In this document: positions 1 to 64,000 of the stretch, in pieces
How positions within the stretch are numbered: the stretch's first letter is position 1
Layout of the letters: each line of letters opens with the position of its first letter
Assembly: GCA_964550425.1 (NCBI GenBank)
Contig: CAZJZB010000001.1
Location: forward strand, 3,509 to 67,508
Length of the DNA: 64,000 bases
Source: an uncultured Candidatus Saccharibacteria bacterium
Lineage (GTDB): Bacteria > Patescibacteriota > Minisyncoccia > Phycocordibacterales > Phycocordibacteraceae
Direction of reading: 5' to 3'
Program-made: the position numbers and the translations under genes
Notes under the pieces: generated by a model
The model's database searches: none
The model's input: the letters and a program-made list of their open reading frames with translations, nothing else
What the model was told of the DNA's origin: nothing

Positions 1-910
1 AAAAGCAGAAACGATACGAACCTTGCCAGTTCCTCTGATGACTTTTCCGATAACGGCAATATTGGGGGAATGAGAGAGAATTTTTTGGACCTCTTTTTTA
101 GGAACAGAGAGGATAAATCCTATGCCGCAATTGAAGGTTGAATACATGGTTTTGTTTGAAAGTCCTTTTGCATACATATCTCGAAAAATCTTTTGCGGTT
201 GCAGTGTCTTAGGTTGAGAAATGACGGCATCATTCTTTCCTAATATATCTTTAAGCTTCGTGAATGCCCCGCCGGTGATATGCATCATTCCATGTACTTT
301 GTGTGTAGCGAGTATCGAAAGAATGTCATCGAGATATATCTTCGTTGGTTCTGTGAACTCTCTCCTATAGGTATTCCCGAACACTTCTCTGACTTTTGTA
401 AATCCGTTTGAGTGGATGCCGCTACTCCTAAGTCCCAAAAGGACATCTCCATTCTTGCATTGGTTATTGAATTTTTTAGGAAGAAAACCCGATACGGTAA
501 TACTTATATCCATTCCCTTTGTATCGGAATGAATAGATGTCTCTCCTCCCGTCATAGCTATTTTTCTTTTCCTGCACTCTACGGCCAAGGACTTCACTAT
601 CTCCAATATCGCTTTGTGATCGTCCTTGGGCAAAACGATGTGATTTTGAAGTGCATACGGAATGGCTCCAACCACCGCCAAATCATTGAGATTCATGGCA
701 AGAGCGTCTACCACCGCATTATTGAAGGCCCGTTTCTCCCAATGATAAAAACCCTTGGTTCCAATTCCGTCTGTATGCTGGACTTCCCACAAAGAGAAAT
801 TCTTTTTGAAAACTGGATATAGTCCCTTTTCAACTTTTACATACGGCGTCTTCCAGGTGCTTCTAATGAGTTTGAGAATCCTATACTTATATGGTTTCGT
901 CGGGTTATAC
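1..910 (-). CDS. purM: phosphoribosylformylglycinamidine cyclo-ligase (AIR synthase), 5' part; the gene runs off the window start
   Basis: Reverse-strand translation gives the PurM signature ...GDVLLGLRSSGIHSNGFTKVREV... and ...HITGGAFTKL...; ATG at ~910. The + strand ORF 412..822 is its shadow. Confidence 0.75.
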
Positions 911-946
911 ATGAAAGATATACTTCCATTGTACTACTCCTAACAT

Positions 947-974
947 GCTGGCCGTCTGGGACGATGTTGGAACC
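947..974. repeat. 28-nt repeat GCTGGCCGTCTGG(G/T)ACG..GTTGGA.C, copy 1
   Basis: Near-identical copy at 1502..1529 and a shorter GCTGGCCGTC at 1547..1560; the copies flank the deaminase gene. Confidence 0.6.
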
Positions 975-978
975 AGAA

Positions 979-1467
979 TCACAAAAATGCACGATCTCCT
1001 TTTTGCTTGATATACTCGGCATCTAGTATTGTGTCATTAAAAATCTTCCGTGATTTTTCTGTAAGCGCAGCATCACCGACTTGATTGGCGGTAATTCCCG
1101 CCGCTGCAAACCTATTGTCTACTTTTCTAGAGTAGTGGGCATCAGGCATGGCATAAATCACGCGTTTGATTGGGGAGTTTATTATTTTTGCGGCACAGTC
1201 TCCAAATGTCTCTCCACCACCCCCTGGAGTTCTCTCCCCACAGGGCTGAATTGTGGAATAGAGAATATCCTCGTCCTGGATAGTTATTCTTTTTTGCTGG
1301 ATCTCTTCGAGTAGAAGGTCTTCTGCGTGCCGATTTGGATTATCTATGCTCGCCTTGGTCGCAAGAATAGTGCCATTACGCACCAGACAGGCGGCAACAG
1401 CGCCACGGTTAGAATTCGCCGCGTGCGCTGTCCTAAATAAGGATTCAAATATTTCAGATTCGGTCAT
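979..1467 (-). CDS. CMP/dCMP-type (cytidine/deoxycytidylate) deaminase family protein
   Basis: HAE zinc-binding motif (HAEDLLLEE) and PC...C ligand pair (QPCGERTPGGGGETFGDCAAKI), with an unusual Gly-rich insert between the two Cys. Confidence 0.6.
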   Translation of the reverse strand: MTESEIFESLFRTAHAANSNRGAVAACLVRNGTILATKASIDNPNRHAEDLLLEEIQQKRITIQDEDILYSTIQPCGERTPGGGGETFGDCAAKIINSPIKRVIYAMPDAHYSRKVDNRFAAAGITANQVGDAALTEKSRKIFNDTILDAEYIKQKGDRAFL

Positions 1468-1501
1468 TGCGAAAGTATATAATAACTCATAAATTTGACG
1501 A

Positions 1502-1529
1502 GCTGGCCGTCTGGTACGGAGTTGGACTC
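1502..1529. repeat. 28-nt repeat copy 2, with a partial third copy at 1547..1560
   Basis: GCTGGCCGTCTGGTACGGAGTTGGACTC compared with GCTGGCCGTCTGGGACGATGTTGGAACC at 947. Confidence 0.6.
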
Positions 1530-1604
1530 TTTTTCACTCCGAAACCGCTGGCCGTCGACTGTTCGATATAGAAAGCATATAAGGAGTCGTGTATATTTAC
1601 CTAT

Positions 1605-1943
1605 ATGTCAGAAAAAATACCCCTCTCTAATAAAGAGAAACTCGTAGAAATGACCGAGTTAGGGGCTGCAGAAATACTTCAAACTGATTATCAACTCTCT
1701 GCGGAAGAACAAGATCGGCTCGTGTCGATGGTGGCAGATCCAAATCTTTCTATGTATGTACTTGGCTTCGACGACACACACGGAGAAAAACTAACTCGGC
1801 TTCAAGCAGAAAAATTATTGGATCAGATACTAGCTAATCCTGAAGCGGCCGAAATTCTCTATACCACGCTAACCGAATCAGGAGTTGAATTGAATGCGAA
1901 TGAGAGATGGTGGATGGAACGACTACGCAAAGTGATGGAATAA
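1605..1943 (+). CDS. hypothetical protein (acidic, 112 aa)
   Basis: Clean ORF in an intergenic-size gap; no motif recognised. Confidence 0.45.
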   Translation: MSEKIPLSNKEKLVEMTELGAAEILQTDYQLSAEEQDRLVSMVADPNLSMYVLGFDDTHGEKLTRLQAEKLLDQILANPEAAEILYTTLTESGVELNANERWWMERLRKVME

Positions 1944-1998
1944 GTCGAGTGTATATCTATTTTGAGCGACGGACGAGTTTACTGGGGGATCTAGAATT

Positions 1999-2418
1999 CT
2001 ACACTCCACGGTCCATTGCGGCGTTGGCGAGCGCGTCCGCGTCGCTGTTTTCTTCGCGCGGGACGTGAGTGAAGGAGACGGTGCCGAAGGCCGCAGCGAC
2101 CTGCGCGAGGCGCGCTTGTTGTTCTTTCAGGACCGGATGCTTCACTTTATAAAGGCCTTTCATCTGCTTCACTATAAGTTCGCTGTCGAGTTTCACAACA
2201 ACTTCTGTCGTATCGCGTTCTACCATTGGTACCAGTTTGGACAATGCTTCAAAAGCAAGAATAACCGCTTCGTATTCCGCGAAATTGTTTGTCTGGTGAC
2301 CGAGAAATTTTGAAACGCTCGCGACCGAGTTCCCGAATTCGTCGCGAATCATCGCGCCCGCCCCAGCGGGCCCCGGGTTCCCGCGCGCCCCGCCGTCGGC
2401 ATGAATGGTGAAATGCAT
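1999..2418 (-). CDS. rnhA: ribonuclease HI
   Basis: HADGGARGNPGPAGAG ... NNFAEYEAV ... HVPREENSDADALAN matches the RNase H fold and catalytic motifs. Confidence 0.8.
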   Translation of the reverse strand: MHFTIHADGGARGNPGPAGAGAMIRDEFGNSVASVSKFLGHQTNNFAEYEAVILAFEALSKLVPMVERDTTEVVVKLDSELIVKQMKGLYKVKHPVLKEQQARLAQVAAAFGTVSFTHVPREENSDADALANAAMDRGV

Positions 2419-2554
2419 ATCGCTTACTATACATTAACTCACTCAAGAGAAATGTTTTTGAGAGCGTTTCGCTCAAACCTGCCGCACCTGAAGGTGCGGC
2501 AGGATGTCGCTGCACTTGGCATACTCTCAAAGACATTTCTCCGCTCGCTCATAG

Positions 2555-4285
2555 TTACACAACTCTGATATCGAGAAGCCGCAGACGAACCGGATTCCCG
2601 CGCGAGAACGTATCACGCTCAAGATGCGCAAGCACGTTCACGCGACTACTCGCCGCGAGTTTCTGTACCGTGCGTGCGAGAGAACCTTTTACAAAAAAAG
2701 TAACCGCATCAATACTCGCCCCCCGCCCATCAATCGAGCCCATCTTCAATTTCAAATGCTCCTCTCCTTTTCCGAAGCGTGAAATCTCTCGCACGAAAAC
2801 CTCTCGCAATAGAAACACGGGTTTGTCATTATGCATGCCGAATGGTGCGAGCTTCTCAATCTTGGTAAGGAATGCGCTCGTCGCTTCTTCCGGAAGTACG
2901 TGAGCATCGGCGCGCATCGCGAGCTCATCAACGATGGTCGCTCCACCCAGTATTTTTTCGTGTGCTTCGACAAGCCGGTCTTCGAGAAAAAATACCTCGG
3001 TATCTTGCACGGTGAAACCGCCTGCGCCCGCATGCCCGCCGAATTCAACAAATACTTTTTCCGCGGCCCGCATGAGTTCCAATATGTGTGTCGCTCCGCC
3101 GCTCCGTACCGATCCTTTGAGACGCATATTTCCCTCTCTTCCCCACAGGAATACCGGCCGTTCATATTCCTCCGCAATGGTATTTGCGACGAGACCAAGA
3201 AGGGAAGGCCGCCATTCCGGATCCCCGAGCGCGATGATGGTTCGTACCGCTCCTCTCTCTTTCAGGCGCGTATGCACCGCGCGCGTGATGGCGCCCGCCT
3301 CGGCTTTCCGTTGCCGATTCGCTTTTTCCATTTTTTTGGAAAGCGCATCGGCCTCGCTTTCATCGGCAGTCGTGAAGAGACGGAATGCGTCGCGCGCATC
3401 GCCCATACGGCTTGCGGCATTCACGCGAGGCGCAATCATAAAACCGACATCATCTTCGGTAAGCGCACGCTGCTCCACGCGCATTCCGCGACACAGTTTT
3501 TGCAGCCCAAGTCGCGGCGATTTGCGCATAACGAGGAGTCCATAGGTAGCAAGTACGCGATTCTCATCTACAAGCGGAACCATGTCAGCGATGGTTGCGA
3601 GCCCCACCATATCAAGAAGCCATTTCTCCCATCCAACAGGTACTTTCTCGCGGAGTACCGGCGCTATCGCGAGTGTCGCGCACACGAGTTTCCATGCGAC
3701 TCCCGAACCGCAGAGCCCGCGGAAAGGGTATGTCTCATCTGCGCGTGCATTTGGATTGAGGACTGCAAATGCGTCCGGCAGCATTTCGCCCGGAAGATGA
3801 TGGTCGGTAACAATGACATCCATGCCGAGCCCCCTTGCCCGAGCGACGGATTCAATGTCAGTGATACCGGAGTCCACAGTCACGACGAGTTTCACTCCGC
3901 TCTCTGCAAGCTTCTCGATACCGTTCACATTCATACCGTAGCCCTCTTCGTGCCGATGCGGAATATAATTCTCAAAATTCGCGCCCACCTTTTGGAGAAA
4001 ATCGTGCATCAGTACGCCGCCGGGAATACCGTCGCAATCATAGTCGCTCCAGACGGCAATTCTTTCTCCTGAAAGAATTGCCGCCCCGAGCCGCTCCGCG
4101 GCAAGCGGCATGTCGCACATGAGGAAGGGATCATGCAGATGCGAGTCGTATGAGGGATTAAGAAATTTCTCCGCGGCATCTTTCGTCAGAATGCCGCGCC
4201 GCGCGAGCAGCGCGGCAGTGAGATCGTCATAGGCGATAAGTTCCGCACGCAATGTCTCATCGAGTGGATCATGGAGCGGGAACAT
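2555..4285 (-). CDS. recJ: single-stranded-DNA-specific exonuclease RecJ
   Basis: DHH motif (DVIVTDHHLP) and DHHA1 region; length 576 aa. The 413-aa + strand ORF 2831..4072 is an antisense shadow. Confidence 0.85.
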   Translation of the reverse strand: MFPLHDPLDETLRAELIAYDDLTAALLARRGILTKDAAEKFLNPSYDSHLHDPFLMCDMPLAAERLGAAILSGERIAVWSDYDCDGIPGGVLMHDFLQKVGANFENYIPHRHEEGYGMNVNGIEKLAESGVKLVVTVDSGITDIESVARARGLGMDVIVTDHHLPGEMLPDAFAVLNPNARADETYPFRGLCGSGVAWKLVCATLAIAPVLREKVPVGWEKWLLDMVGLATIADMVPLVDENRVLATYGLLVMRKSPRLGLQKLCRGMRVEQRALTEDDVGFMIAPRVNAASRMGDARDAFRLFTTADESEADALSKKMEKANRQRKAEAGAITRAVHTRLKERGAVRTIIALGDPEWRPSLLGLVANTIAEEYERPVFLWGREGNMRLKGSVRSGGATHILELMRAAEKVFVEFGGHAGAGGFTVQDTEVFFLEDRLVEAHEKILGGATIVDELAMRADAHVLPEEATSAFLTKIEKLAPFGMHNDKPVFLLREVFVREISRFGKGEEHLKLKMGSIDGRGASIDAVTFFVKGSLARTVQKLAASSRVNVLAHLERDTFSRGNPVRLRLLDIRVV

Positions 4286-4309
4286 GTGGCACTATTGTAT
4301 ACTTACTCA

Positions 4310-4642
4310 ATGGAAAGTTGTATTTTTTGCAAGATTGCCATTGGCGAGATTCCCTCGCGCAAGGTACATCATGAAGACAAAATCGTCGTTTCTTTCCTTG
4401 ATATGAATCAAGATATACCGGGTCATACGCTCGTCATTCCCGTTGAGCACCACTCCTGGTTTTATGAGTTGCCTGATGACATTGCAAACAAATTATTCAG
4501 GGCGGCACGGCACGTAGCGCAAGAATTAAAAGAAAAAATGAAAGCTGATTATATCCAACTTTCGATTATCGGCACCGATATTCCGCACGTACACCTACAT
4601 CTACTCCCGCGTTTTTTAAAAGACAAGCCGCCCAAAATCTAA
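4310..4642 (+). CDS. HIT-family (histidine triad) hydrolase
   Basis: CIFCKI N-terminus and HVHLHLLPR histidine triad. Start moved to the internal ATG to avoid overlap with recJ. Confidence 0.8.
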   Translation: MESCIFCKIAIGEIPSRKVHHEDKIVVSFLDMNQDIPGHTLVIPVEHHSWFYELPDDIANKLFRAARHVAQELKEKMKADYIQLSIIGTDIPHVHLHLLPRFLKDKPPKI

Positions 4643-4675
4643 AACGCCGGCCCTATATAGGTACCGGCGTTTACT
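4643..4675. terminator. bidirectional hairpin between the convergent HIT and membrane-protein genes
   Basis: AAACGCCGG-N13-CCGGCGTTT with a flanking A/T run. Confidence 0.5.
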
Positions 4676-4686
4676 CGCTCGCGTCA

Positions 4687-5148
4687 TCAGCCAGCGCCTT
4701 CTTTTGTGCGCAAAGCGCCGACAATATCGATGATGAGATCCCTGACGACCATCATCACCGGTATGAGTCCGAGGACGAGCAAGAAACTAAAGCTCGTCAT
4801 CCAGAATGCAGCGCCGTCCTGGATCTTTGTCGGAGCGGAAATCGCTCCGAAAACGAATCCAAAACAGATTGCGTTGAGCGTCATGAAGAATACATTTCCG
4901 CCTTCATTGAGGCGTTTGCCATTCAACATGTGCTCGATGAACTGGACAAAAATTACCACTCCAATGAAGAGCGCAATGAGAAACACTCCCAACAAAAGGA
5001 TTGACCCCTTGCCCCCGGACACGCCCCGCGCGAGCGCCGCCCATGGGTTGTATGTCACAGATATCTCGTTCGCACCCCATACGGCGCTTAGCGAGATCAA
5101 AATACCTGCAGGAATCATGATCATCCTATTTCCGATGCTCATCTGCAC
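4687..5148 (-). CDS. hypothetical polytopic membrane protein
   Basis: Four predicted hydrophobic helices; no known motif. Confidence 0.5.
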   Translation of the reverse strand: MQMSIGNRMIMIPAGILISLSAVWGANEISVTYNPWAALARGVSGGKGSILLLGVFLIALFIGVVIFVQFIEHMLNGKRLNEGGNVFFMTLNAICFGFVFGAISAPTKIQDGAAFWMTSFSFLLVLGLIPVMMVVRDLIIDIVGALRTKEGAG

Positions 5149-5210
5149 ACCTCCATTTTGATTTTCAATCAGATTTATTACTGAGCAACCTCTATGTTAA
5201 AGTATAGCAC

Positions 5211-6371
5211 TCAAGTGCCATTCTTGTCAAGTGCGTCAATGCCGGGGAGGGTACCCGTGGCAAGGAAATCAAGCATCGCGCCGCCGCCGGTGGAGACGAA
5301 AGAAAAGCGTGGCAAGAGACCGAGTCCTTCAATTGAGGCAACCGTGTCGCCGCCGCCCACTACTGAATATGCGTTTGAAGAGGCAATGGCACGCGCAAAA
5401 GCATCGGTCGCATTGATAAATCCATTTTCGTAATTTCCCAAGGGGCCGTTCCAGAGGATGGTCTTCGCTTTCTGTGCGAGGTTCGACAGGAGCGCAACGG
5501 TGCCTGGACCATGATCAAGAATAATTTCATCAGATCGTACCTGCCCGGCTGGAGCGATACGCGCCTCTAATTGCACATTCGTAGTTCCCAATAATCTTGC
5601 GGGTATCACCAGCGAGTCCATCGGCAATACCAGTTTCGGATGAGCGAGGAGTTTCTTGATTGTGTTTTCGCTGGCGCTCGAAACAAGCGATTTTCCCACC
5701 CCCAATCCTAATGCTTTAAGAAAATCGTTTGCAAGCGCTCCGCCAACAAACACATGATCATATGTTTTTAATAATGTCGTAAGCACCGCCTCTTTGGTAC
5801 TGAATTTCGCTCCACCAATGACCGCGAGCGCGGGATGTTGTGGTGCGAGTGCCCGTGACAGCTCCTTCATTTCTTCCTCAAGAAGAATTCCGGCATACGA
5901 GGGGAGAAGTTTTGGGACACCGATGATGGAGGCATGCGGCCGATGACAGGTGTCAAAAGAATCCTGCACGAAAATGTCGGCGAGAGAAGCGAGTTCTTGT
6001 GCGAAAGCGCGGTCATTCATCCGCTCGCCGTTGTCGCGCCGCAGATTCTCCAGGACAAGCACGCTGCCGGGTGCAAAGTCGCGGATCGCGGCGCGCGCTC
6101 CCTTTCCTATGGTCTCGGGGAAGAACGAAACATTTGGGAGAAGTTTTCCAAGCGCTTGAGCAACCGGTGCGAGGGTCTCGGTCCCCTGTTCACCCAAGTG
6201 GCTTATGAGCACGACCCTCGCGCTACGTTCGGTAAGGAAACGTATAGTTGGTAGCGCGCGCCGCAGGCGATAGTCGTTTACAACCTTCCCATTTATAACA
6301 GGAACATTGAGCGCCGCCCGCACCAGTATCGGAATATTCTCAAATAGTTGTATGTCGCGAACGCTTTTCAT
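5211..6371 (-). CDS. pgk: phosphoglycerate kinase
   Basis: VLENLRRDNGE, ISHLG, GGGDT, STGGGA motifs; 386 aa. Confidence 0.9.
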   Translation of the reverse strand: MKSVRDIQLFENIPILVRAALNVPVINGKVVNDYRLRRALPTIRFLTERSARVVLISHLGEQGTETLAPVAQALGKLLPNVSFFPETIGKGARAAIRDFAPGSVLVLENLRRDNGERMNDRAFAQELASLADIFVQDSFDTCHRPHASIIGVPKLLPSYAGILLEEEMKELSRALAPQHPALAVIGGAKFSTKEAVLTTLLKTYDHVFVGGALANDFLKALGLGVGKSLVSSASENTIKKLLAHPKLVLPMDSLVIPARLLGTTNVQLEARIAPAGQVRSDEIILDHGPGTVALLSNLAQKAKTILWNGPLGNYENGFINATDAFARAIASSNAYSVVGGGDTVASIEGLGLLPRFSFVSTGGGAMLDFLATGTLPGIDALDKNGT

Positions 6372-7117
6372 GCCCGCACCAGTTGCTTCATGAGTAGTGT
6401 AAAGGTATGAGCATCGACTGATGCGTGTCCGATGAGGAAGCCGTCGATCCGCGAGCTCGCCGCGAGCTCGCGGATGTTTTCCGGTTCAACCGAACCGCCG
6501 TAGAGGACAAGCGTGCGAGAAGCGTTTTTTCCGTGCAGGAGTTCCGCAAGCACTTTGCGGATGTATAACATCATCTCGGCAAGGTCGTTCGGCTGGATTG
6601 CAAGAGCGGCTGTCTTTCCGATTGCCCAGATGGGCTCGTAGGCAATAATGACCTTCACGCGTTCTTTTGGTGCGAGAGACCCAATCGCCTTTGTAAGTTC
6701 TTCACGTATGAAAGCAAGATAGCGGCCTTCATTATCGCGCTCATGTTCGCCGATGCACAGAATGGGTGTGAGTCCGTGAGCGAGAGAGTGGGAAAGTTTC
6801 TCGGCAATGATTACATCAGTATCGCCAGCCGCGCGTCGCTCAGAATGACCGATTATGGCGTAGGTGGCGCCCGCTGCCGCATATGCCTGCGCAGTCGCTT
6901 CGCCCGTCTTCGCGCCGCCGGTTGTGCGAGACACGTCTTGCGCCGCAAAAGCAACAGCCGATTTGTTTCTCGCCGTGAGCGCACTAAGAAGCGGCGAGGG
7001 CGGCGCGAGTACGATTTTACTCCCCGTTTTTTTCGCAAGTTTCTTGCTGAGCGCAAAGAGCTTCTTTGCTTTTTTTACATCTTCAACATACGCTTTCCAA
7101 TTCGCGATAATGAGCAT
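6368..7117 (-). CDS. tpiA: triosephosphate isomerase
   Basis: NWK, IGHSERR, AYEPIWAIGTG signatures; 4-nt overlap with pgk. Confidence 0.9.
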   Translation of the reverse strand: MLIIANWKAYVEDVKKAKKLFALSKKLAKKTGSKIVLAPPSPLLSALTARNKSAVAFAAQDVSRTTGGAKTGEATAQAYAAAGATYAIIGHSERRAAGDTDVIIAEKLSHSLAHGLTPILCIGEHERDNEGRYLAFIREELTKAIGSLAPKERVKVIIAYEPIWAIGKTAALAIQPNDLAEMMLYIRKVLAELLHGKNASRTLVLYGGSVEPENIRELAASSRIDGFLIGHASVDAHTFTLLMKQLVRA

Positions 7118-7124
7118 GACCTAC

Positions 7125-7168
7125 AGTATACCAGCCCGTCCATTAGTTAGAGGAAGGGCTGGTATACT
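7125..7168. promoter_or_regulatory. perfect 13-bp-stem inverted repeat in the divergent tpiA/pilin intergenic region
   Basis: AGTATACCAGCCC-N18-GGGCTGGTATACT. Confidence 0.4.
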
Positions 7169-7174
7169 TCTAAG

Positions 7175-7591
7175 GTGATTTTTGCAAACAAAAGACGCGG
7201 ATGTACCCAGCACTATTCTTATAGTGCTGGGTTCACCCTGATTGAAATGTTGGTCGCACTTTTCATCATAAGCGTGACGGTCGTTTTTGTGACTATTGTC
7301 ATCGGGACGATCAAAATTACTCGTGACGCAACGCACGAAAATGTCGCGTTTCGTATCGCGGAAAGCAAGATCGATGAACTTCGCGCGGGAGGATACGCCG
7401 CACTCCCGGCGAGCGGTTCGTTTTCCAATCCAGAACTCACGAAATTGCCGCAAGGAGTGGCGAGCACCAGTGTCACCGACTGGAATGCGCAGATAAAACA
7501 AGTGGCAGCGGGCGTCTCGTGGCAGGGCGCAGACGGCTTTATGCGATTTGTTTCGCTCACGACGCTTATCACCCAGTCGGGCGGTCTCTAA
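7175..7591 (+). CDS. prepilin-type N-terminal cleavage/methylation domain protein (pseudopilin)
   Basis: G|FTLIEMLVALFII class-III signal peptide motif. Confidence 0.7.
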   Translation: MIFANKRRGCTQHYSYSAGFTLIEMLVALFIISVTVVFVTIVIGTIKITRDATHENVAFRIAESKIDELRAGGYAALPASGSFSNPELTKLPQGVASTSVTDWNAQIKQVAAGVSWQGADGFMRFVSLTTLITQSGGL

Positions 7592-7593
7592 AT

Positions 7594-8226
7594 ATGCCCA
7601 GAGCTTTCACTACCAAGCGAGTGAGACAAAAGAAAAATTCTGATTTTTCTTTTGCGAACGAGCGCAGGGAGCAAACCCGGCTCCGCGGGTTTACACTCGT
7701 CGAGGTACTCGTCACCGTCGCCCTTTCCACGATCCTCATGCTCGCAATTTCACAGCTCTATGTCATATATGGGCGTATCATTATATTCCAACAATCGTCA
7801 ATCGCCGCCGCCTTGGATGGGAGCAATATTATGGACGCTGTTCGCACGGCAGGTCTGCAGGCAACACGGATTATTGCAACCCATACATTTTCCGGCACCA
7901 GTTATAATTCCGGAACAACGACCGCAATCTTTGAACTTCCCGCTATCGATGCTTCTGGCGCCATCATTCCTAATGGATACGATTATATCGGTATCTATGC
8001 TTCAAGCACGGACGCGTATCGCATTGTCGATGCTGCATCCGGCAGCGCTCGCGTCTCGGGGGAGAAGCGGCTGACGAACGTTCTGGGCGCACTCAGTTTT
8101 ACGTATGACAATTCGAACTTTCCTTCGGTAACAAGCGTTACGGTCAATGCGACAACAAGTGTCATATTAAGAGGAGAAGTGACGCAAACACATTTCCACG
8201 AGGATATCTATTTGCGAAATTTATGA
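7594..8226 (+). CDS. prepilin-type pseudopilin
   Basis: RGFTLVEVLVTVALS prepilin motif. Start taken at the first ATG after the upstream stop; ORF-track start 7519 overlaps the preceding gene. Confidence 0.65.
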   Translation: MPRAFTTKRVRQKKNSDFSFANERREQTRLRGFTLVEVLVTVALSTILMLAISQLYVIYGRIIIFQQSSIAAALDGSNIMDAVRTAGLQATRIIATHTFSGTSYNSGTTTAIFELPAIDASGAIIPNGYDYIGIYASSTDAYRIVDAASGSARVSGEKRLTNVLGALSFTYDNSNFPSVTSVTVNATTSVILRGEVTQTHFHEDIYLRNL

Positions 8227-9989
8227 AACGGCTCTCACAACCCTTCGCGCGCGGATCCATCCTCCTCCTTGCTCTTATCATGAGCTCCATCATCATGACC
8301 GTTACAGTTGGTTTTTTCAATTATTTTGGAAGCGCCGTGCGCGCCGAACGATACGCCTTCGCTTCGGCGCAGGCGCGCGCGCTTTCAGAAGCGGGTATCG
8401 ACAAAGCGGTCTACGAACTCAATCAAAACAGCAACTATTCGGGAGAAAGCGATATAGCCCTTGGCAATGGCACCTTTAGTATCTCGGTTGCAAGCATCGA
8501 CAGCAACTCGAAACGCATAACCGTTACCAGTTTTGTACCGAATAGTGTGCAGCCGACTGCGACAAAAGTCGTACAAACAACAGTCAGTATAGATTCATCC
8601 GTCGTATCGTTCCATTACGGGGTCCAAATAGGAGACGGCGGCGTTACGATGAGTAGCGGTTCTCAGATTATTGGCAATATATTTTCTAACGGTAATATTT
8701 CCGGAAGCGGCACTATAACCGGCGACGCGACGGTTGCGGTTGGTATCGATTCGGTCGCCGATCAGCAATGGACCGTACAGGACCGTTCTTTTAATGTAGG
8801 AGATGTGTCCGCAGATGCGGCAGTCGCGCAAGCCGTGAAGCCGTCGGTAAACGCTTCTCTTGCGGGAATAAAACTGAATATGAAAAAGGTTGGGAACCCT
8901 GGAGATCTCGTCGTCAAATTCGTGGCCGACAACAACGGGAAGCCGTCGACGACCGTGCTTGCCAGCGGTACGGTCCCGGCTTCGCTCGTCACCTCCTCCT
9001 ACGGTTTCGTCGATGTTACGCTCGATAGCACCCCTTCCCTTACGGCGAACCAGTCATACTGGATTATCGCGATCGCCCCCGTAAATGTGAGCAACTATTT
9101 CATCTGGGGATTGGATATCAATGAGGGGTACTCGCGCGGCGCCGCCAAACGCAGCAGCAACTGGAGTGCGCAGCCAGCATCATGGAGCAATATCACCGGA
9201 GATCTGAATTTCAAAATGTACATAAGCGGTATTTCAACCTCGCTCACCGGAGTGACGGTAAATGGAAATGCGTGGGCGTCTTCGCTTTCAGGATGTACCG
9301 TCGGCGGTAATGCGTCCTACCAGACCACTTCAAGTTGCACTGTTTCGGGTACGAGCACTTCCGGAGTAATTCCCGCCACGCCGGCGCCACTCCCCATTTC
9401 TGACGCGCAGATCGCGGAATGGGAGACGATTGCCGCAGCGGGAGGTACGATAGCGGGGCCGTATTCGATTTCCGGTACCCAGACATTAGGACCGAAAAAA
9501 ATCGATGGGGATCTCACTGTGACAAATGGAAACACCCTCATACTCTCGGGCCCCGTGTGGGTGAATGGGGATGTGGAGTTTTCAAATAACGCCACACTTC
9601 TCGTCTCGCCGAGTACCGGTACGGGCGGCGCGATAATTATTGCGGATGCGACGGGAAATACGGCAGTCAAAGGGGTCGTGAATATCTCGAACAACGTCAC
9701 CATCAACGGGAACGGAAGCACAAACAGTTTCCCAATGATCATAAGTACGAATACCGGATCGAATGCGATTGAATTATCCAATAATGCGTCCGGTGTCATC
9801 CTGTATGCGCCGTACGGCGGCGTAGAGGTCAGTAATGGCGCCAGTGCAAATCAAATAACGGCAAAACACCTGGAACTGGAAAATAATTCAAGCGTGACGT
9901 ATGTGAACGGACTGCAGAACGCCAGCTTCTCAAACGGTCCGGGCGGCTCGTGGACAGTAGTACCGGGCACCTACGCGATCACGAGATAA
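8223..9989 (+). CDS. large pilus-associated protein (PilX-like hydrophobic N-terminus, Gly/Asn/Thr/Ser-rich body)
   Basis: Translationally coupled to the pseudopilins (4-nt overlap). N-terminal hydrophobic segment, then repeated NGN/SGS-rich segments. Confidence 0.45.
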   Translation: MKRLSQPFARGSILLLALIMSSIIMTVTVGFFNYFGSAVRAERYAFASAQARALSEAGIDKAVYELNQNSNYSGESDIALGNGTFSISVASIDSNSKRITVTSFVPNSVQPTATKVVQTTVSIDSSVVSFHYGVQIGDGGVTMSSGSQIIGNIFSNGNISGSGTITGDATVAVGIDSVADQQWTVQDRSFNVGDVSADAAVAQAVKPSVNASLAGIKLNMKKVGNPGDLVVKFVADNNGKPSTTVLASGTVPASLVTSSYGFVDVTLDSTPSLTANQSYWIIAIAPVNVSNYFIWGLDINEGYSRGAAKRSSNWSAQPASWSNITGDLNFKMYISGISTSLTGVTVNGNAWASSLSGCTVGGNASYQTTSSCTVSGTSTSGVIPATPAPLPISDAQIAEWETIAAAGGTIAGPYSISGTQTLGPKKIDGDLTVTNGNTLILSGPVWVNGDVEFSNNATLLVSPSTGTGGAIIIADATGNTAVKGVVNISNNVTINGNGSTNSFPMIISTNTGSNAIELSNNASGVILYAPYGGVEVSNGASANQITAKHLELENNSSVTYVNGLQNASFSNGPGGSWTVVPGTYAITR

Positions 9990-10023
9990 TCGACACTCGC
10001 CTCGCTCGCTGAAGAGCTCGAAG

Positions 10024-11259
10024 CTAAATTGCCGATGAGAGCGAATAAATCGGCGCAATCATCGAGACCGCGAAGACACCGACGACCGTGCCGATGAGGA
10101 GCATAAGGACCGGTTCAATGATGGTCGAGAGATCTTTTGTCTTTGCCGCAACATCCGCTTCGTAAAACTCGGCGACTTGTTTCAACATCTCGGCGACTTT
10201 GCCGGTCTCTTCCCCCACCGCGACCATCTCACTCATTAAAATTGGATAGAGTTTCGTATGTTCAGCAAAGGATGTGGAAAGGAGTTCCCCTTTCTTTACA
10301 TGCATCTCGGCTTCTTCCACGACCCGTGCGAATGCATCCGCACGCACAACTTCTTTAGTTATAGAAAGTGCATCGAGCACCGGTACGCCAGTGGAAAGAA
10401 GCGATGAGAGAGTGCGGGATGCGCGCGCCGTATAGGTCTCGCGCACAAGTTCGCCGATAACCGGCAGATGAAGCGCTATCGCAAGCACTACCCTGCCTCC
10501 GAACCTTGAACGAATGAAAAGAACGCCGCCCACAAAGAACACGACAAGTCCCATAAGGACCAGAACGGCATGTGTCACCATAAAGTTCGATAGGGCGACG
10601 ATGGCGCGAGTCGCAAGCGGTATTTGTACCCCGAGTTGGATAAAGGTACTGGTCAATGTCGGTACCACGTAAATAAGCATCAATATACCGACAATGACGA
10701 CGGCGACAATAATGATTGCCGGATAGATCATCGCGCCTCTGATTTTACGCACCAATTCTTCCGCCCGCTCCATCTGAAGGGCGACGACAGTGAGCGCATC
10801 GGCAAGAGCGCCCGACTCCTCACCCGCTCTTACCATCGCGACAAATAACCCGGAGAATATCTTTGGATACTCAATTAACGCAGTATGGAACGACGATCCT
10901 TTTTTAATCGAGTCGGAAACCCCTAGCATAATCGCCTTCAAGCGCTTGTTGCTTGATTGCCGCTCGATGACCGAGAGTGCGCGTGAGAGCGAGAGACCGG
11001 CGGCAAGCATCGCAGAGAGATTCTTCGCCGTCCGAATAATCTCCGAGCGCTTCACGCCGGTGCCGATGCTGTACGAGAGCCACGCAGGAAGTTTAAGGAT
11101 TGTATCGCTTTCTTTAATTTCGACAACAACACTTCCCTCTTTCTGTATCTGGTCGTACACCGCGAAGCGCGAGGGCGCTTCGACAGTCCGTGTTTGATCA
11201 GGCACTCCCTCCTTCCGTACAGTGATGCGGAATTTCATACGCATAATCGTAGCATGCAA
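10024..11259 (-). CDS. pilC: type IV pilus assembly protein PilC / GspF family inner-membrane platform
   Basis: Two GspF-type repeats and three TM segments. Confidence 0.85.
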   Translation of the reverse strand: MHATIMRMKFRITVRKEGVPDQTRTVEAPSRFAVYDQIQKEGSVVVEIKESDTILKLPAWLSYSIGTGVKRSEIIRTAKNLSAMLAAGLSLSRALSVIERQSSNKRLKAIMLGVSDSIKKGSSFHTALIEYPKIFSGLFVAMVRAGEESGALADALTVVALQMERAEELVRKIRGAMIYPAIIIVAVVIVGILMLIYVVPTLTSTFIQLGVQIPLATRAIVALSNFMVTHAVLVLMGLVVFFVGGVLFIRSRFGGRVVLAIALHLPVIGELVRETYTARASRTLSSLLSTGVPVLDALSITKEVVRADAFARVVEEAEMHVKKGELLSTSFAEHTKLYPILMSEMVAVGEETGKVAEMLKQVAEFYEADVAAKTKDLSTIIEPVLMLLIGTVVGVFAVSMIAPIYSLSSAI

Positions 11260-11290
11260 ACAAACACAGAATCCATGTTACTATAAATCT

Positions 11291-11512
11291 ATGGCTACAT
11301 TTACCTCACACAATAAGCACAGCCCTCTGGCTTTTGAAGAAGCCCGAGAGAGTGTCGTCCGCCTTTCTACACTTAAGCCGTTTCTTACGTCCGCCGATGA
11401 AGAAACACTCTCAATTCTTATGGATAAAAAGCTTGTTGGTGATTTGCGGAAAAGCATCTCTGACGGCGGTATAGGGAAAGTGTCTTCTTTGCGCGGCATT
11501 CTATCGCGCTAG
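11291..11512 (+). CDS. putative Phd/YefM-like antitoxin
   Basis: C-terminal ETLSILMDKKLVGDLRKSI resembles the YefM tail; 14 bp upstream of a RelE/ParE toxin gene. Confidence 0.4.
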   Translation: MATFTSHNKHSPLAFEEARESVVRLSTLKPFLTSADEETLSILMDKKLVGDLRKSISDGGIGKVSSLRGILSR

Positions 11513-11525
11513 AAACACTTTTCTC

Positions 11526-11810
11526 ATGTATCGGCGGCTCGTTTCCAATTCAGCAAAACGCTCAATTAAAAAATTGCCACTCGCCGTCCGAAAAGCATTG
11601 TTTGAGGAGACCCAAGTTCTTGAACAAAATCCACATATCGGAGAAAAACTTTCCGGATCCCTCTCTTCTCTACACTCGTTTCATTTTTCAGTTAATGGCA
11701 TCACCTATCGCTCCGTCTACACGGTTGATGAAGAAAGACAAGAAATAACTTTCCATCTCGCCGGAGTTCGCGAAAACTTTTACGAGAAAGTGAAGCGGAT
11801 GTTCCGCTAA
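11526..11810 (+). CDS. type II toxin RelE/ParE family
   Basis: SAKRSIKKLP...NPHIGEKLSG...ITYRSVYTVDEERQEITFHLAGVREN fits the RelE/ParE fold pattern. Confidence 0.7.
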   Translation: MYRRLVSNSAKRSIKKLPLAVRKALFEETQVLEQNPHIGEKLSGSLSSLHSFHFSVNGITYRSVYTVDEERQEITFHLAGVRENFYEKVKRMFR

Positions 11811-12065
11811 TAAAAAACCGCACAATCCCCTCTCGGAAACTGCACGGCTGTTCGCGAAAATCTCCAGAGGGCTACGGATCAAAAGTTTTAAATGCAAATC
11901 AAGAAGCGGCGTTAGAGGAGAGAGATTTCCGCTTCTTTTCGCTTGCGCGGTCCGAAGCTCGCGCCGCTTCTGTTTTTGCTTTTGCAACTATGACCCATAG
12001 CCTTATAGAGACTTTCTATGAATATTGACCTTGTACACACCTTCAGGCAATGCAAAACACCTTGT

Positions 12066-12155
12066 AAATCTTCCACGCCTTGGTAGATTTACAATGATAA
12101 AGTCAGCAGATCCACACATTTGATACATTTTATGGTTTTACATACCATAAAACTA
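12066..12155. repeat. two short inverted repeats in an AT-rich non-coding stretch
   Basis: TGTAAATCT-N13-AGATTTACA and TTTTATGGT-ttta-cat-ACCATAAAA. Confidence 0.4.
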
Positions 12156-12183
12156 TGCAATTTACACACAAACAGTTTCCTTT

Positions 12184-12372
12184 TATTTCTGGCGAACGCA
12201 TACGGGCGCCGAGATAGATATCGTTCGCGAGTCCGGCGGCGCTATCGCTGCGATCGAATGCAAGTGGTCCAAGAGCGGTAAAGAGCCGGCCCTCTGGCGG
12301 CGGACCTACCCGGAGAGCACTTTCGCGACCATCAATCGCGACAATTATCTCCCCACACTTCTTGATCAGTGA
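12184..12372 (+). pseudogene. 3' remnant of an AAA-ATPase with a DUF4143-type C-terminal domain
   Basis: Frame gives ...TGAEIDIVRESGGAIAAIECKWSKSGKEPALWRRTYPESTFATINRDNY..., matching the conserved C-terminus of DUF4143 ATPases. No N-terminal ATPase body is present upstream. Confidence 0.45.
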
Positions 12373-12422
12373 TTCTTTGTTCCTTCAGGAACCGTTCAAT
12401 CGACATGTGGAAATAGCGATGG

Positions 12423-14171
12423 TTATTCGGTGACGGCGCGCATCACTTCCTCAATGCTGGTGATGCCGCGCGCGGCTTTGTAGAGACCGTCTTCAAACAT
12501 AGTGAGCATACCTTCCTTTTTTGCCTGCGCTTCTATAGCATCGCTTGTGCTCGAGCGAAGCATGATTTCTCTGATGGCGGGCGAGATAGCGAGAACTTCA
12601 TGAATACCAATGCGACTTTTGTAGCCATCTTCGCATTCGGCAGAGGGCAGTGGCCGATAGAATGGGATAGTGTCGATCGAGGAGTCCTTCTTCAGCAGTT
12701 TCTCGTCCCGAAGCGCCTTAAATGCGATGTCGAATTCCCCATCGCGCGCAATTTTTGCGCGCGTGGCTTTGTCTAGAGTGTACTCTTCTTTGCTCCCGCA
12801 AAGTTTTCGTACGAGCCGCTGTCCGATAATGACACGGATGGTCGAGACAAGAAGGAATGGTTCAACGCCCATATCAATAAGGCGCGGAATAGCGCCCGCG
12901 GCGCTGTTGGTGTGAATGGTTGAAAGTACCAGATGGCCGGTCAACGCAGCATTAATGGCGAGCGAGGCCGTTTCGCTGTCGCGGATTTCCCCGACCATGA
13001 TAATGTCCGGGTCCTGGCGCACAAGCGATCTCAGACCGTTGGCAAAAGTGAATCCTATTTGAGGATTCACTTGCGTTTGATTAACGCGCTTCATTTGATA
13101 TTCAATAGGGTCCTCAACTGTTGAAATGTTTACATCCGGCCGGTTTAAGATATCGAGCATGGTGTAGAGGGTCGTCGTTTTACCAGAGCCGGTCGGTCCC
13201 GATATGAGAATGATGCCAGTTGTCTGCTTGAGAGCATGGTGGATGCGCTCCATATTTTCGCCATGGAGACCGAGTGCCTCCATAGTGAAACCCTCGCCGG
13301 TTTCTCGCAGGAGGCGCATGACCGTCTTTTCGCCGAAAAAGGTTGGGAGGATCGACACGCGGAAGGACACCTTGTCGGCCTCGGTTTCCATCTTGAAACG
13401 GCCGTCCTGCGGAAGGCGTTTTTCGTCGAGTTTCAGATTGGAGAGTACTTTGATACGTGCGACGATGCCTGCCGCTGCCGCCCTCGGCAAGGTCATTGCG
13501 TCGTGGAGGATACCGTCAATGCGGTAACGGACCAGCACTTCGGTCTCCAAGGGTTCGATATGGATGTCCGAAGCGCCTTGCACGATGGCGTGTCGCAACA
13601 GTGTGTCGACGATGCGCACGATCGGCAAGTCCTCGGCCATTTTCTTCAGTTCACTGTCGGAAAGATCTCGGTTGTTCTCAGCGATGGCGCTGATTTTCCC
13701 CGCCTCGGTTGAAATAATGTCCCCGAACTCGTCCTTGAGCGACTTCTGATACTGCAGGAGTGCGGACTTGATACTCTCAGTGTCGGTCAATCGCGACAAT
13801 ATATTGAGCCCCGTCTTTTTGCGCACCGAATCGATTGATGCAAGGTCTTCGACATCGAGCATTCCCACTTCAAGCGAATCGCCCTCTTTCCGAAATGCAA
13901 TAATATTGTGCGTGCGTGCGATCGGTTCCGGAATGAGCGCGAGCACGTCGGGAGGGATGCGGCGCTCTTTCAAGTTCACGAAGGGGATGCCAAGCACATA
14001 GGCCTGAATGCGTCGCAGAGCATCCTCGGTCAGAAAGCCGCGCGAGACGAGGATATCGCCAAGTGGCTGCCCGCGTTTTGTCGCTTCGAGGGCGGCAGCA
14101 TCAATTTCCTTCTTGGCGACGATACCCGAATCGGTAATGAACTCTTTCATCTCGCTTTCCAACACGTGCAT
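12423..14171 (-). CDS. pilB: type IV pilus assembly ATPase PilB / GspE family
   Basis: GPTGSGKTTTLY Walker A, Asp/His boxes and an N-terminal GspE_N-like domain. Confidence 0.9.
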   Translation of the reverse strand: MHVLESEMKEFITDSGIVAKKEIDAAALEATKRGQPLGDILVSRGFLTEDALRRIQAYVLGIPFVNLKERRIPPDVLALIPEPIARTHNIIAFRKEGDSLEVGMLDVEDLASIDSVRKKTGLNILSRLTDTESIKSALLQYQKSLKDEFGDIISTEAGKISAIAENNRDLSDSELKKMAEDLPIVRIVDTLLRHAIVQGASDIHIEPLETEVLVRYRIDGILHDAMTLPRAAAAGIVARIKVLSNLKLDEKRLPQDGRFKMETEADKVSFRVSILPTFFGEKTVMRLLRETGEGFTMEALGLHGENMERIHHALKQTTGIILISGPTGSGKTTTLYTMLDILNRPDVNISTVEDPIEYQMKRVNQTQVNPQIGFTFANGLRSLVRQDPDIIMVGEIRDSETASLAINAALTGHLVLSTIHTNSAAGAIPRLIDMGVEPFLLVSTIRVIIGQRLVRKLCGSKEEYTLDKATRAKIARDGEFDIAFKALRDEKLLKKDSSIDTIPFYRPLPSAECEDGYKSRIGIHEVLAISPAIREIMLRSSTSDAIEAQAKKEGMLTMFEDGLYKAARGITSIEEVMRAVTE

Positions 14172-14247
14172 ATGCGATGAAGTATAGCGCGCTTCGCCCC
14201 TACAGGGTACGCAGTAGCACCTATTAACACTGTCATACCTACACTCA

Positions 14248-14264
14248 TTGACAATGAGTGAGTG
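14248..14264. promoter_or_regulatory. perfect palindrome ACTCATTG-A-CAATGAGT containing a TTGACA -35-like hexamer
   Basis: Lies in the divergent pilB / 14332 gene intergenic region. Confidence 0.3.
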
Positions 14265-14331
14265 GAGAATAAACTATAGAAGTTAATACAATTGCCAGAA
14301 ATTATTCATTATTTACAGTCGCACATAATGT

Positions 14332-15375
14332 ATGGGAAATAATCTTATAGTAAAAATCGTCGTCGGAGCAGCATCCTTCGGAGTGGTCATGCCAGTATTT
14401 GCACATGGCGAAGAAACCACACCCGTTCCTCCGCCTATCAAACCGACCATTTTCCAAGAAGTAAAAGATATTCAACAGGATGTTCGGGATACTCGTCAAG
14501 AAATGAAAAAGGAGATAAAAGACGTGCGACAGGATACGCGCAAGGAAATAAAAAATGTCCGCCAGGAAGCAAAGCAGGAATTCAAGGATGTGCGGCAAGG
14601 CGCCCGTGAAGAATTTAAGAACACCAAGCAGGAAATGAAGACCGACGTAAAGGAACTTCGCGATACTGCGCGTGGAGAAATGGAAAATATCAGAAAAACA
14701 GGCGATACGGCAGAAATTCAAGCAAAACGAGAAGAATTGAAAGCGGCTATGGAGCAAAAAAGAGAAGAGTTCAAGCAGAAATTGGATGACTCAAGGAGGG
14801 ATGCAAAGGCGCGTATGGATGTGAAAAAGCTAGAACTGAAAAATCGCCTTGTAAAAATAAAGGACGAAAAGAAAAAGGCAGTCGTTGAGAAAATTGACGG
14901 CCGACTTGACGAGCTGAACGCGAAGCGCCTCGAGCATTTTTCCGAAGTTCTCGTGAAAATCGGCGCGGTTATGGAAAAAATAAATATTCGGGTTGAAAAA
15001 GCGGCGGCTAGAGGGCTTGATGTTAGCGCGGTGCGAACGGCCTTGACTCTAGCCGATACGGCAATAGCAGCCAGCAAAACGGCCATTGTAAGCCAGACCG
15101 CAAAAACATACATTATCACGGTTACGGATGAAGCAACGCTTCGCCAGAACGTCGAGACAGCGCGGCAGGCCCTCCGGACAGATCTGAAGGCGGTTGAACA
15201 GACCGTAAAAGATGCGCGTGAGGCCGTACGAAAGGCAGCAACAACTCTTGCGGGCATTCGGGGCATTAATGACGCTGATACGCAATCAGCCACCGCACCA
15301 GTTACTGCAGAAACAGGAACGACGGAAACCCAATCCCAATCCCAAACCGGCACAACCGAAACCGTTACACAATAA
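14332..15375 (+). CDS. secreted coiled-coil protein with tandem ~11-residue charged repeats
   Basis: Signal peptide, then repeats (K/R)(E/Q)(E/M)(I/F)K(D/N)VRQ... Confidence 0.55.
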   Translation: MGNNLIVKIVVGAASFGVVMPVFAHGEETTPVPPPIKPTIFQEVKDIQQDVRDTRQEMKKEIKDVRQDTRKEIKNVRQEAKQEFKDVRQGAREEFKNTKQEMKTDVKELRDTARGEMENIRKTGDTAEIQAKREELKAAMEQKREEFKQKLDDSRRDAKARMDVKKLELKNRLVKIKDEKKKAVVEKIDGRLDELNAKRLEHFSEVLVKIGAVMEKINIRVEKAAARGLDVSAVRTALTLADTAIAASKTAIVSQTAKTYIITVTDEATLRQNVETARQALRTDLKAVEQTVKDAREAVRKAATTLAGIRGINDADTQSATAPVTAETGTTETQSQSQTGTTETVTQ

Positions 15376-15403
15376 AAGGTACTATCACTAACAACTCTCG
15401 TAT

Positions 15404-15631
15404 ATGAACAACAATGTTATCGTCCTCGCGGTCGTTATCGTTCTTATCGCTCTTGGCGTGTGGGCTTGGAATTCATCCTCGTATCAACCAAGCACGACGG
15501 AGACATATCCTGCAACGTCTCCGACAACGGAAGATACTACGACCGCCATTACCGATGATTTGTCAGGCATCCAGGTAGAAACGAGCGATGCGGACCTCAA
15601 CGCGTTGGACACGGATCTTCAAAATCTCTAA
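15404..15631 (+). CDS. small membrane-anchored protein (Thr/Ser/Asp-rich tail)
   Basis: One N-terminal TM helix; 75 aa. Confidence 0.4.
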   Translation: MNNNVIVLAVVIVLIALGVWAWNSSSYQPSTTETYPATSPTTEDTTTAITDDLSGIQVETSDADLNALDTDLQNL

Positions 15632-15651
15632 TCCCCGAACAGTAAAAAAGA

Positions 15652-15677
15652 AACCGGGCGCGCCGTTGGCGCGCCCG
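15652..15677. terminator. GC hairpin (rho-independent on the minus strand)
   Basis: GGGCGCGCC-gttg-GGCGCGCCC with an A-run on + (T-run on -). Confidence 0.6.
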
Positions 15678-15769
15678 TTCTCTTCATAATTTCAGTTCAT
15701 GTATAGAAAAGTGTAACGCGCCGAAAGCATGACCTCGGCGCGTTATGCGAAATTGCAGGGTGTGGGATA

Positions 15770-15967
15770 TCATCCGGCGTCGTACATACGAACGTATCCG
15801 CCGCACTTTGTGCAATGTACGTCGCCATCATGCCACGTCGAGTCGTAGTTCCGCACTTCCTGCTCGGCCGGAGGAGCTCCGCAACCCGGACAATTTGGTG
15901 AAGAAACTGCAAGTGCATGAAGGACTTCCACGTGAACAAACAACAGTGATTTTTTACTCCTTCTCAT
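15770..15967 (-). CDS. small zinc-ribbon protein (CxxC...CxxC)
   Basis: CPGCG ... CTKCGG; terminated by the 15652 hairpin. Confidence 0.35.
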   Translation of the reverse strand: MRRSKKSLLFVHVEVLHALAVSSPNCPGCGAPPAEQEVRNYDSTWHDGDVHCTKCGGYVRMYDAG

Positions 15968-16014
15968 AGCGAATCCCTCCTTTTTTCTCCTCGCACCCTA
16001 CTCCTCAACTTCGA

Positions 16015-16043
16015 TTGACGCAACTTTCTCTTTTTGCTATCAT
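16015..16043 (+). promoter_or_regulatory. sigma70-like promoter upstream of nusA
   Basis: TTGACG - 17 nt - TATCAT. Confidence 0.45.
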
Positions 16044-16105
16044 GCGCCTACTTGAATGCCCCATAGGGGCTTTCTTATTAAAAAAGTGCGACATACATAT
16101 TCCAT

Positions 16106-17470
16106 ATGATTGATTTAAAAACCATCAATGCAGTGCTCGGAGAGTTTGAAGATCGCGGTATTACCCGCGAAACGATGATTGATGCCATCGAGGTCGCCAT
16201 GGCGACCGCCTACAAGCGCGAATACGGCAAGCGCGGCCAGGTCGTACGCGCGAAACTCGACCTCTCGACCGGCACTATTTCTTTTGAACAGGTGAAGACC
16301 GTGGTGGACGATACCACCGTGCGCTTCCCTACCCCCGATGAAGAAGCAGTGAAGGAACATGCGCACCCCCACGGATTTCATGCCGAGGAAGAGCATCTTG
16401 CGGACGGCGAATTGCCACGTTTCGATCCAGAAAAACATATTCTTCTTGACGACGCAAAACGCATGAGACGCGGGGTTGGAGTGAGCGAAGAGATAATCTT
16501 CCCGCTCGAACCGCAGGACGACTTCGGCCGCATTGCGGCGCAGACCGCCAAGCAGGTGGTCATCCAGAAAGTGCGCGAGGCCGAAAAACTCTCCATGATG
16601 GAGGAGTTTGGCGAGAAGAAGGGTCAAATAGTCGGTGGCATTGTGCAGCGCATGGAGCGCGGTGCGATCTTCGTTGATCTTGGCCGCACGACCGGCATCA
16701 TTCCCTACGAGGAACAGATTCCGGGCGAGCGGTATCGTATGGGCGAGCGCATCCGCGCCTATCTGTACGCAGTGGATGAGGGATTCCGCGGCGTATATCT
16801 TCGGCTTTCTCGAGCACATCCCCAGTTTGTGGTGAAGCTTTTTGAAATGGAGGCGCCGGAACTCGCAGCCGGCTCTATTGAGGTCAAAGCGCTTGCGCGC
16901 GAGCCGGGCAGTCGCACCAAAATTGCCCTCGCCTCGCTTGATGCGCATGTCGACCCTGTCGGCTCCCTTGTCGGCCAGCGCGGCGTGCGCGTCTCGACGG
17001 TCATGAGCGAGCTCGGCGGTGAGCGTATCGACATTATCGAATGGAACGCTGACGCGAAGGAATTCGTGAAGGAGGCACTCTCCCCAGCTACTCCAATTGA
17101 CGTGGTATTGAATGAAGATGATCATCGCGCGACTGTAACGGTCTCCGAGGATGAACAGTCGCTCGCTATCGGCCGCGGCGGACAGAATGTCCGCCTCGCG
17201 GCGAAACTTACCGGCTGGAACATAGATATTGTCTCCGCGGGAGGTAACGAGGTGGCGGAATCCAACGGAGAATCAGTCGCCATTACGGCCAATGAAGAGG
17301 ATCCAGCCGAAGCGGCGGGGCTCATGCCGACCGAGAGTGTTGAGATCGTTACCGACGAAGCCCCTCAGATCACTCGACTCCCCGCCGAGGAAGAATTAAC
17401 CGCACTTCCGGCTTCTGATGAGACCGCGGCCGATGCGGAAGAGGATCGCGACAAAGCGAAAGACGAATAA
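16106..17470 (+). CDS. nusA: transcription termination/antitermination factor NusA
   Basis: NusA N-domain, S1 domain (GQIVGGIVQRMERGAIFVDLG) and two KH domains. Confidence 0.9.
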   Translation: MIDLKTINAVLGEFEDRGITRETMIDAIEVAMATAYKREYGKRGQVVRAKLDLSTGTISFEQVKTVVDDTTVRFPTPDEEAVKEHAHPHGFHAEEEHLADGELPRFDPEKHILLDDAKRMRRGVGVSEEIIFPLEPQDDFGRIAAQTAKQVVIQKVREAEKLSMMEEFGEKKGQIVGGIVQRMERGAIFVDLGRTTGIIPYEEQIPGERYRMGERIRAYLYAVDEGFRGVYLRLSRAHPQFVVKLFEMEAPELAAGSIEVKALAREPGSRTKIALASLDAHVDPVGSLVGQRGVRVSTVMSELGGERIDIIEWNADAKEFVKEALSPATPIDVVLNEDDHRATVTVSEDEQSLAIGRGGQNVRLAAKLTGWNIDIVSAGGNEVAESNGESVAITANEEDPAEAAGLMPTESVEIVTDEAPQITRLPAEEELTALPASDETAADAEEDRDKAKDE

Positions 17471-17473
17471 CGA

Positions 17474-17521
17474 GGCGCTAGGCACTAGCAGGTATTTAAC
17501 TAAATCCTAGCGCCTAGCGCC
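17474..17521 (+). terminator. hairpin after nusA built from TAGGCAC / TAGCGCC heptamer units
   Basis: GGCGCTAGG ... CCTAGCGCC. Confidence 0.4.
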
Positions 17522-17542
17522 TACTCCTGCTATCTTTTATCT

Positions 17543-18061
17543 ATGAACTTATTACACGATATTGATTCGGGCACGAAGGAAGAAATGAACGTCATTATCG
17601 AGATCCCGAAGGGCTCCCACAATAAATACGAGATAGATAAGAAGACGGGAGTCATCAAACTTGACCGCGTTCTCCATAGCGCGCAGGACTACCCATTTGA
17701 CTACGGGTTCGTGCCGCAAACACTCTGGGATGATGGCGATGCGCTCGACGTCGTCCTGCTCACCACACATTCGCTTGCGCCCGGCATTCTTGTCCCCGCA
17801 AGGATGATCGGTATTCTGCACATGACCGACGGCGGCGAAGCGGATGAGAAAATTATCGCGGTTGCCTCGGGCGATCCGCGCTACGCTTCCGTGAAGGATA
17901 TAGGGGATGCTAATCAGCATGTGTTGAAGGAGATAGCGCATTTCTTCGCGACCTATAAACAAATTCAGAAGAAAGAGGTCGTTGTCGGTGAGTTCGAGGG
18001 TCGTCTTGCGGCCGAGACCGCATATGAACGCGCACGAAAGATGTATGATGGTTCAAAATAG
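17543..18061 (+). CDS. ppa: inorganic pyrophosphatase
   Basis: EIPKGSHNKYE, DRVL, DYGFVPQTLWDDGDALDVV. Confidence 0.9.
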   Translation: MNLLHDIDSGTKEEMNVIIEIPKGSHNKYEIDKKTGVIKLDRVLHSAQDYPFDYGFVPQTLWDDGDALDVVLLTTHSLAPGILVPARMIGILHMTDGGEADEKIIAVASGDPRYASVKDIGDANQHVLKEIAHFFATYKQIQKKEVVVGEFEGRLAAETAYERARKMYDGSK

Positions 18062-18062
18062 T

Positions 18063-18290
18063 ATGAACAACGAGCCGCTACTTCCTTCTGGCGACACAAC
18101 TCTACAGACCAACATGCCTGCAACGCCTAGTACCGTACCGTTCGGGACACCCTCTCCAAAGGCGCAATCCTGGGGTGCCCTCATCTCCATCATCATCATC
18201 GTGCTCATGATCATCATCGGCGCGTTCTATTCCTGGGGCAAAAGGATCGCCGAGGTGAATGTTCCCATAGAGCCCTCGATCGTACAGTAA
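18063..18290 (+). CDS. small membrane protein (one TM helix)
   Basis: ALISIIIIVLMIIIGAFYSW. Start placed after the ppa stop; ORF-track start 17982 overlaps ppa. Confidence 0.35.
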   Translation: MNNEPLLPSGDTTLQTNMPATPSTVPFGTPSPKAQSWGALISIIIIVLMIIIGAFYSWGKRIAEVNVPIEPSIVQ

Positions 18291-18312
18291 AACATAAAAT
18301 CTATTTATACTT

Positions 18313-18915
18313 ATGAAAATGAACACTCAACCACGCGCTTCAATGCTTATCCCAATGGTTATCGAGAAAAGTCAGTTTGGCGAGCGCGCCTATGACATTT
18401 ACTCGCGTCTTCTCAAGGAGCGTATCGTTTTTCTCGGCGGGCCTATTGATGACGACGTCGCGAATCTCGTCATCGCTCAGCTACTCTTCCTCGAAGCAGA
18501 AGATCCGAAGAAGGACATTTCGCTCTATATCAATTCCCCGGGTGGTTCGGTCACAGCAACGCTTGCGATGGTTGACACGATGAACCATGTGAAGCCCGCT
18601 GTCTCGACCGTCTGTGTCGGCATGGCGGCTTCCGGCGCGGCTATTCTCCTCTCCGCAGGAGAAAAAGGCAAGCGTTTTGCGCTCCCAAATGCCGAAGTGA
18701 TGATCCATCAGCCGCATGGCGGCGCCGAAGGTCAGGCGACCGATATCGAGATCACCGCAAAGCAGATCTTGAAGCTTCGAGCCGTACTGAACAAAATCCT
18801 TTCGAAAAACACCAGCCAGCCGCTCGCGAAGATAGAAAAAGACGTCGAACGTGACTTCTTCATGACTGCTGATGAAGCGAAGAAATACGGTCTTGTTGAT
18901 AAGGTGTATTCATAG
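18313..18915 (+). CDS. clpP: ATP-dependent Clp protease proteolytic subunit
   Basis: [10 protein letters not shown] (Ser), MIHQP (His), and a YGLVDKV tail. Confidence 0.9.
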
Positions 18916-18927
18916 AATAGTTATTCT

Positions 18928-19425
18928 ATGAAAGAATTTCTTCAGACAGGATGGTTCAAGGTTGTTTTTGTTGTTGCAGTTCTACTATTGATGTGGGTTC
19001 TTACAACTAAAATTGCTGCTCATTTGGTTATTATAGTGAGTATTTATGTACTCGCCAGACTGCTAATAAAGATTGGCTCAACCACCGACGATATAGTTAG
19101 TAGGGCTAGTTGGGCAACAGGACTTTCTTTTATCATTGCTGTATTTGTTATACGTTTTCTAGAGGATGTGACAAATGTTGTCTTAAGCAGCGCAGAATCC
19201 TTTGATCTAGTCGTTCTAATAGTGCTTATTACACCAGCGTTTCTAATTATAAACGTATTGTTTAGAGGTCTCATCGGCTTTATCCAAAGATTTGTTCAAC
19301 TTCCTATTTCGATAAGTAACTTAGCATTCCAACCTCAACAAAATGTCACTAAAGAAATGGAAGCTTTTCTTATGAGTTTTTTGCTAGGGTTATTCCTATC
19401 CCTCATGATTGGAATATCAGCATAG
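18928..19425 (+). CDS. hypothetical membrane protein (AT-rich gene)
   Basis: Four or five hydrophobic helices; clearly lower GC than its neighbours. Confidence 0.5.
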   Translation: MKEFLQTGWFKVVFVVAVLLLMWVLTTKIAAHLVIIVSIYVLARLLIKIGSTTDDIVSRASWATGLSFIIAVFVIRFLEDVTNVVLSSAESFDLVVLIVLITPAFLIINVLFRGLIGFIQRFVQLPISISNLAFQPQQNVTKEMEAFLMSFLLGLFLSLMIGISA

Positions 19426-19519
19426 AAAACATACTAAAATAGTCAGGCGATGGTGATGTAATTGCAGACACGAGACATACGAGACAGCGCCTTGACAGCA
19501 CTATACCAAAGTATATACC

Positions 19520-19750
19520 TTGGTAATGACTGCGAATACCAAGACATTGCTTATGGTAAAGATTGATAAAAAGCTTAAGGAACGTGCCGCACTGGTCGCC
19601 AAGAGGCTAGGTATGCCCCTCGGTACCATGATTGTCGCGCTTATTAAACAGCTCGTTGAGCAGTGTTATATTCTGCTTCGTTTGGACAAAAAAGCCTTCC
19701 CGATCGAAGAGTATGATCGCAAGTTGCGAGAACGGCATAGCGCACGTTAA
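19520..19750 (+). CDS. RelB/DinJ-like ribbon-helix-helix antitoxin (orphan?)
   Basis: LLMVKIDKKLKERAALVAKRLGMPLGTMIVALIKQLV fits the DinJ pattern. Confidence 0.5.
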   Translation: MVMTANTKTLLMVKIDKKLKERAALVAKRLGMPLGTMIVALIKQLVEQCYILLRLDKKAFPIEEYDRKLRERHSAR

Positions 19751-19790
19751 TTGACCCGCTATATGACAGATGATACACTTTTGGAACAGT

Positions 19791-20015
19791 ATGATTACCA
19801 AAATAAAAAAACGAATAAATATCAGCGTCTCAAAGGAGGTTGACGTGGCGGTATCGTTACTTGCAAGACGTGATCGCGTTCCGCATGCGACAAAAGTCGC
19901 CCATCTTCTCTCGCTCGCTCTTGAGATTGAAGAGGATCAAGCGCTTGATGCTCTTGCGGCGAGGCGGGATACGCCGCGAGCAAAATTTGTATCGCACGCG
20001 CTGGCATGGCGATAG
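19791..20015 (+). CDS. ribbon-helix-helix antitoxin
   Basis: KRINISVSKEVDVAVSLLARR; overlaps the downstream toxin gene by 10 nt. Confidence 0.5.
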   Translation: MITKIKKRINISVSKEVDVAVSLLARRDRVPHATKVAHLLSLALEIEEDQALDALAARRDTPRAKFVSHALAWR

Positions 20016-20296
20016 GATTTACGATTCTGTATCAATCGACAATAACGCAAGAGGATATTCCGCGCATTGCAGAAACTTGGCGAGAGAAGGTTGCGTCAGC
20101 TATTGCCGACAAACTCACCACATATCCAGATGTGTACGGCAAGCCACTGCGCAGATCGCTTCGCGGGTATCGTAAATTGCGAGTTGGCGATTATCGAGTA
20201 ATCTTTCGTATTGATGCGGCAGTAGTAAAGATATTTGCAATTGCGCACCGATCCGTAGTGTATAAAATCATGGAACATCGTTCCAGAAGTGTATAA
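20006..20296 (+). CDS. type II toxin RelE/ParE family
   Basis: GYRKLRVGDYRVIFRIDAAVVKIFAIAHR. Confidence 0.7.
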   Translation: MAIGFTILYQSTITQEDIPRIAETWREKVASAIADKLTTYPDVYGKPLRRSLRGYRKLRVGDYRVIFRIDAAVVKIFAIAHRSVVYKIMEHRSRSV

Positions 20297-20424
20297 ATAG
20301 CCGAGTAGTGTTAGAGTCCACTCATACTGCTCCACTGAACAACTGACTTGACTGCTCTACCGCACCCCCTCTCTAGAATCTTATCCTGTTCATGAGCATA
20401 GAACAGGCCTAACAAAACGAGCGT

Positions 20425-21954
20425 ATGTCACTCAAAATCATATTAATAATGCTTGCGCTTTCCGGCGTCGGCGGCATCGTGCTCGGCTACGTGCTACGCG
20501 TTCTTATTGGTCTCGCGCAGCGCGGTTCGGTAGAGCTCGATATCAAACATAAACTGCTCACTGCCAAGGAACAGGCGGCGAAAATTATTGCCGATGCCGA
20601 GTTTCGCGGAGAGGTTATCGAGACGGAGCGTCTTGCACCTATCGAAGAACGCGAAGGAAAACTGGTTTCAAGAGAGGAGCGCCTCGCTTCACGAGAAGAG
20701 TTTCTTGATTCCCGCCAGCGTGATCTTGATGAAAAAGAGGCAAAGGTGCGAATCCGCGAACAGGAGGCGCAACGCGCAGAAGGTATCGCGGAGAATCTTT
20801 CCAAAGAACGTTCAAAGGAACTCGCAAAAGTCGCGCATCTCTCGGAAGCATCGGCGCGCGAGGAACTATTTTCTGAAATTGAACGCACTCATGAGGACGC
20901 GATACTCCTGCGGTTGCAGAAGCTTGCTGCAAACGGGCGCGAGCGTCTTGAGGACAAAGCACGTTCTATTCTCACCAGCGCCATCCACCGTCTCGGGAAC
21001 GCTGTAAATGCCGAGACGATGTCGCTCTCGGTCATGATCCCATCGGAGGATATAAAGGGAAAGATTATCGGGAAGGAAGGCCGTAATATCAAGGCCTTTG
21101 AACGCGCAACAGGCGTTGATGTCATCATCGATGATGCGCCGGACCGAATAACCCTTTCCTCTTTTGATCCGCTGCGCCGCGCTATTGCGAAGGTTGCGCT
21201 TGAAAAACTTATTGCCGATGGCCGCATCCAGCCGGCAAAGATAGATGAAACCGTTGAGAAAACGCGTGCAGAAGTTGCCGATATTGTGAAGCAGAAAGGT
21301 GAAGCCGCGGCGTATGATGTTGGCGTTATCGGGCTTGACCCAAAGCTGACGGCACTTCTTGGGCGTTTGCACTTCCGCACGAGTTACGGGCAGAACGTAC
21401 TCACTCATTCTATCGAGATGGCGCATATCGCCGGCATGCTTGCTGCGGAGCTCGGCGCTGATGTCGCTGTGGCACGTATGGGCGCGCTTCTGCATGATAT
21501 CGGAAAAGCGGTTGATCATGAGGTGCAGGGTACCCATGTCGAGATCGGGCACCGGATTCTCGAGAAATTCGGTGTTGATAAACGCGTCATTCTCGCGATG
21601 CAGTCGCATCACGAAGAATATCCGTACGAAACACCCGAAGCGATCATCGTGCAAGTGGCGGATGCTATTTCAGGCGGCCGACCGGGCGCTCGTCGCGACA
21701 CGGTCGACCGGTATCTCGAACGCCTCGGCGATCTTGAACGCCTCGCAGGCACCTTTGAGGGTGTCGAGAAGGTATATGCCATAGCAGCCGGTCGTGAAAT
21801 TCGCGTTTTTGTGAATCCCGGTAAAATCTCAGATGTCGCGATGCATAAGCTCGCGCGCGATATAGCGAAACGCATACAAGATGAATTGAGATACCCGGGC
21901 GAAATCAAAGTAAATATCATCCGCGAGAATCGTGTCGTTGAGTTCGCGCGATAA
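20425..21954 (+). CDS. rny: ribonuclease Y
   Basis: N-terminal TM helix, coiled coil, KH domain (GKIIGKEGRNIKAFERATGVDVIIDD), HD domain (LLHDIGKA). Confidence 0.9.
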   Translation: MSLKIILIMLALSGVGGIVLGYVLRVLIGLAQRGSVELDIKHKLLTAKEQAAKIIADAEFRGEVIETERLAPIEEREGKLVSREERLASREEFLDSRQRDLDEKEAKVRIREQEAQRAEGIAENLSKERSKELAKVAHLSEASAREELFSEIERTHEDAILLRLQKLAANGRERLEDKARSILTSAIHRLGNAVNAETMSLSVMIPSEDIKGKIIGKEGRNIKAFERATGVDVIIDDAPDRITLSSFDPLRRAIAKVALEKLIADGRIQPAKIDETVEKTRAEVADIVKQKGEAAAYDVGVIGLDPKLTALLGRLHFRTSYGQNVLTHSIEMAHIAGMLAAELGADVAVARMGALLHDIGKAVDHEVQGTHVEIGHRILEKFGVDKRVILAMQSHHEEYPYETPEAIIVQVADAISGGRPGARRDTVDRYLERLGDLERLAGTFEGVEKVYAIAAGREIRVFVNPGKISDVAMHKLARDIAKRIQDELRYPGEIKVNIIRENRVVEFAR

Positions 21955-22158
21955 GCCAAGATTGCTCCCACAGCTCGTATCGATTACGTCATGCAGCCCC
22001 AGTTCAATTTTCTCATCAAGGGATTCTTGTGTTTATCATTGATTTCGCACTATCCACGCAATCTTGGCAACCCCCATTGCGTAATATGGCGCATTTCCTA
22101 TACTTCTTCTCATACCCACTCCGAGATAGGTCGTGGGATTAGCAATTAGCAGATATTC

Positions 22159-22431
22159 ATGAATAAAGCAGACATTGTTGATAAGGTACACGGCGTTCTC
22201 GGTTCAACGAAGGCCGACGCCGAACGTGTCGTCGAGACGGTTATCGACTCAATCGTTTCCGGTCTCAAATCAGGGGACGAGGTGTCCATCGCCGGTCTCG
22301 GAATCTTTGCGACGAAAGCACGTCCTGCCCGCCAAGGCCGCAATCCCCGCACTGGCGAGACGATTCGCATCGCCGCAAGCCGCACAGCGAAGTTCCGCGC
22401 CGCAAAGGCGTTGAAAGACGCAGTGAAGTAA
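22159..22431 (+). CDS. hup: DNA-binding protein HU
   Basis: MNKADIVDKV..., RNPRTGETIRIAAS arm motif; 90 aa. Confidence 0.9.
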   Translation: MNKADIVDKVHGVLGSTKADAERVVETVIDSIVSGLKSGDEVSIAGLGIFATKARPARQGRNPRTGETIRIAASRTAKFRAAKALKDAVK

Positions 22432-22442
22432 CTAACTCAAAA

Positions 22443-22490
22443 AACAACGTGGCGCCCTCCGGGCGCCACGTTGTTTTTTTGCAAACCAGA
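22443..22490. terminator. bidirectional rho-independent terminator (hup on +, tRNA-Gly on -)
   Basis: AACAACGTGGCGCCC-tccg-GGGCGCCACGTTGTT, then TTTTTTT, with an A-run on the other side. Confidence 0.8.
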
Positions 22491-22500
22491 AACAATTTTG

Positions 22501-22572
22501 TGCGGGCGGCGGGAGTCGAACCCGCGCTGACTGCTTGGAAGGCAGCCGTCATAGCCGTTAGACCACGCCCGC
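22501..22572 (-). tRNA. tRNA-Gly (anticodon TCC); CCA not encoded
   Basis: Hand-folded cloverleaf: acceptor GCGGGCG/CGCCCGC, anticodon stem GCTGC/GCAGT, loop CTTCCAA, T-arm GCGGG-TTCGACT-CCCGC. Confidence 0.75.
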
Positions 22573-22686
22573 GCTTGCCCTTCGTAGCTCAAAGAGCGTA
22601 GTAGGGTTAGTGCGAGAATACCAGGAAACGAGTGTCCGTGCGAAGTATTTTGCACACTGTCTTTCAAAACGATTGTGCGCTAGCGT

Positions 22687-23835
22687 ATGGGGATGAACCA
22701 CCTTGCGCCCTATCTCGGCATCGTAACTGCCCTTTTTATTGGTATTTTTATCGCCGCTTTTTATAGCACTCACACCACTTCGCCCGTTTCAACAACCACA
22801 GTTCCTACATCCTCTCCAACGCTTTCTGTAGCACCACATCCCCCTCCGCTCCCGCCTCCATCGCAAGAGAATATCGCGACAAGTACCACATCATCCACGA
22901 TTCCCGTTCAAAAGAAAAAAGTTATTGCGCCTTCGGATCCAATCGTATCTACATCATCTGCTTCACAACCGGTCTCTATTTCAACAACGCTCACCCAATC
23001 TGAAAGTGCAGCACTCGATGCTGCCGCATCGGCGCTGCGTAGCGCACTCGTGAATATCATCTGCAATGTTTCTGCCGGAGGCGGCTTGCGCTCCATTAGC
23101 GGCAGCGGCGTTTTCATCGATCCTAAAGGCATCATCCTCACCAACGCGCATATTGCACAACATTTTCTCCTAGCCGACCGTAACGTTTCCTGCGTCATTC
23201 GCTCGGGAAGTCCTGCTACGGAGAGGTATGCTGCCGCACTTATATATATTTCACCTGATTGGCTTAAAGTGAATGCGGGAACACTTACCGAGGCGCTGCC
23301 AAGCGGGACCGGCGAATACGACTTCGCGCTCCTCGCGGTCTCTAAAAGCGCTACGACCGCGGTACTTCCCGCCGTATTCCCTTTCGTACCGCTCGCCACC
23401 ATACCGTCCTCTTCCAAAACACCAGTCGTCATTGCTTCCTACGGCGCGCAATTTCTCGAATCGAATCAGGTGCGGTTCTCTCTCTTCCCAACGATCGTTT
23501 TCGGTTCCGTGAAAGATGTATTTACTTTTGCTGTGAATAGTATCGATGTATTGGCGCTGGGCGGATCGGCTGCCGCGCAGGAGGGCTCTTCAGGCGGGGG
23601 CGTGGTCGATGCGGCCGGCGCTCTCATCGGCACTATCACTACCAGTACGGTTAAGGGCGCGACCAATACGCGTTCTTTAAACGCCATTACGGCATCTTAT
23701 ATTCGTGCCGAGTATGCAAGTGAGACAGGGGACGCTCTCGATCTTCTTCTTTCTAAACCGACCACCACTTCCATCAATGATTTCGCGCCGCAGATACCGG
23801 CTCTTGAATCAATCCTCACCGCTCATTTGCCTTAA
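22687..23835 (+). CDS. membrane-anchored trypsin-like (S1/chymotrypsin-fold) serine protease
   Basis: TM anchor, Pro/Ser/Thr linker, GSGVFIDPKGIILTNAHI (His) ... GSSGGGVVD (Ser). Confidence 0.6.
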   Translation: MGMNHLAPYLGIVTALFIGIFIAAFYSTHTTSPVSTTTVPTSSPTLSVAPHPPPLPPPSQENIATSTTSSTIPVQKKKVIAPSDPIVSTSSASQPVSISTTLTQSESAALDAAASALRSALVNIICNVSAGGGLRSISGSGVFIDPKGIILTNAHIAQHFLLADRNVSCVIRSGSPATERYAAALIYISPDWLKVNAGTLTEALPSGTGEYDFALLAVSKSATTAVLPAVFPFVPLATIPSSSKTPVVIASYGAQFLESNQVRFSLFPTIVFGSVKDVFTFAVNSIDVLALGGSAAAQEGSSGGGVVDAAGALIGTITTSTVKGATNTRSLNAITASYIRAEYASETGDALDLLLSKPTTTSINDFAPQIPALESILTAHLP

Positions 23836-23929
23836 CTATCGGGCCGCCGAGAATTGGACTCGGTCTACCTGCTCCCAAAGCAGGCGTACTACCGGCATAC
23901 TCCGGCCCGTTGCTCCGCACTGTAACACC

Positions 23930-24328
23930 CTATACGATTTGTGGTAGGTAGGTGATGCGCGCTGCACCGTCCCGACGTCGCAGCCAGACGAGACAACCGT
24001 CTATCTGCCACTCCCCTTCCCAATTTTTCTCAGAGACATACCACTCTCCCGTCCGCGCGACCTTCCGAATTTTTGCCGCATGAAGATTAAGAGATGGGTC
24101 ATACGCATCTTCCCCTTTACATTCCGCCAGAGGGAATTCGTCGGCAAGTACCGTCTTCACTTCAACAAAGTGCAGCGTACTTTCTTTCTCTGCGATTATG
24201 TCGAGCTCACCGGTCTTGCGCGCAAAATTTCGATCTCTGATAAAGAAACCGTGCCGTCGTAAGTACTCGGCAGCTACATTCTCGCCAAAGGTACCCACTT
24301 CCTTACGAGTTTTAGAAGATAGATCCAC
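23930..24328 (-). CDS. yraN: YraN-family (UPF0102) endonuclease-like protein
   Basis: GELDIIAEKESTLHFVEVK core. Confidence 0.7.
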   Translation of the reverse strand: MDLSSKTRKEVGTFGENVAAEYLRRHGFFIRDRNFARKTGELDIIAEKESTLHFVEVKTVLADEFPLAECKGEDAYDPSLNLHAAKIRKVARTGEWYVSEKNWEGEWQIDGCLVWLRRRDGAARITYLPQIV

Positions 24329-24460
24329 GGCCTTTAGAAATATGGCTCATTCGTTGAGTATACTCTAGGACCACTCTTAGAAATAGTTATTAGACGCATG
24401 TCCTTTATCCCCAGTATCCCCAATGTTATCCACTTACGACACGGAACCAAAAGACACACA

Positions 24461-24486
24461 AAAATGGCTCAATCGAGCCATTTTTG
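24461..24486 (-). terminator. hairpin terminator downstream of tRNA-Gly(GCC) and its trailer
   Basis: AAAATGGCTC-aatc-GAGCCATTTT, followed by a T-run on the minus strand. Confidence 0.5.
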
Positions 24487-24639
24487 CGTTTAAGAAACTT
24501 TAAGTCAAATCTATCTTTCGGTGCGGGGGAGAACCGTGATTACACTTTCGGCCACGGATAATTTTCTCGCCGCCGCTCGAAAATTTCCTCGGCCCCGCCT
24601 CGCGGTTTTGCCTGTTGGCAAAACATCGCTCCGGCATTC

Positions 24640-24657
24640 GATTCTCCCTACTCGTCC
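24640..24657 (+). repeat. 18-nt inverted copy of the tRNA-Gly(GCC) 3' end (T-loop to acceptor)
   Basis: TTCGATTCTCCCTACTCG is identical to tRNA positions on the opposite strand, 20 nt beyond the tRNA 3' end. Confidence 0.7.
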
Positions 24658-24676
24658 CATCCTCGCTATGCTCGTC

Positions 24677-24750
24677 TGGTGCGAGTAGGGAGAATCGAAC
24701 TCCCATCATCTGATTGGCAACCAGATGTTCTACCATTGAACCATACCCGC
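24677..24750 (-). tRNA. tRNA-Gly (anticodon GCC); CCA encoded
   Basis: Acceptor GCGGGTA/TACTCGC, D-arm GTTC/GAAC, anticodon loop TTGCCAA, T-arm GGGAG-TTCGATT-CTCCC, then ACCA. Confidence 0.8.
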
Positions 24751-24970
24751 GCTAGGCGACATGATACCATGTCGCCAGTTTTTATTTCCAGTGCAGTATT
24801 CTTGAATTAGTCCGAACGCATTTCGCCGCCTGCGGCGGTAAAGAAGTCCCCCCGCGAAAATTCGGAAAGGCGGCGGGCCGCGCCGCTGATTCAGCAGAAT
24901 CACCTACTGGGTGACAATTTCAAGTTTTTCTTTGGCGGCATTCAATTATGAATTTACAAAATAAATACAA

Positions 24971-25853
24971 CTACGCCTTAGGAGTTTCAATATTTCCTCC
25001 CTCAATCGGGTTTACTTCCGGCTTTATTTCACCTGGCGGAATTTCACCCTCCGGAACTTCTAACTTTTCCTCTGGCTTAGGTTCTTCGGGCTTCTCCTCT
25101 TCCAGCTTCTGTTTTTCTTCTTCCAATTTTTTGTCCACGCGCTCGGTTGCTTCTTTGGTTAAGTCCTCATCAAATTTTTTCAAAAGGTCTGGTAATGCTT
25201 CAAGAATTTTTGGCAGTAGTTTAATTCCTTCTTTGAAAGCTTTCGCCAAAGATTGCGCCATTTCCGGATTGAGAGAACCCATTGACTTGCTTTCAACATT
25301 TCGTCCCTCAGGAGTTTTCCCGCTCTTAAAAATGCTTTCAAAGTCACGGGGATTAAGTCCCTCAAATTCCTTGAACACTTCGTCAAGTTTTTCTTGTAGA
25401 ATTTTTTCTTTTTCTTCGCGGATAAGCCGTTCTTTTTCCTGTTGGCTGATAAGTTCCTCTTTTTGTTTTTCTAATCCTTCTTGTTCGGCTTTGAGTTTTT
25501 CCAATTTATCTTTTTCTGAAAACACACTTGGCGGGTCTTCTTCTGTTGGCGGAAGTCCAAGTTTTTCTCTCGCGGCGTTTAGGGCAGATTTTGTTCCTTC
25601 AACAGATTCTGATAAACGAGTTATTTCTTCTTGCTTGGCCTTGGCTTCGCCCTCTAAATTTTTAAGCTGTTCTTCCGGCGATAATTCAGGTTCTTCTGCT
25701 ACTTGTTCTTGCCCTTCTTCTGCTTTTAATTTTTCCAATTCTTCCGGTGTAAGTTCGCCCTCCAGTTTTTTCCCAGCATTAACATCAGCACCAACCTCGT
25801 TGGGATTTAGTTCTGCATTATTCGTATTTGGAGCACCTTCAAATTTTGGCATA
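24971..25853 (-). CDS. Glu/Lys-rich coiled-coil protein (hypothetical)
   Basis: EK-rich heptads. The Ser-rich + strand ORF 24948..26213 is its codon-complement shadow. Start chosen at MPKFEG. Confidence 0.45.
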
Positions 25854-25986
25854 GTTTTTGTTGAATGTATTAAAAAATTTTCTTCCCCCAAAATTAAAAT
25901 ATGGTTCGAGCCGATGTTTTTCTCCGGGTTCTTTTGCGGTTTTGAGCGGTATTGTTCGCACTTCCATTTTAGCATAATTCCTTTCT

Positions 25987-26003
25987 GGTGCGCCCGCCAG
26001 GAC
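25987..26003. repeat. direct partial copy of the tRNA-Arg 3' end, including a CCA
   Basis: TGGTGCGCCCGCCAGGA compared with the tRNA 3' end TGTGCGCCCGCCAGGA at 26141..26156; ~135 bp apart. Confidence 0.55.
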
Positions 26004-26142
26004 CGCGATTACGCTTATCGAAACTTACAGTTTCAGTACACCTTGCGGATTTTCTGTTCGCTTCGCTTCATAAAATGCTCGCAAGGTCTTCGATTCCTGT
26101 TCGCACGCCTCCCAGGCGTGCTTCGGGGCACATTCTCGCTTT

Positions 26143-26215
26143 GCTCGTATGTGCGCCCGCCAGGAATCGAACCCGGAACCTCTTCGTCCGAAGCGAAGCG
26201 CTCTATCCGTTGAGC
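26143..26215 (-). tRNA. tRNA-Arg (anticodon TCG); CCA not encoded
   Basis: Acceptor GCGCCCG/CGGGCGC, D-arm GCTC/GAGC, anticodon stem CTTCG/CGAAG with loop CTTCGGA, T-arm CCGGG-TTCGATT-CCTGG. Confidence 0.75.
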
Positions 26216-26231
26216 TACGGGCGCGTAGCGA

Positions 26232-26261
26232 GGATGAGAGAATGTGAGTACTCCAACATTC
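26232..26261. promoter_or_regulatory. 10-bp-stem inverted repeat between the divergent tRNA-Arg and cca
   Basis: GAGAGAATGT-N10-ACATTCTCTC. Confidence 0.35.
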
Positions 26262-26313
26262 TCTCGCCCCGAGCGCACAACCCCATACTACGACACTGTG
26301 CTACGATTCGGAA

Positions 26314-27777
26314 ATGCACTATCGTATTCCGAATGAAGTTGCAAAGGTGGGTGATGGCCTGCGCGGCGCTGGATTTGAGTCATATCTTGTCGGCGGATGC
26401 GTTCGCGACCTTGTTATCGGGCGAGAACCCAAGGATTGGGACATTACCACTAATGCAACACCGGAGCAGATTCAGGCCGTATTTCCCGACTCTTTTTACG
26501 AAAATGATTACGGCACAGTCGGAGTGAAGACGGGCTCAGATGATTCTCGCCTTTCCATCATTGAGGTAACTCCCTATCGCACCGAATCCGCCTATTCCGA
26601 TAAGCGCCGGCCGGACAAAGTAGAATTCGGCACTTCCCTTCCAGAAGACCTCGCGCGCCGCGACTTCACCATAAATGCCATTGCACTAGACGATTCTAAA
26701 GGACACATAATTGATCCCTACGAAGGTCAAAAGGACATAAAGGACAAAATGGTACGAGCAGTCGGTAACGCCTCCGAGCGACTCAATGAAGACGCTCTAC
26801 GCATGCTGCGTGCGGTCCGTTTAGTCGCTGAGCTTGAATTCGGTATAGAAAGTAATACCGCAGCCGCCATAAGCGAAAATAGCAAGCATTTAAGACATGT
26901 TTCACGTGAAAGGATTCGTGATGAGTTCATTAGGATATTGAATTCAAGCCAGCCGATGAATGCTCTTGTTCTCGCACAGCAACTTGGCATCCTGGAATTC
27001 ATTGTCCCTGACATTATTCGCGGCATTGGCGTTGAGCAGAACCAGGCCCATTCATATGACGTTTTCGGACATAATCTCCGGACTATGCAGCATGCGGCTG
27101 ACAAAGAGTGGGGATTTGATATCCGTCTTGCTGGTCTCTATCACGACATTTCAAAACCGGAGACCCGTCGTTGGTCTGAAGAGAAAAAGGACTGGACATT
27201 CCATGGTCATGAAGTTGTTGGTTCACGTGTAACAAAGAAAGCCCTTGAAGATCTACATTTTTCACGCGAAACAATAGATAAAGTCGTTAAATTAGTACGA
27301 TGGCACATGTTTTTCTCTGATCCAGAGCAAATTACACTCTCCGCTGTGCGCCGCATGATAAAGAACGTTGGCGAAGAAAATATATGGGACTTACTCAATC
27401 TCCGTATCTGCGACCGTGTCGGGACTGGTCGGCCAAAGGAACAGCCATTTCGGTTCCGCAAGTATAAAGCGATGGTTGACCAAGCGCTTCGCGATCCAAT
27501 ATCTGTATCTATGCTTAAGACAGACGGTAGGCATATTATGGATAAGTTTCATATGAAACCAGGACCTAAAATAGGATGGACACTCAATGCTCTTCTTGAG
27601 GAAATACTTGATGATTCTGATAAAAATACAGAGGAATATCTCGATAAAAGGACAGAAAACCTACTTAAAATGCCTGAAGATGAGCTAAAGAAGCTCGGAG
27701 AGGCGGGGAAGTTGCGTCGTGAAGCAGCTGAAGATGAGGAAATAAAGCATATAATGGAGAAATATCACGTCTGTTAG
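26314..27777 (+). CDS. cca: CCA-adding tRNA nucleotidyltransferase with HD domain
   Basis: GGCVRD, RRDFTINA polymerase-beta-like head; HD (HDISK); 487 aa. Confidence 0.85.
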   Translation: MHYRIPNEVAKVGDGLRGAGFESYLVGGCVRDLVIGREPKDWDITTNATPEQIQAVFPDSFYENDYGTVGVKTGSDDSRLSIIEVTPYRTESAYSDKRRPDKVEFGTSLPEDLARRDFTINAIALDDSKGHIIDPYEGQKDIKDKMVRAVGNASERLNEDALRMLRAVRLVAELEFGIESNTAAAISENSKHLRHVSRERIRDEFIRILNSSQPMNALVLAQQLGILEFIVPDIIRGIGVEQNQAHSYDVFGHNLRTMQHAADKEWGFDIRLAGLYHDISKPETRRWSEEKKDWTFHGHEVVGSRVTKKALEDLHFSRETIDKVVKLVRWHMFFSDPEQITLSAVRRMIKNVGEENIWDLLNLRICDRVGTGRPKEQPFRFRKYKAMVDQALRDPISVSMLKTDGRHIMDKFHMKPGPKIGWTLNALLEEILDDSDKNTEEYLDKRTENLLKMPEDELKKLGEAGKLRREAAEDEEIKHIMEKYHVC

Positions 27778-27839
27778 CGTTTTTTAACATCAAAATGGTT
27801 CACGTGTAACACACAACCAAAGTTCTTAAAGATAAAAAC

Positions 27840-27930
27840 AACAAAGCCACCCGTTGGTGGCAAGAGACGAAAAGGAGCAATGGGCGTAAGTTGGTGTCTC
27901 TAGCCCGAGAAATTGGGGTGGCTTGTTTAT
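27840..27930 (+). ncRNA. nested stem-loop element downstream of cca (terminator or small structured RNA)
   Basis: Outer stem AAACAAAGCCACCC/GGGTGGCTTGTTT enclosing inner stem AGAGAC/GTCTCT. Confidence 0.3.
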
Positions 27931-28199
27931 ATACTTCTGGCGCTTTTCTACTTCAAGATACCGTGCCGGATGGCTTGTATCGCGGATCGCCGCGGCGCAG
28001 GCAGGCACTCGTGTGATAGCGCTCTGATTTCGACAGATATAAAGATCAAGAAGGTACATCCGGTCCCTCATTGATAGTATTCTAGTAAAGGACAAAGTAA
28101 AGGACGCCCTGTGGATAAAGGACATAAGTCCTTAATGACAAACATCCAACAATAAACTTACAACGAATGCATTTAAATTCCGTTGTTTGTTGGAAGCTG

Positions 28200-28262
28200 T
28201 TAGTTGGTGGTTATGCTAATCGGGCAGTGGTCGGAGCCGTAGACGTCAGGGTAGATAACAGC
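28200..28262 (-). pseudogene. 3'-terminal fragment of a second exodeoxyribonuclease III gene
   Basis: Encodes ...VIYPDVYGSDHCPISITTN*, cf. the xth C-terminus ...ICSDIYGSDHCPVSITIG* at 28797. DNA GGGCAGTGGTCGGAGCCGTAGA is repeated at 28223 and 28820. No upstream xth body. Confidence 0.5.
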
Positions 28263-28313
28263 TTGACTTTGAAGAGGGGAGGTAATAAAGTAAGAAAGTA
28301 AGGAATTTAATAT

Positions 28314-28589
28314 ATGCAAACAATAGAAAAAATACAAAAGATAACAAGCAAGGGGCAGATTACTCTGCCAGTGGCATGGCGACGTCACACTGGAGCACAT
28401 ACCATTTCTGTAACAACAAGAGGGAATCGAATAGAGATAGCTCCTGCGAGGCTCCAAAAAGTTTCCGAGCACACGGTTTTTAATGCCGTCCGAGATAATA
28501 ATGGGAAGGGAATAAAAATTGATAAACTCATAAGAATCTTGGAGAAATTAGTAAAAGAAGATGAACGACATAGAAAAATTACTGCGTAA
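28314..28589 (+). CDS. AbrB/MazE/SpoVT-type antitoxin
   Basis: SKGQITLPVAWRR swapped-hairpin motif. Confidence 0.6.
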   Translation: MQTIEKIQKITSKGQITLPVAWRRHTGAHTISVTTRGNRIEIAPARLQKVSEHTVFNAVRDNNGKGIKIDKLIRILEKLVKEDERHRKITA

Positions 28590-28800
28590 GGTTCATCCTC
28601 GCGATAAAGTCGTTCTGCTAGAGACCTTGCGTGCGCTCAGGCATGGGGAGTTGGACAGGTTCCGCGTGGAGAAAGTAACCGGTAGTGATTTTTATAAAGT
28701 ACGAAAAGGAAATTTCAGATTCGTTTTTCATCATGAAAACAGCGCGATTGTCGTTGACACGGTAAAGCTCCGCAATGAGAAAACATATCGCGGTTTTTAG
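28561..28800 (+). CDS. RelE/ParE-like toxin
   Basis: GSDFYKVRKGNFRFVFHHENSAIVVDTVKLRNEKTY; overlaps the antitoxin by 29 nt. Confidence 0.6.
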   Translation: MNDIEKLLRKVHPRDKVVLLETLRALRHGELDRFRVEKVTGSDFYKVRKGNFRFVFHHENSAIVVDTVKLRNEKTYRGF

Positions 28801-29564
28801 CCGATGGTTATAGAAACAGGGCAGTGGTCGGAGCCGTAGATATCACTGCATATCTCGGCTTTCTTAATATGTTTTATGAATTCGTTCGCAACGAAGAAAT
28901 AATCGATCCGCCAGCCGACATTTCTATCGCGGGCGCGCGTCTTCATATCCCAATATGTATAGGCATTCGCGGTATGAGGGTGAAAATGCCGAAATGAGTC
29001 AACGTAACCGGCGCCGACAATTTCATCTATCCATGCACGTTCTTTCGGTAGAAATCCAGTATTTTCTTCATTCTCTTTAGGCCTTGCGAGGTCTATTTCC
29101 TCATGCGCAGTGTTCACGTCGCCGCAGAATATGACCGGTTTTTGCTTGTGTAATTTCTCTGTGAATGCGAGAAAGGCGTCGTAGAAACGCATTTTATAAT
29201 CAAGACGTTCCGGACCTTGTCCGCCATTTGGGAAGTAGACATTCAAGAGCCAGAAGTCCTCATATTCGGCTCCGATAAGGCGTCCTTCCTGATCGAATTC
29301 CTTTATTCCCATACCGTAGATGACCGACAACGGCTCGATCTTTGAATAGAGGGCGACGCCGCTGTAGCCCTTTCTCACCTGCGAGGATGAAAAGAAAGAG
29401 GAGAAGCCGGCAGGGGAGAGCATTTCCTGCGAAACTTGCTCCGGATTCGCTTTGGTCTCTTGGAGGCAGAAGATATCGGGCTTGGTGCCCTTCAAAAACG
29501 ATTCCCAATAGCCATTTTTTGCGAGGGATCGCAACCCATTTACGTTCCACGAGACGATTTTCAT
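28797..29564 (-). CDS. xth: exodeoxyribonuclease III
   Basis: WNVNGLR, CLQETK, GDFN-like, SDHCPV motifs. Confidence 0.9.
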   Translation of the reverse strand: MKIVSWNVNGLRSLAKNGYWESFLKGTKPDIFCLQETKANPEQVSQEMLSPAGFSSFFSSSQVRKGYSGVALYSKIEPLSVIYGMGIKEFDQEGRLIGAEYEDFWLLNVYFPNGGQGPERLDYKMRFYDAFLAFTEKLHKQKPVIFCGDVNTAHEEIDLARPKENEENTGFLPKERAWIDEIVGAGYVDSFRHFHPHTANAYTYWDMKTRARDRNVGWRIDYFFVANEFIKHIKKAEICSDIYGSDHCPVSITIG

Positions 29565-29632
29565 GCATCCATTCTATATCATCAATCGCTTCGCCGTCAG
29601 ACCAAAAATAATTAATTAAGAGGGAAAGTACC

Positions 29633-29673
29633 TATCCACTAAATACTGCTATAACAGGAATATAGTGGATACT
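29633..29673. repeat. nested-palindrome dispersed repeat, copy 1
   Basis: TATCCACTAAATACTGCTATAACAGGAATATAGTGGATA. Confidence 0.7.
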
Positions 29674-29707
29674 AGGCAGTGAAGAACATCCTTCTAGGAT
29701 TATGTAG

Positions 29708-30949
29708 ATGATATACTCAAAGCCGATGGACTTTTTGACAAACCAAAGAGGGTTTATTCAGATACCGCTTCTTATTGTAATCACTATAGGTTTTTTGATT
29801 TTAAGTGGTGAGGGATATGTAAGGTTTGAACAATACCAAGACCGTAAAGACAACGACGGCCTCTTCGTCAGTGAGGAATTCACGAAGAATCTTAACACTG
29901 AGTTTGCGACCGAGAATAATCAAAGCACCAGCACCCCAAAACTTTCGGAGGTTGAAAAGTTAAAAAATGAAGTGGCTGAGTTGAAATCAAAAAAAGAAGT
30001 AAATACAAAAACAAGCGAAGAACCCATCAAGAAAGCCTATGAAAAGCCCATTCTATCAAAGAAAGAGAAAACAGAAATAAATAAAGAAAAAATTATACAA
30101 ACGCCTCCCCCACAGAAGCCGGAACTATATTTGGGGAAAGACCAATTCATTTTTATACCAGTGAATTGGAATCGGGCCAAAGGGGACTTTGATATTTCTG
30201 TCAGCGCAGCAATGAAAGAATTTAAAAAGCAATATCTTGAGCTCCAGAAGCGCGCATTTCCCTTGCTGGATAGTGACGAGGCGTACTTCAATAGCAGATT
30301 TGAGGCAATCAACCTTACTAATTGCATAGATATCTGCCGTCTAGAAAGGTTGCCAACAAGCGGTTTTGATTTAGAAAACTTATGTTCAAACCAATGCCTT
30401 GATAAGAAACGACTCTATGACCCCTATCCAACCTTTATTGGTATAAGCAACGATGAAAAATTTTTTGGCAAAAACTTTCAAGAATACCTCACTATTTTAG
30501 TAGATCTGCGTAACTTGAGAAATGTATCGACCGTTGTACATGAAATCGGACATCTTTTTTGGTCTCTCTGTGACGAGTATAAGTATAGTTTGTGGCAGCA
30601 ACAAGATAAGTACTGGCCCGAATTTAAAGGAGTCAAAGGATGTCCTAATCCTTATCCGCTTACTTGTGCTGACCACCCGCAATGGATTAATAACGAAGAG
30701 AACTACCTTACATACGTGCACGGGCTTGGTCTCACCTGGGGAGGGTACAAACAGACCACTACTGACGAAAAAATTGAAAAAGAAACAGGTATCGCCTTCT
30801 GTCCTGGCGCAGTATGTACTCCGCAAGCAGGATACGATCAATGCAGAAGCACGATGGGACCCACTTTTACTCCGGACGATATACTATATTTTTTTGGAGG
30901 AAAACTAGAGACCAGAATTCCCATCGAGGCAATACTACCCCCTTGGTAA
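29708..30949 (+). CDS. secreted/membrane-anchored HExxH protein (putative zinc metalloprotease); AT-rich gene
   Basis: N-terminal TM helix, Lys/Glu-rich linker, Cys-rich C-terminal domain with HEIGHLF. Confidence 0.45.
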   Translation: MIYSKPMDFLTNQRGFIQIPLLIVITIGFLILSGEGYVRFEQYQDRKDNDGLFVSEEFTKNLNTEFATENNQSTSTPKLSEVEKLKNEVAELKSKKEVNTKTSEEPIKKAYEKPILSKKEKTEINKEKIIQTPPPQKPELYLGKDQFIFIPVNWNRAKGDFDISVSAAMKEFKKQYLELQKRAFPLLDSDEAYFNSRFEAINLTNCIDICRLERLPTSGFDLENLCSNQCLDKKRLYDPYPTFIGISNDEKFFGKNFQEYLTILVDLRNLRNVSTVVHEIGHLFWSLCDEYKYSLWQQQDKYWPEFKGVKGCPNPYPLTCADHPQWINNEENYLTYVHGLGLTWGGYKQTTTDEKIEKETGIAFCPGAVCTPQAGYDQCRSTMGPTFTPDDILYFFGGKLETRIPIEAILPPW

Positions 30950-30986
30950 CTGGGCAGTTTACTTTTCCGGAGGGTATCTCAGACGT

Positions 30987-31015
30987 AACCTGTAGACACC
31001 CAGTGTCTACAGGTT
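30987..31015. terminator. perfect 13-bp-arm palindrome between the convergent HExxH gene and xer gene
   Basis: AACCTGTAGACAC-cca-GTGTCTACAGGTT. Confidence 0.5.
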
Positions 31016-31066
31016 TGTATACCTTAAATAAAGGGGGTTCTGATCGGTATCTTATTTTCAATCGGC

Positions 31067-32047
31067 TCAGTTGCGGCCTTTCCCGTGATATTTTTTGTGA
31101 ATTTCGCGGAGGTGGGAGTCGGTAATATGCGTATAAATTTGGGTCGTATTGATGGAAGCGTGGCCAAGGAGCTGTTGAACTGAGCGGATATCGGCGCCGT
31201 TACTGAGCAAATCAGTGGCAAATGCGTGGCGGAGCGTGTGTGGTGTGACGACATTTGTGATGCCGGCACGCGCGACGTACGACTTCAGGTGCCGTTGGAT
31301 ATCGCGCGGAATGATGCGATGCAATTTGTTCGGCCGGCCGTCGACAAAGAGCGCTTCCTCCATATCTTTTCTCGCTTTGAGATAGTCACGCACGGCCTCT
31401 TTGGCAGAAGGGGAGAGGAAAACGACACGGACTTTCTCACCTTTGCCGCGCACCGATAATTCATCGCGTGTTAAATCGATATCGGCGTTTAGTGCGCAGA
31501 GTTCGGACACGCGCAGGCCGGTCGAGAAGAGGAGTTCTAAGATTGCGCGGTCTCGCAGATACTGGATTTTCTTGTTCTCGTCGGTTTCTTTCGCCAATGC
31601 CTCCCCGGGCGCTCGCATGAGCCGCTCCAGTTCGGCGGAAGTAATGAGATCAAGTTGGCGCTCGGGAAGTTTCGCTAACTCTATCTTTTCCGGAGAAATG
31701 GCGACAATGTCGCGCTTGCGAAGGAACTTGAGAAATGCGCGCAGAGCGATCATGTAGTAATTCTGGGTCCGGCGCTTCATGGAATCGGCAGCCGTACCCG
31801 GCTGCCGATTGAGCCAAAGGCGGAATTCGCGGATATTTTGCTCGGTGATATCGCCGACGTCTTTTATCTCCATCTGTGCGAAGTAGCGGGTGAGATAATG
31901 GTCATAATTCTCGACGGTCTTCACTGCGCGCCCGCGCTCTATCTCTATATATTCCAGAAATTGCCGTTTCGCTGTTTCAACCCCCATTGATGAGTAGTAT
32001 AGCGCGATATTTGCATATTTCTGCAAGACGTGGTAAGGTAGAAACAT
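31067..32047 (-). CDS. tyrosine recombinase XerC/XerD family
   Basis: R...HTLRHAFATDLL...LLGHASINTTQIYTHI catalytic motifs (R-H-R-Y). Confidence 0.85.
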   Translation of the reverse strand: MFLPYHVLQKYANIALYYSSMGVETAKRQFLEYIEIERGRAVKTVENYDHYLTRYFAQMEIKDVGDITEQNIREFRLWLNRQPGTAADSMKRRTQNYYMIALRAFLKFLRKRDIVAISPEKIELAKLPERQLDLITSAELERLMRAPGEALAKETDENKKIQYLRDRAILELLFSTGLRVSELCALNADIDLTRDELSVRGKGEKVRVVFLSPSAKEAVRDYLKARKDMEEALFVDGRPNKLHRIIPRDIQRHLKSYVARAGITNVVTPHTLRHAFATDLLSNGADIRSVQQLLGHASINTTQIYTHITDSHLREIHKKYHGKGRN

Positions 32048-32049
32048 CT

Positions 32050-32316
32050 ATGCTTACAACTAAGAAAAAGGCGGCGGTTATAAAGAATACCGCCCAACAT
32101 TCTGCGGACACCGGCTCGCCGGACGTACAGGTCGCGCTTCTTTCGAAGCAGATAGACGAGCTTGCGAAGCATCTCAAAAAGAATCCTAAGGATTTTCATT
32201 CTCGCCGCGGTCTTCTCCAGATGGTCGCTGATCGCCGTACGCATCTGCGCTACCTCGAGACGAACAACAAGCATCGCTACAGCGCGCTTATCAAGAAACT
32301 CGGATTGAAGAAGTAG
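32050..32316 (+). CDS. rpsO: 30S ribosomal protein S15
   Basis: GSPDVQVALLSKQIDELAKHLKKNPKDFHSRRGLLQMVADRR. Confidence 0.9.
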   Translation: MLTTKKKAAVIKNTAQHSADTGSPDVQVALLSKQIDELAKHLKKNPKDFHSRRGLLQMVADRRTHLRYLETNNKHRYSALIKKLGLKK

Positions 32317-32347
32317 GCACTAGGCACTGGGCTTTAGGCATTAGCGA
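32313..32347 (+). repeat. tandem heptamer TAGGCAC repeat immediately after rpsO
   Basis: TAGGCAC TAGGCAC TGGGCTT TAGGCAT TAGCG; the related unit appears after nusA at 17474. Confidence 0.5.
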
Positions 32348-32442
32348 AGAAGTGATATAATAAAAAGAGCGGCACAGTCCGCATTTACATAACCTGCGCG
32401 AAGCTTTCTTACTAAAGCCCAACGCTTAACCAACTAGTTTAT

Positions 32443-32958
32443 ATGGCAGTTATCAAACATCCAGCACAGCGTATCGGCGTATTCATCGATACGCAGAATC
32501 TCTATCACAGTGCGAAACATCTCTACAAAGCTCGCGTCAACTTCGGCAAGATCCTTGAAGAAGCCGTCGGCGGCCGCATCCTTGTGCGCGCCATCGCATA
32601 TGTTATTTCAACGGAGAGCGGCGAAGAAAAAAACTTCTTCGAAGCGCTCACCAAGATGGGCATCGAGACGAAAGTGAAAGATCTACAGATCTTCGCCGAC
32701 GGTGCGAAAAAGGCCGACTGGGATGTCGGTTTGGCGATCGATGCGGTCAAACTCGCGCCGAAACTCGATACGGTGGTTCTCGTCACGGGCGACGGCGACT
32801 TCGTGCCACTTATTCAGTATCTCGACATGAACGAGGGATGCCAGGTAGAAGTCATTTCTTTCGGCAAATCCTCATCAAGCAAACTCAAGGAGGCGGCGCA
32901 CGCGTTCACCGACATGTGCGACGATCCGCGCACATTCACGATTGCTTCGCGCAGTTAA
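32443..32958 (+). CDS. NYN-domain (LabA-like/DUF88) protein
   Basis: IGVFIDTQNLYHS ... VVLVTGDGDFVPL. Confidence 0.7.
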   Translation: MAVIKHPAQRIGVFIDTQNLYHSAKHLYKARVNFGKILEEAVGGRILVRAIAYVISTESGEEKNFFEALTKMGIETKVKDLQIFADGAKKADWDVGLAIDAVKLAPKLDTVVLVTGDGDFVPLIQYLDMNEGCQVEVISFGKSSSSKLKEAAHAFTDMCDDPRTFTIASRS

Positions 32959-33050
32959 AACATTCCGCAGCGCGGCATTCGCTCAACCGACGCTCTATTG
33001 CAGTGATAACTCGCTTCACTTCGCGCTAAATACGCTACTATGGGTAGTGA

Positions 33051-34211
33051 ATGAATACGAACGACAAAAATCCCGATATTGTTTTTGGCTCAGAACTTTC
33101 GGAAAAATACATCCGCACGTTTGCGGGCGATATGGAGACCCTTCAAAAGGGAGGAATACCCGATCTTGTGCCGCTCGTGTCGCCATCAACGACTCAAACT
33201 CCAACTCCTACCCCAACTCAAATTTCGGAACCACCGCTTGTTTCCGTATTAGAACCTCAGTTGTCAGCTGGCGTTGTCTCGCGGCGAGACGTTCCGCCGC
33301 TCCCTGATGCAGGGCCCATAAAAACGTATGCAGATGATTTTTCGGAAAGGATGAAAGAAAAGGATGCTTCAACCGCGACCGTACTTGCTGCAGAACAGGA
33401 TGCCGTTCCCCGCGTCCCATACAAAGTCCCAGAAACAACCTCGCGTTGGAATACCCGCATCATTGCAGGCACCACACTGCTCATTGTGGGAGGGTTGGGT
33501 ATATATATCGCGTATACGCGTTACGTAACGAATCTTTCACCAATCTTCATTGCGCCAACGGTCTCGGCGCCGATATTTGTTGATGATCGCGAACAAATAT
33601 CGGGCACCGGACCTGCTCTCTTACAAGCAATTGAGCAGTCGGTCACACGATCGCTTCCCACCGGCGCCGCCCGACTCCTCTATATGGCGAGCACGACAAA
33701 TACCGACAGCGTTTTTTCCGCGCTTCGCGTGCCGGCTCCCGATATTCTGCTGCGCAATGTGAATGCCGTCGGCAGTATGGCAGGCATCGTGAATACGGGT
33801 CCCGCGAGCTCTGTCAGAATAGGGGACGCCCAAAGTCCATTCTTCATACTCTCTGTTCTTTCGTACAGCAATACCTTTTCCGGCATGCTTTCATGGGAAC
33901 GTCAGATGCCGCGCGATCTTCAAACCATTTTTCCTCCCTACCCGGCGGAATCGACGGAATCTTCCGTAGCGACCTCAACATTCGCGACCACCCCATCCAA
34001 TAGCACGGTGAAAACGACTTCAAAAAAGCCAACCGTTCCCGCCTTTATGGATGAAGTTGTCGCTAACCACGATGTGCGCATCTTTCGCGATGCTGCGGGC
34101 CGGAGCATTCTTCTCTATGGATATTGGAATCAGACGACGCTCATCATCGCTCGCGATGCGGCGGCATTTACCGAGATAGTGCAACGGCTTGCAACCTCCC
34201 GAGCGCAGTGA
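33051..34211 (+). CDS. hypothetical protein with a central TM helix and Pro/Thr-rich linker
   Basis: ORF only; no recognised motif. Confidence 0.45.
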   Translation: MNTNDKNPDIVFGSELSEKYIRTFAGDMETLQKGGIPDLVPLVSPSTTQTPTPTPTQISEPPLVSVLEPQLSAGVVSRRDVPPLPDAGPIKTYADDFSERMKEKDASTATVLAAEQDAVPRVPYKVPETTSRWNTRIIAGTTLLIVGGLGIYIAYTRYVTNLSPIFIAPTVSAPIFVDDREQISGTGPALLQAIEQSVTRSLPTGAARLLYMASTTNTDSVFSALRVPAPDILLRNVNAVGSMAGIVNTGPASSVRIGDAQSPFFILSVLSYSNTFSGMLSWERQMPRDLQTIFPPYPAESTESSVATSTFATTPSNSTVKTTSKKPTVPAFMDEVVANHDVRIFRDAAGRSILLYGYWNQTTLIIARDAAAFTEIVQRLATSRAQ

Positions 34212-34228
34212 TCTGCTATTATCTCTCC

Positions 34229-34579
34229 ATGAAAACAGAACAATGTAGAAAGAAACTTGAAGAAGAAAAAAATAAGCTTGAATTGGAGATGCGGAATATC
34301 GGTCATAAAAATCCTACGGTTTCCAATGATTGGGAGCCCACCTCGCCCGAGACGGAGGGTATAGAACCGGATCTTATCGATCAGGCAAATATTATTGTGG
34401 ATCGCGAAAATAATGCAGCAATCTTTACCGATCTTGAAGCGCGCTACGATACTATTCTCACCGCGCTTTCCAGAATTGAAAACAAAATGTACGGGAAATG
34501 CGAAGTGTGCGGCGGCGCTATAGAAGAAGCGCGACTCCTCGCCGACCCAGCCGCAATGACCTGCACTATTCATTTATAA
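34229..34579 (+). CDS. DksA/TraR-family C4-type zinc-finger protein
   Basis: Coiled-coil N-terminus, then [22 protein letters not shown]. Confidence 0.7.
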
Positions 34580-34584
34580 TACTA

Positions 34585-36165
34585 ATGTCCGTACCAAGAT
34601 CTAAATCCGCACCGCTTCCTGCGCGCACTCCTGCAGTGCGCGCATTGCCGAAGCATGGATATGCCAAAACACTTGCCGCGCAGCCGATCGGTTCGTCCGC
34701 ACAACTCGTTACTGTTGAGGCGGATCTCACGCGCGGACTGCACAACTTCTCGGTCGTCGGTCTTGCCGACAAGGCGGTTGGGGAGGCGCGCGACAGGGTC
34801 AGCGCCGCGATACGCCATTCCGGCTACAAACCGCCCAAGCAGCAGAATAAGCGCATCGTTCTTTCATTGTCGCCTGCGGATTTAAAAAAAGAGGGCTCAC
34901 ACTACGACCTCGCGCTCGCACTCGCATATCTCATCGCCGCCGGTGATCTCGCGCCGCTTGCTGAAGAGGCGTTGTGTGCCGGCGAACTTGCACTTGACGG
35001 AACATTGCGTGCTGTACGCGGCGTTCTCCCGCAAGTGCTTGCCGCAAAACGAAACGGTATTAAGACGATATATGTGCCGCCAGGGAATTCCCATGAAGCG
35101 TTGCTTGCCGAAGGTGTTGCCGTGTATGCGCCGAAATCGCTCGCGGAGCTCCTGCAACATTTTAAAAAAGAAAAGCAGTTGCCGCGTCTGGTGCGCGATC
35201 GGCGCGCGCCGCCGCCGCTACCCGCACTTGACCTATTGGATGTGAAGGGTCAGGAGAGCGCGAAGCGTGCGCTTGAGATTGCTGCTGCCGGCCGCCACAA
35301 TATCGTTTTCTACGGTCCGCCCGGCACTGGTAAGACCATGCTTGCTCGGGCGCTCGCAGGTATTCTGCCTCCCCTTACGGACGACGACATGCTTGAAGTG
35401 ACCGCGATACATTCGACCGCAGGACTTCTTCAAGAGGGCGAAGCGGTGTATTGGCCGCCATTTCGTTCCCCGCATCATTCGATTTCGCATGTGGCTATCG
35501 TGGGCGGCGGCGCGTTCCCTAAAGCGGGCGAGGTAACACTCGCGCATAAAGGCGTTCTTTTTCTCGACGAATTTCCCGAGTTCGATTCTCGGACGCTTGA
35601 AGCGCTGCGGCAGCCGCTTGAAGACCGCACTGTTACCGTCTCGCGAGCGCGCGCCAGCGTCACCTTTCCGGCTGATTGCATGATTGTCGCGGCAATGAAC
35701 CCGGCAGACACGCTCTCCGACGATTCGCGCGTGATGATGCGCGCGGCGGCAAAGCAGGCGCGCCGCATCTCGCGGCCTATCGTCGATCGTCTCGATCTCT
35801 GGATCGAAGTGCCGCTCGTCCCGCATGATACGCTTGCGAAACTTTCAAACGGCGAACCGTCAAGAAAAGTGCGCGAACGCGTCATAGCGGCGCGAGGGCG
35901 AGCGCACATGCGTACGGGCAAGCGGGGTGCGACAAACGCCGCTCTTACGGGCCGCGAGCTCGACGAGAAAAGCGACTTTACTGCCGCGGCGAAAGAGACC
36001 CTTACACTCTCCGCTGCACGCCTCCATCTCTCGCCGAGGAGCTACCATCGCACCATGCGCGTCGCACGGACCATTGCCGACCTCGCCGGCGCCGACGCTG
36101 TCACGCCCGCCTTCGTGCACGAAGCGCTTCAATACCGCCCGCGCGGCCTTTTTGGATTTGAATGA
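34585..36165 (+). CDS. comM: YifB/ComM-family Mg-chelatase-like AAA+ ATPase
   Basis: N-terminal Lon-like domain ([16 protein letters not shown] ... [19 protein letters not shown]), Walker A GPPGTGKT, sensor motifs. Confidence 0.85.
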
Positions 36166-36175
36166 GATAAAAAAT

Positions 36176-36209
36176 GAAAAACGCGGCGCCTTTGGCGCCG
36201 CGTTTTTCT
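36176..36209. terminator. bidirectional rho-independent terminator
   Basis: AAAAACGCGGCGCC-tttg-GGCGCCGCGTTTTT. Confidence 0.8.
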
Positions 36210-36219
36210 CTGTAGCAAC

Positions 36220-37344
36220 TTATTGCGTGGAACAAACGGAACCGACAAAACAATTGCGAAGCGGATTTGCCGCACCGCGTACTTCAAAATGGAGATGCGG
36301 GCCTGTCGCCTGACCTGTCGCGCCGACGTAGCCGATAATTTGTCCGGACAAGACCGATTGGCCGGAGGATATGATAACGCTCCTCATGTGCGAGTAGAGC
36401 GTCTGTGTGCCGTTCTCGTGTGTGATGACGACGTAATTGCCGTAGCCGCCGTTCCAGCCACTGCCACGTGCCACGATAACTGTGCCGTTTGCCGATGCAT
36501 GAACCGGCGCGCCGCGCGCCGCGCCAATATCAACACCATTCCGTCCGTGCAGACCTTGCGTGATGATGCCGCCCGGCAAGGGGTTGCTGTAGTATCCTGT
36601 CGTCGCGGAACCGCCACCTCCGAGATATGATTCGCGAATAGATGAAGGGCTCGATGAGCGCACGCTTGGCGCAGGCGCGGCGATTTCTCCTCCGGGGATA
36701 ATGATGGTCGAGCCAACCACGAGTTTCTCCGCCGGATCAAGGCCGTTATATTGCGCAATTTCCTCCGCATCCGCTCCGTATTTCTTCGCGATTGATTTAA
36801 GCGTATCGCCTTTGATGATGGTGCGCTCGACGCCTGAGACAGGCAGAATGACGAGCGTATCACCCGGGTGGACATCTCGTACACTGCGGAGATTGTTTGC
36901 CCAAATAATGGTATTCACCGAGACACTAAACATGTCTGCAATCTCCGAGAGCGTATCACCCGGACGTACCACATAGACCGAAATACGGTCAGGTGGCGCG
37001 ATGTTCGTGCCATTGTCAATTACATCGGAAGGGCCCCTATAGGAAATGAGCGCAGAGTTTCCCGAAGTGGTGAGCGCTATGGGCGTACCTATGTTTGGAT
37101 TGCTGTTGATACTTGCTACAAGTACCGGCGTTGAAGCACTCGGGATAAATGTGTTCGCCGCCGCACCCGCATGGGTAGAGAAGGGCAAAAACGCGCGCGC
37201 GTAATTAGGTAGGATGATTGTGGCGAACGAGAGACCCACGAATCCTGTTATGAAAAATTGTTGGTTGAATTTTATAGGTAAACAAGGAAATGTGGCGTGT
37301 CTGAAAATACAAGAATGGCTTACATACTCTCGTATATAAGCCAT
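36220..37344 (-). CDS. LysM-domain M23 family peptidoglycan metalloendopeptidase
   Basis: Two LysM motifs (VRPGDTLSEIA; IKGDTLKSIAKKYG) and M23 HxH (GPHLHFEVR). Confidence 0.8.
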   Translation of the reverse strand: MAYIREYVSHSCIFRHATFPCLPIKFNQQFFITGFVGLSFATIILPNYARAFLPFSTHAGAAANTFIPSASTPVLVASINSNPNIGTPIALTTSGNSALISYRGPSDVIDNGTNIAPPDRISVYVVRPGDTLSEIADMFSVSVNTIIWANNLRSVRDVHPGDTLVILPVSGVERTIIKGDTLKSIAKKYGADAEEIAQYNGLDPAEKLVVGSTIIIPGGEIAAPAPSVRSSSPSSIRESYLGGGGSATTGYYSNPLPGGIITQGLHGRNGVDIGAARGAPVHASANGTVIVARGSGWNGGYGNYVVITHENGTQTLYSHMRSVIISSGQSVLSGQIIGYVGATGQATGPHLHFEVRGAANPLRNCFVGSVCSTQ

Positions 37345-37437
37345 CCCTTGAATGCTTCCGTATCAGTCGATACAGAGAGTATAGCCGAGGCGGGCCGATA
37401 GTCAACCGCTTTCATCATCACCTGTGGAGAGCGGTTT

Positions 37438-40400
37438 GTGCGCTATATTCTGGTAGTGAAGCATCTCGAAGGATTGAATGAAGCACAAAAGCGCGCCGTG
37501 CTCGCAAAAGACGGTCCCATTTCGGTCCTCGCCGGTGCCGGAAGCGGGAAGACACGCGTGCTCGCAACGCGTATCTATCATCTTATCCGGGAGGGTGTCC
37601 TTGCGGACCAGATTCTTGCCGTCACTTTTACCAATAAAGCCGCCCGCGAGATGCGAAATCGGGTCCGCACCATGCTCGAACCCGATGACCATGCTGTTTC
37701 CGAGCCCTTCATAGCCACGTTCCACGGCCTTGGTCGAGAACTTCTCCAAAGCTATGGGAAAAGTATCGGCGTCCCTCGTTTCTTCAGCGTGTACGATCGT
37801 GATGATTCTGAGAAAGCAATAGCCGCAGCACTCAAAGCGCTTGACGTTTCAGCGAAGGAGCTCTCGCCGCGAGCGGTTTTGAGTCGCATCTCGCGCGCGA
37901 AAGGGGAGGGAATGAGAGCACACGAGTTTTATGAGAAACACGGTCGTGGGAGTTTTGGCGTGCGCATAGCCGCGGAAGCATGGCTTCGCTACGAGAAGAT
38001 TCTTGCTGCAGAAAAAGCGCTCGATTTCGATGATCTCATCGCGCTCCCTCTAAGAATGCTTGAAGAGCATGCCGATGTTCGCGAACTCGCGCAGAATCGT
38101 TGGCGTTATATCCATATTGATGAATATCAGGATACGAATGCGCTTCAGGGACGGCTCGCGAATATGCTCGCGGCGAAACACCGGAATCTTTTTGTCGTCG
38201 GTGATATTGATCAGTGCCTTATTGCCGGGACTAAAATCGCTCTGCCTGACGGATTGAAGCGACCGATAGAAACAATTAAGAAAGGCGATTTTGTTCTTTC
38301 GAACTACGGAAGCGGAGATATGCGCCCGGCACGCGTAACACGCGTTTTTTCAAAAAAAGTATCCGGCAAGCTCACACGCATAACAACCCAGAATGGCCGA
38401 GTGCTCACGAGCACGGCAGAACATCTGCATTTCGCCGGATATCGTCCCGGTCTTACTCCCCAAATGTTTTTTACCTATCTCATGTACAAACAAGGGAAGG
38501 GGTGGAGGATCGGAGTGTCGCAGACGTATACAAAAGGGCAATACAGGCCAACGATTGGATTTCAGCAACGATGTAACCAAGAGCATGGAGATGCTGTCTG
38601 GATAATTGGAACTCACGACAACTCTCAGGAAGCGCGCGTTCTTGAGTACACGCTCTCGCTTCGTTATTCTATTCCGACTTTGCCGTTTCTTGCCCGGAAA
38701 GGAAGCGTAGGCGGATACGTGCACGATCAAAAAGTTCTGGATGACATATTTACATCGTTTGATACTGAACGTAGCGCAAAAAAGTTGCTAAAGGATAGCG
38801 GTCTTTTGAAAGAATATCCGCACCATCGTGCCCAGGCGACTCGGAGCAATCGTCGTAATATCGTTGTTGCGTTTTGCGGAGAACGTCGCGGCAAGACACC
38901 CATGCATCGAATTTCAATTGTTGGAAGCGATGACGAAGGAAAGCGGTTACTGCAGAATACAGGATTTTCAGTTCGTAGAGCTAAACTTGGTTCGAAAAGC
39001 TGGCGATTTGAAACGGCCTATAAAAACTACGGAGCTCTTTTGAACGTCATTCATCATCTGCAGAGTATTTTTCCAACAGCTTATCTCGTGCGAACGGCTC
39101 GTTTGGGTGGCAAGAAAGCACGACCCAAAGATGGGAATTCACTCCCATTCCTTCCAGCGGCAAGCGTGCGTCCCGGCATGGTGCTTTTCGATGAAGGTAG
39201 TGAGTATGATGTGGTACAGGCAGTTACTCAAATATCAGCGAAATATGTTCGTGTCTACGATCTTGATATTGAACACACTCACAACTTTATTGCGAACGGC
39301 ATTGTGACGCACAATTGTATCTATACGTGGCGGGGGGCTTCTGTGGAAAATTTGCTCGAATTCGACAAAGAATACCCCGAGGCGCAGACGATCATTCTCG
39401 AACGCAATTATCGTTCCACGAAGAATCTCGTTGACGCCGCGAATGCGGTCATAGAAAAGAATAAAAATCGCAAGGAAAAATATTCGACAACTGAACGCAG
39501 CGCGGGCGAACCCATCATTGTTCATATGGCGCGCTCCGCCGAGGATGAGGCGAGTTGGATAGCCGTGAAAATACGGGAGCTGATGGCTCGCGGTATTCCT
39601 CCCGAAGATATAGCGATACTTTTCCGTACGAATTTCCAATCACGGGCGCTTGAGGAAGGGCTGCTGCGCGCCGGTGTGCCCTATAAACTCTTAGGTACGC
39701 ACTTTTTCGCGCGCAGGGAAGTGAAAGATGTTCTCGCATGGATACGCCTTTCTATAGACCCTTCGCGCGAGGTTGATAAGATGCGCGCTGCCGCGAGCCC
39801 GCCGCGCGGCATCGGCAAAGTAACGCTTGGGAAGCTCGCGGCGGGACAGCGTTCCACGCTTCGTGCGGGCGAACAGGCAAAAGTCGAGCAGTTTGAGCGC
39901 GTCATCGGCGAGCTTGCGCGCGCAGCACTCTCGCTTACTCCTTCCGAATTCGTAAAACTCGTCATTGAGAAGAGCGGCATGCGCCGCGCGCTTGTGGATG
40001 AAGGAAGCGCCGAAGACCGCGAACGCTTTGAAAACGTAGAAGAGCTTGCTTCGGTTGCGGCGCGCCATGATTCCGTACCCGGCATGGAAGGCATCGCTGC
40101 GTTCCTTGCCGAAGCCGCGCTTGCAAGCGATCAGGATGAGTTGGATCATCCCTCGAGGCACTCGGGACAGGGGGGTGAGAAGGTGGGTGTTACACTCATG
40201 ACCGTCCATGCTGCGAAGGGTCTTGAGTTCGGCACTGTCTTTGTAAGCGGTATGGAGGAGGGACTATTCCCGCATCAGGGCATGGGCGGGAATCCGCCAG
40301 CTGGCGGAGATCGCGATGAAGAAGAGGAGCGGCGGCTCTTCTATGTCGCGATGACCCGCGCAAAAGAACGTCTTTTTCTCACGCTCGCTCGCGTACGCAA

Positions 40401-40509
40401 GATCTACGGAACCGATTACGCCGCCGAACCCTCATCATTTCTTGCCGATATCGATTCCTCACTCATGCTCTATGATGAAAGCCATGGAGAAACGATTATC
40501 GAGGCGTAG
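37438..40509 (+). CDS. uvrD: UvrD/PcrA-type ATP-dependent DNA helicase, interrupted in frame by an intein
   Basis: Walker A AGAGSGKTRVL. Motif III is split: VVGDIDQ | intein | CIYTWRGA. C-terminal UvrD domains are present. Confidence 0.9.
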   Translation: MRYILVVKHLEGLNEAQKRAVLAKDGPISVLAGAGSGKTRVLATRIYHLIREGVLADQILAVTFTNKAAREMRNRVRTMLEPDDHAVSEPFIATFHGLGRELLQSYGKSIGVPRFFSVYDRDDSEKAIAAALKALDVSAKELSPRAVLSRISRAKGEGMRAHEFYEKHGRGSFGVRIAAEAWLRYEKILAAEKALDFDDLIALPLRMLEEHADVRELAQNRWRYIHIDEYQDTNALQGRLANMLAAKHRNLFVVGDIDQCLIAGTKIALPDGLKRPIETIKKGDFVLSNYGSGDMRPARVTRVFSKKVSGKLTRITTQNGRVLTSTAEHLHFAGYRPGLTPQMFFTYLMYKQGKGWRIGVSQTYTKGQYRPTIGFQQRCNQEHGDAVWIIGTHDNSQEARVLEYTLSLRYSIPTLPFLARKGSVGGYVHDQKVLDDIFTSFDTERSAKKLLKDSGLLKEYPHHRAQATRSNRRNIVVAFCGERRGKTPMHRISIVGSDDEGKRLLQNTGFSVRRAKLGSKSWRFETAYKNYGALLNVIHHLQSIFPTAYLVRTARLGGKKARPKDGNSLPFLPAASVRPGMVLFDEGSEYDVVQAVTQISAKYVRVYDLDIEHTHNFIANGIVTHNCIYTWRGASVENLLEFDKEYPEAQTIILERNYRSTKNLVDAANAVIEKNKNRKEKYSTTERSAGEPIIVHMARSAEDEASWIAVKIRELMARGIPPEDIAILFRTNFQSRALEEGLLRAGVPYKLLGTHFFARREVKDVLAWIRLSIDPSREVDKMRAAASPPRGIGKVTLGKLAAGQRSTLRAGEQAKVEQFERVIGELARAALSLTPSEFVKLVIEKSGMRRALVDEGSAEDRERFENVEELASVAARHDSVPGMEGIAAFLAEAALASDQDELDHPSRHSGQGGEKVGVTLMTVHAAKGLEFGTVFVSGMEEGLFPHQGMGGNPPAGGDRDEEEERRLFYVAMTRAKERLFLTLARVRKIYGTDYAAEPSSFLADIDSSLMLYDESHGETIIEA
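38215..39315 (+). other. intein (Hint domain, 367 aa) inserted in helicase motif III
   Basis: Starts with Cys (CLIAGTKIAL), block B TSTAEHLHF, C-terminal block VYDLDIEHTHNFIANGIVTHN followed by a +1 Cys. The central ~200 aa is a possible degenerate endonuclease region. Confidence 0.8.
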
Positions 40510-40513
40510 ATAA

Positions 40514-42820
40514 ATGAGCTATACTCATTATATGAAAAAGGTTTTGGTTTCCATATCGATAATCGCAATAGTTGTTATTGGTGTAGTGCTCACGTCTTTA
40601 TTTTTTACTAAACCGGAAAGTATTACAACAAAAGATATTTCGTTGCCGCAAAAGACAAATAATACTTCTTGCGCTGTGATTTCATCTGCAAACAAGGTCT
40701 ATTGTTTTGGTGGACGCGATGGCAATATCGACTATGATTCCATTATCGAATACGACTTAACGAAAAAGGTTTTAGAAACAAAATCTACTAAATTACCAGC
40801 GCCAACTTTTGGTCATTCATGTGTGGAAGATTCTGGCTCAAATAAGATTTACTGTTTTGGTGGATACAGTCCATCATTCTCTTCCGCAATATTTGAATAC
40901 AACCCTCAAGATGGTGATCTAAGAACAAAGTCGGCGTATTTACCAAAAGGAACTGGCGGAATCTCCTGCGCAGAATTTCCTGAAAATCACAAAATTTATT
41001 GCTTCGGTGGATTCACAGGAGAAAGTATACCCGGACCATTAACCGAAGGTTCTTATGGAGAAGGAATCTATCGGAACGCGTTTGTGATGTCTAGTCAGAT
41101 TACGGAATACGACCCGAGTACAGACGCTATTGCAGTAAAGAAATCTGTTTTCCCTGATGGCAGAGATGACACTTCTTGTGTTTATAGTGTGAAAACTCAA
41201 AAAATTTATTGTTTTGGTGGAGGCAATGCGGACAGTGCCTTTGATCAAATTCTTGAATATGATCCATCCGTTGATAAATTGGCTATCAAGGAAGCAAAGT
41301 TACCAGCAAAAATGGAAATCCTATCGTGTGCCGAGAATTCCAATAACAAAATTTATTGCTTCGGCGGCAAAACCATCAGAGCTGATCAAAGCAGTATTCT
41401 GTATAATAAAATTTCAGAATATGATCCTGTTGCAGACCGGTTAGTTACAAGACCAATAACGTTGCCAGTCGCAATTGGCGGTCTTCAATGCGTTAAAGAT
41501 TCATCAACTCCTAACAATATACTTTGTTTTGGCGGTTGGGCAGAGAAATCATCGGATTTAATTTTCGAATATTACCGAGGAAATAAGATTTATCAGATAA
41601 TAGAATTTATTAAGAAATTTAAGCCCGTCCTACCTACTTGGCTAGAAAAAGCTTTTCAATTTGGCAGTGGTTCCTCAGATACCGTATATGACATGTATTG
41701 CGTTTCCCCGATAAAAATTCCTTTAGAGCAATCCGTTAATGCAGTTTCTGAAAGTGCTTCCCAATTATTTATTGACAAATTATATGAGAGTAGTTTGGAG
41801 GATTTAACATCTAATCTTAAAAATAAAATATATATTAATTCAGAAATACCAACCGCTCTTGCTCACATGGGAGTCAAATTGATACAAGCCGATCAATTTG
41901 ATGACGCCCTTGCTTTTCTTCAATGCGATGCTGAAAAATATTATCACTCGAGATCAATGTACATGCTTGCTCAGGTATATAAACATGGGAGCGCCGATTA
42001 TTTTCCTGGCTCGGTTATGAAAACAAAAATCGAACCAGATTTGAAGCAATCATATTTTTGGATTGCGGCCTTAATGCATATAGAATCTATAGAGAACAAT
42101 GGTCTTTTGGATATGTCGGATTCCGGCTGGAGTATTATTGGACTACTCGATTCTTTGCAGAATGATTCGTCTTTGAGTGACAATGCTCTTTTAACCAAAG
42201 AGCAGGAAGCCATCTCATTTGTGGGGAAAAGATACCCGGAAGTTCTTAATGGAGAAGCGTCTGTTTATGCCCACTCAATGCGCGCAATGATTCCTGCATT
42301 GGAAAATCCAGGAACCATTAAAAAAGAATCTAACAAACCTCCTACAGAACCAATTACTCCCAATATTGTCGTCGGTGCATATGTTAATAAAACGCACGGA
42401 TTAAGTATGCGTGTACCCACAGGATGGGCTTTTGATGAGAGCAACGCATACACGGTGTCTGGTGGACTTGTAGGAAGTATTGGAACTTTCTACGACCCAA
42501 AAATTGGTAGGGGTAGTGATAATGCATCTGCTCCGGATATATGGATACACTTTGGTTCTGCTAACGGGGCAGATTTGGATACCATTACGACGGATTTCCC
42601 AATAGAGAGTAAAAAAGTAATGATCTTAAAAAACGGTCTGCAGGCAGAAATTATCGTTTGGACATATACCGACCAAAAAAGGGGGCCTCGAAAACTTTTA
42701 AAACTAAACGTTATAAAAAACGATATCCTCTATTCTGTTGTGGGAGAATCGCTTGAATCAGACTGGGTGAAATATGGGAAATTAATTGAATCATCTGTAT
42801 TAACGTTCGATTTCATTTAA
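40514..42820 (+). CDS. membrane-anchored Kelch-type beta-propeller repeat protein with a C-terminal helical domain; AT-rich gene
   Basis: Six repeats of N/HK(I/V)YCFGG spaced ~50 aa apart; N-terminal TM helix. Confidence 0.6.
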   Translation: MSYTHYMKKVLVSISIIAIVVIGVVLTSLFFTKPESITTKDISLPQKTNNTSCAVISSANKVYCFGGRDGNIDYDSIIEYDLTKKVLETKSTKLPAPTFGHSCVEDSGSNKIYCFGGYSPSFSSAIFEYNPQDGDLRTKSAYLPKGTGGISCAEFPENHKIYCFGGFTGESIPGPLTEGSYGEGIYRNAFVMSSQITEYDPSTDAIAVKKSVFPDGRDDTSCVYSVKTQKIYCFGGGNADSAFDQILEYDPSVDKLAIKEAKLPAKMEILSCAENSNNKIYCFGGKTIRADQSSILYNKISEYDPVADRLVTRPITLPVAIGGLQCVKDSSTPNNILCFGGWAEKSSDLIFEYYRGNKIYQIIEFIKKFKPVLPTWLEKAFQFGSGSSDTVYDMYCVSPIKIPLEQSVNAVSESASQLFIDKLYESSLEDLTSNLKNKIYINSEIPTALAHMGVKLIQADQFDDALAFLQCDAEKYYHSRSMYMLAQVYKHGSADYFPGSVMKTKIEPDLKQSYFWIAALMHIESIENNGLLDMSDSGWSIIGLLDSLQNDSSLSDNALLTKEQEAISFVGKRYPEVLNGEASVYAHSMRAMIPALENPGTIKKESNKPPTEPITPNIVVGAYVNKTHGLSMRVPTGWAFDESNAYTVSGGLVGSIGTFYDPKIGRGSDNASAPDIWIHFGSANGADLDTITTDFPIESKKVMILKNGLQAEIIVWTYTDQKRGPRKLLKLNVIKNDILYSVVGESLESDWVKYGKLIESSVLTFDFI

Positions 42821-42892
42821 TACAGAGCCAAGATACTTTGTCCCCAACATGATGATTATCTTAACTTGCGCATCGTGTGATACACTCATCTC

Positions 42893-43237
42893 ATGGATGC
42901 CATTCTCTTTATCGTAGGTATAGTAATGCTGATAAAAGGTAATATACAAGCTACCTCACACAGTGAGATTTCTAAGACAGCCGGAAGAGTGCTCGGTATT
43001 TTGTTACTATTGCCGGGTCTCAATGCTTTTCTGTACGGATTTCTCTCAAAACAACAAGGAGTCACTTTTTGGAATACATTAAATCAACCGTGGGTAGAAT
43101 CAGAAATCTTTCCGCTAGGGGTAGATCTTCAATCGGCTTTACTGGTTTTAGCGTTTGTAGCGATTTTGATCACAATTTTATTTTTTCGTAAACCAATCGG
43201 CATAGTTCCATCGCCGACACCTTCGACTCTTCTTTAA
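42893..43237 (+). CDS. small hypothetical membrane protein (AT-rich)
   Basis: Three hydrophobic helices. Confidence 0.4.
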   Translation: MDAILFIVGIVMLIKGNIQATSHSEISKTAGRVLGILLLLPGLNAFLYGFLSKQQGVTFWNTLNQPWVESEIFPLGVDLQSALLVLAFVAILITILFFRKPIGIVPSPTPSTLL

Positions 43238-43294
43238 AAACATTTGAATTTAATTAAATTGCATCCAGAATCACAGGTGATACACTTTTGATAT

Positions 43295-43537
43295 ATGGCT
43301 ACAACCAAAGAACGGATTCTGGTAACGCTGACGTCTGAAATGGCGAGGGCCGTGCGTGGTTACGCAAAACGAGACCGTGTATCGCAGGCATCTGTCTTTA
43401 CGCGCGCTATGCGTGCACTGATTGAAGATGAAGAGGACAAATATTTATCGGCAATAGGAGACAAAATTGCCGAGAATCCCGGGAAATTTATTTCTTCACG
43501 TGAATTCTGGAAACGGGTAAACAAGCGTCGCGCATGA
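43295..43537 (+). CDS. ribbon-helix-helix (CopG/ParD-like) antitoxin
   Basis: ERILVTLTSEMARAVRGYAKRDRVSQASVFTRAMRALIE. Confidence 0.6.
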   Translation: MATTKERILVTLTSEMARAVRGYAKRDRVSQASVFTRAMRALIEDEEDKYLSAIGDKIAENPGKFISSREFWKRVNKRRA

Positions 43538-43800
43538 GTCGTTATTCCATTAGTTTTACTAAACGAGCTGAAGATGATGCCGTTCGTCTCGATGCTTTTA
43601 TATTGGAACGCGCCAAATTGGCGATAGGAACAAAACTTGTGGTTGACCCATTCCGTTTCGGTAAATCGCTTGGATATTCTTTGCGCCATGTACGAGCGCT
43701 TCGAGTCGGCGACTGGCGTGTACTGTATCAAATTTCTGGCGCTGCAGTCATAATCCTCACAATTCGACATCGCAAGCAGGGTTATAGTGACCTCGCATAA
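43534..43800 (+). CDS. type II toxin RelE/ParE family
   Basis: LRVGDWRVLYQISGAAVIILTIRHRKQGY; 4-nt overlap with the antitoxin. Confidence 0.7.
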   Translation: MSRYSISFTKRAEDDAVRLDAFILERAKLAIGTKLVVDPFRFGKSLGYSLRHVRALRVGDWRVLYQISGAAVIILTIRHRKQGYSDLA

Positions 43801-44600
43801 TGCGCGCTAAAAAGAGTTTGGGCCAACACTTCCTGATGCACGCGCGCATCGCGGAGAGGATCGCGATGGTCGCGAATCTCGCGCACGATGACACCGTACT
43901 GGAAATAGGTCCGGGGACAGGGATGCTCACCCGCGCGCTGTTGCAGCGCGCGGGGAAGGTGGTGGCGATTGAAGCGGATTACGAACTTTTTTTGAAGTTG
44001 CACATTGAGTTTGCAAGTGAGATCGCGGATGGTCGCCTCAAACTCATACACGGCGACATCCGCAAATATCCACTAAATACTGCTATAGCAGAAAATAGTG
44101 GATACCATGTAGTGGCGAACATCCCCTACTATCTCACTGGCGAAATATTTCGAATGTTTCTTGAATCATCGAATCAACCAAGTGCGATAACGCTTCTTGT
44201 GCAGAAGGAAGTTGCCGAGCGTATCGCTCGCACAAAAAAGCCCCTCGACTTCGCTCGGGGTAAAGAAAGCATCCTCTCGCTCTCGGTGAAGGCGTACGGA
44301 ACAGCGAAGTATGAATTTACTGTACCGCGTGGGGCCTTTAAGCCCGCACCGAACGTTGACTCTGCAGTACTCACCATTCGTGATATTTCACGGAAAAACT
44401 TTTCAACGCTTGAGGAAGAACGGCGGTTCTTCGCTCTTATTCATGCGGGGTTCGCGCATAAGCGCAAATTCGTGCGGAATAATCTCGTTGATGCTGGTCT
44501 CCCTACCGGGGACATTCCCCTGAAAGCCCGCGCCGAAGACCTGTCGCTCTCTGTATGGATTTCCCTGAGCAAAATCGAAGGGCTTGGTATAAGTAGATAA
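43800..44600 (+). CDS. rsmA: 16S rRNA (adenine1518/1519-N6)-dimethyltransferase
   Basis: SLGQHFL, EIGPGTGMLT, NIPYY motifs. Contains a copy of the nested-palindrome repeat in frame. Confidence 0.85.
   Translation: MRAKKSLGQHFLMHARIAERIAMVANLAHDDTVLEIGPGTGMLTRALLQRAGKVVAIEADYELFLKLHIEFASEIADGRLKLIHGDIRKYPLNTAIAENSGYHVVANIPYYLTGEIFRMFLESSNQPSAITLLVQKEVAERIARTKKPLDFARGKESILSLSVKAYGTAKYEFTVPRGAFKPAPNVDSAVLTIRDISRKNFSTLEEERRFFALIHAGFAHKRKFVRNNLVDAGLPTGDIPLKARAEDLSLSVWISLSKIEGLGISR
44065..44108. repeat. nested-palindrome dispersed repeat, copy 2 (inside the rsmA coding sequence)
   Basis: AATATCCACTAAATACTGCTATAGCAGAAAATAGTGGATACC. Confidence 0.7.
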
Positions 44601-44696
44601 TCCCGGCCTTCCGAGGTGTTCCTTTCTAACACACCTTATATACAGATACAACCACTCCTCTTTCCGGCCTTGACTGCTATACTTTAGAGCGAAGCT

Positions 44697-45713
44697 ATGA
44701 GGGAAAATATTCTAGAACATTGGCGTATTCTTACCGCAACACTCTTCTCGGTAGTGCTTATTGGCGGCGTGTATGTGCTTGGGCGCGGTATTGAATCGCC
44801 TTCACGCGCGCAGGCCTCCGCCGAGACAGCGCTTTTGCAGGCGATCGCGACAAAGGACGCTGACGGCGACGGCCTCCCTGATTGGGAAGAGGTTCTCTAC
44901 GGTACCTCTCCGAGCACTACCGATACGTTTCATCTCGGCATGACCGATGGGGAGGCGGTCGCTCGAGGTCTTATTGTGCCGAAGGCGATTGCCGATATTC
45001 CCGTCGCCGGTTCGGAGACATCGCCCTCGGGAGCACCCTCGGAGGGAACTATTACCGCCGCTTTCGCAAAAACATTTTTCACGCTCTATCTCGCCGCGAA
45101 GCAGGCGAGCGGCGGAGCGGATCTTTCCGAAAGCGACATGAGCAATGTCGCCAATCAAGCGTTGCAGTCGCTTTCAACATCTCTCGCCGCCGCGCCTGAT
45201 TTTAAATCCGCAAAAGACCTCACTGTGCAGGGTGCGGGCGCAGAGGCGCTTAAAGAATTTGCTGTGCGGGCCGAAGCGGTGCTCTTGAGGAAATCGAGCA
45301 ATGCGACGAAGAGTGAAATTCTATATCTGCAAGACGCGGTTGAGAAGAACGATACCGAGGCACTTTTATACATATCCTCCATAGCGAAGGCGTATCGGGA
45401 ATCCGCCGTTGGGCTTGCGGTACTCCCCGTGCCTGCGGAGCTCGTGGGAGACGACCTCGCGCTCGTAAATGCGCTCATGCGTATAAGCCAGATAGCCGAC
45501 GACTTCACTAAAGTGAATGATGACCCATTGGCGACCATACTTGCATTGCAGCAATATCCGCAAGCAGTGCTCGCTCTCGGCAACGCGTTCATACACGTCG
45601 GTACGATATATAAAACAGCCAATATTTCCCTCCCTGCGGGCGCGCCCGGCGCTACCTTCGTGAATCTCATGCAGAATATCGCCGCAAGCCAGCAAGCCGC
45701 CAAGAAGCCATGA
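44697..45713 (+). CDS. membrane-anchored hypothetical protein with a DxDxDGxxDxxE calcium-binding-like motif
   Basis: N-terminal TM helix; DADGDGLPDWEE; first gene of a three-gene overlapping set. Confidence 0.5.
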   Translation: MRENILEHWRILTATLFSVVLIGGVYVLGRGIESPSRAQASAETALLQAIATKDADGDGLPDWEEVLYGTSPSTTDTFHLGMTDGEAVARGLIVPKAIADIPVAGSETSPSGAPSEGTITAAFAKTFFTLYLAAKQASGGADLSESDMSNVANQALQSLSTSLAAAPDFKSAKDLTVQGAGAEALKEFAVRAEAVLLRKSSNATKSEILYLQDAVEKNDTEALLYISSIAKAYRESAVGLAVLPVPAELVGDDLALVNALMRISQIADDFTKVNDDPLATILALQQYPQAVLALGNAFIHVGTIYKTANISLPAGAPGATFVNLMQNIAASQQAAKKP

Positions 45714-47836
45714 AGCCATCTTTTTTTTATAAAACGCTTGCCATACTCCTTGCTGTCGTACTCATTACGCCTTCTGCGTTTTTCATCGCTCCTCAGAAAG
45801 TGCACGCACAACTTCAGGGACCCACCTTCGAGGGTCCTACACTGGACGTCGCCTCTGGTGCTGGTGTTTTGCAGGGACCAACCCAGAGTGGAGCTACCTT
45901 AGATGTTGCACCCGCTGGCTGCTTATCAACTATTGCGGCGGCAACTGCCGCTGTAGCAACGGAGTTCGGTCTTTCTACCGGAGTTAAACCCCATGGTGCT
46001 AGTCCAGGCAACCTTTTACTTGGAGCTGGTCAATGCGTCACGAGTGCCATCTCTCTCATCCAGGAGAGCATCACCGCCGCCTCGCAAGTTACGGGTACCG
46101 CCGCGCTTGTCGCCATGCAGATCGACGCGTATGTCCTCCAACCGCTCGCTTTTGTCCTATCGGGGAAACTGCTGAAGGCGATAACCGAGGGTGTCATAGC
46201 GTTTGTCATCGGCAAGGCCAACGGCACTGGCATTCCGCAGTTCGTGGCGGACATACAAGTATCTCTGCAGACGGTGTCAGACGTACACACGCTTGCATAT
46301 CTCGACCAGTACATGCGGAGTTCACAATCGCCTTATTCCGGTTCAATCGTATCTGCGCTTCGCAAAGAATATTTTAATAAAACATCCCTCGCCGGATTCT
46401 GGGCTAGAAATATGGATACATTGCGCGCGACATCGCCCAATCCCTACGGCTACCTCAACGGCAACTGGGCGCTCGGCGGCGTGGAAGCGTGGTTCGCGCT
46501 CACGACTCAAATTCAAAACAATCCCTACGCGCTGTATCCAAGTGTTCGCGACCAGCTCGCGAGCGTTATCGGGCCGGGTGTCGGCGGCGCCACCGGCGCG
46601 CGTCTTGCTGATCTAGCTCATGGCGGCGGCTTCGTGTCGTGGTGCGGCGAGAGCGACGGCATGCTCGGCGCAATCTCGACGACTGACACTGCCGGCGTGA
46701 ACGCAGCCGCCGTCGACGAATCCGCTAACGCCGCCTATGACGCCGCCTACGCCGCCGCAAAAAGTTCCGGCAAATCTGAACGCGAGGCCGAGGCCGCCGC
46801 CGGTGCCGCTCAGAAAGCTGAAAAAGCCGCCGCTCTTGCTCGCGCAAAAGCGGCGAATACCAGCAATAAATTGATTGGTACAGGTATCGCTCCCGGGGAC
46901 CCATGCACCAATGCAGACGGCACAACGGGTACCATTAAGACACCTGCCTCGGTTATCACAGCATCTCTCAATAAAGTGCTTGGCGGCCAGCAGGACTCGA
47001 TTGTCCGGATGGGTAACGTAGGCCCTGAAATCAATAATATCTTAGGCAATATCGCGACTGTCTTGAAGACCGTGGACTTCGCGGTAAAAATCTTAGGCGG
47101 CCCCGGTTCCGGCGGCCTTTTCGGAGTCAATAAACCATCTGGCTCAAATGCAACTTCGCAACTTCGGCAATATACGAATTCGCCGGGCAATCTGGGCGTT
47201 ACCAATTCCAATGTGTTCGCAACTGCCGCAACGCTTACAACATCCGGCTCCGATATGTTGGATCGTGCGGCGCAGTATGAGTCGGCCGTGAATACTATTC
47301 GGAGTGCGGCAAATACCGCGTCAACGAACATTACGTCCCTCGTTGACTTCTGTATCGCCCAACAAGCAGTTGCATCAAGCACTTTAGCAAGTACCGGCAA
47401 TGCGACAGACCTGACAAATCTTGCTAACTTTACAAATACCAGCACGGCTCAAATAAGCGTCGCGCAGACCGCGCTCGCGACAGAAATCGCGCCGATACTC
47501 GCTCAAACGGCTGCCGCTTCTACAACCATCGCGGCGGCGCGCGCGATGGTGCAGAAGGTACAGAATGCGAACGCTACAGGAGCCGGCAACACCGCCGATA
47601 TACTGACGCTCCAAAATATGCCGCCAACGCCCGCCGACCTGGCAAATGCGCAACAGGCAACTCTAAAAACCGGCGCGCAAATGGCGACAGCGAGCCCCAC
47701 CGGCTCACTCACTGTTTCCGGCCCCATTCTCATTGACCGGCTGGAGCTCATCGGTATAAATGCGACGGCACTTAAGGGCTCTGCTTGCACCGCGCCGACA
47801 CCAACGCCTCTGGTCCCGCTTACGCCTCCCATTTAA
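45710..47836 (+). CDS. large secreted Ala/Thr/Gly-rich protein (708 aa), hypothetical
   Basis: Signal peptide, duplicated GPTxxGxTLDVA segment; 4-nt overlap with the previous gene. Confidence 0.5.
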   Translation: MKPSFFYKTLAILLAVVLITPSAFFIAPQKVHAQLQGPTFEGPTLDVASGAGVLQGPTQSGATLDVAPAGCLSTIAAATAAVATEFGLSTGVKPHGASPGNLLLGAGQCVTSAISLIQESITAASQVTGTAALVAMQIDAYVLQPLAFVLSGKLLKAITEGVIAFVIGKANGTGIPQFVADIQVSLQTVSDVHTLAYLDQYMRSSQSPYSGSIVSALRKEYFNKTSLAGFWARNMDTLRATSPNPYGYLNGNWALGGVEAWFALTTQIQNNPYALYPSVRDQLASVIGPGVGGATGARLADLAHGGGFVSWCGESDGMLGAISTTDTAGVNAAAVDESANAAYDAAYAAAKSSGKSEREAEAAAGAAQKAEKAAALARAKAANTSNKLIGTGIAPGDPCTNADGTTGTIKTPASVITASLNKVLGGQQDSIVRMGNVGPEINNILGNIATVLKTVDFAVKILGGPGSGGLFGVNKPSGSNATSQLRQYTNSPGNLGVTNSNVFATAATLTTSGSDMLDRAAQYESAVNTIRSAANTASTNITSLVDFCIAQQAVASSTLASTGNATDLTNLANFTNTSTAQISVAQTALATEIAPILAQTAAASTTIAAARAMVQKVQNANATGAGNTADILTLQNMPPTPADLANAQQATLKTGAQMATASPTGSLTVSGPILIDRLELIGINATALKGSACTAPTPTPLVPLTPPI

Positions 47837-47838
47837 CT

Positions 47839-49998
47839 ATGCGCCGCTTTACCATTCCACTCATTGTTCTCGCACTCGTCATAAGCGCGGCGGGCGTTGC
47901 GCCCGCCGCGCTTGCACAAACGTGTGAAGCGGGGTGTAAACTCGGCTCTCTTGAGGGTATAGAGCAATGCGTTTCTATCAACAATCCTTTAAAGTCCTGC
48001 GACGCAACGAAAGCTGCCGCCACCAAAGTCGCTGCAGAAAAGAACGCCAACGACCCCGCCAACGACCCTTCCTCCCAAATACCCCTCCCTTTTGGGGGTG
48101 GCGGCATCTTCGCCTCTGTCATGACGTTCCTTATGAGCATTTTCGCGTGGCTCTTGGGCGTGGCGATGGTGATGCTTGATTACTCGGTGCTCTACACTGT
48201 TATCAAGATGGGAAGTTATGTGAAAGCACTCCCCGCTATCGGTGTCGCCTGGAGCATCTTGCGCGACATTGGCAACATCACGCTCATATTCGGCTTTCTT
48301 GCCATCGGCATCTCGATCATTCTTAATACCGAGAAACTCGGCTACGGCAAAAAGATGCTCCCGATGCTTCTTGTCGCCGCCGTTTTTCTCAATTTCTCAC
48401 TGTTCATATCCGAAGCGGTCATTGACACGGGCAATCTCTTCGCGACCCAGTTCTACACGCAGATCAATGGCGGCATTCCGGCAGGGAATAAGTCAACTTC
48501 AAACGAAACCATCTCGGGCAAGATTATGTCCCAACTAGGGCTCCAGACCCTGTACGGTGCCGCGCTCAGTGAAGAACGAATTAAGAAAGAGATATTTAAA
48601 GAAGACAATATCGGGTTCATAAGCATTATGGGTATTTTGCTTTTCATCGTCGCGGCGTTCGTGATGTTCTCGCTCGCATTCATACTCATCGCGCGTTTCG
48701 TCGCGCTCATCTTCCTCATCATCCTTGCGCCTATCGGCTTTGCGGGGCTCGCGATACCACAGCTTGCTCCATCGGCGAAGAAGTGGTGGGACACGCTTTT
48801 TGAACAGACCATCACCGCGCCGATCCTATTGCTTCTTCTCTATATAGCTCTCCTTGTCATCACAAACGACAATTTCATATTTGATCCCATTGCCGGTAGC
48901 AAGCCGGATTATTTGGGATTTATTCAGGCCACAAACGGAACATTTAATTTACCCGGCCTAGCAAGCATCTTGCTTTCCTTCCTTGTCGCGATGGGGCTCC
49001 TACTCGCGGTTACTATTTTTTCAAAAAAGTTGGGCGCCTTCGGCGCCGACTGGGCGACGAAGACCGCTGGCAAACTCACCTTCGGTGCGACTGGTTTGGT
49101 CTTGCGCTCGACGGTCGGATTAGGGTCATATGCTGCTTCAAGGGCAATACGCTTAAGTAAAAATAAATATTACGGTAATAAAACAAAAGTCGGGCGCGTG
49201 CTTGCGGGAACATTCGATCGTGGGGCGAAAGCAAGTTTCGATGTACGCGGTGCTACAACGCTTGGCGGTCTAAAAGCGGCTGGCATTGAAGCCGGAGAGG
49301 CACAAAAAGGTGGATATCGCGAACGACAAGAAAAAGCTATTGAGTCGCACAAAAAGTACATCCAATCTGTTACTGCAGCTATTGATGAGCGCGGAGCAAC
49401 AAAAGAAGAGGAAGCAAAAATCGCAGCAGCGGAAGCAGCACAAAAGAGTGCACAAACGGCATATGAAACCGCGGAGGAAAAATACAAAACAGCGAAAGAG
49501 CAACTCGATCCACAAATTGCACAACAGAAGGCAGAAATCGAACGTCTTGAGAAAGAAAAGGATCGGAATGATAAATTCTTACCGCCAAATCCAGAAATTG
49601 AGCAAAAACTTAAGGATGCTCGACAGAATCTCTTGACAAGCACGATGAGTTTTGCAACCGAGAACGAGAAATTTAAAAAAGCGACCGGAGATTTTGAGAC
49701 CGCAAAAAAAGCAGTGATAGACGCAAACAGAGTTCCAAGCAAAAGGATTTCAGACGAGAAGAGAGATGCCCAACTAGGGCATGCTGAGAATATTAAGGGT
49801 TCATTGCCGGGCTTGGTAATGTTTGGTCCCGGCGGATCGCTAGCAGCTAAAAAGATCATTAAAGATGCGAAAAAGGATCAAGTAGCAATGGATCGTGACC
49901 GAATGAGAAAATTATTCGAAACAATGGATAAAGAACTAGGTGAGGAAAAGAAAGAGGAGAAGCATGAAGAGGAAGCATCCCAATCAAAGCATCTATGA
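47839..49998 (+). CDS. polytopic membrane protein with an N-terminal Cys-rich periplasmic segment and C-terminal charged coiled-coil tail (TrbL/VirB6-like topology)
   Basis: Signal peptide, four Cys in the first 60 aa, six or more TM helices, ~300-aa Lys/Glu-rich tail. Starts 3 nt after the previous stop. Confidence 0.45.
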   Translation: MRRFTIPLIVLALVISAAGVAPAALAQTCEAGCKLGSLEGIEQCVSINNPLKSCDATKAAATKVAAEKNANDPANDPSSQIPLPFGGGGIFASVMTFLMSIFAWLLGVAMVMLDYSVLYTVIKMGSYVKALPAIGVAWSILRDIGNITLIFGFLAIGISIILNTEKLGYGKKMLPMLLVAAVFLNFSLFISEAVIDTGNLFATQFYTQINGGIPAGNKSTSNETISGKIMSQLGLQTLYGAALSEERIKKEIFKEDNIGFISIMGILLFIVAAFVMFSLAFILIARFVALIFLIILAPIGFAGLAIPQLAPSAKKWWDTLFEQTITAPILLLLLYIALLVITNDNFIFDPIAGSKPDYLGFIQATNGTFNLPGLASILLSFLVAMGLLLAVTIFSKKLGAFGADWATKTAGKLTFGATGLVLRSTVGLGSYAASRAIRLSKNKYYGNKTKVGRVLAGTFDRGAKASFDVRGATTLGGLKAAGIEAGEAQKGGYRERQEKAIESHKKYIQSVTAAIDERGATKEEEAKIAAAEAAQKSAQTAYETAEEKYKTAKEQLDPQIAQQKAEIERLEKEKDRNDKFLPPNPEIEQKLKDARQNLLTSTMSFATENEKFKKATGDFETAKKAVIDANRVPSKRISDEKRDAQLGHAENIKGSLPGLVMFGPGGSLAAKKIIKDAKKDQVAMDRDRMRKLFETMDKELGEEKKEEKHEEEASQSKHL

Positions 49999-50693
49999 AC
50001 CAAGACCAACCAGAACTTACTTTTGATGAAAGCGTGAAGCAGGTAATGCAAAACCTGCCGCCGGTCATACGCGCTTATCTCGCGCAAGGGAAGTACACCA
50101 CGGTCGCAAAAAATCTTATGACTAAATACGGTCTTCGTGTTGACCAAGCGGGCGTTCTCGAGCGGGAGACCATGTTGCTTTTGATGGGTATAGAGAACCC
50201 GGACGAGTTCATGCAAACGCTCATTGAGGAAGCAAAACTGGATAAAAAAATCGTTGACGGCATCGTGCAGGATGTGAATATGCAGATTTTCATTCCCTTG
50301 CGGCAGGAAGAAATGAAAGGCGAGCGAATCCATTTGGAGAACAAAATTTCTCTTCATCCGGCGCTGGCGGCACCGCAAGCCGCTCCACATTCGCTCAAAG
50401 CTATTGGTGGCGCAGCGCATCTTGTCGCGATTGCGTCTCCAAAAGCACTAAACAACAAGATGCTTGAAGACCATGAAGAGCCGCACATTGAATTCACCAA
50501 CATGGCGCCGCCGCTACGAGCGCGAACCGCGCCCCCGCCGCCGAATCTCCCCGGCGCGATGCCGAGTGTAACAACAGCCAACAGCCAACCGTTACCTCCC
50601 AACAAAATTTCACAACCCCCTGTGCCGCCCCCTCGTCCACCAGTGAAGCCATATTCAATCGACCCTTATCGGGAGCCAATTGACGAGAAATAA
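49995..50693 (+). CDS. hypothetical protein with a Pro-rich C-terminus
   Basis: 4-nt overlap with the previous gene. Confidence 0.45.
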   Translation: MNQDQPELTFDESVKQVMQNLPPVIRAYLAQGKYTTVAKNLMTKYGLRVDQAGVLERETMLLLMGIENPDEFMQTLIEEAKLDKKIVDGIVQDVNMQIFIPLRQEEMKGERIHLENKISLHPALAAPQAAPHSLKAIGGAAHLVAIASPKALNNKMLEDHEEPHIEFTNMAPPLRARTAPPPPNLPGAMPSVTTANSQPLPPNKISQPPVPPPRPPVKPYSIDPYREPIDEK

Positions 50694-50740
50694 AAGAGAA
50701 ATGTGGATAACTGGCGGACGCAGATGTTATACTTGCGGTC

Positions 50741-51073
50741 ATGTTGACTCCTTCCGATAAAAAATTCCTGACAGAAAACTTCGCGACGAAGAAAGAGCTT
50801 AAAGAAGTGCGCGATAGTGTCGATCTCGTCCGACAAAAGCTTACGACATTGAGTATCGAGAGATTCGATTTCAACTCGCGGCTCGCCTCGATAGAGGCAT
50901 CTTCTTTTCGAACTGAAGAAAAGATTGATAAGTTGATAACTATTGGTGAAGGTAATGCTGGAAATATTGCTGACCTGCAACAGGAAAATAAGATGGGCGC
51001 CATCACGCTTCGCCGATATGGAATCCAAATCGGGGAGTTGGCAAAAGCGGCGAAAACGAAAATCTCCCGTTAG
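50741..51073 (+). CDS. hypothetical small coiled-coil protein
   Basis: ORF only. Confidence 0.4.
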   Translation: MLTPSDKKFLTENFATKKELKEVRDSVDLVRQKLTTLSIERFDFNSRLASIEASSFRTEEKIDKLITIGEGNAGNIADLQQENKMGAITLRRYGIQIGELAKAAKTKISR

Positions 51074-51110
51074 TTGCGTTCTCTCACGCCTTTCTATATA
51101 GTATCCATAT

Positions 51111-51130
51111 CCCGCGTTCGCGGGTTTTCT
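51111..51130 (+). terminator. short GC hairpin plus T-run immediately before rpsL
   Basis: CCCGCG-ttc-GCGGG-TTTTCT. Confidence 0.4.
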
Positions 51131-51132
51131 AA

Positions 51133-51546
51133 ATGGCAACAATCAATCAACTCTCCAAAAGAGGCCGAAAGGACCGGTCGCGCAAAACAAGCGTGCCCGC
51201 TCTTGCGCGCGGTTTTAATGCGCTCAAGAATCGCCCGACGTATTACGCTTCGCCTTTCAAGCGCGGCGTCTGCACGAAAGTGACTACAAAGACCCCAAGG
51301 AAGCCAAACTCCGCTATCCGTAAAATCGCCCGTGTGCGTCTCACTAACGGCATGGAAGTAACCGCTTATATCCCGGGCGAGGGACACAACCTGCAAGAAC
51401 ACTCGGTCGTATTGCTTCGCGGCGGGCGTGTGAAGGACGTCGGCGTTCAGTACACCGTCGTGCGCGGCAAACTCGATACCGCAGGTCTCGAGAAGCGCCG
51501 TCGCTCGCGCTCGCGCTACGGTGCCAAGCGCCCTGTGGCGAAATAA
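51133..51546 (+). CDS. rpsL: 30S ribosomal protein S12
   Basis: MATINQL... PKKPNSALRK. Confidence 0.95.
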
Positions 51547-51619
51547 TCCCTCTAATGTATGAACATTATTCGGGATCTACGTGCGTGTAACATTCGAGGA
51601 CTCACTAACACTTACTAAG

Positions 51620-52084
51620 ATGCGACGCCCTCTTAAAAAGAAGCGCACATGGCGTCCGGACCTCAAGTACGGTTCGGAGACGCTCACTCGTTTTATCAAT
51701 GCCGTCATGTGGGACGGCAAAAAAGATACCGCGCGCGCAGTTGTGTATGGCGCGCTCGCCGAGATAGAAAAGGGTGGCGCCAACCCTTTGGAGACATTTG
51801 AATCAGCACTCCGGAACGTCTCGCCCTTGATGGAAGTCCGTTCGCGCCGCGTCGGCGGAGCGAACTATCAGGTTCCGCGCGAAGTTCCGCAGAATCGTCG
51901 TCTCGCACTCTCATTTCGTTGGCTTATTAACGCCGCCCGCGCCAAGAAAGGAAAGCCGATGGCAGAAAAACTCGCTACAGAACTTCTCCTCGCTGCAAAA
52001 AATGAAGGCGATGCGATAAAAAAGAAAGACGAGATGCACCGCATGGCCGAAGCCAACAAGGCGTTTGCCCATTTCGCGTGGTGA
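51620..52084 (+). CDS. rpsG: 30S ribosomal protein S7
   Basis: MRRP...PDLKYGSETLTRFINAVM...EVRSRRVGGANYQVP. Confidence 0.9.
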   Translation: MRRPLKKKRTWRPDLKYGSETLTRFINAVMWDGKKDTARAVVYGALAEIEKGGANPLETFESALRNVSPLMEVRSRRVGGANYQVPREVPQNRRLALSFRWLINAARAKKGKPMAEKLATELLLAAKNEGDAIKKKDEMHRMAEANKAFAHFAW

Positions 52085-52133
52085 TTTTGTAATCAAAATC
52101 ATCCTGAGGTTGTCGAAGGATTACTTTTAAATT

Positions 52134-54281
52134 ATGAATCGCGATTATCCGCTTGAGAAAGTTCGCAATTTCGGCATCATCGCGCACATTGATGCGGGGA
52201 AGACGACGACATCCGAGCGCGTCCTTTTCTATACGGGCAGCCAGCACAAGATCGGCGAAGTGCATGAGGGCGAGACGACGACCGACTGGATGGAGCAGGA
52301 GCGCGAACGCGGCATTACCATCACGGCCGCAGCCATTACGTGTTTCTGGGTGAAAACGGACGAGAAGGATAAAGTTGATACTTCTAAGAAATATCGTTTT
52401 AACGTCATTGATACGCCCGGACACATTGATTTCACCGCCGAAGTGAAGCGCTCTATGCGCGTGCTCGATGGTGCGATTGTCGTCTTTGACGGCGTTGCCG
52501 GCGTTGAGCCGCAGTCAGAGACCAACTGGCGGTATGCGGATGAGGCCGCAGTGCCGCGCGTCTGTTTCATTAACAAACTTGATCGTACGGGCGCATCTTT
52601 TGAAAATTCCTACGCGAGCATTCTCGATCGGCTTTCACCAAAAGCAATTCGCATGCAGATCCCAATCGGTGAGGAGGCGGCGCACGAGGGAGTCGTGGAC
52701 TTACTTACGATGAAGGCCTATACCTTCTCGGGAAATATGGGCGAAGAAGTTATTTGTGGCGAAGTTCCAGAGACGCTTCTTGAAGACGCGAAGAAATATC
52801 GCGCAGCACTCATTGAGCGCATCGTTGAGCAGGACGATACGATGATGGGTGCGTATCTCGAGGGTACAGAGCCAAGCGTCGAAGAATTGAAGGCGATTCT
52901 GCGCAAGGCGGTCACTCATAACGACATATTTCCGGTCTACTGCGGGAGCGCGCTCAAGAATAAAGGCGTGCAACTTGTGCTCGATGCTGTCGTTGATTAC
53001 TTACCATCACCGCTCGACCTCAAGCCCGCTACCGGCATAAATCCGAAGACGGGCGATCCGATTGAGCGTCATGCATCGGACGACGAGCCGTTCTGCGCGC
53101 TCGCTTTCAAGCTTCAGACCGATCCGTTCGTTGGCGCACTGACTTTCTTCCGTGTTTATTCAGGCACGATTGCTTCCGGCTCTTACATTTACAACTCAAC
53201 GACCGGTTCCAAGGAGCGTGTCGGCCGTATCGTGCGCTTGCAGGCGAACAAGCGCGAAGAAGTCGAGAAAGTGTTTACGGGCGAGATTGCCGCCGCTGTC
53301 GGTCTGAAGGATACGAAAACATCGCATACGCTCTGCGACGAGGCAAACCCAATCGTGCTTGAAGAAATAAAATTTCCAGAACCGGTGGTGTCTTTGCGCA
53401 TCGAACCGAAGACAAAAGCGGATCAGGAGAAAATGGGCGTTGCGCTCCGCAAACTCTCGGACGAAGATCCGACCTTCCGCATCAAGACCGACGAAGAAAC
53501 GAATGAGACAATCATTTCCGGCATGGGCGAGCTCCACCTTGAGATTCTCGTGGACCGTATGAAACGCGAATTCAATGTCGTCGCGGACGTGGGTAAGCCG
53601 CAGGTGGCGTATCGCGAGACGATTCTCGGTTCCTCCGAGGCCGAAGGCAAATACATCAAGCAGACCGGCGGTCGCGGCCAGTATGGTCATGTGAAGATCA
53701 AGATGAAGAAGATAGAGCCGGTAGATCCGGAGAAGAAGATATCGAAGAACGTTACGCGCGAAGATCATTTTGAATTCATCAACAACATTAAAGGCGGCGT
53801 CGTCCCGCAGGAATACATTCCGGCAGTTGAAAAGGGCGTGCGCGAGGCGATGGCGCGCGGATTTCTCGCCGGCTTTCCGATGGTTGATATTTCCATCGAG
53901 CTCTACGACGGCTCATACCACGATGTGGATTCTTCGGAAATCGCTTTCAAAATAGCTGCGTCTATGGCATTTAAAGAGGCCGCGCAAAAAGCCAAGCCCG
54001 TTATCCTCGAGCCGATCATGCGCATTGAGGTCATCGTGCCGGAGCAGTTCATGGGCGACATCACCGGAAATCTCTCCGGCAAGCGCGGCCAGATAGAGGG
54101 CATGGAAGAGCGTGGCATGAACAAAGTAGTGAAAGCGAAAGTGCCGCTCTCCGAAATGTTCGGCTACACCACGACACTCCGCTCCATGACCGAAGGCCGC
54201 GGGAGCATGACTATGGAGTTCGACCACTACGACACCGTGCCGAACAATGTCGCAGCCGATATTATTGCGTCCCGAAAGTAG
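52134..54281 (+). CDS. fusA: elongation factor G
   Basis: [21 protein letters not shown]; 715 aa. Confidence 0.95.
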
Positions 54282-54292
54282 CACAGAGCTTG

Positions 54293-54329
54293 CCCCGTTA
54301 GAAGCGAGTCCTCGAGCTTTCTAACGGGG
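54293..54329 (+). terminator. hairpin after fusA
   Basis: CCCCGTTAGAA-N15-TTCTAACGGGG. Confidence 0.6.
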
Positions 54330-54382
54330 ACATCATCGCGAGCCGGAAGTAATTTAACCGACACTTCGTGTCCATCAACTAG

Positions 54383-54420
54383 TATCCACAAAATACTGCT
54401 ATAGCAGGAAGTTATGGATA
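54383..54420. repeat. nested-palindrome dispersed repeat, copy 3
   Basis: TATCCACAAAATACTGCTATAGCAGGAAGTTATGGATA. Confidence 0.7.
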
Positions 54421-54489
54421 ACGGTTAATGTTCCTTAACATCGCCTCATATCTTCAGTATAGCGTGTGTATGTGTGGTATAATCCGCGC

Positions 54490-54783
54490 ATGAACCCGAC
54501 GCTTGAAGAGATATCGGAGAAAGCACGACCCGTATTTGAAAAATATGGTGTGAAGCGTGCGCGCATCTTCGGCTCCTATGCGCGTGGCGAGGCTCGTCTT
54601 GATAGCGACATTGACCTTCTCCTCGATTTTGAAAAACCACTCGGTTTTGAGTTTTATACTGTCCATGAAGAACTTGCGGAAAAGCTCGGTCGCGAGGTGG
54701 ATGTAGTGACCGAAGGAAATATGAATAAATTTCTCCGTCCGTACATCATGCCTGATGTACGTCCACTGTATGAAAAGCGATAG
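54490..54783 (+). CDS. MNT-type nucleotidyltransferase antitoxin (type VII TA)
   Basis: RIFGSYARGEARLDSDIDLL. Confidence 0.65.
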   Translation: MNPTLEEISEKARPVFEKYGVKRARIFGSYARGEARLDSDIDLLLDFEKPLGFEFYTVHEELAEKLGREVDVVTEGNMNKFLRPYIMPDVRPLYEKR

Positions 54784-55123
54784 TCCCTACATTGCACAGA
54801 TGCTCGAATGTGCTGCGAAGATAGGGCGATATGTCGGCGAGATGAGTTACGAAGAGTTTCTCAAAGATGAAAAAACACAGAGTGCAGTACTGATGCAATT
54901 GCAGCAGATGGGCGAAATGGCAAAGCGAGTTTCTGAGAAAACGAAAACCGAAGTCGATGTGCCATGGAAGAAAATTGCTGGTTTCCGAGATGTAGTCGCA
55001 CATGACTATGTAGATGTTGATCTTGAGAACGCGTGGAAGATAATTTCTCTCGATCTAACTCAAACCGAGGCACCACTCGTTGCATATCTTAAGGAGCACC
55101 CTCTTCCAGAAATTAAAAACTAG
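54770..55123 (+). CDS. HepT-like (DUF86) RNase toxin
   Basis: Rx4HxY motif (FRDVVAHDY); overlaps the MNT gene by 14 nt. Confidence 0.65.
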   Translation: MKSDSPYIAQMLECAAKIGRYVGEMSYEEFLKDEKTQSAVLMQLQQMGEMAKRVSEKTKTEVDVPWKKIAGFRDVVAHDYVDVDLENAWKIISLDLTQTEAPLVAYLKEHPLPEIKN

Positions 55124-55192
55124 GACATCAGATGTCCTAAATTCACTTTACCTTATCATCCCACTATAGGTTACGTTAAGGTAAAGTTGCCG
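55124..55192 (+). promoter_or_regulatory. two strong hairpins in the long tuf leader
   Basis: TAGGACATC-a-GATGTCCTA and ACTTTACCTTA-N21-TAAGGTAAAGT; a TCCGACTCGAGTCGGA palindrome lies at 55321. Confidence 0.4.
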
Positions 55193-55387
55193 GCCTTCCT
55201 AAATTACATCAAATATGTTGGTAGGGTAGTTGCATTTATAAGTGTGTTTGCGTATAGTAACCCCAACGCATCTTGGCGTCGCTCTTTGGCTTCCTGCTGT
55301 TATTAGTGGCGAGCCGGAGTGTATTTCCGACTCGAGTCGGATTATTAATTCGTGATTTCAAATTATTAGTTAGATTAACCGATCACT

Positions 55388-56587
<1,200 letters not shown>

Positions 56588-56606
56588 GTTACGGGCAGCT
56601 AACAAC

Positions 56607-57047
56607 ATGGCAACAGCGACGACAGCAAAGCCAAAAATATCAGCCAAAAAAGCACCAGCCAAGAGTGCAGAGGTGGCGCACGTTTCTACTCCCGTAGCCA
56701 AGCGGCCGAAGAAAAGTGCTGCACCTGTTGCTCCGGCCATAGAGCACAAGCTCCGTATCCGTGTCCGCGCCTACGAACACAAAATCCTGGACCTCTCAGT
56801 GAAGCAGATCATGGATACTGCGCTGCGCTTTGACGCGGTTGTCGTCGGCCCCGTGCCGTTGCCGACCGAAACCAAGCGTTGGACGGTGAATCGCTCCACG
56901 TTCGTCCACAAAGACGCGCGGGAGCAGTTCGAAATGCGCATCCATAAGCGTCTCATAGATATTCTGAACCCTTCGCCGAAGGTTATTGAGGCCCTCACGA
57001 ACCTCAATTTACCCTCCGGCGTCACTATCGACGTAAAGATGGTTTAG
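56607..57047 (+). CDS. rpsJ: 30S ribosomal protein S10 with a ~45-aa Lys/Ala-rich N-terminal extension
   Basis: S10 core LRIRVRAYEHKILD...HKDAREQFEMRIHKRLIDI. Confidence 0.9.
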   Translation: MATATTAKPKISAKKAPAKSAEVAHVSTPVAKRPKKSAAPVAPAIEHKLRIRVRAYEHKILDLSVKQIMDTALRFDAVVVGPVPLPTETKRWTVNRSTFVHKDAREQFEMRIHKRLIDILNPSPKVIEALTNLNLPSGVTIDVKMV

Positions 57048-57195
57048 CAGCGCTTCCAAAAACACAGCATCTACGTCGTTGCAGTTCCGAAAATTTCTTC
57101 CGTCGTACATTTGAGTACGCCTCCAGAAATTTTCGTCCCGCGCCTCGTATCTGCAGTATTTTTGAAACCGCTAAAATCCAAAAGATAGCCAAGAA

Positions 57196-57230
57196 AACAC
57201 ATAACCGCCCGCAGGGGCGGTTGTGTGTTT
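57196..57230 (+). terminator. rho-independent terminator after rpsJ
   Basis: AACACATAACCGCCC-gcag-GGGCGGTTGTGTGTTT. Confidence 0.7.
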
Positions 57231-57275
57231 CAGTAAAATCGCCTACTGTGCACAAGCAACACAGCCCATCCAATA

Positions 57276-59282
57276 TTGTGTTGTATGATAACGGACATGC
57301 GGCATTCGATTCTTTTCATACTCGGGATACTTCTTTTAATCCCTTCGGTTTCTGGCGCGGTTTCTTGTATCGATCTCGATCGCACCCTCTCCCTCAATAT
57401 GAAAGGAGATGATGTTGCCAAGTTGCAGGAATTCCTCCGCGACAATGCAGCATATACGGGGAAAATCGGTGGGAACTTCGGGCGCCTAACCGAAGCGGCG
57501 GTGAAAAGATGGCAGCAAGGAAAAGGCATTACTGCGACCGGTGCCGTCGGACCTCTCACCAGAAATGCAATGAGATGTTCCGCGCAGAAACAAACGTCAA
57601 ATTCTTCGCAGAAGGCGGGAATCGCAACAAAGAACTCCTCTCCCGGCACTCTTTCTCGTGGTGCTAAAGGACCTGATGTTTCCGAACTTCAGCGTTTCCT
57701 AATACAACAAGGATATCTCGCTGCGGGGAACGATTCCGGTTTTTTCGACGCGGCGACCGAAATGGCTGTACAGAAGTGGCAATCAAGTCACGGGCTCGTC
57801 TCACAGGGCTCTCCGGAGACGACCGGTTATGGCGCTGTCGGGCCCCGCACTAAGGCGGCAATTGCCGCCGCGCGCGCCAAGGGCAACACATCTTCTTCCA
57901 GCCCTAGTTTGTCTGGTTCGTCGCAACCATATACCCAATCCGAAGCCATCGCGCTTATTCGGAAGAGGATTATGCCATCAGTGGTCCAGATCCGATGCAC
58001 CGATCGTGATGGTGGGGAGGAATCAGCCATTGGTTCTGGAGTGTACACTTTTGATCCCGCCGCTAATAAGCCGATAGTTTTTACGAATGCCCATGTTGTA
58101 TTAGGGAGTGACGGTAAATTCCACGGATGCAATGTTTATTTTCCTATTGCATCTAACGGATCATTTTCCTTTTACGATTCTGTATATAGTGCAATGGAGG
58201 CAACACTCTATCATAATGTCGAGTCCCGTATTGACGGCGAAATTGTAAATGGAATCGATTCTGCGGTGTTGACACTAACCGCTCCGGGAGTCGATGCGCA
58301 GGGTCTCCAGTTCCCGTTCCCCCCAAAGCAGGAAGACGCAATCAAAGCGATAATTGAGCTCTGTCGTAAAACCGATCCCATCAATATCGGGGACGCTATC
58401 TACAATATTGGATATCCGGGGGTAGGAGGGTCGTCTCTTACGCTTTCGCAAGGAGTGGTTAGCGGTTTCCTGGGACGATTCAATGAAAAAATAAAAGTTT
58501 CAGCAGGTACTTTTTCGGGTAATTCCGGCGGTATCGCTATAGGGCAGGACAACATTTGCGAGTATGGCATTCCAACGTCAGGAATAACCGATGCACGGGT
58601 TGGCGGGAATATTGGATTTTTGCTCAGCTCTGCTTTCATCAATACCTTCACAGAAAATATGACGGGCAACTTGACATACTCCCCTCCCGATATTGCGTCA
58701 GATCCGAACACCTACCTCACCCGCACCTATGCATTTCCTGGTTTCAGCATGAGCTATCCGGAACTCTGGACGATATCGCAGGTAGCGCCCGATGCGGATG
58801 GTGATTGGGCGGTACGCTTCTCGCCGCCTTCCGAGGGCGTTTTGGATGCTTTCACTGAGTCAATAAACGTTACTATATTACCCAACTCAACCCAAGATGA
58901 TCTAGCGAAGGAAATTGCATATTTCAAGAACCTTGCCGTTACGCAAGACCCAACGGCCATAGAGGGAACCGTAATTCTCGGCGGAAGGGTTCAGGCGGAC
59001 AATATTTTCTACAGTGACACGACTTCTGGAAGGGAAGTTCTCACAAGGTTTACGATATTCCTAGAAAATGGGCATATATATACGATTAGCGTTCGTATTA
59101 GTCCAGACAGTCCCAATTACATGAAATATGGTCGGGTATCAAATAACATGCTCAAGTTGATCAAGTTTAATATCTTAGCGCAAATCAGACAGATTCTGCA
59201 GACCGCGAACGCACTTACCGCATTCGAAAGTTTCTTCAAAGCCCTGCAAAATGGTCTCAAGACAAAGTTGGTTGAGTATTAG
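57276..59282 (+). CDS. secreted protein with two peptidoglycan-binding (PGBD) domains and a trypsin-like serine protease domain
   Basis: Signal peptide; PGBD repeats (...DVAKLQEFL...GPLTRNAM; ...DVSELQRFL...GPRTKAAI); protease TNAHVV ... GNSGGIA. Confidence 0.7.
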   Translation: MCCMITDMRHSILFILGILLLIPSVSGAVSCIDLDRTLSLNMKGDDVAKLQEFLRDNAAYTGKIGGNFGRLTEAAVKRWQQGKGITATGAVGPLTRNAMRCSAQKQTSNSSQKAGIATKNSSPGTLSRGAKGPDVSELQRFLIQQGYLAAGNDSGFFDAATEMAVQKWQSSHGLVSQGSPETTGYGAVGPRTKAAIAAARAKGNTSSSSPSLSGSSQPYTQSEAIALIRKRIMPSVVQIRCTDRDGGEESAIGSGVYTFDPAANKPIVFTNAHVVLGSDGKFHGCNVYFPIASNGSFSFYDSVYSAMEATLYHNVESRIDGEIVNGIDSAVLTLTAPGVDAQGLQFPFPPKQEDAIKAIIELCRKTDPINIGDAIYNIGYPGVGGSSLTLSQGVVSGFLGRFNEKIKVSAGTFSGNSGGIAIGQDNICEYGIPTSGITDARVGGNIGFLLSSAFINTFTENMTGNLTYSPPDIASDPNTYLTRTYAFPGFSMSYPELWTISQVAPDADGDWAVRFSPPSEGVLDAFTESINVTILPNSTQDDLAKEIAYFKNLAVTQDPTAIEGTVILGGRVQADNIFYSDTTSGREVLTRFTIFLENGHIYTISVRISPDSPNYMKYGRVSNNMLKLIKFNILAQIRQILQTANALTAFESFFKALQNGLKTKLVEY

Positions 59283-59385
59283 ATTACACGTTAGACAACA
59301 TACCTGCGGGACCTCCTATTTTCTTGCATTTTTAGACAGCTCGTGTAGAGTAGTCGAATCGCTATGTCCCCTTGGGACCTCCAGC

Positions 59386-59419
59386 AAATCGCACGACAGC
59401 GATTGCTGTCGTGCGATTT
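59386..59419 (+). promoter_or_regulatory. 15-bp-stem hairpin immediately upstream of rplC
   Basis: AAATCGCACGACAGC-gatt-GCTGTCGTGCGATTT, ending 9 nt before the rplC ATG. Confidence 0.5.
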
Positions 59420-59428
59420 GCATACAAA

Positions 59429-60043
59429 ATGAAATTCATCCTCGCAAAAAAAGAAGGCATGACGCGTATTTTCGCGGAGGATGGCCGCGCATATGCGGGG
59501 ACCATTCTCACTGCAGATCCGGTCGTAGTAACTCAGGTCAAGACAAAAGACGGAAAGGACGGCTACGCAGCTGTTCAAGTCGGCACCGGTACTCGCAGGA
59601 CGAAGAACATCAGCAAGGCGGTTCTCGGACACACAAAAGGGAAGGGTTACACTGACATTCGCGAATTCCGAACCGATGATGCGGCAGAAGTCGGCAGCAC
59701 CATCGACGCATCGGTATTTACCGTCGGAGACACTGTGCAGGTTTCTGGACTCTCCAAAGGTAAGGGCTTCGCTGGCGTCGTGAAGCGTCACGGTTTCCAT
59801 GGCGGCCCGCGCTCGCACGGCCAGAAGCACACCGAACGCAGTCCCGGTTCCATCGGCGGATCGGGCGGCCGCGCAGGAGGCCGTGTCGCCAAAGGTATGC
59901 GCATGGCCGGCCGCATGGGCACCGATCGCGTGACCGTGAAAAATCTCAAAGTGCTTGTGGTTGATGCGGCCGCGGGAAAGATTATTGTTTCCGGCGCGGT
60001 GCCGGGCCGCCGCGGCACCGTGCTTGAGGTCGTAGGCGCGTAA
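59429..60043 (+). CDS. rplC: 50S ribosomal protein L3
   Basis: MTRIF...GTRRTKN...KGKGFAGVVKRHGF. Confidence 0.9.
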   Translation: MKFILAKKEGMTRIFAEDGRAYAGTILTADPVVVTQVKTKDGKDGYAAVQVGTGTRRTKNISKAVLGHTKGKGYTDIREFRTDDAAEVGSTIDASVFTVGDTVQVSGLSKGKGFAGVVKRHGFHGGPRSHGQKHTERSPGSIGGSGGRAGGRVAKGMRMAGRMGTDRVTVKNLKVLVVDAAAGKIIVSGAVPGRRGTVLEVVGA

Positions 60044-60044
60044 T

Positions 60045-60830
60045 TTGAATACCATGACCCCTCACAAAAATACAAAGACAAAGAGTTCGGGATCTTCGAT
60101 ACTTCGGAAGACCTCAGTATCTTCGACTACAAAGAAAGTGACAAAGAAGGCATATGCGCCGATTGAAGCATCCATCTTCTCTATGGAAGGGAAGAAAGTC
60201 GGCAGCATCACTCTTCCGGAAAGCATCTTTGGCGCGCCATGGCGCAGCGATCTTGTGCATCAGGTGACGACTGCGATGCAGGCCAATGCACGCCAGAATC
60301 GCGCTCATACCAAAGACCGTGCCGAAGTATCGGGCGGCGGCAAGAAACCGTGGAAGCAGAAGGGTACCGGCCAAGCGCGCCATGGCTCCACGCGCTCGCC
60401 GATCTGGCGCCACGGCGGGGTTACCTTCGGTCCGCGTTCGGAGCGCAACTATAGCGAGAAAATTAATCGCAAAATGCGCATTGGCGCGCTCGTCTCGGTG
60501 CTCTCAAGAAAGGCGAAAGACGGCGAGATCATTCTTGTTGACCAATTCACGTTTTTCGCGCCAAAGACGGCGACTGCGAAGATAGTACTCGCCGCACTTG
60601 CGAAAGGGGCAGGTGCCGAGAAGCTCGCGACGAAGAAAAAGAATGCGGTTCTTCTCGCTCTCGCTGCATATAACACAAATGTTTCAAAGAGTTTCAACAA
60701 TTTTGGAAACGTAATGACTGAGGAAGTGCGCAATCTCAACCCGGTCGACGTGCTTGCGCACAAATACCTTGTCATTGAGAATCCGGAAGCAGCGTTCAAG
60801 GTACTGCTTGCACGCGCCAAGTCCGCATAA
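60045..60830 (+). CDS. rplD: 50S ribosomal protein L4 (possible N-terminal extension; start uncertain)
   Basis: GGGKKPWKQKGTGQARHGS. Confidence 0.85.
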   Translation: MNTMTPHKNTKTKSSGSSILRKTSVSSTTKKVTKKAYAPIEASIFSMEGKKVGSITLPESIFGAPWRSDLVHQVTTAMQANARQNRAHTKDRAEVSGGGKKPWKQKGTGQARHGSTRSPIWRHGGVTFGPRSERNYSEKINRKMRIGALVSVLSRKAKDGEIILVDQFTFFAPKTATAKIVLAALAKGAGAEKLATKKKNAVLLALAAYNTNVSKSFNNFGNVMTEEVRNLNPVDVLAHKYLVIENPEAAFKVLLARAKSA

Positions 60831-60840
60831 TTAAATCACC

Positions 60841-61206
60841 ATGACACTTTTTGGCACTAAAAAGAAAGGAGAAGAAAAGAAGGCGGTACGCACGCACCGC
60901 ACGCGTACCACAAAACTTCTTAATGCCGCTGCGCACGAAATTATTCGTGCGCCGTGGTTCTCTGAAAAGGCGCTCATCGCGACCGAGAAAGGCCTCTACA
61001 CATTTGAGGTTCCATCACGCGCGACGAAGGCCGAGATCGCGAGTGCTATCAATGAAATCTACAAAGTCGCTCCAAGGAAAATACGCATGGTGAATGTGCC
61101 GGGCAAGCGCAAGGCGATGCGCACTAAGCGCGGGACTGGGACACGTGCCGCCCGCCGCAAGGCATACGTGTACCTGAATGCTGGAGACACGATTCAATTT
61201 TCGTAA
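60841..61206 (+). CDS. rplW: 50S ribosomal protein L23
   Basis: IIRAPWFSEKA...YTFEV...KAEIASAINEIY. Confidence 0.9.
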   Translation: MTLFGTKKKGEEKKAVRTHRTRTTKLLNAAAHEIIRAPWFSEKALIATEKGLYTFEVPSRATKAEIASAINEIYKVAPRKIRMVNVPGKRKAMRTKRGTGTRAARRKAYVYLNAGDTIQFS

Positions 61207-61230
61207 ACAATCAACCGCACACTTACACCT

Positions 61231-62079
61231 ATGAAAACCTACAAACCGACATCAAAGAGCCGTCGCTCCATGACCACACTGCCGTATCGAGAACTCCTCT
61301 CGGGCGATGCGCCGCACAAGCCCCTCTTAAAGAAGAAGGGACGCCATGGGGGTAGAAACGCCTTCGGACGCATCACGACGCGCCATCAAGGCGGCGGACA
61401 CAAACGTCGTCTCCGCGATGTGGATTTCAAGTACGATAAGAAAAACATTCCCGCCAAGATTGAGACCGTTGAATACGACCCATTTCGCAGTGCTTTCATC
61501 GGACTCGCACTCTATCGAGATGGCGATCGTCGTTATGTCATTGTGCCGAAGGAAATGAAAGTCGGTGATTCTTTTATCGTCGCCACTGATGCACCGCTTA
61601 CGCCGGGCAATCGGCTTCCACTCGGTTCGATTCCCGTGGGTACGTTCATCTACAACATTGAACTTTCTCCGGGCGCGGGCGCAGCCCTTGTCCGTTCCGC
61701 AGGAAATTTCGCCGATGTTGTCGCGCACGACGCCGGCTACACGCAAGTGAAGCTTCCTTCAACCGAGATACGCAAGGTTTCCGATCTTGCGTGGGCTTCT
61801 GTCGGTACTGTTGGGAACGAGGAATACAATCTTGTCGTCATCGGCAAGGCAGGCCGCAGCCGCTGGATGGGCATCCGTCCGACGGTACGTGGCACGGCGA
61901 TGAATCCGGTGGATCATCCCCACGGCGGCGGCGAGGGCAAACAGGGTCGCGGATTGCGCCGCGCGAAGACCGCGTGGGGCAAGCCATCAGGTAAGGGTCA
62001 GAAGACAAGAACTCCCCAAAAATATTCAAACGTCTTCATTGTTTCCCGCCGCAAGGTCGGCAAGAAGCGCAAGGGTTAA
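61231..62079 (+). CDS. rplB: 50S ribosomal protein L2
   Basis: GRNAFGRIT...HQGGGHKR...GTAMNPVDHPHGGGEG. Confidence 0.95.
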   Translation: MKTYKPTSKSRRSMTTLPYRELLSGDAPHKPLLKKKGRHGGRNAFGRITTRHQGGGHKRRLRDVDFKYDKKNIPAKIETVEYDPFRSAFIGLALYRDGDRRYVIVPKEMKVGDSFIVATDAPLTPGNRLPLGSIPVGTFIYNIELSPGAGAALVRSAGNFADVVAHDAGYTQVKLPSTEIRKVSDLAWASVGTVGNEEYNLVVIGKAGRSRWMGIRPTVRGTAMNPVDHPHGGGEGKQGRGLRRAKTAWGKPSGKGQKTRTPQKYSNVFIVSRRKVGKKRKG

Positions 62080-62151
62080 GAGAGGTTTGACGATTCAGTA
62101 TCATTCCTGTATCTTTTAACTATCCCGCTGCGCGGGTTTTTCATTGCTTAC

Positions 62152-62505
62152 ATGTCACGCTCACTCAAGAAAGGACCCTTCGTGGATGTCAAACTCCTGA
62201 AGAAAGTCAAAAATGCAAAACCGGCCTCCGCCGGAGTGATAAACACATGGGCACGCCGAAGCCAGATAAGCCCGGAAATGATTGGTTTTACTCTCGGCGT
62301 CCATAACGGTAAACAGCACCTCCCCGTTCTCGTCTCCGAAGATATGGTGGGACATCGTCTCGGCGAATTCTCGCCGACCAAGAAATTTGTTCGTCACGGA
62401 GGCAAGATGCAGAAAGAGATGGAGCAGAAGAAGCAGGAAGCGGAAATTGCTTCCGCAAAGGCCGCGAAGGCCCCTGCCGCAGCCGCTCCTGCCGCTAAGA
62501 AATAA
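62152..62505 (+). CDS. rpsS: 30S ribosomal protein S19 (Ala/Lys-rich C-terminal extension)
   Basis: [12 protein letters not shown]...[10 protein letters not shown]. Confidence 0.95.
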
Positions 62506-62508
62506 CCC

Positions 62509-62877
62509 ATGTCCTACGCAACCCTCAAGAGCCATAATCAGACGCCGCGCAAAGTCCGCCTTGTGACGGATCTCGTGAAAGGCAAGAAGATACAGGATGC
62601 ACTCGCAGCACTCGAGTTCCTCCCGAAGCGCGCCGCAGAGCCCATTATGAAGCTCATCAAGAGCGCGGTAGCCAATGCGAAGGTGTCGGGTGAAGATGTG
62701 GATGCGCTCCGTGTGCAGTCGATTGTCGTCGAGAGCGCCGGCATACTGAAGAAATATATGCCTCGCGCATTCGGTCGCGCTTCGCTTATCCGCCGCCGGA
62801 AGAGCGCAGTGAAAGTGACGCTTTCCTCTGCTTCGGCTACTGCCTCAGCATCTCCGAGCTCTCGCTCTACGATATGA
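62509..62877 (+). CDS. rplV: 50S ribosomal protein L22
   Basis: PRKVRLVTDLVKGKKIQDALAALEF. Confidence 0.9.
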   Translation: MSYATLKSHNQTPRKVRLVTDLVKGKKIQDALAALEFLPKRAAEPIMKLIKSAVANAKVSGEDVDALRVQSIVVESAGILKKYMPRAFGRASLIRRRKSAVKVTLSSASATASASPSSRSTI

Positions 62878-63587
62878 CTCATACCGTACATCCTTACGCG
62901 CACCGTCTCGGCATCATCCGGGACTGGAAGAGCCGTTGGTTCGCCGCAGATCCGAAGAGTTACCGCGAAAATATCAAAGTCGATGAAATGATTCGCCGTT
63001 TCCTTACGAAGCATTTGCGCGGCTCGTTTACGAGCGGTATTGACATCGAGCGTTCGGCGAACGAGATACGCGTTATTCTCTCGACGGCCCGTCCCGGTCT
63101 CGTCATCGGCCGTTCCGGTGAGAATGCGGTCAAGCTACGCAAGAAGCTGACCGACGTGATACAGAAGGCATCCGGACACGCTTTGCCAGCTGGCAAACAA
63201 GTCAAATTCGACATTGTCGAGATACGACAGCCGGAGACAGACGCAGCAGTCGTCGCCTATATGATCGCAGAAGGTCTCGAAAAAAGAATGCCGTTCCGTC
63301 GCGTATTGAAGCAGACGATTGAGAAGGTCATCGCGGCGCGCGAGGTCGAGGGTGTGCGTATCGCGATTTCCGGACGACTCGGTGGCGCGGAGATGAGCCG
63401 AAAAGAGGAGGTTAAAAAAGGTCGCATCCCGCTTCAGACGTTTCGCGCTGACATTGACTTCGCACATGAACAGGCCTACTTGTCGTACGGTGTTATTGGT
63501 ATCAAAGTATGGATCTACCGCGGGAACGTGTATCAGGATAAGAAGACATCGGTGCGCATACCAGAGAGCACGCCCGTTCGCGGCTAA
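62874..63587 (+). CDS. rpsC: 30S ribosomal protein S3
   Basis: HPYAHRLGIIRDWKSRWFA, KH domain, GRLGGAEMSR. Confidence 0.95.
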   Translation: MTHTVHPYAHRLGIIRDWKSRWFAADPKSYRENIKVDEMIRRFLTKHLRGSFTSGIDIERSANEIRVILSTARPGLVIGRSGENAVKLRKKLTDVIQKASGHALPAGKQVKFDIVEIRQPETDAAVVAYMIAEGLEKRMPFRRVLKQTIEKVIAAREVEGVRIAISGRLGGAEMSRKEEVKKGRIPLQTFRADIDFAHEQAYLSYGVIGIKVWIYRGNVYQDKKTSVRIPESTPVRG

Positions 63588-63596
63588 TATTTTTGT

Positions 63597-64000
63597 ATGT
63601 TGTTCCCTAAAAAAGTGAAGCATCGTAAATGGCAGACGCAGCGCAAGAGTGCGAAGCGTCTCGCTCGTCCGGACACGCGCGGCACCACGGTCGCATTCGG
63701 TTCCTTCGCACTCAAAGCGCTTACAAGCGCACGCGTGACAAGCAATCAAATTGAATCCGCGCGCAAAGTGCTCGTCCGCGCCACCGCGAAAACGGGCAAG
63801 ATGTGGATCCGCATTTTTCCCGATAGACCGGTGACCGCCAAACCAGCGGAGGTTGGCATGGGCAGCGGCAAGGGCGATCCGAAGTTCTACGTCTTCGAGG
63901 TGCGTCCGGGCCGCGTACTGTTCGAGCTCGATGGCGTTCCCGAGGATATTGCGCGCGCGCATTTGCGGCAGGCGGGCATGAAACTGCCGGTTACCACTTC
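63597..64000 (+). CDS. rplP: 50S ribosomal protein L16 (5' part; runs off the window end)
   Basis: MLFPKKVKHRK...IESARKVLVRA...KMWIRIFPD. Confidence 0.9.
   Translation, partial: MLFPKKVKHRKWQTQRKSAKRLARPDTRGTTVAFGSFALKALTSARVTSNQIESARKVLVRATAKTGKMWIRIFPDRPVTAKPAEVGMGSGKGDPKFYVFEVRPGRVLFELDGVPEDIARAHLRQAGMKLPVTT

Follow-up and report, generated by a model that had tools for sequence, protein, structure and literature searches.

A variable islet with a maintained toxin–antitoxin-like module and an internally deleted candidate defence ATPase gene between pilC and pilB of a Kaiserbacteria-like genome

In cultivated CPR bacteria, type IV pili have a central part in host attachment (PMC11623550), which makes it of interest how the expression of pilB and pilC is organised. 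ComZ of Thermus thermophilus (6qvi) is a competence-associated tip pilin (PMC6561018). GspK/XcpX are tip pseudopilins. PDC-S01 of PADLOC (AAA_14 and DUF4143 PD-(D/E)XK domains; COG1373) is an unvalidated defence candidate (PMC12988326). Type II toxin–antitoxin (TA) modules of the RelE/ParE superfamily (PF15781) and variable islets or defence islands at core-gene junctions are the other known systems with which the present locus was compared.

The locus lies in a 64-kb stretch of DNA, here called the window, which was analysed as a whole. The host genome is Kaiserbacteria-like (CPR). The gene order is pil1, pil2, a 588-aa pilin gene, pilC, an islet and pilB, with both pilC and pilB on the minus strand. 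The islet covers 1178 bp (11245–12422) and is located on the opposite strand between these two genes. Profile searches and a repeat scan recovered all elements that an earlier note on this DNA had described, with the same or nearly the same coordinates.

The pilus genes are intact. PilC, the platform protein (10024–11244, minus strand, 406 aa), matched PF00482 (T2SSF) in two stretches with E = 1.6e-52 and the GspF/PilC families of NCBIfam. Its true start is most likely 11244, as called for the 406-aa protein in the independent assembly L001, and not 11259. A 411-aa PilC with a TTG start was rejected: an exact look-up found no record of it, and gene calling gives 406 aa. The assembly ATPase PilB (12423–14171, minus strand, 582 aa) matched PF00437 (T2SSE; E = 1.6e-126), MshEN and TIGR02538 (E = 8e-162). 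Full-length alignments with relatives gave 84%–89% identity for PilB and 66%–77% for PilC. PilB, with its MshEN N-domain ahead of the T2SSE ATPase, and PilC, with its two T2SSF repeats, are both full-length and thus have the features of the assembly core of a type IV pilus or type II secretion system. Two minor pseudopilins on the plus strand carry the N_methyl motif PF07963: pil1 (7175–7591, 138 aa; E = 9e-7), with a weak PilV/GspH/GspI-like match at the N-terminus, and pil2 (7594–8226, 210 aa; E = 1.5e-6).

The 588-aa gene (8223–9989, plus strand) comes after these two small pseudopilins, an order that recalls GspI-J-K-type tip complexes. The protein had been described as lacking a recognisable domain, which is true of sequence HMMs: N_methyl was unmatched in the Pfam scan, the GspK match at the N-terminus was weak (E = 0.0012), and PilX_N matched 3 of 35 relatives. 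It is not true of the predicted fold. The structure prediction gave a pilin fold of an N-terminal helix and a sheet, with a large inserted beta-solenoid and a beta-sandwich insert at about residues 173–337. This model confidently points to a ComZ/GspK-like tip-type minor pilin and, in its structure, fits the candidate tip protein of the earlier note. Differences to ComZ are the sequence, with about 16% identity, and the extra beta-sandwich, which is missing from shorter variants in close relatives. An ‘RG-x-ILL’ motif, seen by eye, is conserved in the family and is a candidate for the prepilin-peptidase cleavage/methylation motif. Tip location and the binding of DNA or host are putative functions, by analogy with ComZ. 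The model offers ComZ, a tip DNA receptor, as a definite structural analogue with which the large minor pilin of the group can be compared.

The arrangement of pilB and pilC in relatives argues for a derived split. In an unbiased genome scan, the gap between the pilB stop and the pilC ATG was about 1–12 nt in 12 of 16 crown-clade relatives. Seven of the junctions of at most 12 bp were read directly and consist of TAA or TAG, 1–5 nt and the ATG. In most outgroups, pilB and pilC are also adjacent or nearly so, and co-directional with minor pilins. A tightly packed pilB–pilC pair is thus the ancestral arrangement on the evidence of these comparisons, and the suggested past insertion into the pilus operon gains support from this synteny.

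The islet starts with two small genes on the plus strand. The second (11526–11810) encodes an intact ParE-like toxin of 94 aa, which matched PF15781 with E = 7.2e-16 and 58.4 bits (cutoff 28), residues 7–90 covering profile positions 4–87 of 87. Weak similarity to the RelE and YoeB structures was also found. The first (11291–11512) encodes a 73-aa protein of an unclassified helical family with 34 homologues. The genes are co-oriented with a gap of 14 nt. The name YefM-like, given to the 73-aa protein in the earlier note, found no support. Searches with this protein in Pfam, NCBIfam, PADLOC and, by phmmer, the PDB had no matches, and none of the 34 homologues has a Pfam domain. The PhdYeFM profile matched 0 of 31 members of the family, and the family profile had 0 matches to the PDB at E <= 10. 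Membership in Phd/YefM was rejected on these profile and PDB searches. The AlphaFold model is all-helical (helices 14–31, 34–59 and 67–71) and of low confidence (pLDDT 65, pTM 0.32). One of the predicted helices carries the conserved DEETLSILMDKKL.

The pair resembles type II modules of the RelE/ParE superfamily in three respects: the toxin scores well above the HMM cutoff, it is preceded at a distance of 14 nt by a small gene of the same orientation, and both genes travel together across genomes and contexts. It differs in the upstream partner, which matches none of the antitoxin families Phd/YefM, RHH, HTH or AbrB, is modelled as all-helical with low confidence and lacks a DNA-binding domain that could be recognised. 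Judged from sequence, the two genes are a type II toxin–antitoxin-like module with a candidate antitoxin.

Six other Kaiserbacteria lineages (L078, L080, L081, L082, L131 and L133) have the TA pair at the pilC-adjacent site. It is full-length in all of these except L080, which has a truncated toxin. Counting all sites, the 73-aa gene has a full-length toxin gene behind it in the window, L078, L081, L082, L085, L088, L131, L132 and L133; in L090, a homologue of the 73-aa gene is present and the toxin is absent. The spacing between pilC and the antitoxin gene is 46–50 bp across the TA-bearing lineages. The dN/dS of the pair is 0.05–0.20 at a dS of 0.6–1.3, with 0.10–0.20 for the 73-aa gene and 0.055–0.14 for the toxin, indicating purifying selection. 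Elsewhere, the pair is flanked by EamA and cysS in Giovannonibacteria, has T4SS genes nearby in L088 and occupies another context in L132. These patterns suggest a TA pair that is old, maintained and stable at the pilC site, and mobile on a larger scale that includes unrelated contexts in other CPR. The earlier note had included the pair in a past insertion that later decayed. Its recurrence at this position in six further lineages and the low dN/dS contradict decay or a recent arrival of the pair. The note had also named a stable layout among relatives as an argument against its own reading; such a layout exists, for the TA part only.

The shared site, the conserved spacing and motifs, and the purifying selection could also indicate that pilC–TA–pilB is the stable ancestral layout of the group, that no insertion took place and that the TA-like pair is a dedicated pilus regulator. 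We consider this improbable. The pilB and pilC genes are adjacent or nearly so in three quarters of the close relatives scanned (12/16) and in most outgroups, the pair also occurs in unrelated contexts (L132, L085 and L088; toxin identity up to 84%), and the toxin is a bona fide member of a ParE-like family. As to ancestry, this explanation is largely refuted. A single gain of the TA pair is unproven, since the neighbour-joining tree of PilB and PilC has very short internal branches and places TA-positive loci close to the TA-negative loci L003 and L045. TA loss or recombinational replacement at the junction is possible. Because the TA and ATPase genes themselves served as queries for the loci that carry them, the frequencies of TA and ATPase are biased upward.

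The 46-bp divergent intergenic region between pilC and the antitoxin gene (11245–11290) has two conserved blocks in an alignment of seven lineages. At 3–6 nt ahead of the pilC ATG, TACGATTAT is invariant and TGCTACGATTAT is present in 6 of the 7 lineages. An ATAGTA-type block is located near the antitoxin ATG. The region is a putative pilC promoter by its conservation; a consensus promoter scan called no pilC promoter in it. Behind the toxin gene, the terminator scan detected a hairpin with a U-run specific to the minus strand (11816–11849). Read from 11849 to 11816, it forms 15 pairs (dG −21.5, z −3.9), followed by UUUUUUAUU. No such fold forms on the plus strand (dG −6.6, z 0.07). About 36–39 bp at this place are conserved in L078, L079, L081 and L009. 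Hairpin and U-run together predict an intrinsic, rho-independent terminator.

The spacer beyond is AT-rich, as noticed before, though mildly, with 41.8% GC against 50.4% in the window. The two short inverted repeats reported for it are present. Their positions are 12062–12094 and 12128–12152, and the islet has further hairpins at 11816–11849 and 11884–11989. The long imperfect repeat at 11884–11989 has 28-nt arms with 79% complementarity (dG −45.5, z −3.8); it matched no Rfam family and had no homologue in the fetched loci except the same-strain L001. The short hairpin at 12062–12094 (14-nt arms, 93% complementary; dG −12.9, z −5.2) was found only in the window genome and is not conserved in L092, L093 and L094. 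The repeat at 12128–12152 has 9-nt arms (z −2.8). Among 133 fetched loci, only same-strain assemblies had a homologue of 11852–12096. An Rfam search of 11000–12600 at E <= 1 yielded just one sRNA match far below threshold (19 bits; gathering score 270).

Between the spacer and pilB are the remains of an ATPase gene on the plus strand. The 3′ remnant (12178–12372) has the last 63 codons and the stop, and no usable start. It matched PF13635 with E = 9e-7 and 29.2 bits (cutoff 28.1) at profile positions 131–160 of 160, and the PADLOC model PDLC04789 (PDC-S01) with E = 4.3e-15 at positions 313–372 of 375. Amino acid identity is 95% to L092 and, over 63 aa, 71% to the intact 375-aa ATPase of L009, which matches the PDC-S01 model over the full length (E = 2e-131). 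Of the DUF4143 (PD-(D/E)XK) domain, the remnant retains no more than the final 30 profile positions. The agreement of Pfam, PADLOC and orthologue alignments confirms that the piece is a true remnant of a DUF4143 gene, as had been proposed; it starts at 12178 and not at 12184. Translation of the 3′ remnant was rejected, as its frame lacks a start codon and the ORF list has no entry for it.

The gene had been described as a C-terminal stump. Its C-terminal codons are there, and its own beginning is also preserved. The upstream region (12120–12154, plus strand) includes the inverted repeat at 12128–12152 and a promoter-like site, TTGATA-17-TACCAT, in the promoter scan. It is 84% identical to positions 7035–7091 of L092, directly upstream of an intact ATPase. 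The alignment to L092 and L094 identified a 5′ remnant of an ATG and 6 codons (12155–12175, plus strand), with MQFTHKQ in the window, MQFTRKQ in L092 and MKFIRSQ in L094. Beyond the junction, this frame runs out of frame and stops after 20 codons, and the 3′ remnant is out of frame with the ATG at 12155. Promoter, ATG and 7 codons are retained and continue, in another frame, at codon ~311, which points to an internal deletion. A tblastn search of the spacer with the intact L009 protein (word size 2) found residues 311–373 only; residues 1–310, with the N-terminal P-loop AAA_14 domain, had no tblastn match in the window, in which residues 8–310 have left no trace, and no intact paralogue was found elsewhere in its 64 kb.

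The window fragment matches the C-terminal end of the PDC-S01 model. Unlike that system, the window copy is a pseudogene, which has lost its P-loop domain and most of DUF4143 and whose two ends are in different frames. From these alignments, the internal out-of-frame deletion in the PDC-S01-type ATPase (AAA_14 and DUF4143) is estimated at about 904 bp. The 3′ remnant has a dN of 0.03 to L092, with saturated dS. Its dN/dS is 0.036 to L093, compared to 0.057 for the intact pair L092–L093; this lack of relaxation suggests a recent deletion. Intact orthologues adjoin pilC in L092 and in L094/L009. In L092 and L094, the ATPase follows pilC directly, on the opposite side of the hairpin compared to the window.

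The contig is metagenome-derived and the Pfam score of 29.2 barely exceeds the cutoff of 28.1, so it was considered whether the remnant is an artefact of assembly or binning, or else an ORF that arose by chance and resembles DUF4143 spuriously. This is scarcely credible. The independent assembly L001 (Logan SRR8863434) has 100% amino acid identity for every window protein query from pil2 through the remnant into pilB, and the artefact was dropped on this agreement. A second assembly, L002 (ENA), has 100% amino acid identity for every window protein query across the pilC 5′ end and the TA pair, and its DNA is identical to the window over the first 90 bp past parE. Chance is contradicted by the PADLOC match (E = 4e-15), by 95% and 71% amino acid identity to orthologues that are intact and occupy the same locus, and by the nucleotide alignment with the orthologue, which continues into the promoter.

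TA pair, spacer and ATPase remnant are adjacent, in the same orientation and below average in GC content, which would fit one recent composite mobile element that decays as a whole and whose insertion truncated the 5′ end of the ATPase. Such an origin is very unlikely. The TA pair is intact, old and shared, and the cargo differs in every lineage. The ATPase retains its own promoter and ATG and was therefore not truncated by an incoming element. No integrase, transposase or terminal repeats appeared in the ORF list or when the TA pair and the ATPase remnant were scanned against Pfam, and the window with its islet has no duplicate of the pilC 5′ end. A TA–spacer–ATPase unit with bounding repeats in unrelated contexts was absent from the 133 loci.

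Quite probably, the islet was instead built in layers at a derived junction, with a maintained TA module and variable cargo that includes the deleted ATPase. Starting from a packed pilB–pilC pair, the junction of one Kaiserbacteria subclade would have become a variable islet. The first, old and maintained layer would be a mobile type II TA-like module, which entered divergently 46–50 bp from the pilC start and is followed by the minus-strand terminator hairpin. The second layer would be variable cargo. Between toxin and pilB, the lineages have different genes (TrmB, NYN and ORFs of 125, 203 and 47 aa); tblastn found no remnants of the cargo of other lineages (TrmB, NYN, 125-aa, 203-aa, DinJ and YafQ) in the window islet. 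In the window, the second layer would be the single-gene candidate phage-defence ATPase, lately inactivated by the out-of-frame deletion of ~904 bp. The islet states among relatives are empty, a 79-bp palindrome, secreted-protein genes, TA with varied cargo, intact PDC-S01 and freshly deleted PDC-S01.

Like known variable islets and defence islands, the islet is polymorphic in presence among close relatives, has lineage-specific cargo (TA modules, nuclease-type genes and regulators) and comes with gene remnants and short target duplications, namely the copies of the pilC 5′ end in L080 and L094. Unlike those, it has no integrase or tRNA and occupies a gap of 1–5 nt within a translationally coupled pilB–pilC pair in the type IV pilus operon of a CPR bacterium. 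Apart from the unusually well-defined hotspot at which it sits, it is a variable islet of an ordinary kind. A further idea takes the gap as a dedicated Kaiserbacteria hotspot for cassette exchange, with recombination anchored in the pilC 5′ end as the duplicates of L080 and L094 suggest, and with the back-to-back promoter of the TA pair possibly serving a leaderless pilC. We regard this as rather unlikely. The cargo of such a hotspot would comprise TA modules, PDC-S01, TrmB, NYN and secreted proteins. If it were true, TA autoregulation would be linked with how the pilus platform protein is expressed.

These findings do not overturn the current understanding. The pilus genes are intact, and pilC is probably no longer coupled to pilB in translation and transcription. 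We infer that the expression of pilC depends on the short conserved region that it has in common with the TA promoter. A maintained TA module would have broken a coupled pilB–pilC pair across a whole Kaiserbacteria subclade, and pilC presumably has a new promoter shared with the TA pair. The series of islet states among relatives may serve to study how ultrasmall genomes acquire and lose defence genes.

The genome is, judged by its proteins, Candidatus Kaiserbacteria-like (Paceibacterota, CPR), and MAGs of Kaiserbacteria and Paceibacterota provide the closest named homologues of the window proteins. In gene order, pgk and tpiA (both minus strand) precede the plus-strand minor pilin genes: pil1 (7175–7591) and pil2 (7594–8226), each with a prepilin N_methyl motif, and the 588-aa ORF p588 (8223–9989). 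The genes pilC (10024–11244) and pilB (12423–14171) are on the minus strand and encode full-length proteins in comparison with relatives. An islet on the opposite strand fills exactly 11245–12422, from the pilB stop codon to the pilC ATG. It contains a 73-aa ORF (11291–11512, plus strand) and a ParE-like toxin gene (11526–11810, plus strand), together the TA pair, and 612 bp without a long ORF between toxin and pilB. An independent assembly of the same strain (L001) had 100% amino acid identity for every queried protein from pil2 via the ATPase remnant of the islet to pilB. A second assembly (L002) had the same identity across the pilC 5′ end and the TA pair, and its DNA was 100% identical over the first 90 bp past parE. 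Further on, the minus strand carries four tRNA genes (Gly-TCC, Pro-TGG, Gly-GCC and Arg-TCG) scattered across 3.7 kb at 22500–26224.

Beyond pilB, a variable stretch of 1.9 kb is followed by nusA on the plus strand. This pilB–nusA spacer (14172–16105) is a second variable slot, with only 158 bp in locus L003. In the window, it encodes a 347-aa Lys/Glu-rich repeat protein (14332–15375) with an N-terminal hydrophobic segment and a weak LeoBC match in PADLOC (E = 0.0017), and a 75-aa membrane-anchored ORF (15404–15631). Other lineages have GIY-YIG, NYN or TrmB genes in this slot.

Loci of relatives were obtained by a p588-family scan with one genome per species, resulting in 75 loci; the junction was compared in 16 crown-clade loci with both pilB and pilC. 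The two genes essentially abut in 12 of them. The sequence of seven of these junctions was inspected: pilB ends with TAA or TAG, and the pilC ATG follows after 1–5 nt, the signature of a translationally coupled pair. More distant relatives mostly have pilB and pilC adjacent or nearly so, co-directional with the minor pilins. The comparison identifies contiguity as ancestral and the split as derived. The observation in the earlier note, pilC and pilB separated by these elements, was confirmed. Its interpretation held in part: the split is a past insertion, but the TA pair resides at the same junction in six other lineages and, contrary to the note, is not part of a decay.

The profile match places the toxin clearly in the ParE-like family (PF15781, 58 bits vs. 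a cutoff of 28). The designation of its partner as YefM-like found no support, as Pfam, NCBIfam, PADLOC, phmmer against PDB and a family profile against PDB gave no match for the 73-aa protein. Its AlphaFold model is all-helical at low confidence (pLDDT 65). The 34 homologues are nearly all ~73 aa long, and none has a Pfam domain. Among ten homologues examined for genomic context, six are at the pilC junction and four elsewhere. At the junction, the gene is divergent from pilC (L078, L080, L081, L082–84, L131 and L133). The antitoxin start is 48–50 bp from pilC in five of these lineages; in L080, the two are separated by an inserted gene and a pilC 5′ duplicate of 47 bp. The next gene is ParE-like and full-length in all but L080, where it is truncated, with pilB 1–2 kb beyond. 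This residence holds for either orientation of the minor-pilin block. Elsewhere, Giovannonibacteria have the pair between EamA and cysS, L088 has it close to conjugative T4SS genes and L132 in another context; L090 has a homologue of the 73-aa gene without toxin. The pair is therefore broadly a mobile module and, in one Kaiserbacteria subclade, a fixed junction resident. Both genes have dN/dS ratios of 0.05–0.20 at dS of 0.6–1.3 (flanking pilB and pilC: dS ~1.5–2.1), which indicates purifying selection and an old, maintained layer of the islet. Locus architecture and TA conservation are established.

The second component of the islet is an ATPase pseudogene. The DUF4143 similarity proposed earlier was verified: the fragment matches PF13635 (E = 9e-7) and the PADLOC candidate system PDC-S01 (E = 4e-15) and is 95% identical to the intact ATPase of L092. 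PDC-S01, an ATPase fused to a PD-(D/E)XK domain, is very common and among the candidate systems with experimental validation mostly pending (PMC12988326, PMC3424549). Intact orthologues adjoin pilC in two relatives, L092 and L009/L094. The latter protein (375 aa, AAA_14 and DUF4143) is 71% identical to the remnant and in L094 sits between pilC and pilB; pilB was not detected within the L092 locus. The remnant is a true one, but not the bare C-terminal stump suggested. Nucleotide alignment of 12120–12175 with L092 7035–7091 revealed 84% identity. The aligned stretch contains a TTGACA-like −35 box, an inverted repeat and a −10-like box (TACCAT), followed by the ATG with the initial codons (MQFTHKQ in the window, MQFTRKQ in L092). 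The segment 12178–12372 represents ATPase codons 311–373 and the stop. As both 5′ region and 3′ codons are kept, the lesion is an internal deletion: 218 bp of ~1122 bp are left and ~904 bp are gone, out of frame. What is left is an ORF of 20 codons and a 3′ piece that cannot be translated, with no trace of residues 8–310 in the window. The 3′ piece has a dN of 0.03 with saturated dS to L092 and a dN/dS of 0.036 to L093. Its constraint is on a par with that of the intact pair L092–L093 (dN/dS 0.057), so these alignments date the deletion as recent compared with the split of these lineages. On further metagenome contigs from CPR, PDC-S01-type ATPase genes are often degraded or duplicated, with internally deleted copies (L109–L111), a lone C-terminal piece (L119, residues ~311–372) and convergent pairs (L103, L122), which suggests a rapid turnover of the family.

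Islets of other lineages reveal the same kind of turnover at the junction. L006 has a 79-bp insert (12956–13034) exactly between pilB stop and pilC ATG with a perfect 14-nt inverted repeat, CCCCGTATGACAAC...GTTGTCATACGGGG, resembling a MITE or hairpin footprint at the same hotspot. Inserts of 0.7–1.8 kb in L004, L010 and L011 carry unrelated genes without Pfam match, either a pair of ORFs for secreted proteins or an ORF of 159 aa. The signal-peptide ORF pairs of L004 (13151–14654) and L010 (13077–14397) are homologous (361/287 aa and 173/150 aa), lie between pilB and pilC co-oriented with the pilus genes and may encode pilus-associated accessory proteins. The L009/L094 islet (12971–15330 and 6630–9112, respectively) comprises a TrmB-family 3′ remnant, the intact ATPase, an 87–92-bp diverged duplicate of the pilC 5′ end, the conserved hairpin also seen at 11816–11849 of the window and a DinJ/RelB-YafQ pair, thus a different TA module from that of the window. 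In L080, a TrmB-like gene is followed by a 47-bp exact copy of the pilC 5′ end, which adjoins the antitoxin. These duplicates fit an integration by recombination anchored in the pilC 5′ end. Neither the ORF list nor a Pfam scan of TA pair and ATPase remnant revealed an integrase or transposase. Variable TA/defence-type islets at conserved core-gene junctions are a known kind of feature; this one has a neatly defined site and combines an antitoxin partner that is unclassified with a PDC-S01 gene bearing a fresh deletion.

Close relatives have the minor-pilin block (pil1-pil2-p588, 7175–9989) in one or the other orientation between tpiA and pilC. In L131 and L133, pilC is followed instead by a 566-aa CarboxypepD_reg-like gene. 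The divergence of the block greatly exceeds that of its flanks: in L081 and L082, p588 is only 36–37% identical, in contrast to 71–87% for pilC, pilB and tpiA. It has the appearance of a cassette that can be replaced and inverted. Sequence HMMs gave nothing above threshold for p588 of the window; a GspK N-terminal match is weak. Among 35 relatives, 8 have DUF7305 and 3 PilX_N. An inserted beta-sandwich domain (residues ~173–337, window 8739–9233) resembles a phage phi812 baseplate protein and is polymorphic for presence or absence: in close relatives, variants in L036, L037, L043–45, L078, L080 and L082 align solely to residues 1–172 and ~335–588 and, where genes were called, have 436–462 aa. 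ComZ is a competence-associated pilin with a proposed position at the pilus tip and a proposed role in DNA binding (PMC6561018). The modelled likeness to ComZ supports the proposal of p588 as a tip protein; adhesin and DNA receptor are both possible functions of this candidate.

The spacer of the islet was described as AT-rich with two inverted repeats. It has a GC content of 41.8% (window 50.4%) and four hairpin-forming repeats. The hairpin at 11816–11849 folds on the minus strand only (dG −21.5, z −3.9, then a U-run; plus strand −6.6, z 0.07). It is kept beside the TA pair in L078, there at the 3′ end of a minus-strand 125-aa gene, and in L081, and also occurs in L009/L094. A long imperfect inverted repeat (11884–11989; dG −45.5 kcal/mol, z −3.8) has no Rfam family and no homologue in any fetched locus except same-strain L001. 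The hairpin at 12062–12094 (z −5.2) is specific to this genome, and the repeat at 12128–12152 is part of the conserved ATPase promoter region.

The split probably ended the coupling of pilC to pilB. The minus-strand hairpin at 11816–11849 is predicted to stop transcripts from pilB, and pilC would then have to be transcribed from the 46-bp region common with the TA pair. Two blocks in this region have stayed conserved in seven lineages although synonymous divergence is saturated. The first, TACGATTAT, is invariant in all seven (TGCTACGATTAT in six) and located 3–6 nt ahead of the pilC ATG; the second, ATAGTA/TACTAT, is a few nt ahead of the antitoxin ATG. They may be back-to-back −10 elements of two leaderless transcripts, a hypothetical assignment because a consensus promoter scan called neither. 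Type II TA complexes usually autoregulate their own operon. If the TA complex does so at the 46-bp region, pilC might, speculatively, be co-regulated with the TA pair.

Follow-up and report, generated by a model that had tools for sequence, protein, structure and literature searches.

Within the window, the 64,000-nucleotide stretch of DNA analyzed here, a gene for tRNA-Gly(GCC) with an encoded CCA was located by ARAGORN at 24677-24750 on the minus strand, and matched Rfam RF00005 with a score of 71.7 bits. On its 5' side, at 24761-24790 (-), a consensus scan detected a promoter-like site, TGGAAA-18-TATCAT plus a TG extension, which is a candidate by its pattern match. On the same strand, an element at 24520-24659 (-) begins 18 nt past the tRNA, and is followed by an intrinsic terminator at 24456-24489 (-), consisting of 15 pairs and then GTCTTTTGGT, which was picked up by the terminator scan and also as inverted repeat I10. 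Both the terminator closing the trailer and the absence of a CDS from it, all overlapping ORFs being short, agree with a preliminary description of this locus. The order is promoter-like site, tRNA-Gly, module and terminator. Since the scan detected no terminator between tRNA-Gly and the module, the module is probably made as a structured 3' trailer of tRNA-Gly. An oriC near yraN was also considered; the skew minimum was weak and DnaA-like boxes were not enriched in the window.

The trailer starts with the linker GACGAGCAUAGCGAGGA (24660-24676, -), read from the sequence, which makes the loop of a hairpin between the tRNA 3' end and the 5' arm. The 5' arm, UGGGACGAGUAGGGAGAAUCGAA (24637-24659, -; inverted repeat I3), repeats the tRNA 3' end in inverted orientation. 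On the plus strand, the sequence TTCGATTCTCCCTACTCG at 24637-24654 is identical (18/18) to the T-loop, T-stem and acceptor 3' strand of tRNA-Gly(GCC). This 18-nt inverted copy, placed about 20 nt past the tRNA in the preliminary description, was found to be exact and to extend to 23 nt at 91% (21/23), with arms at 24637-24659 and 24677-24699 lying 17 nt apart. Within the inverted repeat, TGG lies opposite the CCA of tRNA-Gly, followed by two mismatches and then by the 18 nt. The segment copied in both arms of the element corresponds to tRNA-Gly(GCC) positions ~54-76. By chance, 0.05 matches to the 18-mer with up to three mismatches are expected in the window, and none of 100 shuffles gave two.

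Two helices were placed by alignment to a covariance model, R1. Helix P2 (24597-24635, -) is composed of a GCC/GGC base, a GGA/GA internal loop and the hairpin GCGAUGUUUUGCC-AACA-GGCAAAACCGC; the hairpin GUUUUGCC-AACA-GGCAAAAC noted earlier is real, and represents helix P2b of the family. Helix P3 (24550-24594, -) is formed by GGCCGAGGAAAUUUUC-GAGCGGCGGCGA-GAAAAUUAUCCGUGGCC. For the pairing CCGTGGCC...CACGG proposed before, the covariation in the family supports a different pairing, in which CCGUGGCC forms the 3' side of P3. P3 is separated from the 3' arm by an optional insert, AAGUGUAAUCACGG with the small hairpin GUG-UAAU-CAC, which appears as an insertion in the model alignment (24534-24547, -), and the same insert is present in L004, L009, L061, L206, L243 and the tRNA-Arg element of the window. 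In the model alignment, the element is closed by the 3' arm, UUCUCCC--CCGCACC (24520-24533, -), which repeats the tRNA 3' end directly but in degenerate form; its T-stem part UUCUCCC is intact, and its acceptor part carries a 2-nt deletion and an ancestral C instead of T. The 5' arm holds a lineage-specific A facing T69 of tRNA-Gly. About 150 nt of non-coding DNA separates the direct repeats.

Two features had escaped the preliminary description: the degenerate direct copy closing the element (24533-24520, TTCTCCC--CCGCACC on the DNA), and a second, variant element behind tRNA-Arg(TCG). This tRNA gene is located at 26151-26224, upstream of the variant element at 25986-26150 (-; direct repeat D11), which was recognized by reading the sequence and is characterized by the type-B core motif GUACUGAAACUGUAAGUUUCGA. 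The type-B element includes an inverted arm of its own, the hairpin Px and the direct copy UCCUGGCGGGCGCACCA. In total, 20 type-B copies were found behind tRNAs.

A family of modules behind tRNA and tmRNA genes

The window trailer is one of many related non-coding modules, 130-200 nt long, which together make up a large family not catalogued before. They directly follow tRNA and tmRNA genes on the 3' side, share the strand of these genes and occur in Paceibacteria (Patescibacteria/CPR), the hosts being Kaiser-, Taylor-, Vogelbacteria and other Paceibacteria. Other copies were found first by nhmmer with the window sequence alone, and R1 was built from 17 seed sequences. Against R1, of which it is itself one of the seeds, the window copy gave 110.2 bits (E = 5.9e-31) over the full length of the model (1-130). 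With R1, about 45 further copies were detected in a set of 80 loci retrieved by means of YraN. In metagenomes, more than 120 matches were obtained with a pattern of the core only, and the 80 metagenome loci kept contain 103 matches to the model. A tRNA on the same strand precedes nearly all copies by 6-70 nt; for 58 of the 80 metagenome loci the module is directly behind a tRNA, with about 20 specificities represented. Copies were also found behind tmRNA (L279) and behind tRNAs with group I introns (L268, L280), and L227 carries a tRNA-module-tRNA-module array. In unselected loci, 38 of 249 tRNAs were followed within 300 nt by a direct copy of positions 59-73 (at least 13/15 identical); upstream, the count was 0 of 249.

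The common order is tRNA, linker, inverted copy of the tRNA 3' end, two-hairpin core, direct copy of the tRNA 3' end and often a terminator; many members also have a good terminator between tRNA and module. The core consists of hairpins P2 and P3 at a three-way junction with the fixed junction nucleotides ..CGAA AGNCGGAG..CGAGNCGGGG UCG..GUGACCGA.., and the conserved core CGAA-NGNCGGAG-P2-CGAGNCGGGG-P3-GUGRCCGA is present in the window element. The helix closing this core is built from the last ~15-23 nt of the upstream tRNA, which are repeated in inverted orientation in its 5' strand and directly in its 3' strand. The 3' arms are typically identical to the tRNA end at 15-17 of 17 positions, that of the window copy being degenerate. 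The motif GAGC-NNN-GCGAG caps P3 hairpins in the family, and it recurs in the linkers of the window element, of L004, L009, L028, L216, L222 and L254, and of the window tRNA-Arg element. The 5' arm can be interrupted by a hairpin, Px. An origin as a degenerate tandem tRNA copy was rejected, since the 5' arm of the window element complements T69 and not G4 of the G·U pair, and the loops of Px are not anticodon-like. Core-less minimal versions with the order A-L-A'-loop-A (A, tRNA 3' end; L, linker; A', inverted copy) were found in L022, L323 and L019; as they retain the arms, the core and the arm-making process may be separable.

These counts bear on whether chance, a one-off local duplication or a pseudo-tRNA remnant peculiar to this locus could account for the window element. 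The degenerate 3' arm would suit such an origin, and so would the absence of the element from this site in the closest relatives, which is one half of what the comparison of relatives gave. The other half is that the inverted repeat recurs widely across the family, and the random local duplication mentioned as an alternative in the preliminary description does not account for this. Together with the 0.05 matches expected by chance, the 110-bit score against a model drawn from other genomes as well, the hundreds of homologous copies with the same layout and the covariation described below, it refutes such an origin, to which we assign practically no weight.

In the Rfam 15 scan of the window, which had been recommended earlier, tRNA was the sole match at both gathering and permissive thresholds, all other scores being far below gathering with E values of at least 0.17; the trailer matched no Rfam 15 family. 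The canonical copies L208, L232 and L227 gave no match for the module, and only tRNA, tmRNA and group I introns were detected across all scans. The families scanned cover group I intron, self-cleaving ribozymes, YrlA and HEARO/omega-RNA motifs, none of which was matched by the module. A full-text literature search gave no description of the module, the only related work concerning group I introns of tRNA genes in Patescibacteria (PMC13011429). Among three explanations offered for the trailer at the outset, an uncatalogued small RNA co-transcribed with the tRNA came closest, as judged from the family match of 110 bits, the lack of an Rfam 15 match and the lack of an intervening terminator.

Fold, strand and possible roles as RNA

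The fold is supported by sequence variation among copies. Compensatory changes were observed for 21 of 24 pairs among the 17 seed sequences, and for 23 of 24 pairs among the 103 copies, with 95.9% of cells paired; these counts refer to alignments fitted to the model itself. All 11 pairs of P3 showed compensatory changes in the 103 copies, and P2 pairs covary too. The covariation score for the 103 copies was 0.583, as compared with 0.158 after shuffling (none of 500 shuffles reached 0.583) and at most 0.069 when the partners were slid. On the tRNA strand, G·U/U·G pairs exceed A·C/C·A pairs by 73 to 24. At the window locus, the minus-strand trailer, terminator included, folds far better than shuffled sequences (z = -5.76), the value for the plus strand being -1.77. 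The fold is selected on the tRNA-sense strand. Inspection of the junctions for a K-turn or a hammerhead showed that the sequence fits neither. Many copies lie behind terminators, and for those copies the terminator between tRNA and module argues against a role as RNA; the module may act either as RNA or as single-stranded DNA.

One alternative, which we consider rather improbable, is a structured RNA of service to the host, that is, a domesticated or native spacer, or 'punctuation', in tRNA transcription units. The closing helix might mimic the acceptor/T-stem so that RNase P, RNase Z and the CCA-adding enzyme (in the window, encoded at 26314-27777) excise the module or define its ends, or the module might stabilize or insulate the tRNA 3' end; our estimate covers both versions jointly. 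The sense-strand fold with its G·U bias is what would be expected of such an RNA. Conservation in place points the same way: the type-B module behind tRNA-Arg is ~90% identical among the window, L019 and L012 (YraN 69-77% identical to that of the window), with compensatory changes and with arms that follow the substitutions of the tRNA, and the alignment of these orthologues is lost directly past the 3' arm. The use of modules as spacers in the tRNA array of L227 and the position of Px, which breaks the 5' arm almost exactly at the point where the D and anticodon arms of a tRNA branch off the coaxial acceptor/T stack, are also in favor. Several 3' arms carry a CCA that the tRNA gene lacks (L263, L204, L219, L253 and the window tRNA-Arg element); this asymmetry is weak: among well-matched type-A copies it amounts to 5 versus 0, of which just 4 are independent, and the type-B copy L065, inspected by eye, shows the opposite. 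A host RNA is, however, difficult to reconcile with the patchy distribution, only ~15% of tRNAs in unselected loci having a module and the closest relatives of the window having none at the site, and with the many copies behind a bona fide terminator. Furthermore, pairing of the 5' arm extends over the discriminator and C74, in contrast to a tRNA end recognized by processing enzymes, and such generic enzymes need no arm identity to each specific tRNA.

The transcript predicted for the window locus raises a different possibility. Its full-length minimum free energy structure, at -135.7 kcal/mol, pairs the 5' arm with the 3' half of the tRNA, and with the cloverleaf enforced the value is -110.1 kcal/mol; the duplex disrupting the tRNA is thus favored by ~25 kcal/mol in this prediction. 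The module might be imagined as a conformational switch acting in cis on tRNA maturation, which corresponds to the processing or antisense element of the preliminary description and in which the 5' arm would sequester the tRNA 3' half, the 3' arm would serve as a releasing decoy, and the supply of mature tRNA would be set by the helix formed. In the window, the 5' arm matches the tRNA at 18 of 18 positions, including the lineage-specific T69, and the 3' arm is degenerate; where the acceptor part of the 3' arm has decayed in the family, the 5' region still fits the tRNA better than it fits the arm in 19 cases, less well in 2 and equally in 7. In addition to the predicted stability, the GAGC..GCGAG cap shared by the linker loop and P3 gives the helix of tRNA end and 5' arm the look of a designed hairpin. 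We nevertheless regard a switch as unlikely. In most members, a terminator hairpin or Px separates or interrupts the complementary segments, and co-transcriptional folding of the tRNA precedes synthesis of the arm. There is no conserved link to a regulated gene or ligand, the downstream genes being unrelated, and such complementarity would also be expected as a side effect of the way in which the arms are generated.

Insertion, and possible arm templating and mobility

Orthologous sites with and without the module were compared. In the empty site of L014, tRNA-Gly(TCC) is followed directly by AAAATTAAAGAGAGGAGTACCATAG, and in the filled site of L004 the same native trailer lies past the distal copy of the tRNA end. 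L322, whose YraN is 86% identical to that of the window, is empty at the window's own tRNA-Gly site. The module and one duplicated tRNA end are extra DNA relative to the empty orthologous sites. Exact loss between direct repeats would also yield sites of the empty kind, and polymorphism alone is no proof of recent insertion.

The arm sequences follow that of the tRNA at each locus. In L058, modules behind tRNA-Arg and tRNA-Gly share 85% identity over the core (CGAA to GACCGA), and their arms are wholly tRNA-specific. The 5' arm of L009 still resembles the acceptor of tRNA-Gly(TCC) despite its position behind tRNA-Gly(GCC). With respect to the cores, the identity between copies on the same contig was 0.45, and that between copies on different contigs 0.41. 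Copies on one contig are thus mostly no more alike than copies across contigs, suggesting that most of them are old; recent intragenomic transposition as a general rule was not supported by these values. A few close pairs on the same contig were found, in L058, L074, L281 and L227. The CCA present in some 3' arms was also considered as a trace left when mature tRNA is reverse-transcribed; the effect is real but weak, with L065 as a counter-example, and it gives only a hint.

Carriers and enzymes were searched for around the modules. Clustering of ORFs within 2 kb of ~100 copies revealed no recurrent enzyme; an integrase was adjacent to none of ~150 copies, and no reverse transcriptase was found nearby. 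The top neighbor cluster, a housekeeping protein, was present in 6 of 80 loci, and the most frequent near neighbor is a 233-aa protein with weak matches to HTH domains below the Pfam cut-off. The DGR accessory gene bAvd was noticed in the relative L322. Two specific core patterns gave no match in IMG/VR viral contigs, these patterns recovering only ~14% of known copies; a 14-base pattern, GAATCGAANGNCGGAG, gave at least 120 chance matches in viral contigs, none of which was confirmed by the model. By BLAST of the element against phage and plasmid collections, no match was obtained.

The segment from the T-loop to the tRNA 3' end is the classic identity block of tRNA-targeting integrases, and the direct repeat of the modules spans this segment. 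A miniature integrative element moved by a trans-acting tyrosine recombinase was taken into account, the arm duplex being either a folded single-stranded attP, as for CTX phage and IMEX, or the ordinary attL/attR left by a phage or island. Filled and empty sites have clean boundaries, and a single crossover within A of a circle [A'-core-A-L] would give the observed order. Many modules supply their own terminator for the tRNA. A Xer-like tyrosine recombinase, the nearest in the window, is encoded at 31067-32047, 6.4 kb away, and the spacer is a hot spot of insertion, with an endonuclease VII gene in L003, L008 and L012. Such an origin is nonetheless quite unlikely in our judgment. None of the ~150 copies has an integrase beside it, there is no cargo, viral, phage and plasmid collections gave no match at the sensitivity stated above, and the distal junction lacks the symmetric layout of core sites typical of tyrosine recombinases. 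Moreover, arms differ for each tRNA and cores are shared, which a fixed attP cannot explain. The att-site remnant of the preliminary description holds in so far as a direct duplication of the tRNA 3' end bounds an insertion; the locus shows neither the scar of a decayed island nor an integrase, and the inverted copy, for which an inverted att site was one candidate then, is an integral arm of a recurrent compact module.

These observations altogether favor, with a probability of about 0.55, a new class of insertion module that is targeted to tRNA ends and folded on the sense strand, and that forms at the window locus a co-transcribed trailer able to trap the tRNA 3' half. We infer a non-autonomous module aimed at the segment from T-loop to 3' end that is common to tRNA-like genes, the arm duplex of which would be a replica of the end of the target gene. 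The order A-L-A'-core-A could arise if a hairpin or dumbbell of the form [A'-core-A-linker] underwent one exchange with the tRNA gene, or if the template was switched twice at the tRNA end; either route would lead to exactly the order observed. Local copy-correction among the three nearby copies might then keep the arms matched to the tRNA. In the window, the trailer would close on itself or, as the predicted energies favor, capture the tRNA 3' half until processing separates them. Against an insertion module stand the lack of a mobilizing enzyme, with no protein family recurring near the modules, and the little sign of recent mobility, most copies being old. The strong conservation in situ is unexpected for a purely selfish remnant, and the G·U bias fits a functional RNA too.

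A more specific version is put forward tentatively, as possible rather than probable. A mobile or once-mobile module might home to the segment from T-loop to 3' end of tRNA and tmRNA genes through a dumbbell or hairpin intermediate with a stem replicating the target. Both arms would be templated anew on each new tRNA, the targeting being achieved by copying rather than by a fixed protein-recognized site, and core types A and B would be recognized by machinery acting in trans.

If the insertion reading is true, Paceibacteria, with genomes among the smallest and least understood in bacteria, contain dozens of undescribed folded modules, each tied to one tRNA or tmRNA gene by copies of the end of that gene. 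As a mobile element, the module would copy its target in its arms, no protein having been found close by; were it a host RNA, a new layer would be added to the architecture of tRNA precursors in organisms whose RNase sets are reduced. For practical work, island finders that rely on att sites will be misled by the direct repeats, and the annotation of tRNA and pseudo-tRNA genes by the inverted copies; covariance model R1 can be used for annotating the modules.

Comparison with known systems

The modules share features with several known systems. As in tRNA-targeted integrative elements bounded by attL and attR, a direct duplication from T-loop to 3' end flanks the insert, the tRNA remains intact and the insert often supplies a terminator. 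The insert of the module is, however, only 130-200 nt long, lacks integrase and cargo, and includes a folded core and an extra inverted copy of the target; it occurs behind all types of tRNA with tRNA-specific arms, and gave no match in viral, phage and plasmid collections. MITEs and structured repeats such as REP/BIME, BOX, Correia and RUP are likewise short, non-coding, intergenic, hairpin-forming, often transcribed with their neighbors and non-autonomous. Fixed terminal inverted repeats, a short target duplication and near-identical copies, by which MITEs are recognized, were not found for the modules: the inverted repeats at their ends are taken from the target sequence, 15-23 nt are duplicated, the location is strictly behind tRNA or tmRNA, and copies within a genome are strongly diverged (core identity 0.45 versus 0.41) yet structurally conserved.

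In tRNA-like structures such as MALAT1 mascRNA, viral TLS and bacterial YrlA, a helix also mimics the acceptor/T-stem stack and tRNA-processing enzymes may be employed. The helix of the module differs in being an exact copy of the 3' strand of the neighboring tRNA and in pairing through the discriminator; it has a three-way junction instead of a T-loop, and no match in Rfam. [quoted passage not shown] A retroelement using a tRNA primer site, or a SINE-like retroposon, was also compared: a complement of the tRNA 3' end is present in the window element, some 3' arms have a CCA absent from the gene, and no reverse transcriptase was found nearby.

Inverted triplication by template switching (DUP-TRP/INV-DUP; quasi-palindrome correction) would leave the conserved cores common to different tRNAs unexplained. 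It does account for the arms: a copy, an inverted copy and another copy lie beside a hairpin, and arms are corrected towards one another, as for the 5' arm of the window with the T69 variant of its tRNA. The folded attP of CTX phage and IMEX differs from the module in its target, which is dif and not a tRNA end, and in having a phage genome and a Xer-type site. The likeness is putative, and one of logic only: in both, two inverted copies of the target would fold into a mimic of the duplex target, and one exchange would give A-L-A'-core-A.

The trailer of tRNA-Gly(GCC) and its surroundings

YraN homologues place the window in a Candidatus Kaiserbacteria-like genome (Paceibacteria, Patescibacteria). 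Behind the tRNA-Gly(GCC) gene (24677-24750, minus strand, CCA encoded), the inverted copy of the tRNA 3' end noticed in the preliminary description was confirmed as a 23-nt inverted repeat at 91% identity, with arms 17 nt apart and TGG opposite CCA, against a chance expectation, for the 18-mer within it, of 0.05 matches in the window. Within this 5' arm, plus-strand positions 24637-24654 reproduce the tRNA T-loop, T-stem and acceptor 3' strand exactly. The structured trailer with its closing terminator was also borne out: the trailer folds much more stably than shuffled sequence on the minus strand (z −5.76) and not on the plus strand (z −1.77), and the unit of tRNA plus trailer ends at a terminator (24489-24456, minus). 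A promoter-like site (24790-24761, minus) lies upstream of the tRNA, a terminator scan of the unit detected none between the tRNA and the closing terminator, and an independent assembly from another sample yielded the same sequence. The interpretation first offered (an inverted att remnant, antisense or processing control, or an uncatalogued small RNA) is supported in part; it overlooked the direct repeat of the tRNA 3' end, placed by alignment to R1, the covariance model of the type-A module, as a degenerate 3' arm (UUCUCCC--CCGCACC) at 24533-24520 (minus). For the full-length transcript, a minimum free energy of −135.7 kcal/mol was predicted with the tRNA 3' half paired with the 5' arm, versus −110.1 kcal/mol for a self-closed module next to an enforced cloverleaf. 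The earlier claim that the transcript can form a duplex with its own tRNA 3' half is thus favoured in silico, this duplex being predicted to be thermodynamically dominant, co-transcriptional folding and processing aside.

Upstream of yraN, a motif GTGGATAA-N-GGGGATAC-TGGGGATAAAGGAC (24397-24434, minus) resembles DnaA boxes and is widely kept among relatives, even distant Paceibacteria; the cumulative GC-skew minimum at about 24-28 kb is weak, and the window shows no enrichment of DnaA-like boxes. A Glu/Lys-rich ORF of 334 aa without Pfam match (24971-25975, minus) lies between tRNA-Arg and tRNA-Gly(GCC), and since this gap is only 30-60 nt in most relatives, the stretch represents an insertion or variable region. 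The tRNA-Gly(GCC)-yraN spacer, which holds the window module, carries on the opposite strand a free-standing endonuclease VII (HNH-type) gene in comparison loci L003 (2426-2866, minus), L008 and L012, marking this spacer as an insertion hot spot. Within the conserved cluster Arg-Gly-yraN-Pro-protease-Gly, several relatives have single tRNA genes inverted in situ (tRNA-Pro in L003, L006, L020, L022 and L027; tRNA-Gly(GCC) and tRNA-Arg in L016 and L004). In L005 (~4815-4865), a 3' fragment GGTCCGATTCCGGTATCCCGCAC from the common tRNA-Gly(TCC) allele sits displaced, 30 nt past a tRNA-Gly(TCC) gene that represents another allele, an arrangement that looks like tRNA gene replacement; this second allele, with T-arm GCGGG/CCCGC, is also the type in the window (compare 22500-22572). 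Most tRNA genes in the fetched Paceibacteria loci (e.g. L010, L013, L014) are without CCA and show C-A-N after the discriminator.

A structured family behind tRNA genes

The modules form a large family, linked to tRNA ends and structured on the sense strand. By nhmmer search of 80 loci fetched through YraN, with the window trailer as query, homologous segments of 120-170 nt were detected in about 15 other genomes, behind tRNA-Gly(GCC), Gly(TCC), Pro(TGG) and Arg(TCG). The order is tRNA, linker, inverted copy, core and direct copy, often followed by a second terminator; both copies derive from the 3' end of the adjoining upstream tRNA, and the conserved core consists of AGNCGGAG, hairpin P2, CGAGNCGGGG, hairpin P3 and GUGACCGA. 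Among the YraN loci, R1 picked out some 45 good copies, and virtually all of these follow a tRNA on the same strand at a distance of 6-70 nt, its 3' end matching the 3' arm. For metagenome contigs, the core-only pattern yielded at least 120 stretches among the matches listed, and the 80 loci kept from these listed matches held 58 matches directly behind tRNAs (about 20 specificities) and 103 R1 copies. Copies without a called upstream tRNA were mostly of three kinds, preceded by tmRNA (L279), located behind tRNAs with group I introns missed by ARAGORN (L268, L280), or arranged in tandem arrays of modules; a few had no recognisable upstream RNA gene at all. L227 holds an array of the form tRNA-module-tRNA-module. 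Modules also lie behind conserved non-coding regions in L240, L228, L237 (~300 nt upstream of the modules), L226 and L272; these regions share ..GAGTTACCRCGCAC..GCGTGCGA.. and ..AAATAGGTTCGWGC.., have no Rfam match, and could represent additional unannotated RNAs whose ends resemble those of tRNAs.

Metagenome copies often carry Px, a conserved hairpin with a CUGC-type loop that splits the 5' arm at the junction of its acceptor and T-stem parts. Two forms of linker occur: a terminator-like palindrome that extends the pairing of tRNA end and 5' arm, and a GA-rich loop (GAGC-NNN-GCGAG) such as also caps P3. The window Gly module has the GA-rich linker and no Px; its 5' arm contains the lineage-specific partner of tRNA T69, and its 3' arm still the ancestral C.

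Alignment of 17 sequences gave a three-way-junction consensus with 21 of 24 pairs compensatory. In the alignment of 103 copies, 95.9% of cells were paired, a fraction inflated by fitting to R1 but with a margin still very large, and double changes were observed in 23 of the 24 pairs. The covariation score of these copies was 0.583 versus 0.158 after shuffling (0 of 500 reached 0.583) and at most 0.069 for slid partners, and an unfitted MAFFT alignment agreed with the model-fitted covariation. Together with an excess of G·U/U·G over A·C/C·A pairs (73 vs 24), pairing and covariation place the structure on the tRNA-sense strand, as RNA or single-stranded DNA. In loci unselected for the element, a direct copy of tRNA positions 59-73 (at least 13/15) was found within 300 nt downstream for 38 of 249 tRNAs and upstream for none of the 249. 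As judged from this asymmetry, the R1 matches and the covariation, the window trailer is a member of the conserved family. A scan of Rfam 15, proposed earlier as a check on the trailer, gave no family for the window copy or the canonical copies.

Insertion character and matching of the arms

The module has insertion character. In L014, which lacks it, tRNA-Gly(TCC) is directly followed by AAAATTAAAGAGAGGAGTACCATAG; in L004, which contains it, the AAAATTAAAGAGAGGAGTACCATAG native trailer stands 161 nt farther away, behind the distal copy. The window's own site is empty in the closest relative L322 (YraN 86% identical), carries a core-less version with the native trailer after the distal copy in L323 (YraN 85%), and carries a type-A module in L009 (YraN 79%). 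These comparisons show that the module is additional DNA with a duplicated tRNA end at its border. Since precise deletion between the repeats could also yield empty sites, the filled/empty polymorphism shows insertion at some time, though not necessarily a recent one. At 'empty' sites too, the terminator stem starts within the last 4 nt of the tRNA (GCAC...GTGC).

The arms match each tRNA. In L058, modules behind tRNA-Arg, Gly(TCC) and Gly(GCC) show core identity of 74-85%, exactly from CGAA to GACCGA, with wholly tRNA-specific arms despite the common core, as also in L074. The nearest core neighbour often lies behind another tRNA type in another genome, and for most copies core identity is no closer on the same contig than between random pairs (0.45 vs 0.41), so most copies are old. 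In copies with a decayed acceptor part of the 3' arm, complementarity of the 5' region is higher to the tRNA than to the arm in 19 cases, lower in 2 and tied in 7. We read the arm matching as ongoing copy-correction among three neighbouring copies, possibly together with selection.

A type-B module with motif GUACUGAAACUGUAAGUUUCGA (25986-26150, minus) lies downstream of the window tRNA-Arg(TCG) (26151-26224), with the arm logic of type A and a different core. Type-B-like matches numbered 20, nearly all behind tRNAs, and type B is in tandem with type A in L243 and L062. Core-less versions, A-L-A'-loop-A (A, tRNA 3' end; L, linker; A', inverted copy), were found in L022, L323 and L019 at Gly(TCC). 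The window type-B 3' arm reads ..GCGGGCGCACCA, the tRNA-Arg gene itself being without CCA; a CCA on the 3' arm behind a CCA-less gene was also found in L263, L204, L219 and L253. This hints at a connection with the ends of mature tRNAs, but too weakly to support further conclusions. Type-B orthologues behind tRNA-Arg in the window, L019 and L012 (YraN of the latter two 69-77% identical to the window's) are about 90% identical, with a compensatory Px change (GCC/GGC to GUC/GAC). The L012 5' arm has one change matching its own T-loop variant, the 3' arm is in each case identical to the acceptor strand of its own genome's tRNA, and the alignment ends directly past it. The module is conserved in place. 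A host RNA role as spacer, processing signal or maturation switch is a serious rival, which in view of this conservation need not exclude an insertion module.

Proposed mode of insertion and known systems

No module turned up in viral contigs, where the sensitivity of the pattern search is only ~14%, or in phage records and plasmids, nor was a recurrent protein found among the neighbouring genes. The window itself has the gene content of an ordinary chromosome (PGK, TIM, NusA, ClpP, RNase Y, HU, EF-Tu, ribosomal proteins). A single Xer-like tyrosine recombinase is encoded in it (31067-32047, minus), 6.4 kb from the Gly module, and a DGR accessory gene (bAvd) lies by the tRNA cluster of the closest relative (L322, 4135-4512); no link to the modules was found for either. 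[quoted passage not shown] The module appears to be an undescribed kind of tRNA-associated element.

Our preferred reading is an insertion module that targets the tRNA end, with the arm duplex replicating its target. The mechanism proposed, both for the making of the arms and for the purpose of the fold, is tentative, with roughly three to five chances in ten of being right. The order A-L-A'-core-A could arise by a single exchange of a hairpin or dumbbell form with the gene end, or by two template switches. Local templating of the arms is favoured, because core-less versions exist and the arms are corrected towards the tRNA. Exchange between a hairpin form and its target is known from CTX-phage attP, and template switching from inverted triplications and quasi-palindrome correction.

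Follow-up and report, generated by a model that had tools for sequence, protein, structure and literature searches.

A short structured element at tRNA 3' ends in Patescibacteria, possibly a non-autonomous mobile element

Introduction

What is the short stretch of DNA that separates a tRNA-Arg(TCG) gene from a second copy of the 3' end of the same gene? The question arose from a stretch of 64,000 nucleotides, here called the window, in which such a repeat was noticed. tRNA genes are classic landing sites of mobile DNA, and the agents known to use them are, to our knowledge, kilobase-scale elements with integrases of their own. Patescibacteria have tiny genomes that are usually thought to be poor in repetitive DNA. 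The original prediction read the repeat as the attachment signature of a tyrosine-integrase element that had been excised or had decayed. We find that the interval between the repeats holds one complete copy of a structured element of ~150 nt, not the debris of a lost island, and that this element belongs to a family found behind many tRNA genes.

The tRNA-Arg(TCG) gene and the repeat of its 3' end

ARAGORN and Rfam agree on a tRNA-Arg(TCG) gene on the minus strand (26151/26152..26224, 68.5 bits with Rfam).

26152..26224, minus strand: tRNA-Arg(TCG), complete gene, CCA not encoded, of 'type B' (GCGCCCGTAGCTCAACGG...), found by ARAGORN and Rfam

The gene is followed by CATACG (...GCGCA-C-ATACG), which bears out the earlier statement that CCA is not encoded. 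The proposed alignment of the repeat region against itself recovered an exact direct repeat (15/15 nt), GTGCGCCCGCCAGGA on the plus strand, at 25988-26002 and 26151-26165. The repeat corresponds to tRNA positions 60-74, i.e. to the last 15 nt rather than the last 14 nt as first described, and the spacer measures 148 bp (start-to-start 163), not 135 bp. Read on the tRNA strand, the distal copy is TCCTGGCGGGCGCAC followed by CA, and thus ends in ...ACCA. The 17-mer that includes the CCA complement, TGGTGCGCCCGCCAGGA on the plus strand, is real, but it lies at 25986..26002, one base to the left of the place it had been given (25987..26003). When up to two mismatches were allowed, the 15-mer had just two sites in the 64 kb (0.18 expected) and no third copy was seen; two matches were reached in only one of 100 shuffles. 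The chance origin of the 15-nt repeat is negligible.

The spacer had also been said to contain a degraded T-arm-like stretch. This stretch, GGTCTTCGATTCCTG, is present at 26086..26100 (plus strand). It shows no degradation and corresponds to the T loop and the 3' T-stem strand copied in inverted orientation, with complementarity at 11 out of 11 positions.

A second functional tRNA gene at the distal repeat had been raised as a point against the attachment scar. Strictly speaking there is none: neither ARAGORN nor Rfam predicts a tRNA at 25986..26150 (the window has four tRNAs in total), and both programs rule out a second tRNA or a tmRNA at the distal repeat. The distal repeat is still one strand of a helix that resembles the acceptor and T stems of a tRNA. 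Two further candidates were rejected. An intron in the T loop, with the distal copy as the true 3' exon, is incompatible with the fact that the proximal copy always completes the tRNA, and the distal copy is truncated or lost in several loci (L096, L100, L127). The anticodon stem and the spacer match over 11 nt by coincidence, as relatives keep the spacer while their anticodon stem differs.

Anatomy of the element

The element has the order S – loop – antisense(S) – core – S, with S standing for positions 54-74 of the preceding tRNA. The features of the window copy, in the direction of the tRNA, are as follows.

26151..26171, minus strand: P, proximal S (tRNA positions 54-74), with the exact 15-nt repeat at 26151..26165
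26132..26150, minus strand: loop ATACGAGCAAAGCGAGAAT, with the recurrent motif GAGC-NNN-GCGAG
26123..26131, minus strand: A1, antisense of the 3' acceptor strand with N73 and C74 (GTGCCCCGA)
26103..26121, minus strand: H1, hairpin GCACGCC-UGGGA-GGCGUGC, GGG of the loop conserved
26089..26100, minus strand: A2, antisense of the 3' T-stem strand and the T loop (ACAGGAATCGAA)
26040..26087, minus strand: H2, the most conserved domain, ACCUUGCG...AUUUU...GA-GC-GAA-GC-GAA...AAAAU...CGCAAGGU
26019..26035, minus strand: H3, hairpin U-GAAAC-UGUAA-GUUUC-G, 6/7 pairs covary, closing U-G conserved
26003..26016, minus strand: H4, mini-hairpin AAGCG-UAAU-CGCGG, optional, absent in L014, L020 and L025
25986..26002, minus strand: D, distal S (positions 60-74, TCCTGGCGGGCGCAC), extended by CA to a full CCA

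P consists of the T loop, the 3' T-stem strand, the 3' acceptor strand, A73 and C74. The ends of the loop prolong the helix between P and the antisense segment A (CACAT/ATGTG), and other copies of the element have a terminator-like GC hairpin in place of the loop. In the window H1, a GC hairpin, stands between the two antisense segments A1 and A2; the letters of its stem vary among the copies and the pairing is retained (6/6 pairs covary). CAGGAATCGAA (26099..26089) complements the T loop and the 3' T-stem strand of tRNA-Arg, and the second loop base of A2 follows position 59 in the T loop of the host tRNA in all aligned copies (21 out of 21). D pairs with both A1 and A2.

No ORF fits inside the 148-bp segment. 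Directly after D comes GAAAGGA, the ribosome-binding site of an ORF on the minus strand (24971..25975) that starts directly past the distal repeat. This is an AT-rich orphan of 334 aa, rich in Glu and Lys, with no Pfam domain and no homologue in 206 related loci, i.e. it is window-specific cargo of the variable gap between tRNA-Arg and tRNA-Gly. A 421-aa ORF on the plus strand (24948..26213) crosses the element and the tRNA in antisense and is an annotation artefact; its 13 'homologues' in other loci appear because the conserved element gets translated.

Empty and filled sites in related genomes

The gene of the CCA-adding enzyme (26314..27777) was used as bait and retrieved 80 loci (66-89% identity) of Kaiserbacteria, Paceibacteria and other Patescibacteria; exact look-ups of the proteins of the flanking genes gave no record. 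Their conserved order is tRNA-Gly(TCC)..tRNA-Pro(TGG)..tRNA-Gly(GCC) – gap – tRNA-Arg(TCG) – cca. In about 24 relatives the gap between tRNA-Arg(TCG) and tRNA-Gly(GCC) is 19-56 nt long; empty sites have a gap of 38-41 nt. In three filled sites (L025, L020 and L206) the gap is 195-224 nt, which is ~155-185 nt extra, and the entire difference from an empty site is made up by the element and the repeat. In L025 and L020 the native trailer TAGAAA follows the distal repeat without a gap; in L206 the two are separated by a CAC triplet.

The spacer sequence of the window is found directly behind tRNA-Arg in eight loci (L001, L002, L004, L014, L020, L025, L060 and L206). A distal repeat of the local tRNA is present in 6 out of the 8; L060 ends at a contig edge and L002 is without the 3' half. 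The repeats of the six orthologous copies are 14, 15, 15, 18, 20 and ~23 nt long and always cover tRNA positions 54/60-74. The differing loops and the H3 and H4 variants imply at least three independent insertions at the tRNA-Arg site.

These sites bear on the attachment scar. According to that explanation the repeats are attL and attR of a tyrosine-integrase island that was excised or decayed to 148 bp, possibly with the service of a Xer recombinase. In keeping with it, the repeated part of the tRNA begins in the T loop, a classic sublocation for tRNA-targeting integrases; the tRNA-Arg/tRNA-Gly gap is a hot spot that varies from 19 nt to 4.2 kb and contains unrelated cargo in relatives; and a protein with a Phage_integrase domain is encoded at 31067..32047. 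The comparison of empty and filled sites confirms that the repeat marks DNA inserted at a tRNA 3' end. The notion of an excised or decayed island did not hold, because the enclosed segment is the same conserved and structured sequence of ~130-190 nt in every repeat-bearing genome (127-163 nt in the relatives with the repeat at tRNA-Arg), and it is seen behind 12 or more tRNA species. Nor do relatives have a larger island bounded by such repeats; the window lacks a third copy of the repeat, and the recombinase keeps its place in 58 relatives regardless of the element. We consider the island scar largely refuted and improbable.

The larger gaps, up to 4.2 kb in some relatives, have cargo of their own. 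The gap of L077 contains a serine-recombinase-like ORF, judged from its sequence only. Relatives with or without the element repeatedly have a LAGLIDADG-like ORF (MRKDKE...NPLFIAGLMLYWGEGDK) in the tRNA-Arg/tRNA-Gly gap (L004 3643..4323, L041 434..1147, L050 3924..4613, L079 2595..3278, and downstream of the element in L001 and L014); it may be a free-standing homing endonuclease that contributes to the hot spot.

Distribution of the family

Many metagenomic copies were found with a pattern derived from the conserved core, and nhmmer gave 49 matches. From 21 copies a covariance model was built, and it gave 61 matches in 1.8 Mb of loci; the matches come from genomes of Kaiserbacteria and Paceibacteria and from metagenomes. 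Samples with matches include the groundwater metagenomes Hain-H41/H51 (Hainich) and Ga0172379/80. A tRNA gene on the same strand lies upstream of 47 out of the 61, either directly or via a tandem copy, at a distance of 13-43 nt or, in tandem arrays, of one to two element lengths. None of the 61 follows a tRNA gene of the opposite strand. The rest are mostly at contig edges or behind tRNA-like 3' ends without an ARAGORN call.

Twelve host tRNAs were counted: Arg(TCG, CCG, GCG, TCT), Glu(CTC, TTC), Gly(GCC, TCC, CCC), Ser(TGA, GCT) and Tyr(GTA). The search with a diverged Gly-type subfamily adds Pro(TGG). In the copies examined, both segments, antisense and distal sense, have the sequence of the local tRNA, and the agreement extends to T-loop position 59 (21/21, alignment A1). 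The core of ~100 nt is unrelated to tRNA and has more than 90% identity behind different tRNAs and in different organisms. The variants of the core assort as a mosaic, i.e. they follow neither the locus nor the tRNA type.

In tandem arrays (L151 1505-1900, L158 10315-9920) the S of the next copy is the D of the previous one. Five copies behind four tRNAs are found within 13 kb of L020. We note that in the stretch 2496..5848 of this locus (chromosome OY969413.1) Gly-TCC, Pro-TGG, Gly-GCC and Arg-TCG each carry at least one family member, and in some genomes most tRNAs may be decorated. There are also decayed copies (L002, L096, L100, L127 and L154), in which D, A, the 3' half or the tRNA is missing.

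The window itself contains a second member of the family.

24515..24676, minus strand: second, diverged family member behind tRNA-Gly(GCC) (24677..24750)

The loop of this member is GACGAGCATAGCGAGGATGG and its antisense copy, GACGAGTAGGGAGAATCGAA (24637..24656), is contiguous; an H2-like domain and H4 are present, and the distal copy, TTCTCCCCCGCAC (24521..24533), has decayed. Around it lie a promoter-like site (24790..24761) and a terminator (24489..24456). In relatives the Gly-type subfamily is found behind tRNA-Gly(GCC), tRNA-Gly(TCC) and tRNA-Pro(TGG).

The tRNA genes of these genomes have other small neighbours as well. A different small element is located at the 5' end of the tRNA-Arg gene (window 26225..26279, minus strand; L004 5806..5886, L015 5883..5963, L074 5849..5931). 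Its order is a copy of tRNA nt 1-8, a loop, the antisense of the copy, a hairpin core and the real tRNA, i.e. the grammar S – loop – antisense(S) – core – S once more. The window leader at 26225..26279 (hairpin GAGAGAATGT/ACATTCTCTC) resembles a diverged member of this 5' group and contains TCGGGGC, the 3' acceptor strand of a type-A tRNA (the types are described below). Another conserved intergenic element that adjoins tRNA genes, ..CGCGACGGC.CGAG.CTGG.GTCGCG.AAATTTCTAGCAAGAAATTAT.TGTGACCAC.., was seen at ~5760..5890 in L009, at ~5765..5880 in L037 and upstream of tRNA-Glu in L104; the core of this CGCGACGGC-type element is unrelated to that of the tRNA-3'-end family.

Secondary structure and covariation

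The 242-nt RNA that comprises the tRNA and the spacer folds far better than its shuffled versions (z = -6.2). RNAalifold predicts two helices between the antisense segment and D, namely P1 (A1 with the acceptor part of D) and P2 (A2 with the T-stem part of D), as well as H1 with the loop YUGGGAR and a junction that bears H2, H3 (loop UGUAA) and the optional H4. In other words, A, which is usually split by H1, is predicted to form with D a helix of the same sequence as the acceptor/T-stem stack of the tRNA.

Covariation was evaluated on 53 pairs in 48 model-aligned copies. The positions were paired in 95.6% of the cells and compensatory changes occurred in 45 out of the 53 pairs; the covariation score was 0.527, compared with a shuffle mean of 0.141 (0.527 was reached by 0/500 shuffles) and with at most 0.089 in slid controls. 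The helices without tRNA ancestry covary too (H1 6/6, H2 13/17 and H3 6/7 pairs). The unpaired bases of the core are very highly conserved, the closing U-G pair of H3 alternates with C-G, and a tandem-GA hairpin motif occurs three times. The helices are nearly pure Watson-Crick: G-U (47 occurrences, ~2%) is barely more frequent than A-C (35), which is expected if pairing also matters on DNA, and the counts of 47 and 35 separate neither the transcribed strand nor RNA from DNA. The CA after D completes a CCA in ~11 out of 27 copies, and the gene copy P is without CCA.

Covariance models of Rfam 15 gave no match at E <= 1 for the window region and none at E <= 5 for eight other copies of the element, on either strand in both cases, so a known RNA family or small ribozyme was rejected on this basis. 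The literature searches returned no description of a comparable element. As far as Rfam and these searches show, the family is apparently undescribed.

A sense – antisense – sense order is what a fold-back would produce, i.e. a duplication, an inverted copy and a second duplication made by template switching in replication at a hairpin-prone tRNA end, with no element as such. This explanation is contradicted by the ~100-nt non-tRNA core with its identity above 90% across tRNAs and organisms and by the covarying helices, and we consider it very improbable.

The main rival to a mobile element is a structured non-coding RNA that serves the host, and the two are compatible rather than mutually exclusive. 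Such an RNA would be co-transcribed with the tRNA and would present, together with H1-H4, a tRNA-like minihelix with A1:D as the acceptor and A2:D as the T stem. It might be released by RNase P and 3' processing and take part in tRNA maturation or quality control; it might also work as a switch of three segments, A pairing with either P or D, or as a decoy, directed at enzymes or toxins with affinity for acceptor and T arms. The strong covariation, the invariant unpaired bases, the alternating closing pair of H3, the three tandem-GA hairpin motifs and the fold of the 242-nt transcript argue in this direction, as do the strict same-strand placement behind tRNAs, the CCA completed after D and not after P, and the layout at tRNA-Gly(GCC), where a promoter-like site, the tRNA, the element and a terminator follow one another. 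On the other hand, the element is dispensable, as it is absent from the same site in close relatives and some copies have lost D, A or the tRNA. Many copies have a terminator-like hairpin between the tRNA and A1, G-U pairs are rare and not clearly commoner than A-C, and A1 pairs poorly with D in the window. The spread over 12 or more unrelated tRNA species would still need some mobility. We regard a host RNA as possible, though doubtful.

tRNA types in the window copy

At the conserved locus the tRNA-Arg(TCG) gene occurs in two very different types: the window has type B and its closest relatives (L001-L007) have type A. This sequence comparison suggests that the tRNA body was swapped precisely in place at the window locus. 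P and D of the window are both of type B. The antisense segment matches type A at 20 out of 21 positions and the window's own tRNA at 17 out of 21; A1 in particular fits the type-A tRNA and not its own. The loop of the window is orthologous to the loops of type-A genomes. Since P equals D and the antisense segment is of type A, the tRNA body and D would have been swapped and the antisense segment not. Other discordant copies of the element go both ways. Simple Campbell integration, duplication at a staggered cut and a distal copy carried by the element were considered and set aside; none of them gives P = D ≠ A without an added conversion. With an antisense segment that has ceased to match its own tRNA, the window copy is probably inactive.

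Search for associated enzymes

A XerC/D-family recombinase gene had been noted 5 kb away. The protein of 31067..32047 does have Phage_integrase and SAM-like domains (Pfam). Its gene has syntenic orthologues (65-94% aa identity) in 58 relatives, including relatives without an element at the Arg site (L007, L026). The gene is a resident of the chromosome whose synteny is independent of the element, and we rejected it as the element's integrase. Next to it the window has a specific insertion of ~1.5 kb (29565..31066) between the exonuclease-family and Xer-family genes, which are adjacent in L005; the insertion contains an AT-rich ORF of 413 aa (29708..30949) with a weak Peptidase_M64 match and a perfect palindrome with 13-bp arms (30987..31015).

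In the 1.8 Mb of loci no transposase, integrase or reverse transcriptase was found near the copies, the neighbours being housekeeping genes, and no autonomous partner with the same ends was found among these neighbours. A reverse transcriptase was detected neither by Pfam among the window neighbours nor by sequence inspection of recurrent neighbour ORF clusters. We found no ORF of the Y1 TnpA type near copies of the element, no recurrent neighbouring gene that travels with it, and no free, circular, plasmid or phage-borne copy. BLAST searches of phages and plasmids gave no match to the element. Two pattern scans of IMG/VR yielded candidates that were dismissed: none of the six matches of the first scan was recovered by the nhmmer family search, and the single match of the second falls in a coding region.

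A proposed mode of mobility

We propose a non-autonomous mobile element with tRNA 3' ends as its homing sites, and put the probability of this reading at about one half. Starting from what is established, namely the anatomy and structure of the element, its family, its association with tRNAs, its polymorphic sites and its arrays, we infer mobility as their cause, as well as a role for the antisense copy and an enzyme acting in trans. The mobile unit would be loop – antisense(S) – core – S, and it would insert immediately 3' of the S in the tRNA gene. An insertion at this point would leave the tRNA intact and would recreate the target, so that a next copy could land behind D; the empty site would be restored precisely if P and D recombined. 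With its internal antisense copy a single strand, putatively DNA in replication or transfer, would fold into a duplex image of the target, which might be recognised by recombination machinery supplied in trans. The element is probably co-transcribed with the tRNA into RNA as well.

Several points speak against mobility. It gives no account of how antisense(S) and S are rewritten on a move to a tRNA whose acceptor stem differs. The P = D ≠ A of the window needs an extra conversion step in every model that we tried. The empty sites could have arisen solely by loss between P and D, and in the loci and databases searched neither an enzyme, an autonomous partner nor a free copy was found to accompany the family.

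There is also a more specific and tentative version of the mobile element. The element could be a gene-less homing element that is programmed by base pairing, with a guide of 21 nt (the antisense segment) and a copy of the tRNA terminus as its own end, and with guide and end rewritten together upon retargeting. The rewriting may be templated by the tRNA or by its gene, and an RNA template is hinted at by the CCA that many distal copies bear. Together with the sister family at tRNA 5' ends, this would point to a general decoration of tRNA genes in Patescibacteria, and to a new class of mobile elements or of tRNA-linked RNAs.

A gene-less, structured element of ~150 nt thus appears to use tRNA sites in Patescibacteria, with a sense/antisense image of its target built in and re-specified for at least 12 tRNAs. 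If it is mobile, targeting would be defined by base pairing and without a cis-encoded enzyme, and the targeting of tRNA sites would be directly testable. If it is a host RNA, it would be a new class of tRNA-mimicking RNA, with a link to tRNA maturation in the candidate phyla radiation. In either case a family model of the Rfam type would stop the annotation of such copies as att scars, pseudo-tRNAs or spurious ORFs.

Comparison with known systems

Integrase islands and prophages at tRNA genes, including gene-less remnants that can be mobilised in cis, share with the element a 3'-end repeat that starts in the T loop and leaves the tRNA intact, a distal copy that abuts the native flank and arrays at the recreated site. 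In contrast to them, the element is ~150 nt long, has no integrase and has a conserved structured core with an internal antisense copy of the att sequence; moreover, the same core stands behind many tRNAs and the repeat is re-specified each time.

tRNA-like modules (the tmRNA domain, bacterial YrlA, viral 3' tRNA-like structures and mascRNA) share with the element an acceptor-like stem, made of a 5' and a 3' segment and stacked on a T-stem-like helix, sometimes with CCA. The stems of the element differ in that they copy the neighbouring tRNA exactly and thus vary among copies; an insert of ~100 nt with three hairpins takes the place of the T loop, and there is no Rfam match.

The element is similar to a MITE in being ~150 nt long, non-coding and multi-copy (61 model matches, up to five in the 13 kb of L020), with inverted repeats (A and D), a flanking direct repeat and empty/filled polymorphism. 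However, its 'terminal inverted repeats' and its 'target duplication' are one and the same sequence, which depends on the site: A and D follow the local tRNA instead of being constant in sequence, and the repeat has no fixed length (14-23 nt). As regards retrons, the element has inverted ends and AGC after the 5' arm, and no reverse transcriptase domain was found.

Like the element, the ends of IS200/IS605 and their non-autonomous, palindrome-associated derivatives are short, gene-less and strand-specific, with perfect Watson-Crick hairpins; they insert 3' of a specific sequence, and an internal segment beside a hairpin complements the cleavage or target site. The hairpins H1, H3 and H4, the same-strand placement (47/47) and the complementarity of A to S are compatible with this; the pairing, a duplex of 21 nt, is not the known mode. 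Unlike the 4-5 nt of IS200/IS605, the complementarity is an ordinary duplex of 21 nt, the 3' end of the element is the target itself, its ends are not constant in sequence and no TnpA was found near the copies.

In integron attC and the attP of CTX phage, as in the element, an inverse core and a core pair into a duplex site with extrahelical branches, and arrays form by repeated insertion at a recreated site. The element has no R/L box consensus, IntI or cassette ORF, and there is no sign of the involvement of Xer or IntI; inspection of alignment A1 by eye showed no attC core sites (RYYYAAC/GTTRRRY) at the ends of the element, and no IntI-type gene was found nearby. In contrast to attC, it is the tRNA 3' end that is paired, and the equivalent of attI would be the tRNA gene itself. 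The putative recognition of a folded duplex resembles the pairing of guide and cleavage site in the ends of IS200/IS605, or the pairing of inverse core and core in a folded attC or CTX attP.

Follow-up and report, generated by a model that had tools for sequence, protein, structure and literature searches.

A putative toxin-antitoxin cassette within the last 11 codons of xth, a recurrent landing site in Kaiserbacteria

In a 64-kb stretch of a Kaiserbacteria genome (candidate phyla radiation, CPR), hereafter called the window, a putative toxin-antitoxin (TA) pair was found inserted in the 3′ end of xth, the gene for exodeoxyribonuclease III. With a probability of about 0.65, the inserted unit (28233-28829) is an integrative cassette of 597 bp, non-autonomous and equipped with a surrogate xth end, that recombined at a fixed position within xth. 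Cassettes of this kind have landed repeatedly at the xth/cca junction of Kaiserbacteria. Placement was most likely achieved by conservative site-specific recombination, catalysed by a trans-acting recombinase for which the product of the neighbouring, conserved Xer-like gene is only the most obvious candidate. Features of the region are collected in Table 1.

Table 1. Features of the xth/cca region, in coordinates of the window
Feature	Position	Strand	Remark
cca (CCA-adding enzyme)	26314..27777	+	conserved gene on the left of the insertion hot spot
Conserved terminator-like hairpin	28104..28125	-	directly after the xth stop in empty-site species
Orphan xth tail	28200..28232	-	displaced last 10 codons and stop (DHCPISITTN*)
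11-nt core GGGCAGTGGTC	28222-28232		within the orphan tail
Inferred left crossover point	28232/28233		left edge of the xth-like arm
Whole cassette, 597 nt	28233..28829	+	arm, promoter, antitoxin, toxin, replacement tail, core
xth-like arm of the cassette	28233..28264	-	encodes ...AVIYPDVYGS
Promoter-like site	28263..28291	+	TTGACT, 17 nt, TAAAGT
Direct repeat GTAAG(A/G)AAGTAAGGAA			after the promoter-like site of the cassette
Antitoxin gene, 91 aa	28314..28589	+	AbrB/MazE (SpoVT-AbrB) type N-terminal domain
Toxin gene, 79 aa	28561..28800	+	RelE/ParE superfamily (predicted)
Replacement xth tail from the cassette	28797..28829	-	DHCPVSITIG*, stop included
Core copy in the replacement tail	28819-28829
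Right-hand crossover point	28829/28830		identity step
xth (exodeoxyribonuclease III), intact	28797..29564	-	codons from Asp246 on cassette-supplied
Xer-type tyrosine recombinase	31067..32047	-	PF00589 E=2.4e-41; syntenic with xth across the clade

Results

The xth gene is intact and encodes 255 amino acids (TIGR00633, E=6e-95, full length); the Mth212 structure 3g91 matched its product with E=4.7e-90 in an alignment extending through the GSDHCP motif. The live C-terminus reads ...IYGSDHCPVSITIG, and a second xth end, ...VYGSDHCPISITTN, terminates at 28200. By repeat search, the two ends were delimited as a 65-nt repeat of ~21 codons (28797-28861, minus strand, versus 28200-28264; 74% identity) whose copies are in register from their stop codons at a spacing of 597, bearing out the original prediction that the 3′ end of xth is duplicated around a TA pair. 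The repeat holds a 22-nt exact core, GGGCAGTGGTCGGAGCCGTAGA, at 28222-28243 and 28819-28840, with exactly two copies in the 64-kb window; the count remained two with three mismatches allowed, against 0 expected (100 shuffles). Since a 20-nt core, TACGGCTCCGACCACTGCCC, is kept at the nucleotide level in most or nearly all xth orthologues of the clade, the exact 22-nt identity alone is no proof of recent duplication. Synonymous-site entropy at Asp246, His247 and Cys248 was modestly lower than is typical (0.57-0.67 versus ~0.95), which is only suggestive of a constraint on the core at the DNA level, because Tyr110 and Phe111 of xth were equally low.

The orphan end lies in a 90-aa open reading frame (28200..28472, minus strand) that runs antisense to the antitoxin gene and gave no Pfam match; as predicted, no xth body is attached to it. 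Both TA genes are located between the two xth ends, again as first described, and the stop codons of toxin gene and xth overlap (4-nt convergent overlap). The same orphan-cassette-xth structure was present in three independent assemblies of the population (L001, L002 and L003) and is therefore not an assembly artefact. Other contexts for this population were sought by exact-protein look-up, with the same arrangement as the only result; in the look-up of the xth and cca products, neither was on record.

The antitoxin and toxin genes overlap by 29 nt, with the antitoxin gene upstream, and the pair was conserved in 48/48 metagenomic loci. The antitoxin matched PF04014 (E=6.9e-5, 23.2 bits versus a cut-off of 24.7, residues 7-45) and TIGR01439 (E=2.1e-5, 24.1 bits versus a cut-off of 28.3), and appears to be AbrB/MazE-like, at scores just under the curated cut-offs. 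The single toxin sequence gave no match in Pfam, NCBIfam, PADLOC or PDB. A profile of its family retrieved RelE3 (3bpq_B, E=3.3e-4) and aRelE (1wmi, 4.3e-4), and PF05016 was matched by 9 of 27 toxin relatives (best E=1.3e-4). The AF2 model of the toxin (pLDDT 85.4; H3-10, H13-27, E36-38, E44-49, E52-59, E62-70) is a small alpha/beta fold with N-terminal helices followed by an antiparallel sheet, as in RelE/ParE toxins, whose sheet has 3-4 strands. The first 12 Foldseek hits in the PDB were, without exception, toxins of the RelE, HigB or RelE-like type (TM 0.49-0.59, probability up to 1.00). A RelE/ParE fold is thus predicted by the model, and the initial MazE-like and RelE-like gene calls were upheld. 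Every cassette copy has retained the promoter-like site in front of its genes. A search of the spacer for RNA returned 0 Rfam matches at gathering threshold or E<=1.

Among 53 related species (species representatives), 44 carry xth and cca at a distance of 283-530 nt with no cassette between them. One such empty-site sequence (L018) is collinear with 26302-28118 and 28796-29586 of the window, which contains 677 extra nt. At empty sites a single xth abuts the terminator hairpin; in the window, ~670 nt lie between the live xth stop and the terminator-like hairpin. The orphan tails of L081 and L058 abut this hairpin, exactly at the position that the live xth stop has in empty-site species.

Cassettes at xth/cca were found in the window and in about a dozen other lineages, with MazE-RelE, Phd-RelE-like, HicA or HATPase_c_2/DUF4325 as cargo. 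A Phd gene is paired with that of a RelE-like 80-aa protein in L058, L043 and L005, HicA is present in L055 (PF07927, E=3.6e-10) and the HATPase_c_2/DUF4325 gene in L028, L089 and L090. The last gene of each cassette overlaps, via its stop codon, an xth tail that is either live or orphan. In other lineages, too, the promoter of MazE-RelE and Phd-RelE-like cassettes is preceded by this same arm, which ends in GGATAAC. Toxin homologues of at least 63% identity (L081-L095, L005, L010, L028) were all located at xth, their stop overlapping an xth tail, live or orphan, of constant length; displaced cassettes of other loci have kept this overlap of the toxin gene with an xth tail. At least four cassettes, with orphan xth ends between them, are present in one species. 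All orphan and xth-end copies are directly repeated in the orientation of xth, and older orphans have decayed to NHFP, AHCP, DYCP or DHYP. In L010 and L090 a cassette is present with no recognisable orphan on its promoter side. That a TA-bearing element was inserted into the xth 3′ end, as proposed, finds support in these empty sites, in the extra bases relative to L018 and in a cassette family that is always at xth and bounded by xth-end copies.

Unit boundaries were determined by segment-wise identity between the window and L081, the closest cassette relative, and likewise L082 and L086. Identity to L081 was 0.41 in the spacer and 0.52 in the orphan tail, on the left of the cassette, then 0.84 in the arm, 0.88 in the promoter, 0.89 in the antitoxin gene, 0.86 in the toxin gene and 0.88 in the new tail, and 0.67 in the adjacent xth body. 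The block at 84-89% identity, with 52% and 67% just outside it, is that of the cassette, and its edges coincide with those of the repeat, as expected for insertion; the same steps were seen with L082 and L086. Which of the two tails is native did not emerge clearly when they were compared with all orthologues; the segment-wise comparison with L081 answered this question. The xth-like arm, 84% identical to that of L081, matches the window's own xth at only 21/32 positions. Across 55 pairs, cassette identity did not track host-gene identity (Spearman -0.25); between the window and L081, the TA pair is 87.8% and xth 72.7% identical. This mismatch suggests that the cassettes move horizontally. Of the target duplication that had been proposed, the duplication itself is real, but it is not of the kind that transposons make at their target sites. 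It has the look of an att-type duplication, the cassette bringing its own xth-like arm and replacement last 10 codons and stop.

Heterologous junctions were found at one phosphodiester, GGGCAGTGGTC/GGAG (plus strand), between the Ser and Asp codons of GSDHCP; in the sense of xth, all lie 5′ of GACCACTGCCC. They comprise a 34-41 nt hairpin insert in at least eight loci, a 36-nt tail with an older one immediately behind it (L020, L044 and L006), and CACGTCT/GAC in L006. The hairpin structure is weakly supported (16 pairs, 3 compensatory, covariation term -0.71) and only a subset of the repeats carries it; all hairpin-containing orphans are homologous to one another. The hairpin was also considered as a general repeat element and rejected, as all true copies are at the xth core.

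Cassettes might instead have spread by homologous recombination: following one rare illegitimate event that produced the orphan-cassette-xth arrangement, RecA-dependent double crossovers after DNA uptake, the left one in the orphan core or tail and the right one in the xth core, would require no dedicated recombinase. Since the 20-nt core is conserved and its entropy only modestly lower, RecA-type recombination in the core could give the same boundaries. Near-universal nucleotide identity in the clade extends over 20-22 nt of core, and this is about the minimal length for RecA exchange. Moreover, the mutually homologous hairpin-containing orphans could stem from one event, some haplotype breakpoints among near-identical (99%) strains fall outside the cores, and no recombinase is linked to the cassettes. 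Such spread nevertheless leaves unexplained the origin of at least three unrelated left-hand sequences (the hairpin, the TAG of the 36-nt tail, and CACGTCT) that join at the same phosphodiester. It also does not account for the identity step on the xth side, which falls right at the core in three comparisons and not anywhere in the 768-bp xth homology, nor for the same arm-and-tail architecture across four cargo types. We consider this explanation rather unlikely.

The orphan encodes an intact DHCPISITTN* tail and a further 32 nt resemble xth, as would be the case if it were a decayed xth paralogue or a tandem duplication of the gene end with the TA pair merely lying between the copies. However, a second xth body was found in 0/66 loci and orphans never exceeded ~65 nt, which also leaves the alternative origin suggested initially, recombination between two xth paralogue ends, without support. 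In addition, the resemblance of the arm to its counterpart in L081 rather than to the window's own xth, and the empty sites with their single xth at the terminator hairpin, make such a relic very improbable.

The cassette in the window contains the two TA genes only, and no recombinase or integrase gene was present in any cassette or array examined. The Xer-type gene, the sole such recombinase gene in the window, scored ~236-241 bits with the XerD, XerC and XerA models. With the integron-integrase model TIGR02249 it scored 128.6 bits in two matched stretches (cut-off 265), and with NF011946 81 bits (cut-off 435). The junction point in xth is two genes away from this recombinase gene. Species with empty sites and distant classes that lack cassettes show xer-xth-cca synteny to the same degree, so the adjacency may be coincidental. 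Inspection of tail, core and arm by eye revealed no obvious inverted binding arms or dif-like 28-bp palindrome, a dif-like site having two inverted arms of roughly 11 bp on either side of a 6-8 bp centre; we know of no formal model of a CPR dif site. The GC-skew profile over the 64 kb, used to look for the replication terminus or dif, was noisy and had no clear sign change.

Viral contigs were scanned for an attP with two core patterns, giving 9 and 24 matches, about the number expected by chance (rough estimate from 17-mer frequency and collection size), none of them with xth, TA genes or extended similarity; the best match (L134) is inside a phage structural gene. Comparison of 28200-28862 with plasmids and phages by blastn gave no match, and neither a circular or excised cassette form nor a phage or plasmid attP was found.

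A true integron, with the neighbouring tyrosine recombinase as IntI and the xth-end copies as attC or attI, is hardly credible: the small-cassette arrays with many TA pairs in one orientation near such a recombinase gene are reminiscent of one, and the site variant with the hairpin folds into an imperfect palindrome, but the integrase score led us to reject integron membership, the repeat is a piece of coding sequence and no attC with R''/R' boxes, xth separates the recombinase gene from the array, and the cassettes have their own promoters.

Discussion

In the reading that we favour, an integrative cassette with a surrogate xth end, the mobile unit would consist of a 32-nt xth-like arm, its own promoter, the antitoxin and toxin genes, and a surrogate for the last 10 codons and stop. 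It would enter by recombination at GGGCAGTGGTC/GGAG, where the Ser codon of the catalytic GSDHCP motif meets the Asp codon. Following entry, xth would remain intact, now reading the Asp-His-Cys-Pro...stop end from the cassette, and the original end (28200-28232) would be left as an orphan beside the old terminator. Serial insertions would push older cassettes and tails outward, resulting in arrays, and the presence of the TA pair may protect the cassette from being lost via direct-repeat recombination.

A wider proposal can be put forward only tentatively, and we hold it to be possible rather than probable: that Kaiserbacteria possess a cassette-capture platform, comparable to an integron yet of different build, in which the host Xer or another housekeeping recombinase acts at the fixed point within the catalytic-motif codons of xth on recombinase-less cassettes (TA pairs and HATPase_c_2/DUF4325 genes) with arm and surrogate end, and arrays grow serially. 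If true, this would be a previously undescribed class of CPR mobile cassette. Small CPR genomes are often regarded as static and, to our knowledge, their mobile elements are poorly known, with very few described. Here, one nucleotide-precise hot spot gathers recombinase-less TA and other small cassettes, and each of these has to restore the catalytic end of a gene for DNA repair. Should a housekeeping recombinase be the driving enzyme, this would be an independently arisen gene-capture system, integron-like or dif-module-like, and would offer a testable 60-bp substrate for recombination in an uncultivated lineage. Orphan xth ends are markers of serial insertion and can be used to find cassettes in metagenomes; their recognition avoids mis-annotating short 'xth fragments' as pseudogenes.

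Of the traits of integrative elements, direct core repeats in the orientation of the target, a surrogate 3′ end and unoccupied relatives were found at xth, and an own integrase was not. Islands and prophages in the 3′ ends of protein genes, such as SGI1 in trmE, likewise have an att core directly repeated at both borders and supply the replaced codons, so that the target gene stays intact; they also share empty sites in relatives and tandem accretion at one site (PMC6531882, PMC8409611). Elements of the SGI1 type are kilobases long and carry their own integrase beside att, whereas the xth cassettes measure 0.6-1.3 kb and have no recombinase. Here, moreover, the target is xth, the host is a CPR bacterium and the catalytic Asp-His is part of the segment that is replaced.

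Acinetobacter dif modules and IMEX (integrative mobile elements exploiting Xer) are similarly small recombinase-less modules, often TA pairs, with recombination sites at their borders and with the host Xer as their presumed mover (PMC6449649, PMC13141974, PMC9226527); at xth, an Xer gene is conserved beside the site. The sites of dif modules are 28-bp XerC/XerD sites, often in alternating orientation and on plasmids. The xth repeat, in contrast, is direct, coding, non-palindromic and chromosomal, with no dif-like motif recognised, and Xer has a candidate role here. The TA cassettes of sedentary chromosomal integrons (PMC13108822) are comparable in forming arrays of short cassettes in one orientation, with own promoters and entry at one fixed site, and are thought to stabilise the array. 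Unlike these integrons, the xth arrays have no IntI and no attC, and the capture site is in a housekeeping gene that each cassette must restore.

As in type II RelBE/ParDE and MazEF-type modules, the cargo of the window consists of two small overlapping genes, antitoxin first, with an AbrB/MazE-like DNA-binding N-terminus predicted for the antitoxin and a RelE/ParE fold for the toxin. Unlike standard type II modules, this putative TA pair, identified from sequence and model, combines an AbrB-type antitoxin with a RelE-type toxin. The toxin family is narrow, comprising 35 clusters in Patescibacteria, below Pfam and NCBIfam thresholds.

The duplicated xth end and its gene pair

The last ~21 codons of xth recurred, in a repeat search, in a second copy ending at 28200. 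In register from both stop codons, the copies were 74% identical over 65 nt at a spacing of 597 nt, and a 22-nt exact core was present at two sites alone in the 64 kb (28222 and 28819), where shuffles expect none. The ORF containing this second, orphan copy lies antisense to the antitoxin gene and gave neither a family match nor an xth body. The original observation of a duplicated xth end lacking its gene body, with nucleotide similarity above background, was thereby borne out, and the orphan/cassette structure recurred in three independent assemblies.

Solved Mth212 and APE1 structures matched the xth product through its C-terminal GSDHCP motif, whose Asp and His we take, from the alignment made here, to be the counterparts of APE1 Asp308 and His309. 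By homology, the cassette-borne segment would encode catalytic residues of xth, which would account for its reliability and conservation as a target.

As a single sequence, the 79-aa protein gave no match to Pfam, NCBIfam, PADLOC or PDB entries. Its family profile matched archaeal RelE structures, Pfam ParE_toxin was matched by 9 of its 27 relatives, and its AF2 model (pLDDT 85) had RelE and HigB structures as top PDB matches, so that the earlier call of a MazE-like/RelE-like pair between the two ends stands, the antitoxin being just sub-threshold. By analogy with integron toxin-antitoxin (TA) cassettes (PMC13108822), the pair plausibly protects the cassette from being deleted by recombination between the repeats.

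Features of the xth region, with segment identities to L081, the closest relative of the cassette
Feature	Position	Strand	Identity to L081	Remarks
Spacer			0.41	
Orphan tail plus core			0.52	
xth-like arm	28233-28264		0.84	
Promoter-like site	28263-28291		0.88	Between the xth-end copies
AbrB/MazE-like gene	28314..28589		0.89	91 aa; slightly below Pfam and TIGRFAM cut-offs
Toxin gene	28561..28800		0.86	79 aa; stop codon overlaps xth stop codon
New tail plus core			0.88	
Next 33 nt of xth			0.67	
Rest of xth			0.65-0.76	
xth (exodeoxyribonuclease III)	28797..29564	minus		255 aa; TIGR00633 equivalog, full length, E=6e-95
Xer-type tyrosine recombinase	31067..32047			Sole recombinase nearby; conserved catalytic motifs RVSEL, HTLRH, GHAS, IYTH in translation

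Empty and occupied sites

The xth protein was compared with one genome per species, giving 66 Patescibacteria loci and one distant Enterococcus locus; most relatives compared are metagenome-assembled contigs. The gene order xer - xth -> <- cca was conserved. Among the 53 species with both gene ends on the contig, the distance between xth and cca stops was 283-530 nt in 44, 531-800 nt in 6 and more in 3; it is 1023 nt in the window. A genome with an empty site (L018) was collinear with the window at 26302-28118 (cca and spacer) and 28796-29586 (xth), so that intact xth genes free of the cassette, as looked for, do occur in relatives. The 677 window-specific bases relative to L018 are made up of ~80 nt, the orphan (65 nt) and the remaining cassette sequence.

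Where the site is empty, the stop codon of xth directly adjoins a conserved terminator-like hairpin (window 28104-28125). In two occupied loci (L081 and L058), the orphan tail adjoins this hairpin as the live stop does in empty sites, so the orphan is the gene's original end, which stayed where it was. The ~80 nt at 28119-28199, from the hairpin to the orphan tail, are missing from both L018 and L081 and may be the remains of a previous insertion.

Cassettes in related genomes

Toxin homologues formed a small family of 35 clusters, with Patescibacteria only among the organism names in source annotations. All homologues of at least 63% identity with readable context lay at the xth locus (L004-L011, L081-L095 and, from the species set, L028). 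Those at 35-49% identity were found at other locations with no xth fragments, and one at 62% (L096) likewise had none. The toxin stop of each close copy overlapped an xth tail of constant length, that of the live gene or, at loci where a further cassette had since gone in, that of an orphan.

Cargo of other kinds was found at precisely this position and overlapped stop codons in the same way: Phd with an 80-aa RelE-like protein (L005-L007, L043, L058), HicA, above the Pfam threshold (L055), and a 350-aa HATPase_c_2/DUF4325 protein (L028, L089, L090). Outward from xth, a Hainich groundwater species (L005-L009, L093) carried Phd-RelE-like, TrmB plus a 78-aa gene, HATPase_c_2/DUF4325 and MazE-RelE, with at least three orphan xth ends between cassettes, all on the xth strand. 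Older orphans were decayed (NHFP, AHCP, DYCP, DHYP or frameshifts), and cassette content varied between near-identical strains (99.4-99.9% in shared parts). No recombinase gene was encoded in any cassette or array examined. The 350-aa cargo (L005 4398-5450, L028, L089, L090) combines an N-terminal winged-helix (weak TrmB/MarR matches), HATPase_c_2 and a STAS-like DUF4325; regulators of the TrmB family were common elsewhere in the arrays.

Position of the exchange

In xth sense, live ends and intact orphans read ...TAC GGC TCC | GAC CAC TGC CC..., and where the left-hand sequence was not xth-like the join always lay exactly at TCC | GAC. Such left-hand sequence was a 34-41 nt GC-rich hairpin insert (L005 twice, L058, L082/L084, L083, L086, L091, L094/L095), the stop codon of an alternative 36-nt tail, directly behind which came an older tail (L020, L044, L006), or unrelated sequence (CACGTCT|GAC in L006). 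In plus-strand coordinates, the window has its exchange points at 28232|28233 and 28829|28830.

Relative to L081, the cassette was 87.8% identical and xth only 72.7%. The segment-wise comparison is the most direct evidence for the exchange position; both identity steps were repeated with L082 and L086. From these steps the mobile unit is 28233-28829, with both the xth-like arm and the replacement tail included. Cassette and xth identities gave a Spearman coefficient of -0.25 (55 pairs), and the unit has a history different from that of the xth it completes.

The hairpin inserts (L005 4262-4295 and 6809-6842; L058, L082, L083, L086, L091, L094, cassette promoter side) have a GCTTCGG loop motif and lie precisely at the GGTC|GGAG point in orphan xth ends; none was found outside such ends in 1.47 Mb of fetched sequence. 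They turn the site into an imperfect palindrome of 16 pairs, 3 compensatory (seven sequences). The 36-nt tails (L020 6028-6093, L044 8736-8798, L006 3520-3590), with no cargo before the older tail, read DHCPV[AL]IT[IL][AG]T-stop and contain an inverted repeat, e.g. GTCGCGA...TCGCGAC. In L028, a tail of this type (DHCPISITVGT-stop) abuts the HATPase_c_2/DUF4325 gene.

Mechanism and related systems

Site-specific recombination is the favoured reading (probability about 0.65): a small circle would integrate into attB by conservative recombination, its attachment site mimicking the gene end. Direct repeats, a single fixed junction, a restored target ORF, empty sites and sharp unit boundaries argue for it, as does tandem accretion with the newest unit beside the gene. 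Since the units lack an integrase, the enzyme would have to act in trans on cassettes of 0.6-1.3 kb. The evidence is comparative throughout, and no circular or excised form of a cassette was seen. In a serious though clearly less probable rival, RecA-type double crossovers would spread the structure after its formation. These crossovers would fall in the 20-22 nt core, almost invariant at the nucleotide level across the clade, and would reproduce the identity boundaries against L081, L082 and L086. They give no account, however, of several unrelated sequences joined at one phosphodiester, and site-specific recombination is rated higher for that reason. Both processes may act together.

For site-specific recombination, the Xer-type protein is a candidate for the trans-acting enzyme, but its link to the cassettes is weak. 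Synteny of its gene with xth holds across the whole clade and is equally kept where cassettes are absent, no dif-like symmetry was seen on inspection of the xth site, and GC skew was uninformative for it. Recombinase gene and site are adjacent in XerS/difSL and XerH/difH, which the proximity of xer to xth resembles.

Islands in trmE, dusA or tRNA genes leave the kind of footprint seen at xth; integrase-bearing islands in protein-gene 3' ends leave a similar one but have their own integrase, whereas the units at xth are only 0.6-1.3 kb and have none. Array logic is shared with the TA cassettes of chromosomal integrons. An integron was rejected, as the Xer-type recombinase scored 128 bits on the IntI model against a cut-off of 265 and none of the repeats is an attC site. 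IMEX elements and dif modules likewise have TA cargo and no recombinase gene, but their sites are of another type and lie on another kind of replicon. The dif modules of Acinetobacter, where TA pairs are frequent, resemble xth cassettes with their nearby Xer-type gene and TA cargo (PMC6449649, PMC13141974). In the literature searched, of which coverage was incomplete, no paper was found that describes integration into xth or arrays of cassettes in Patescibacteria.

Neighbouring regions

The hairpin at 28104-28125 (minus strand) has the form AAAGGACA-N13-TGTCCTTT, with a DnaA-box-like TGTGGATAA in the loop, and is >90% conserved across species. Because it directly abuts the xth stop in empty-site genomes it is probably the xth terminator, though unusually conserved for one. 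The cca-xth spacer holds a conserved block of ~190-205 nt (27836-28040, minus strand) that ends in a terminator-like hairpin, GCCACC-AACG-GGTGGC, then TTTGTTGTTT, at 27861-27846. Compensatory changes were found in 13 of 19 predicted pairs (MAFFT/RNAalifold, 14 species) and no Rfam match at E<=1; the block may encode a structured RNA, so far unannotated, downstream of xth.

The xth-xer interval (29565-31066) varies from ~30 nt to ~5 kb in the clade, and no flanking repeats were found for it. Its 413-aa gene (29708..30949; weak Peptidase_M64 match) is missing from L010 and L018. Just upstream of cca, the minus strand of 22500-26224 carries tRNA genes Gly-TCC, Pro-TGG, Gly-GCC and Arg-TCG. A long Ser-rich plus-strand ORF (24948..26213) is probably not a real gene, because it overlaps a minus-strand ORF and tRNA-Arg.
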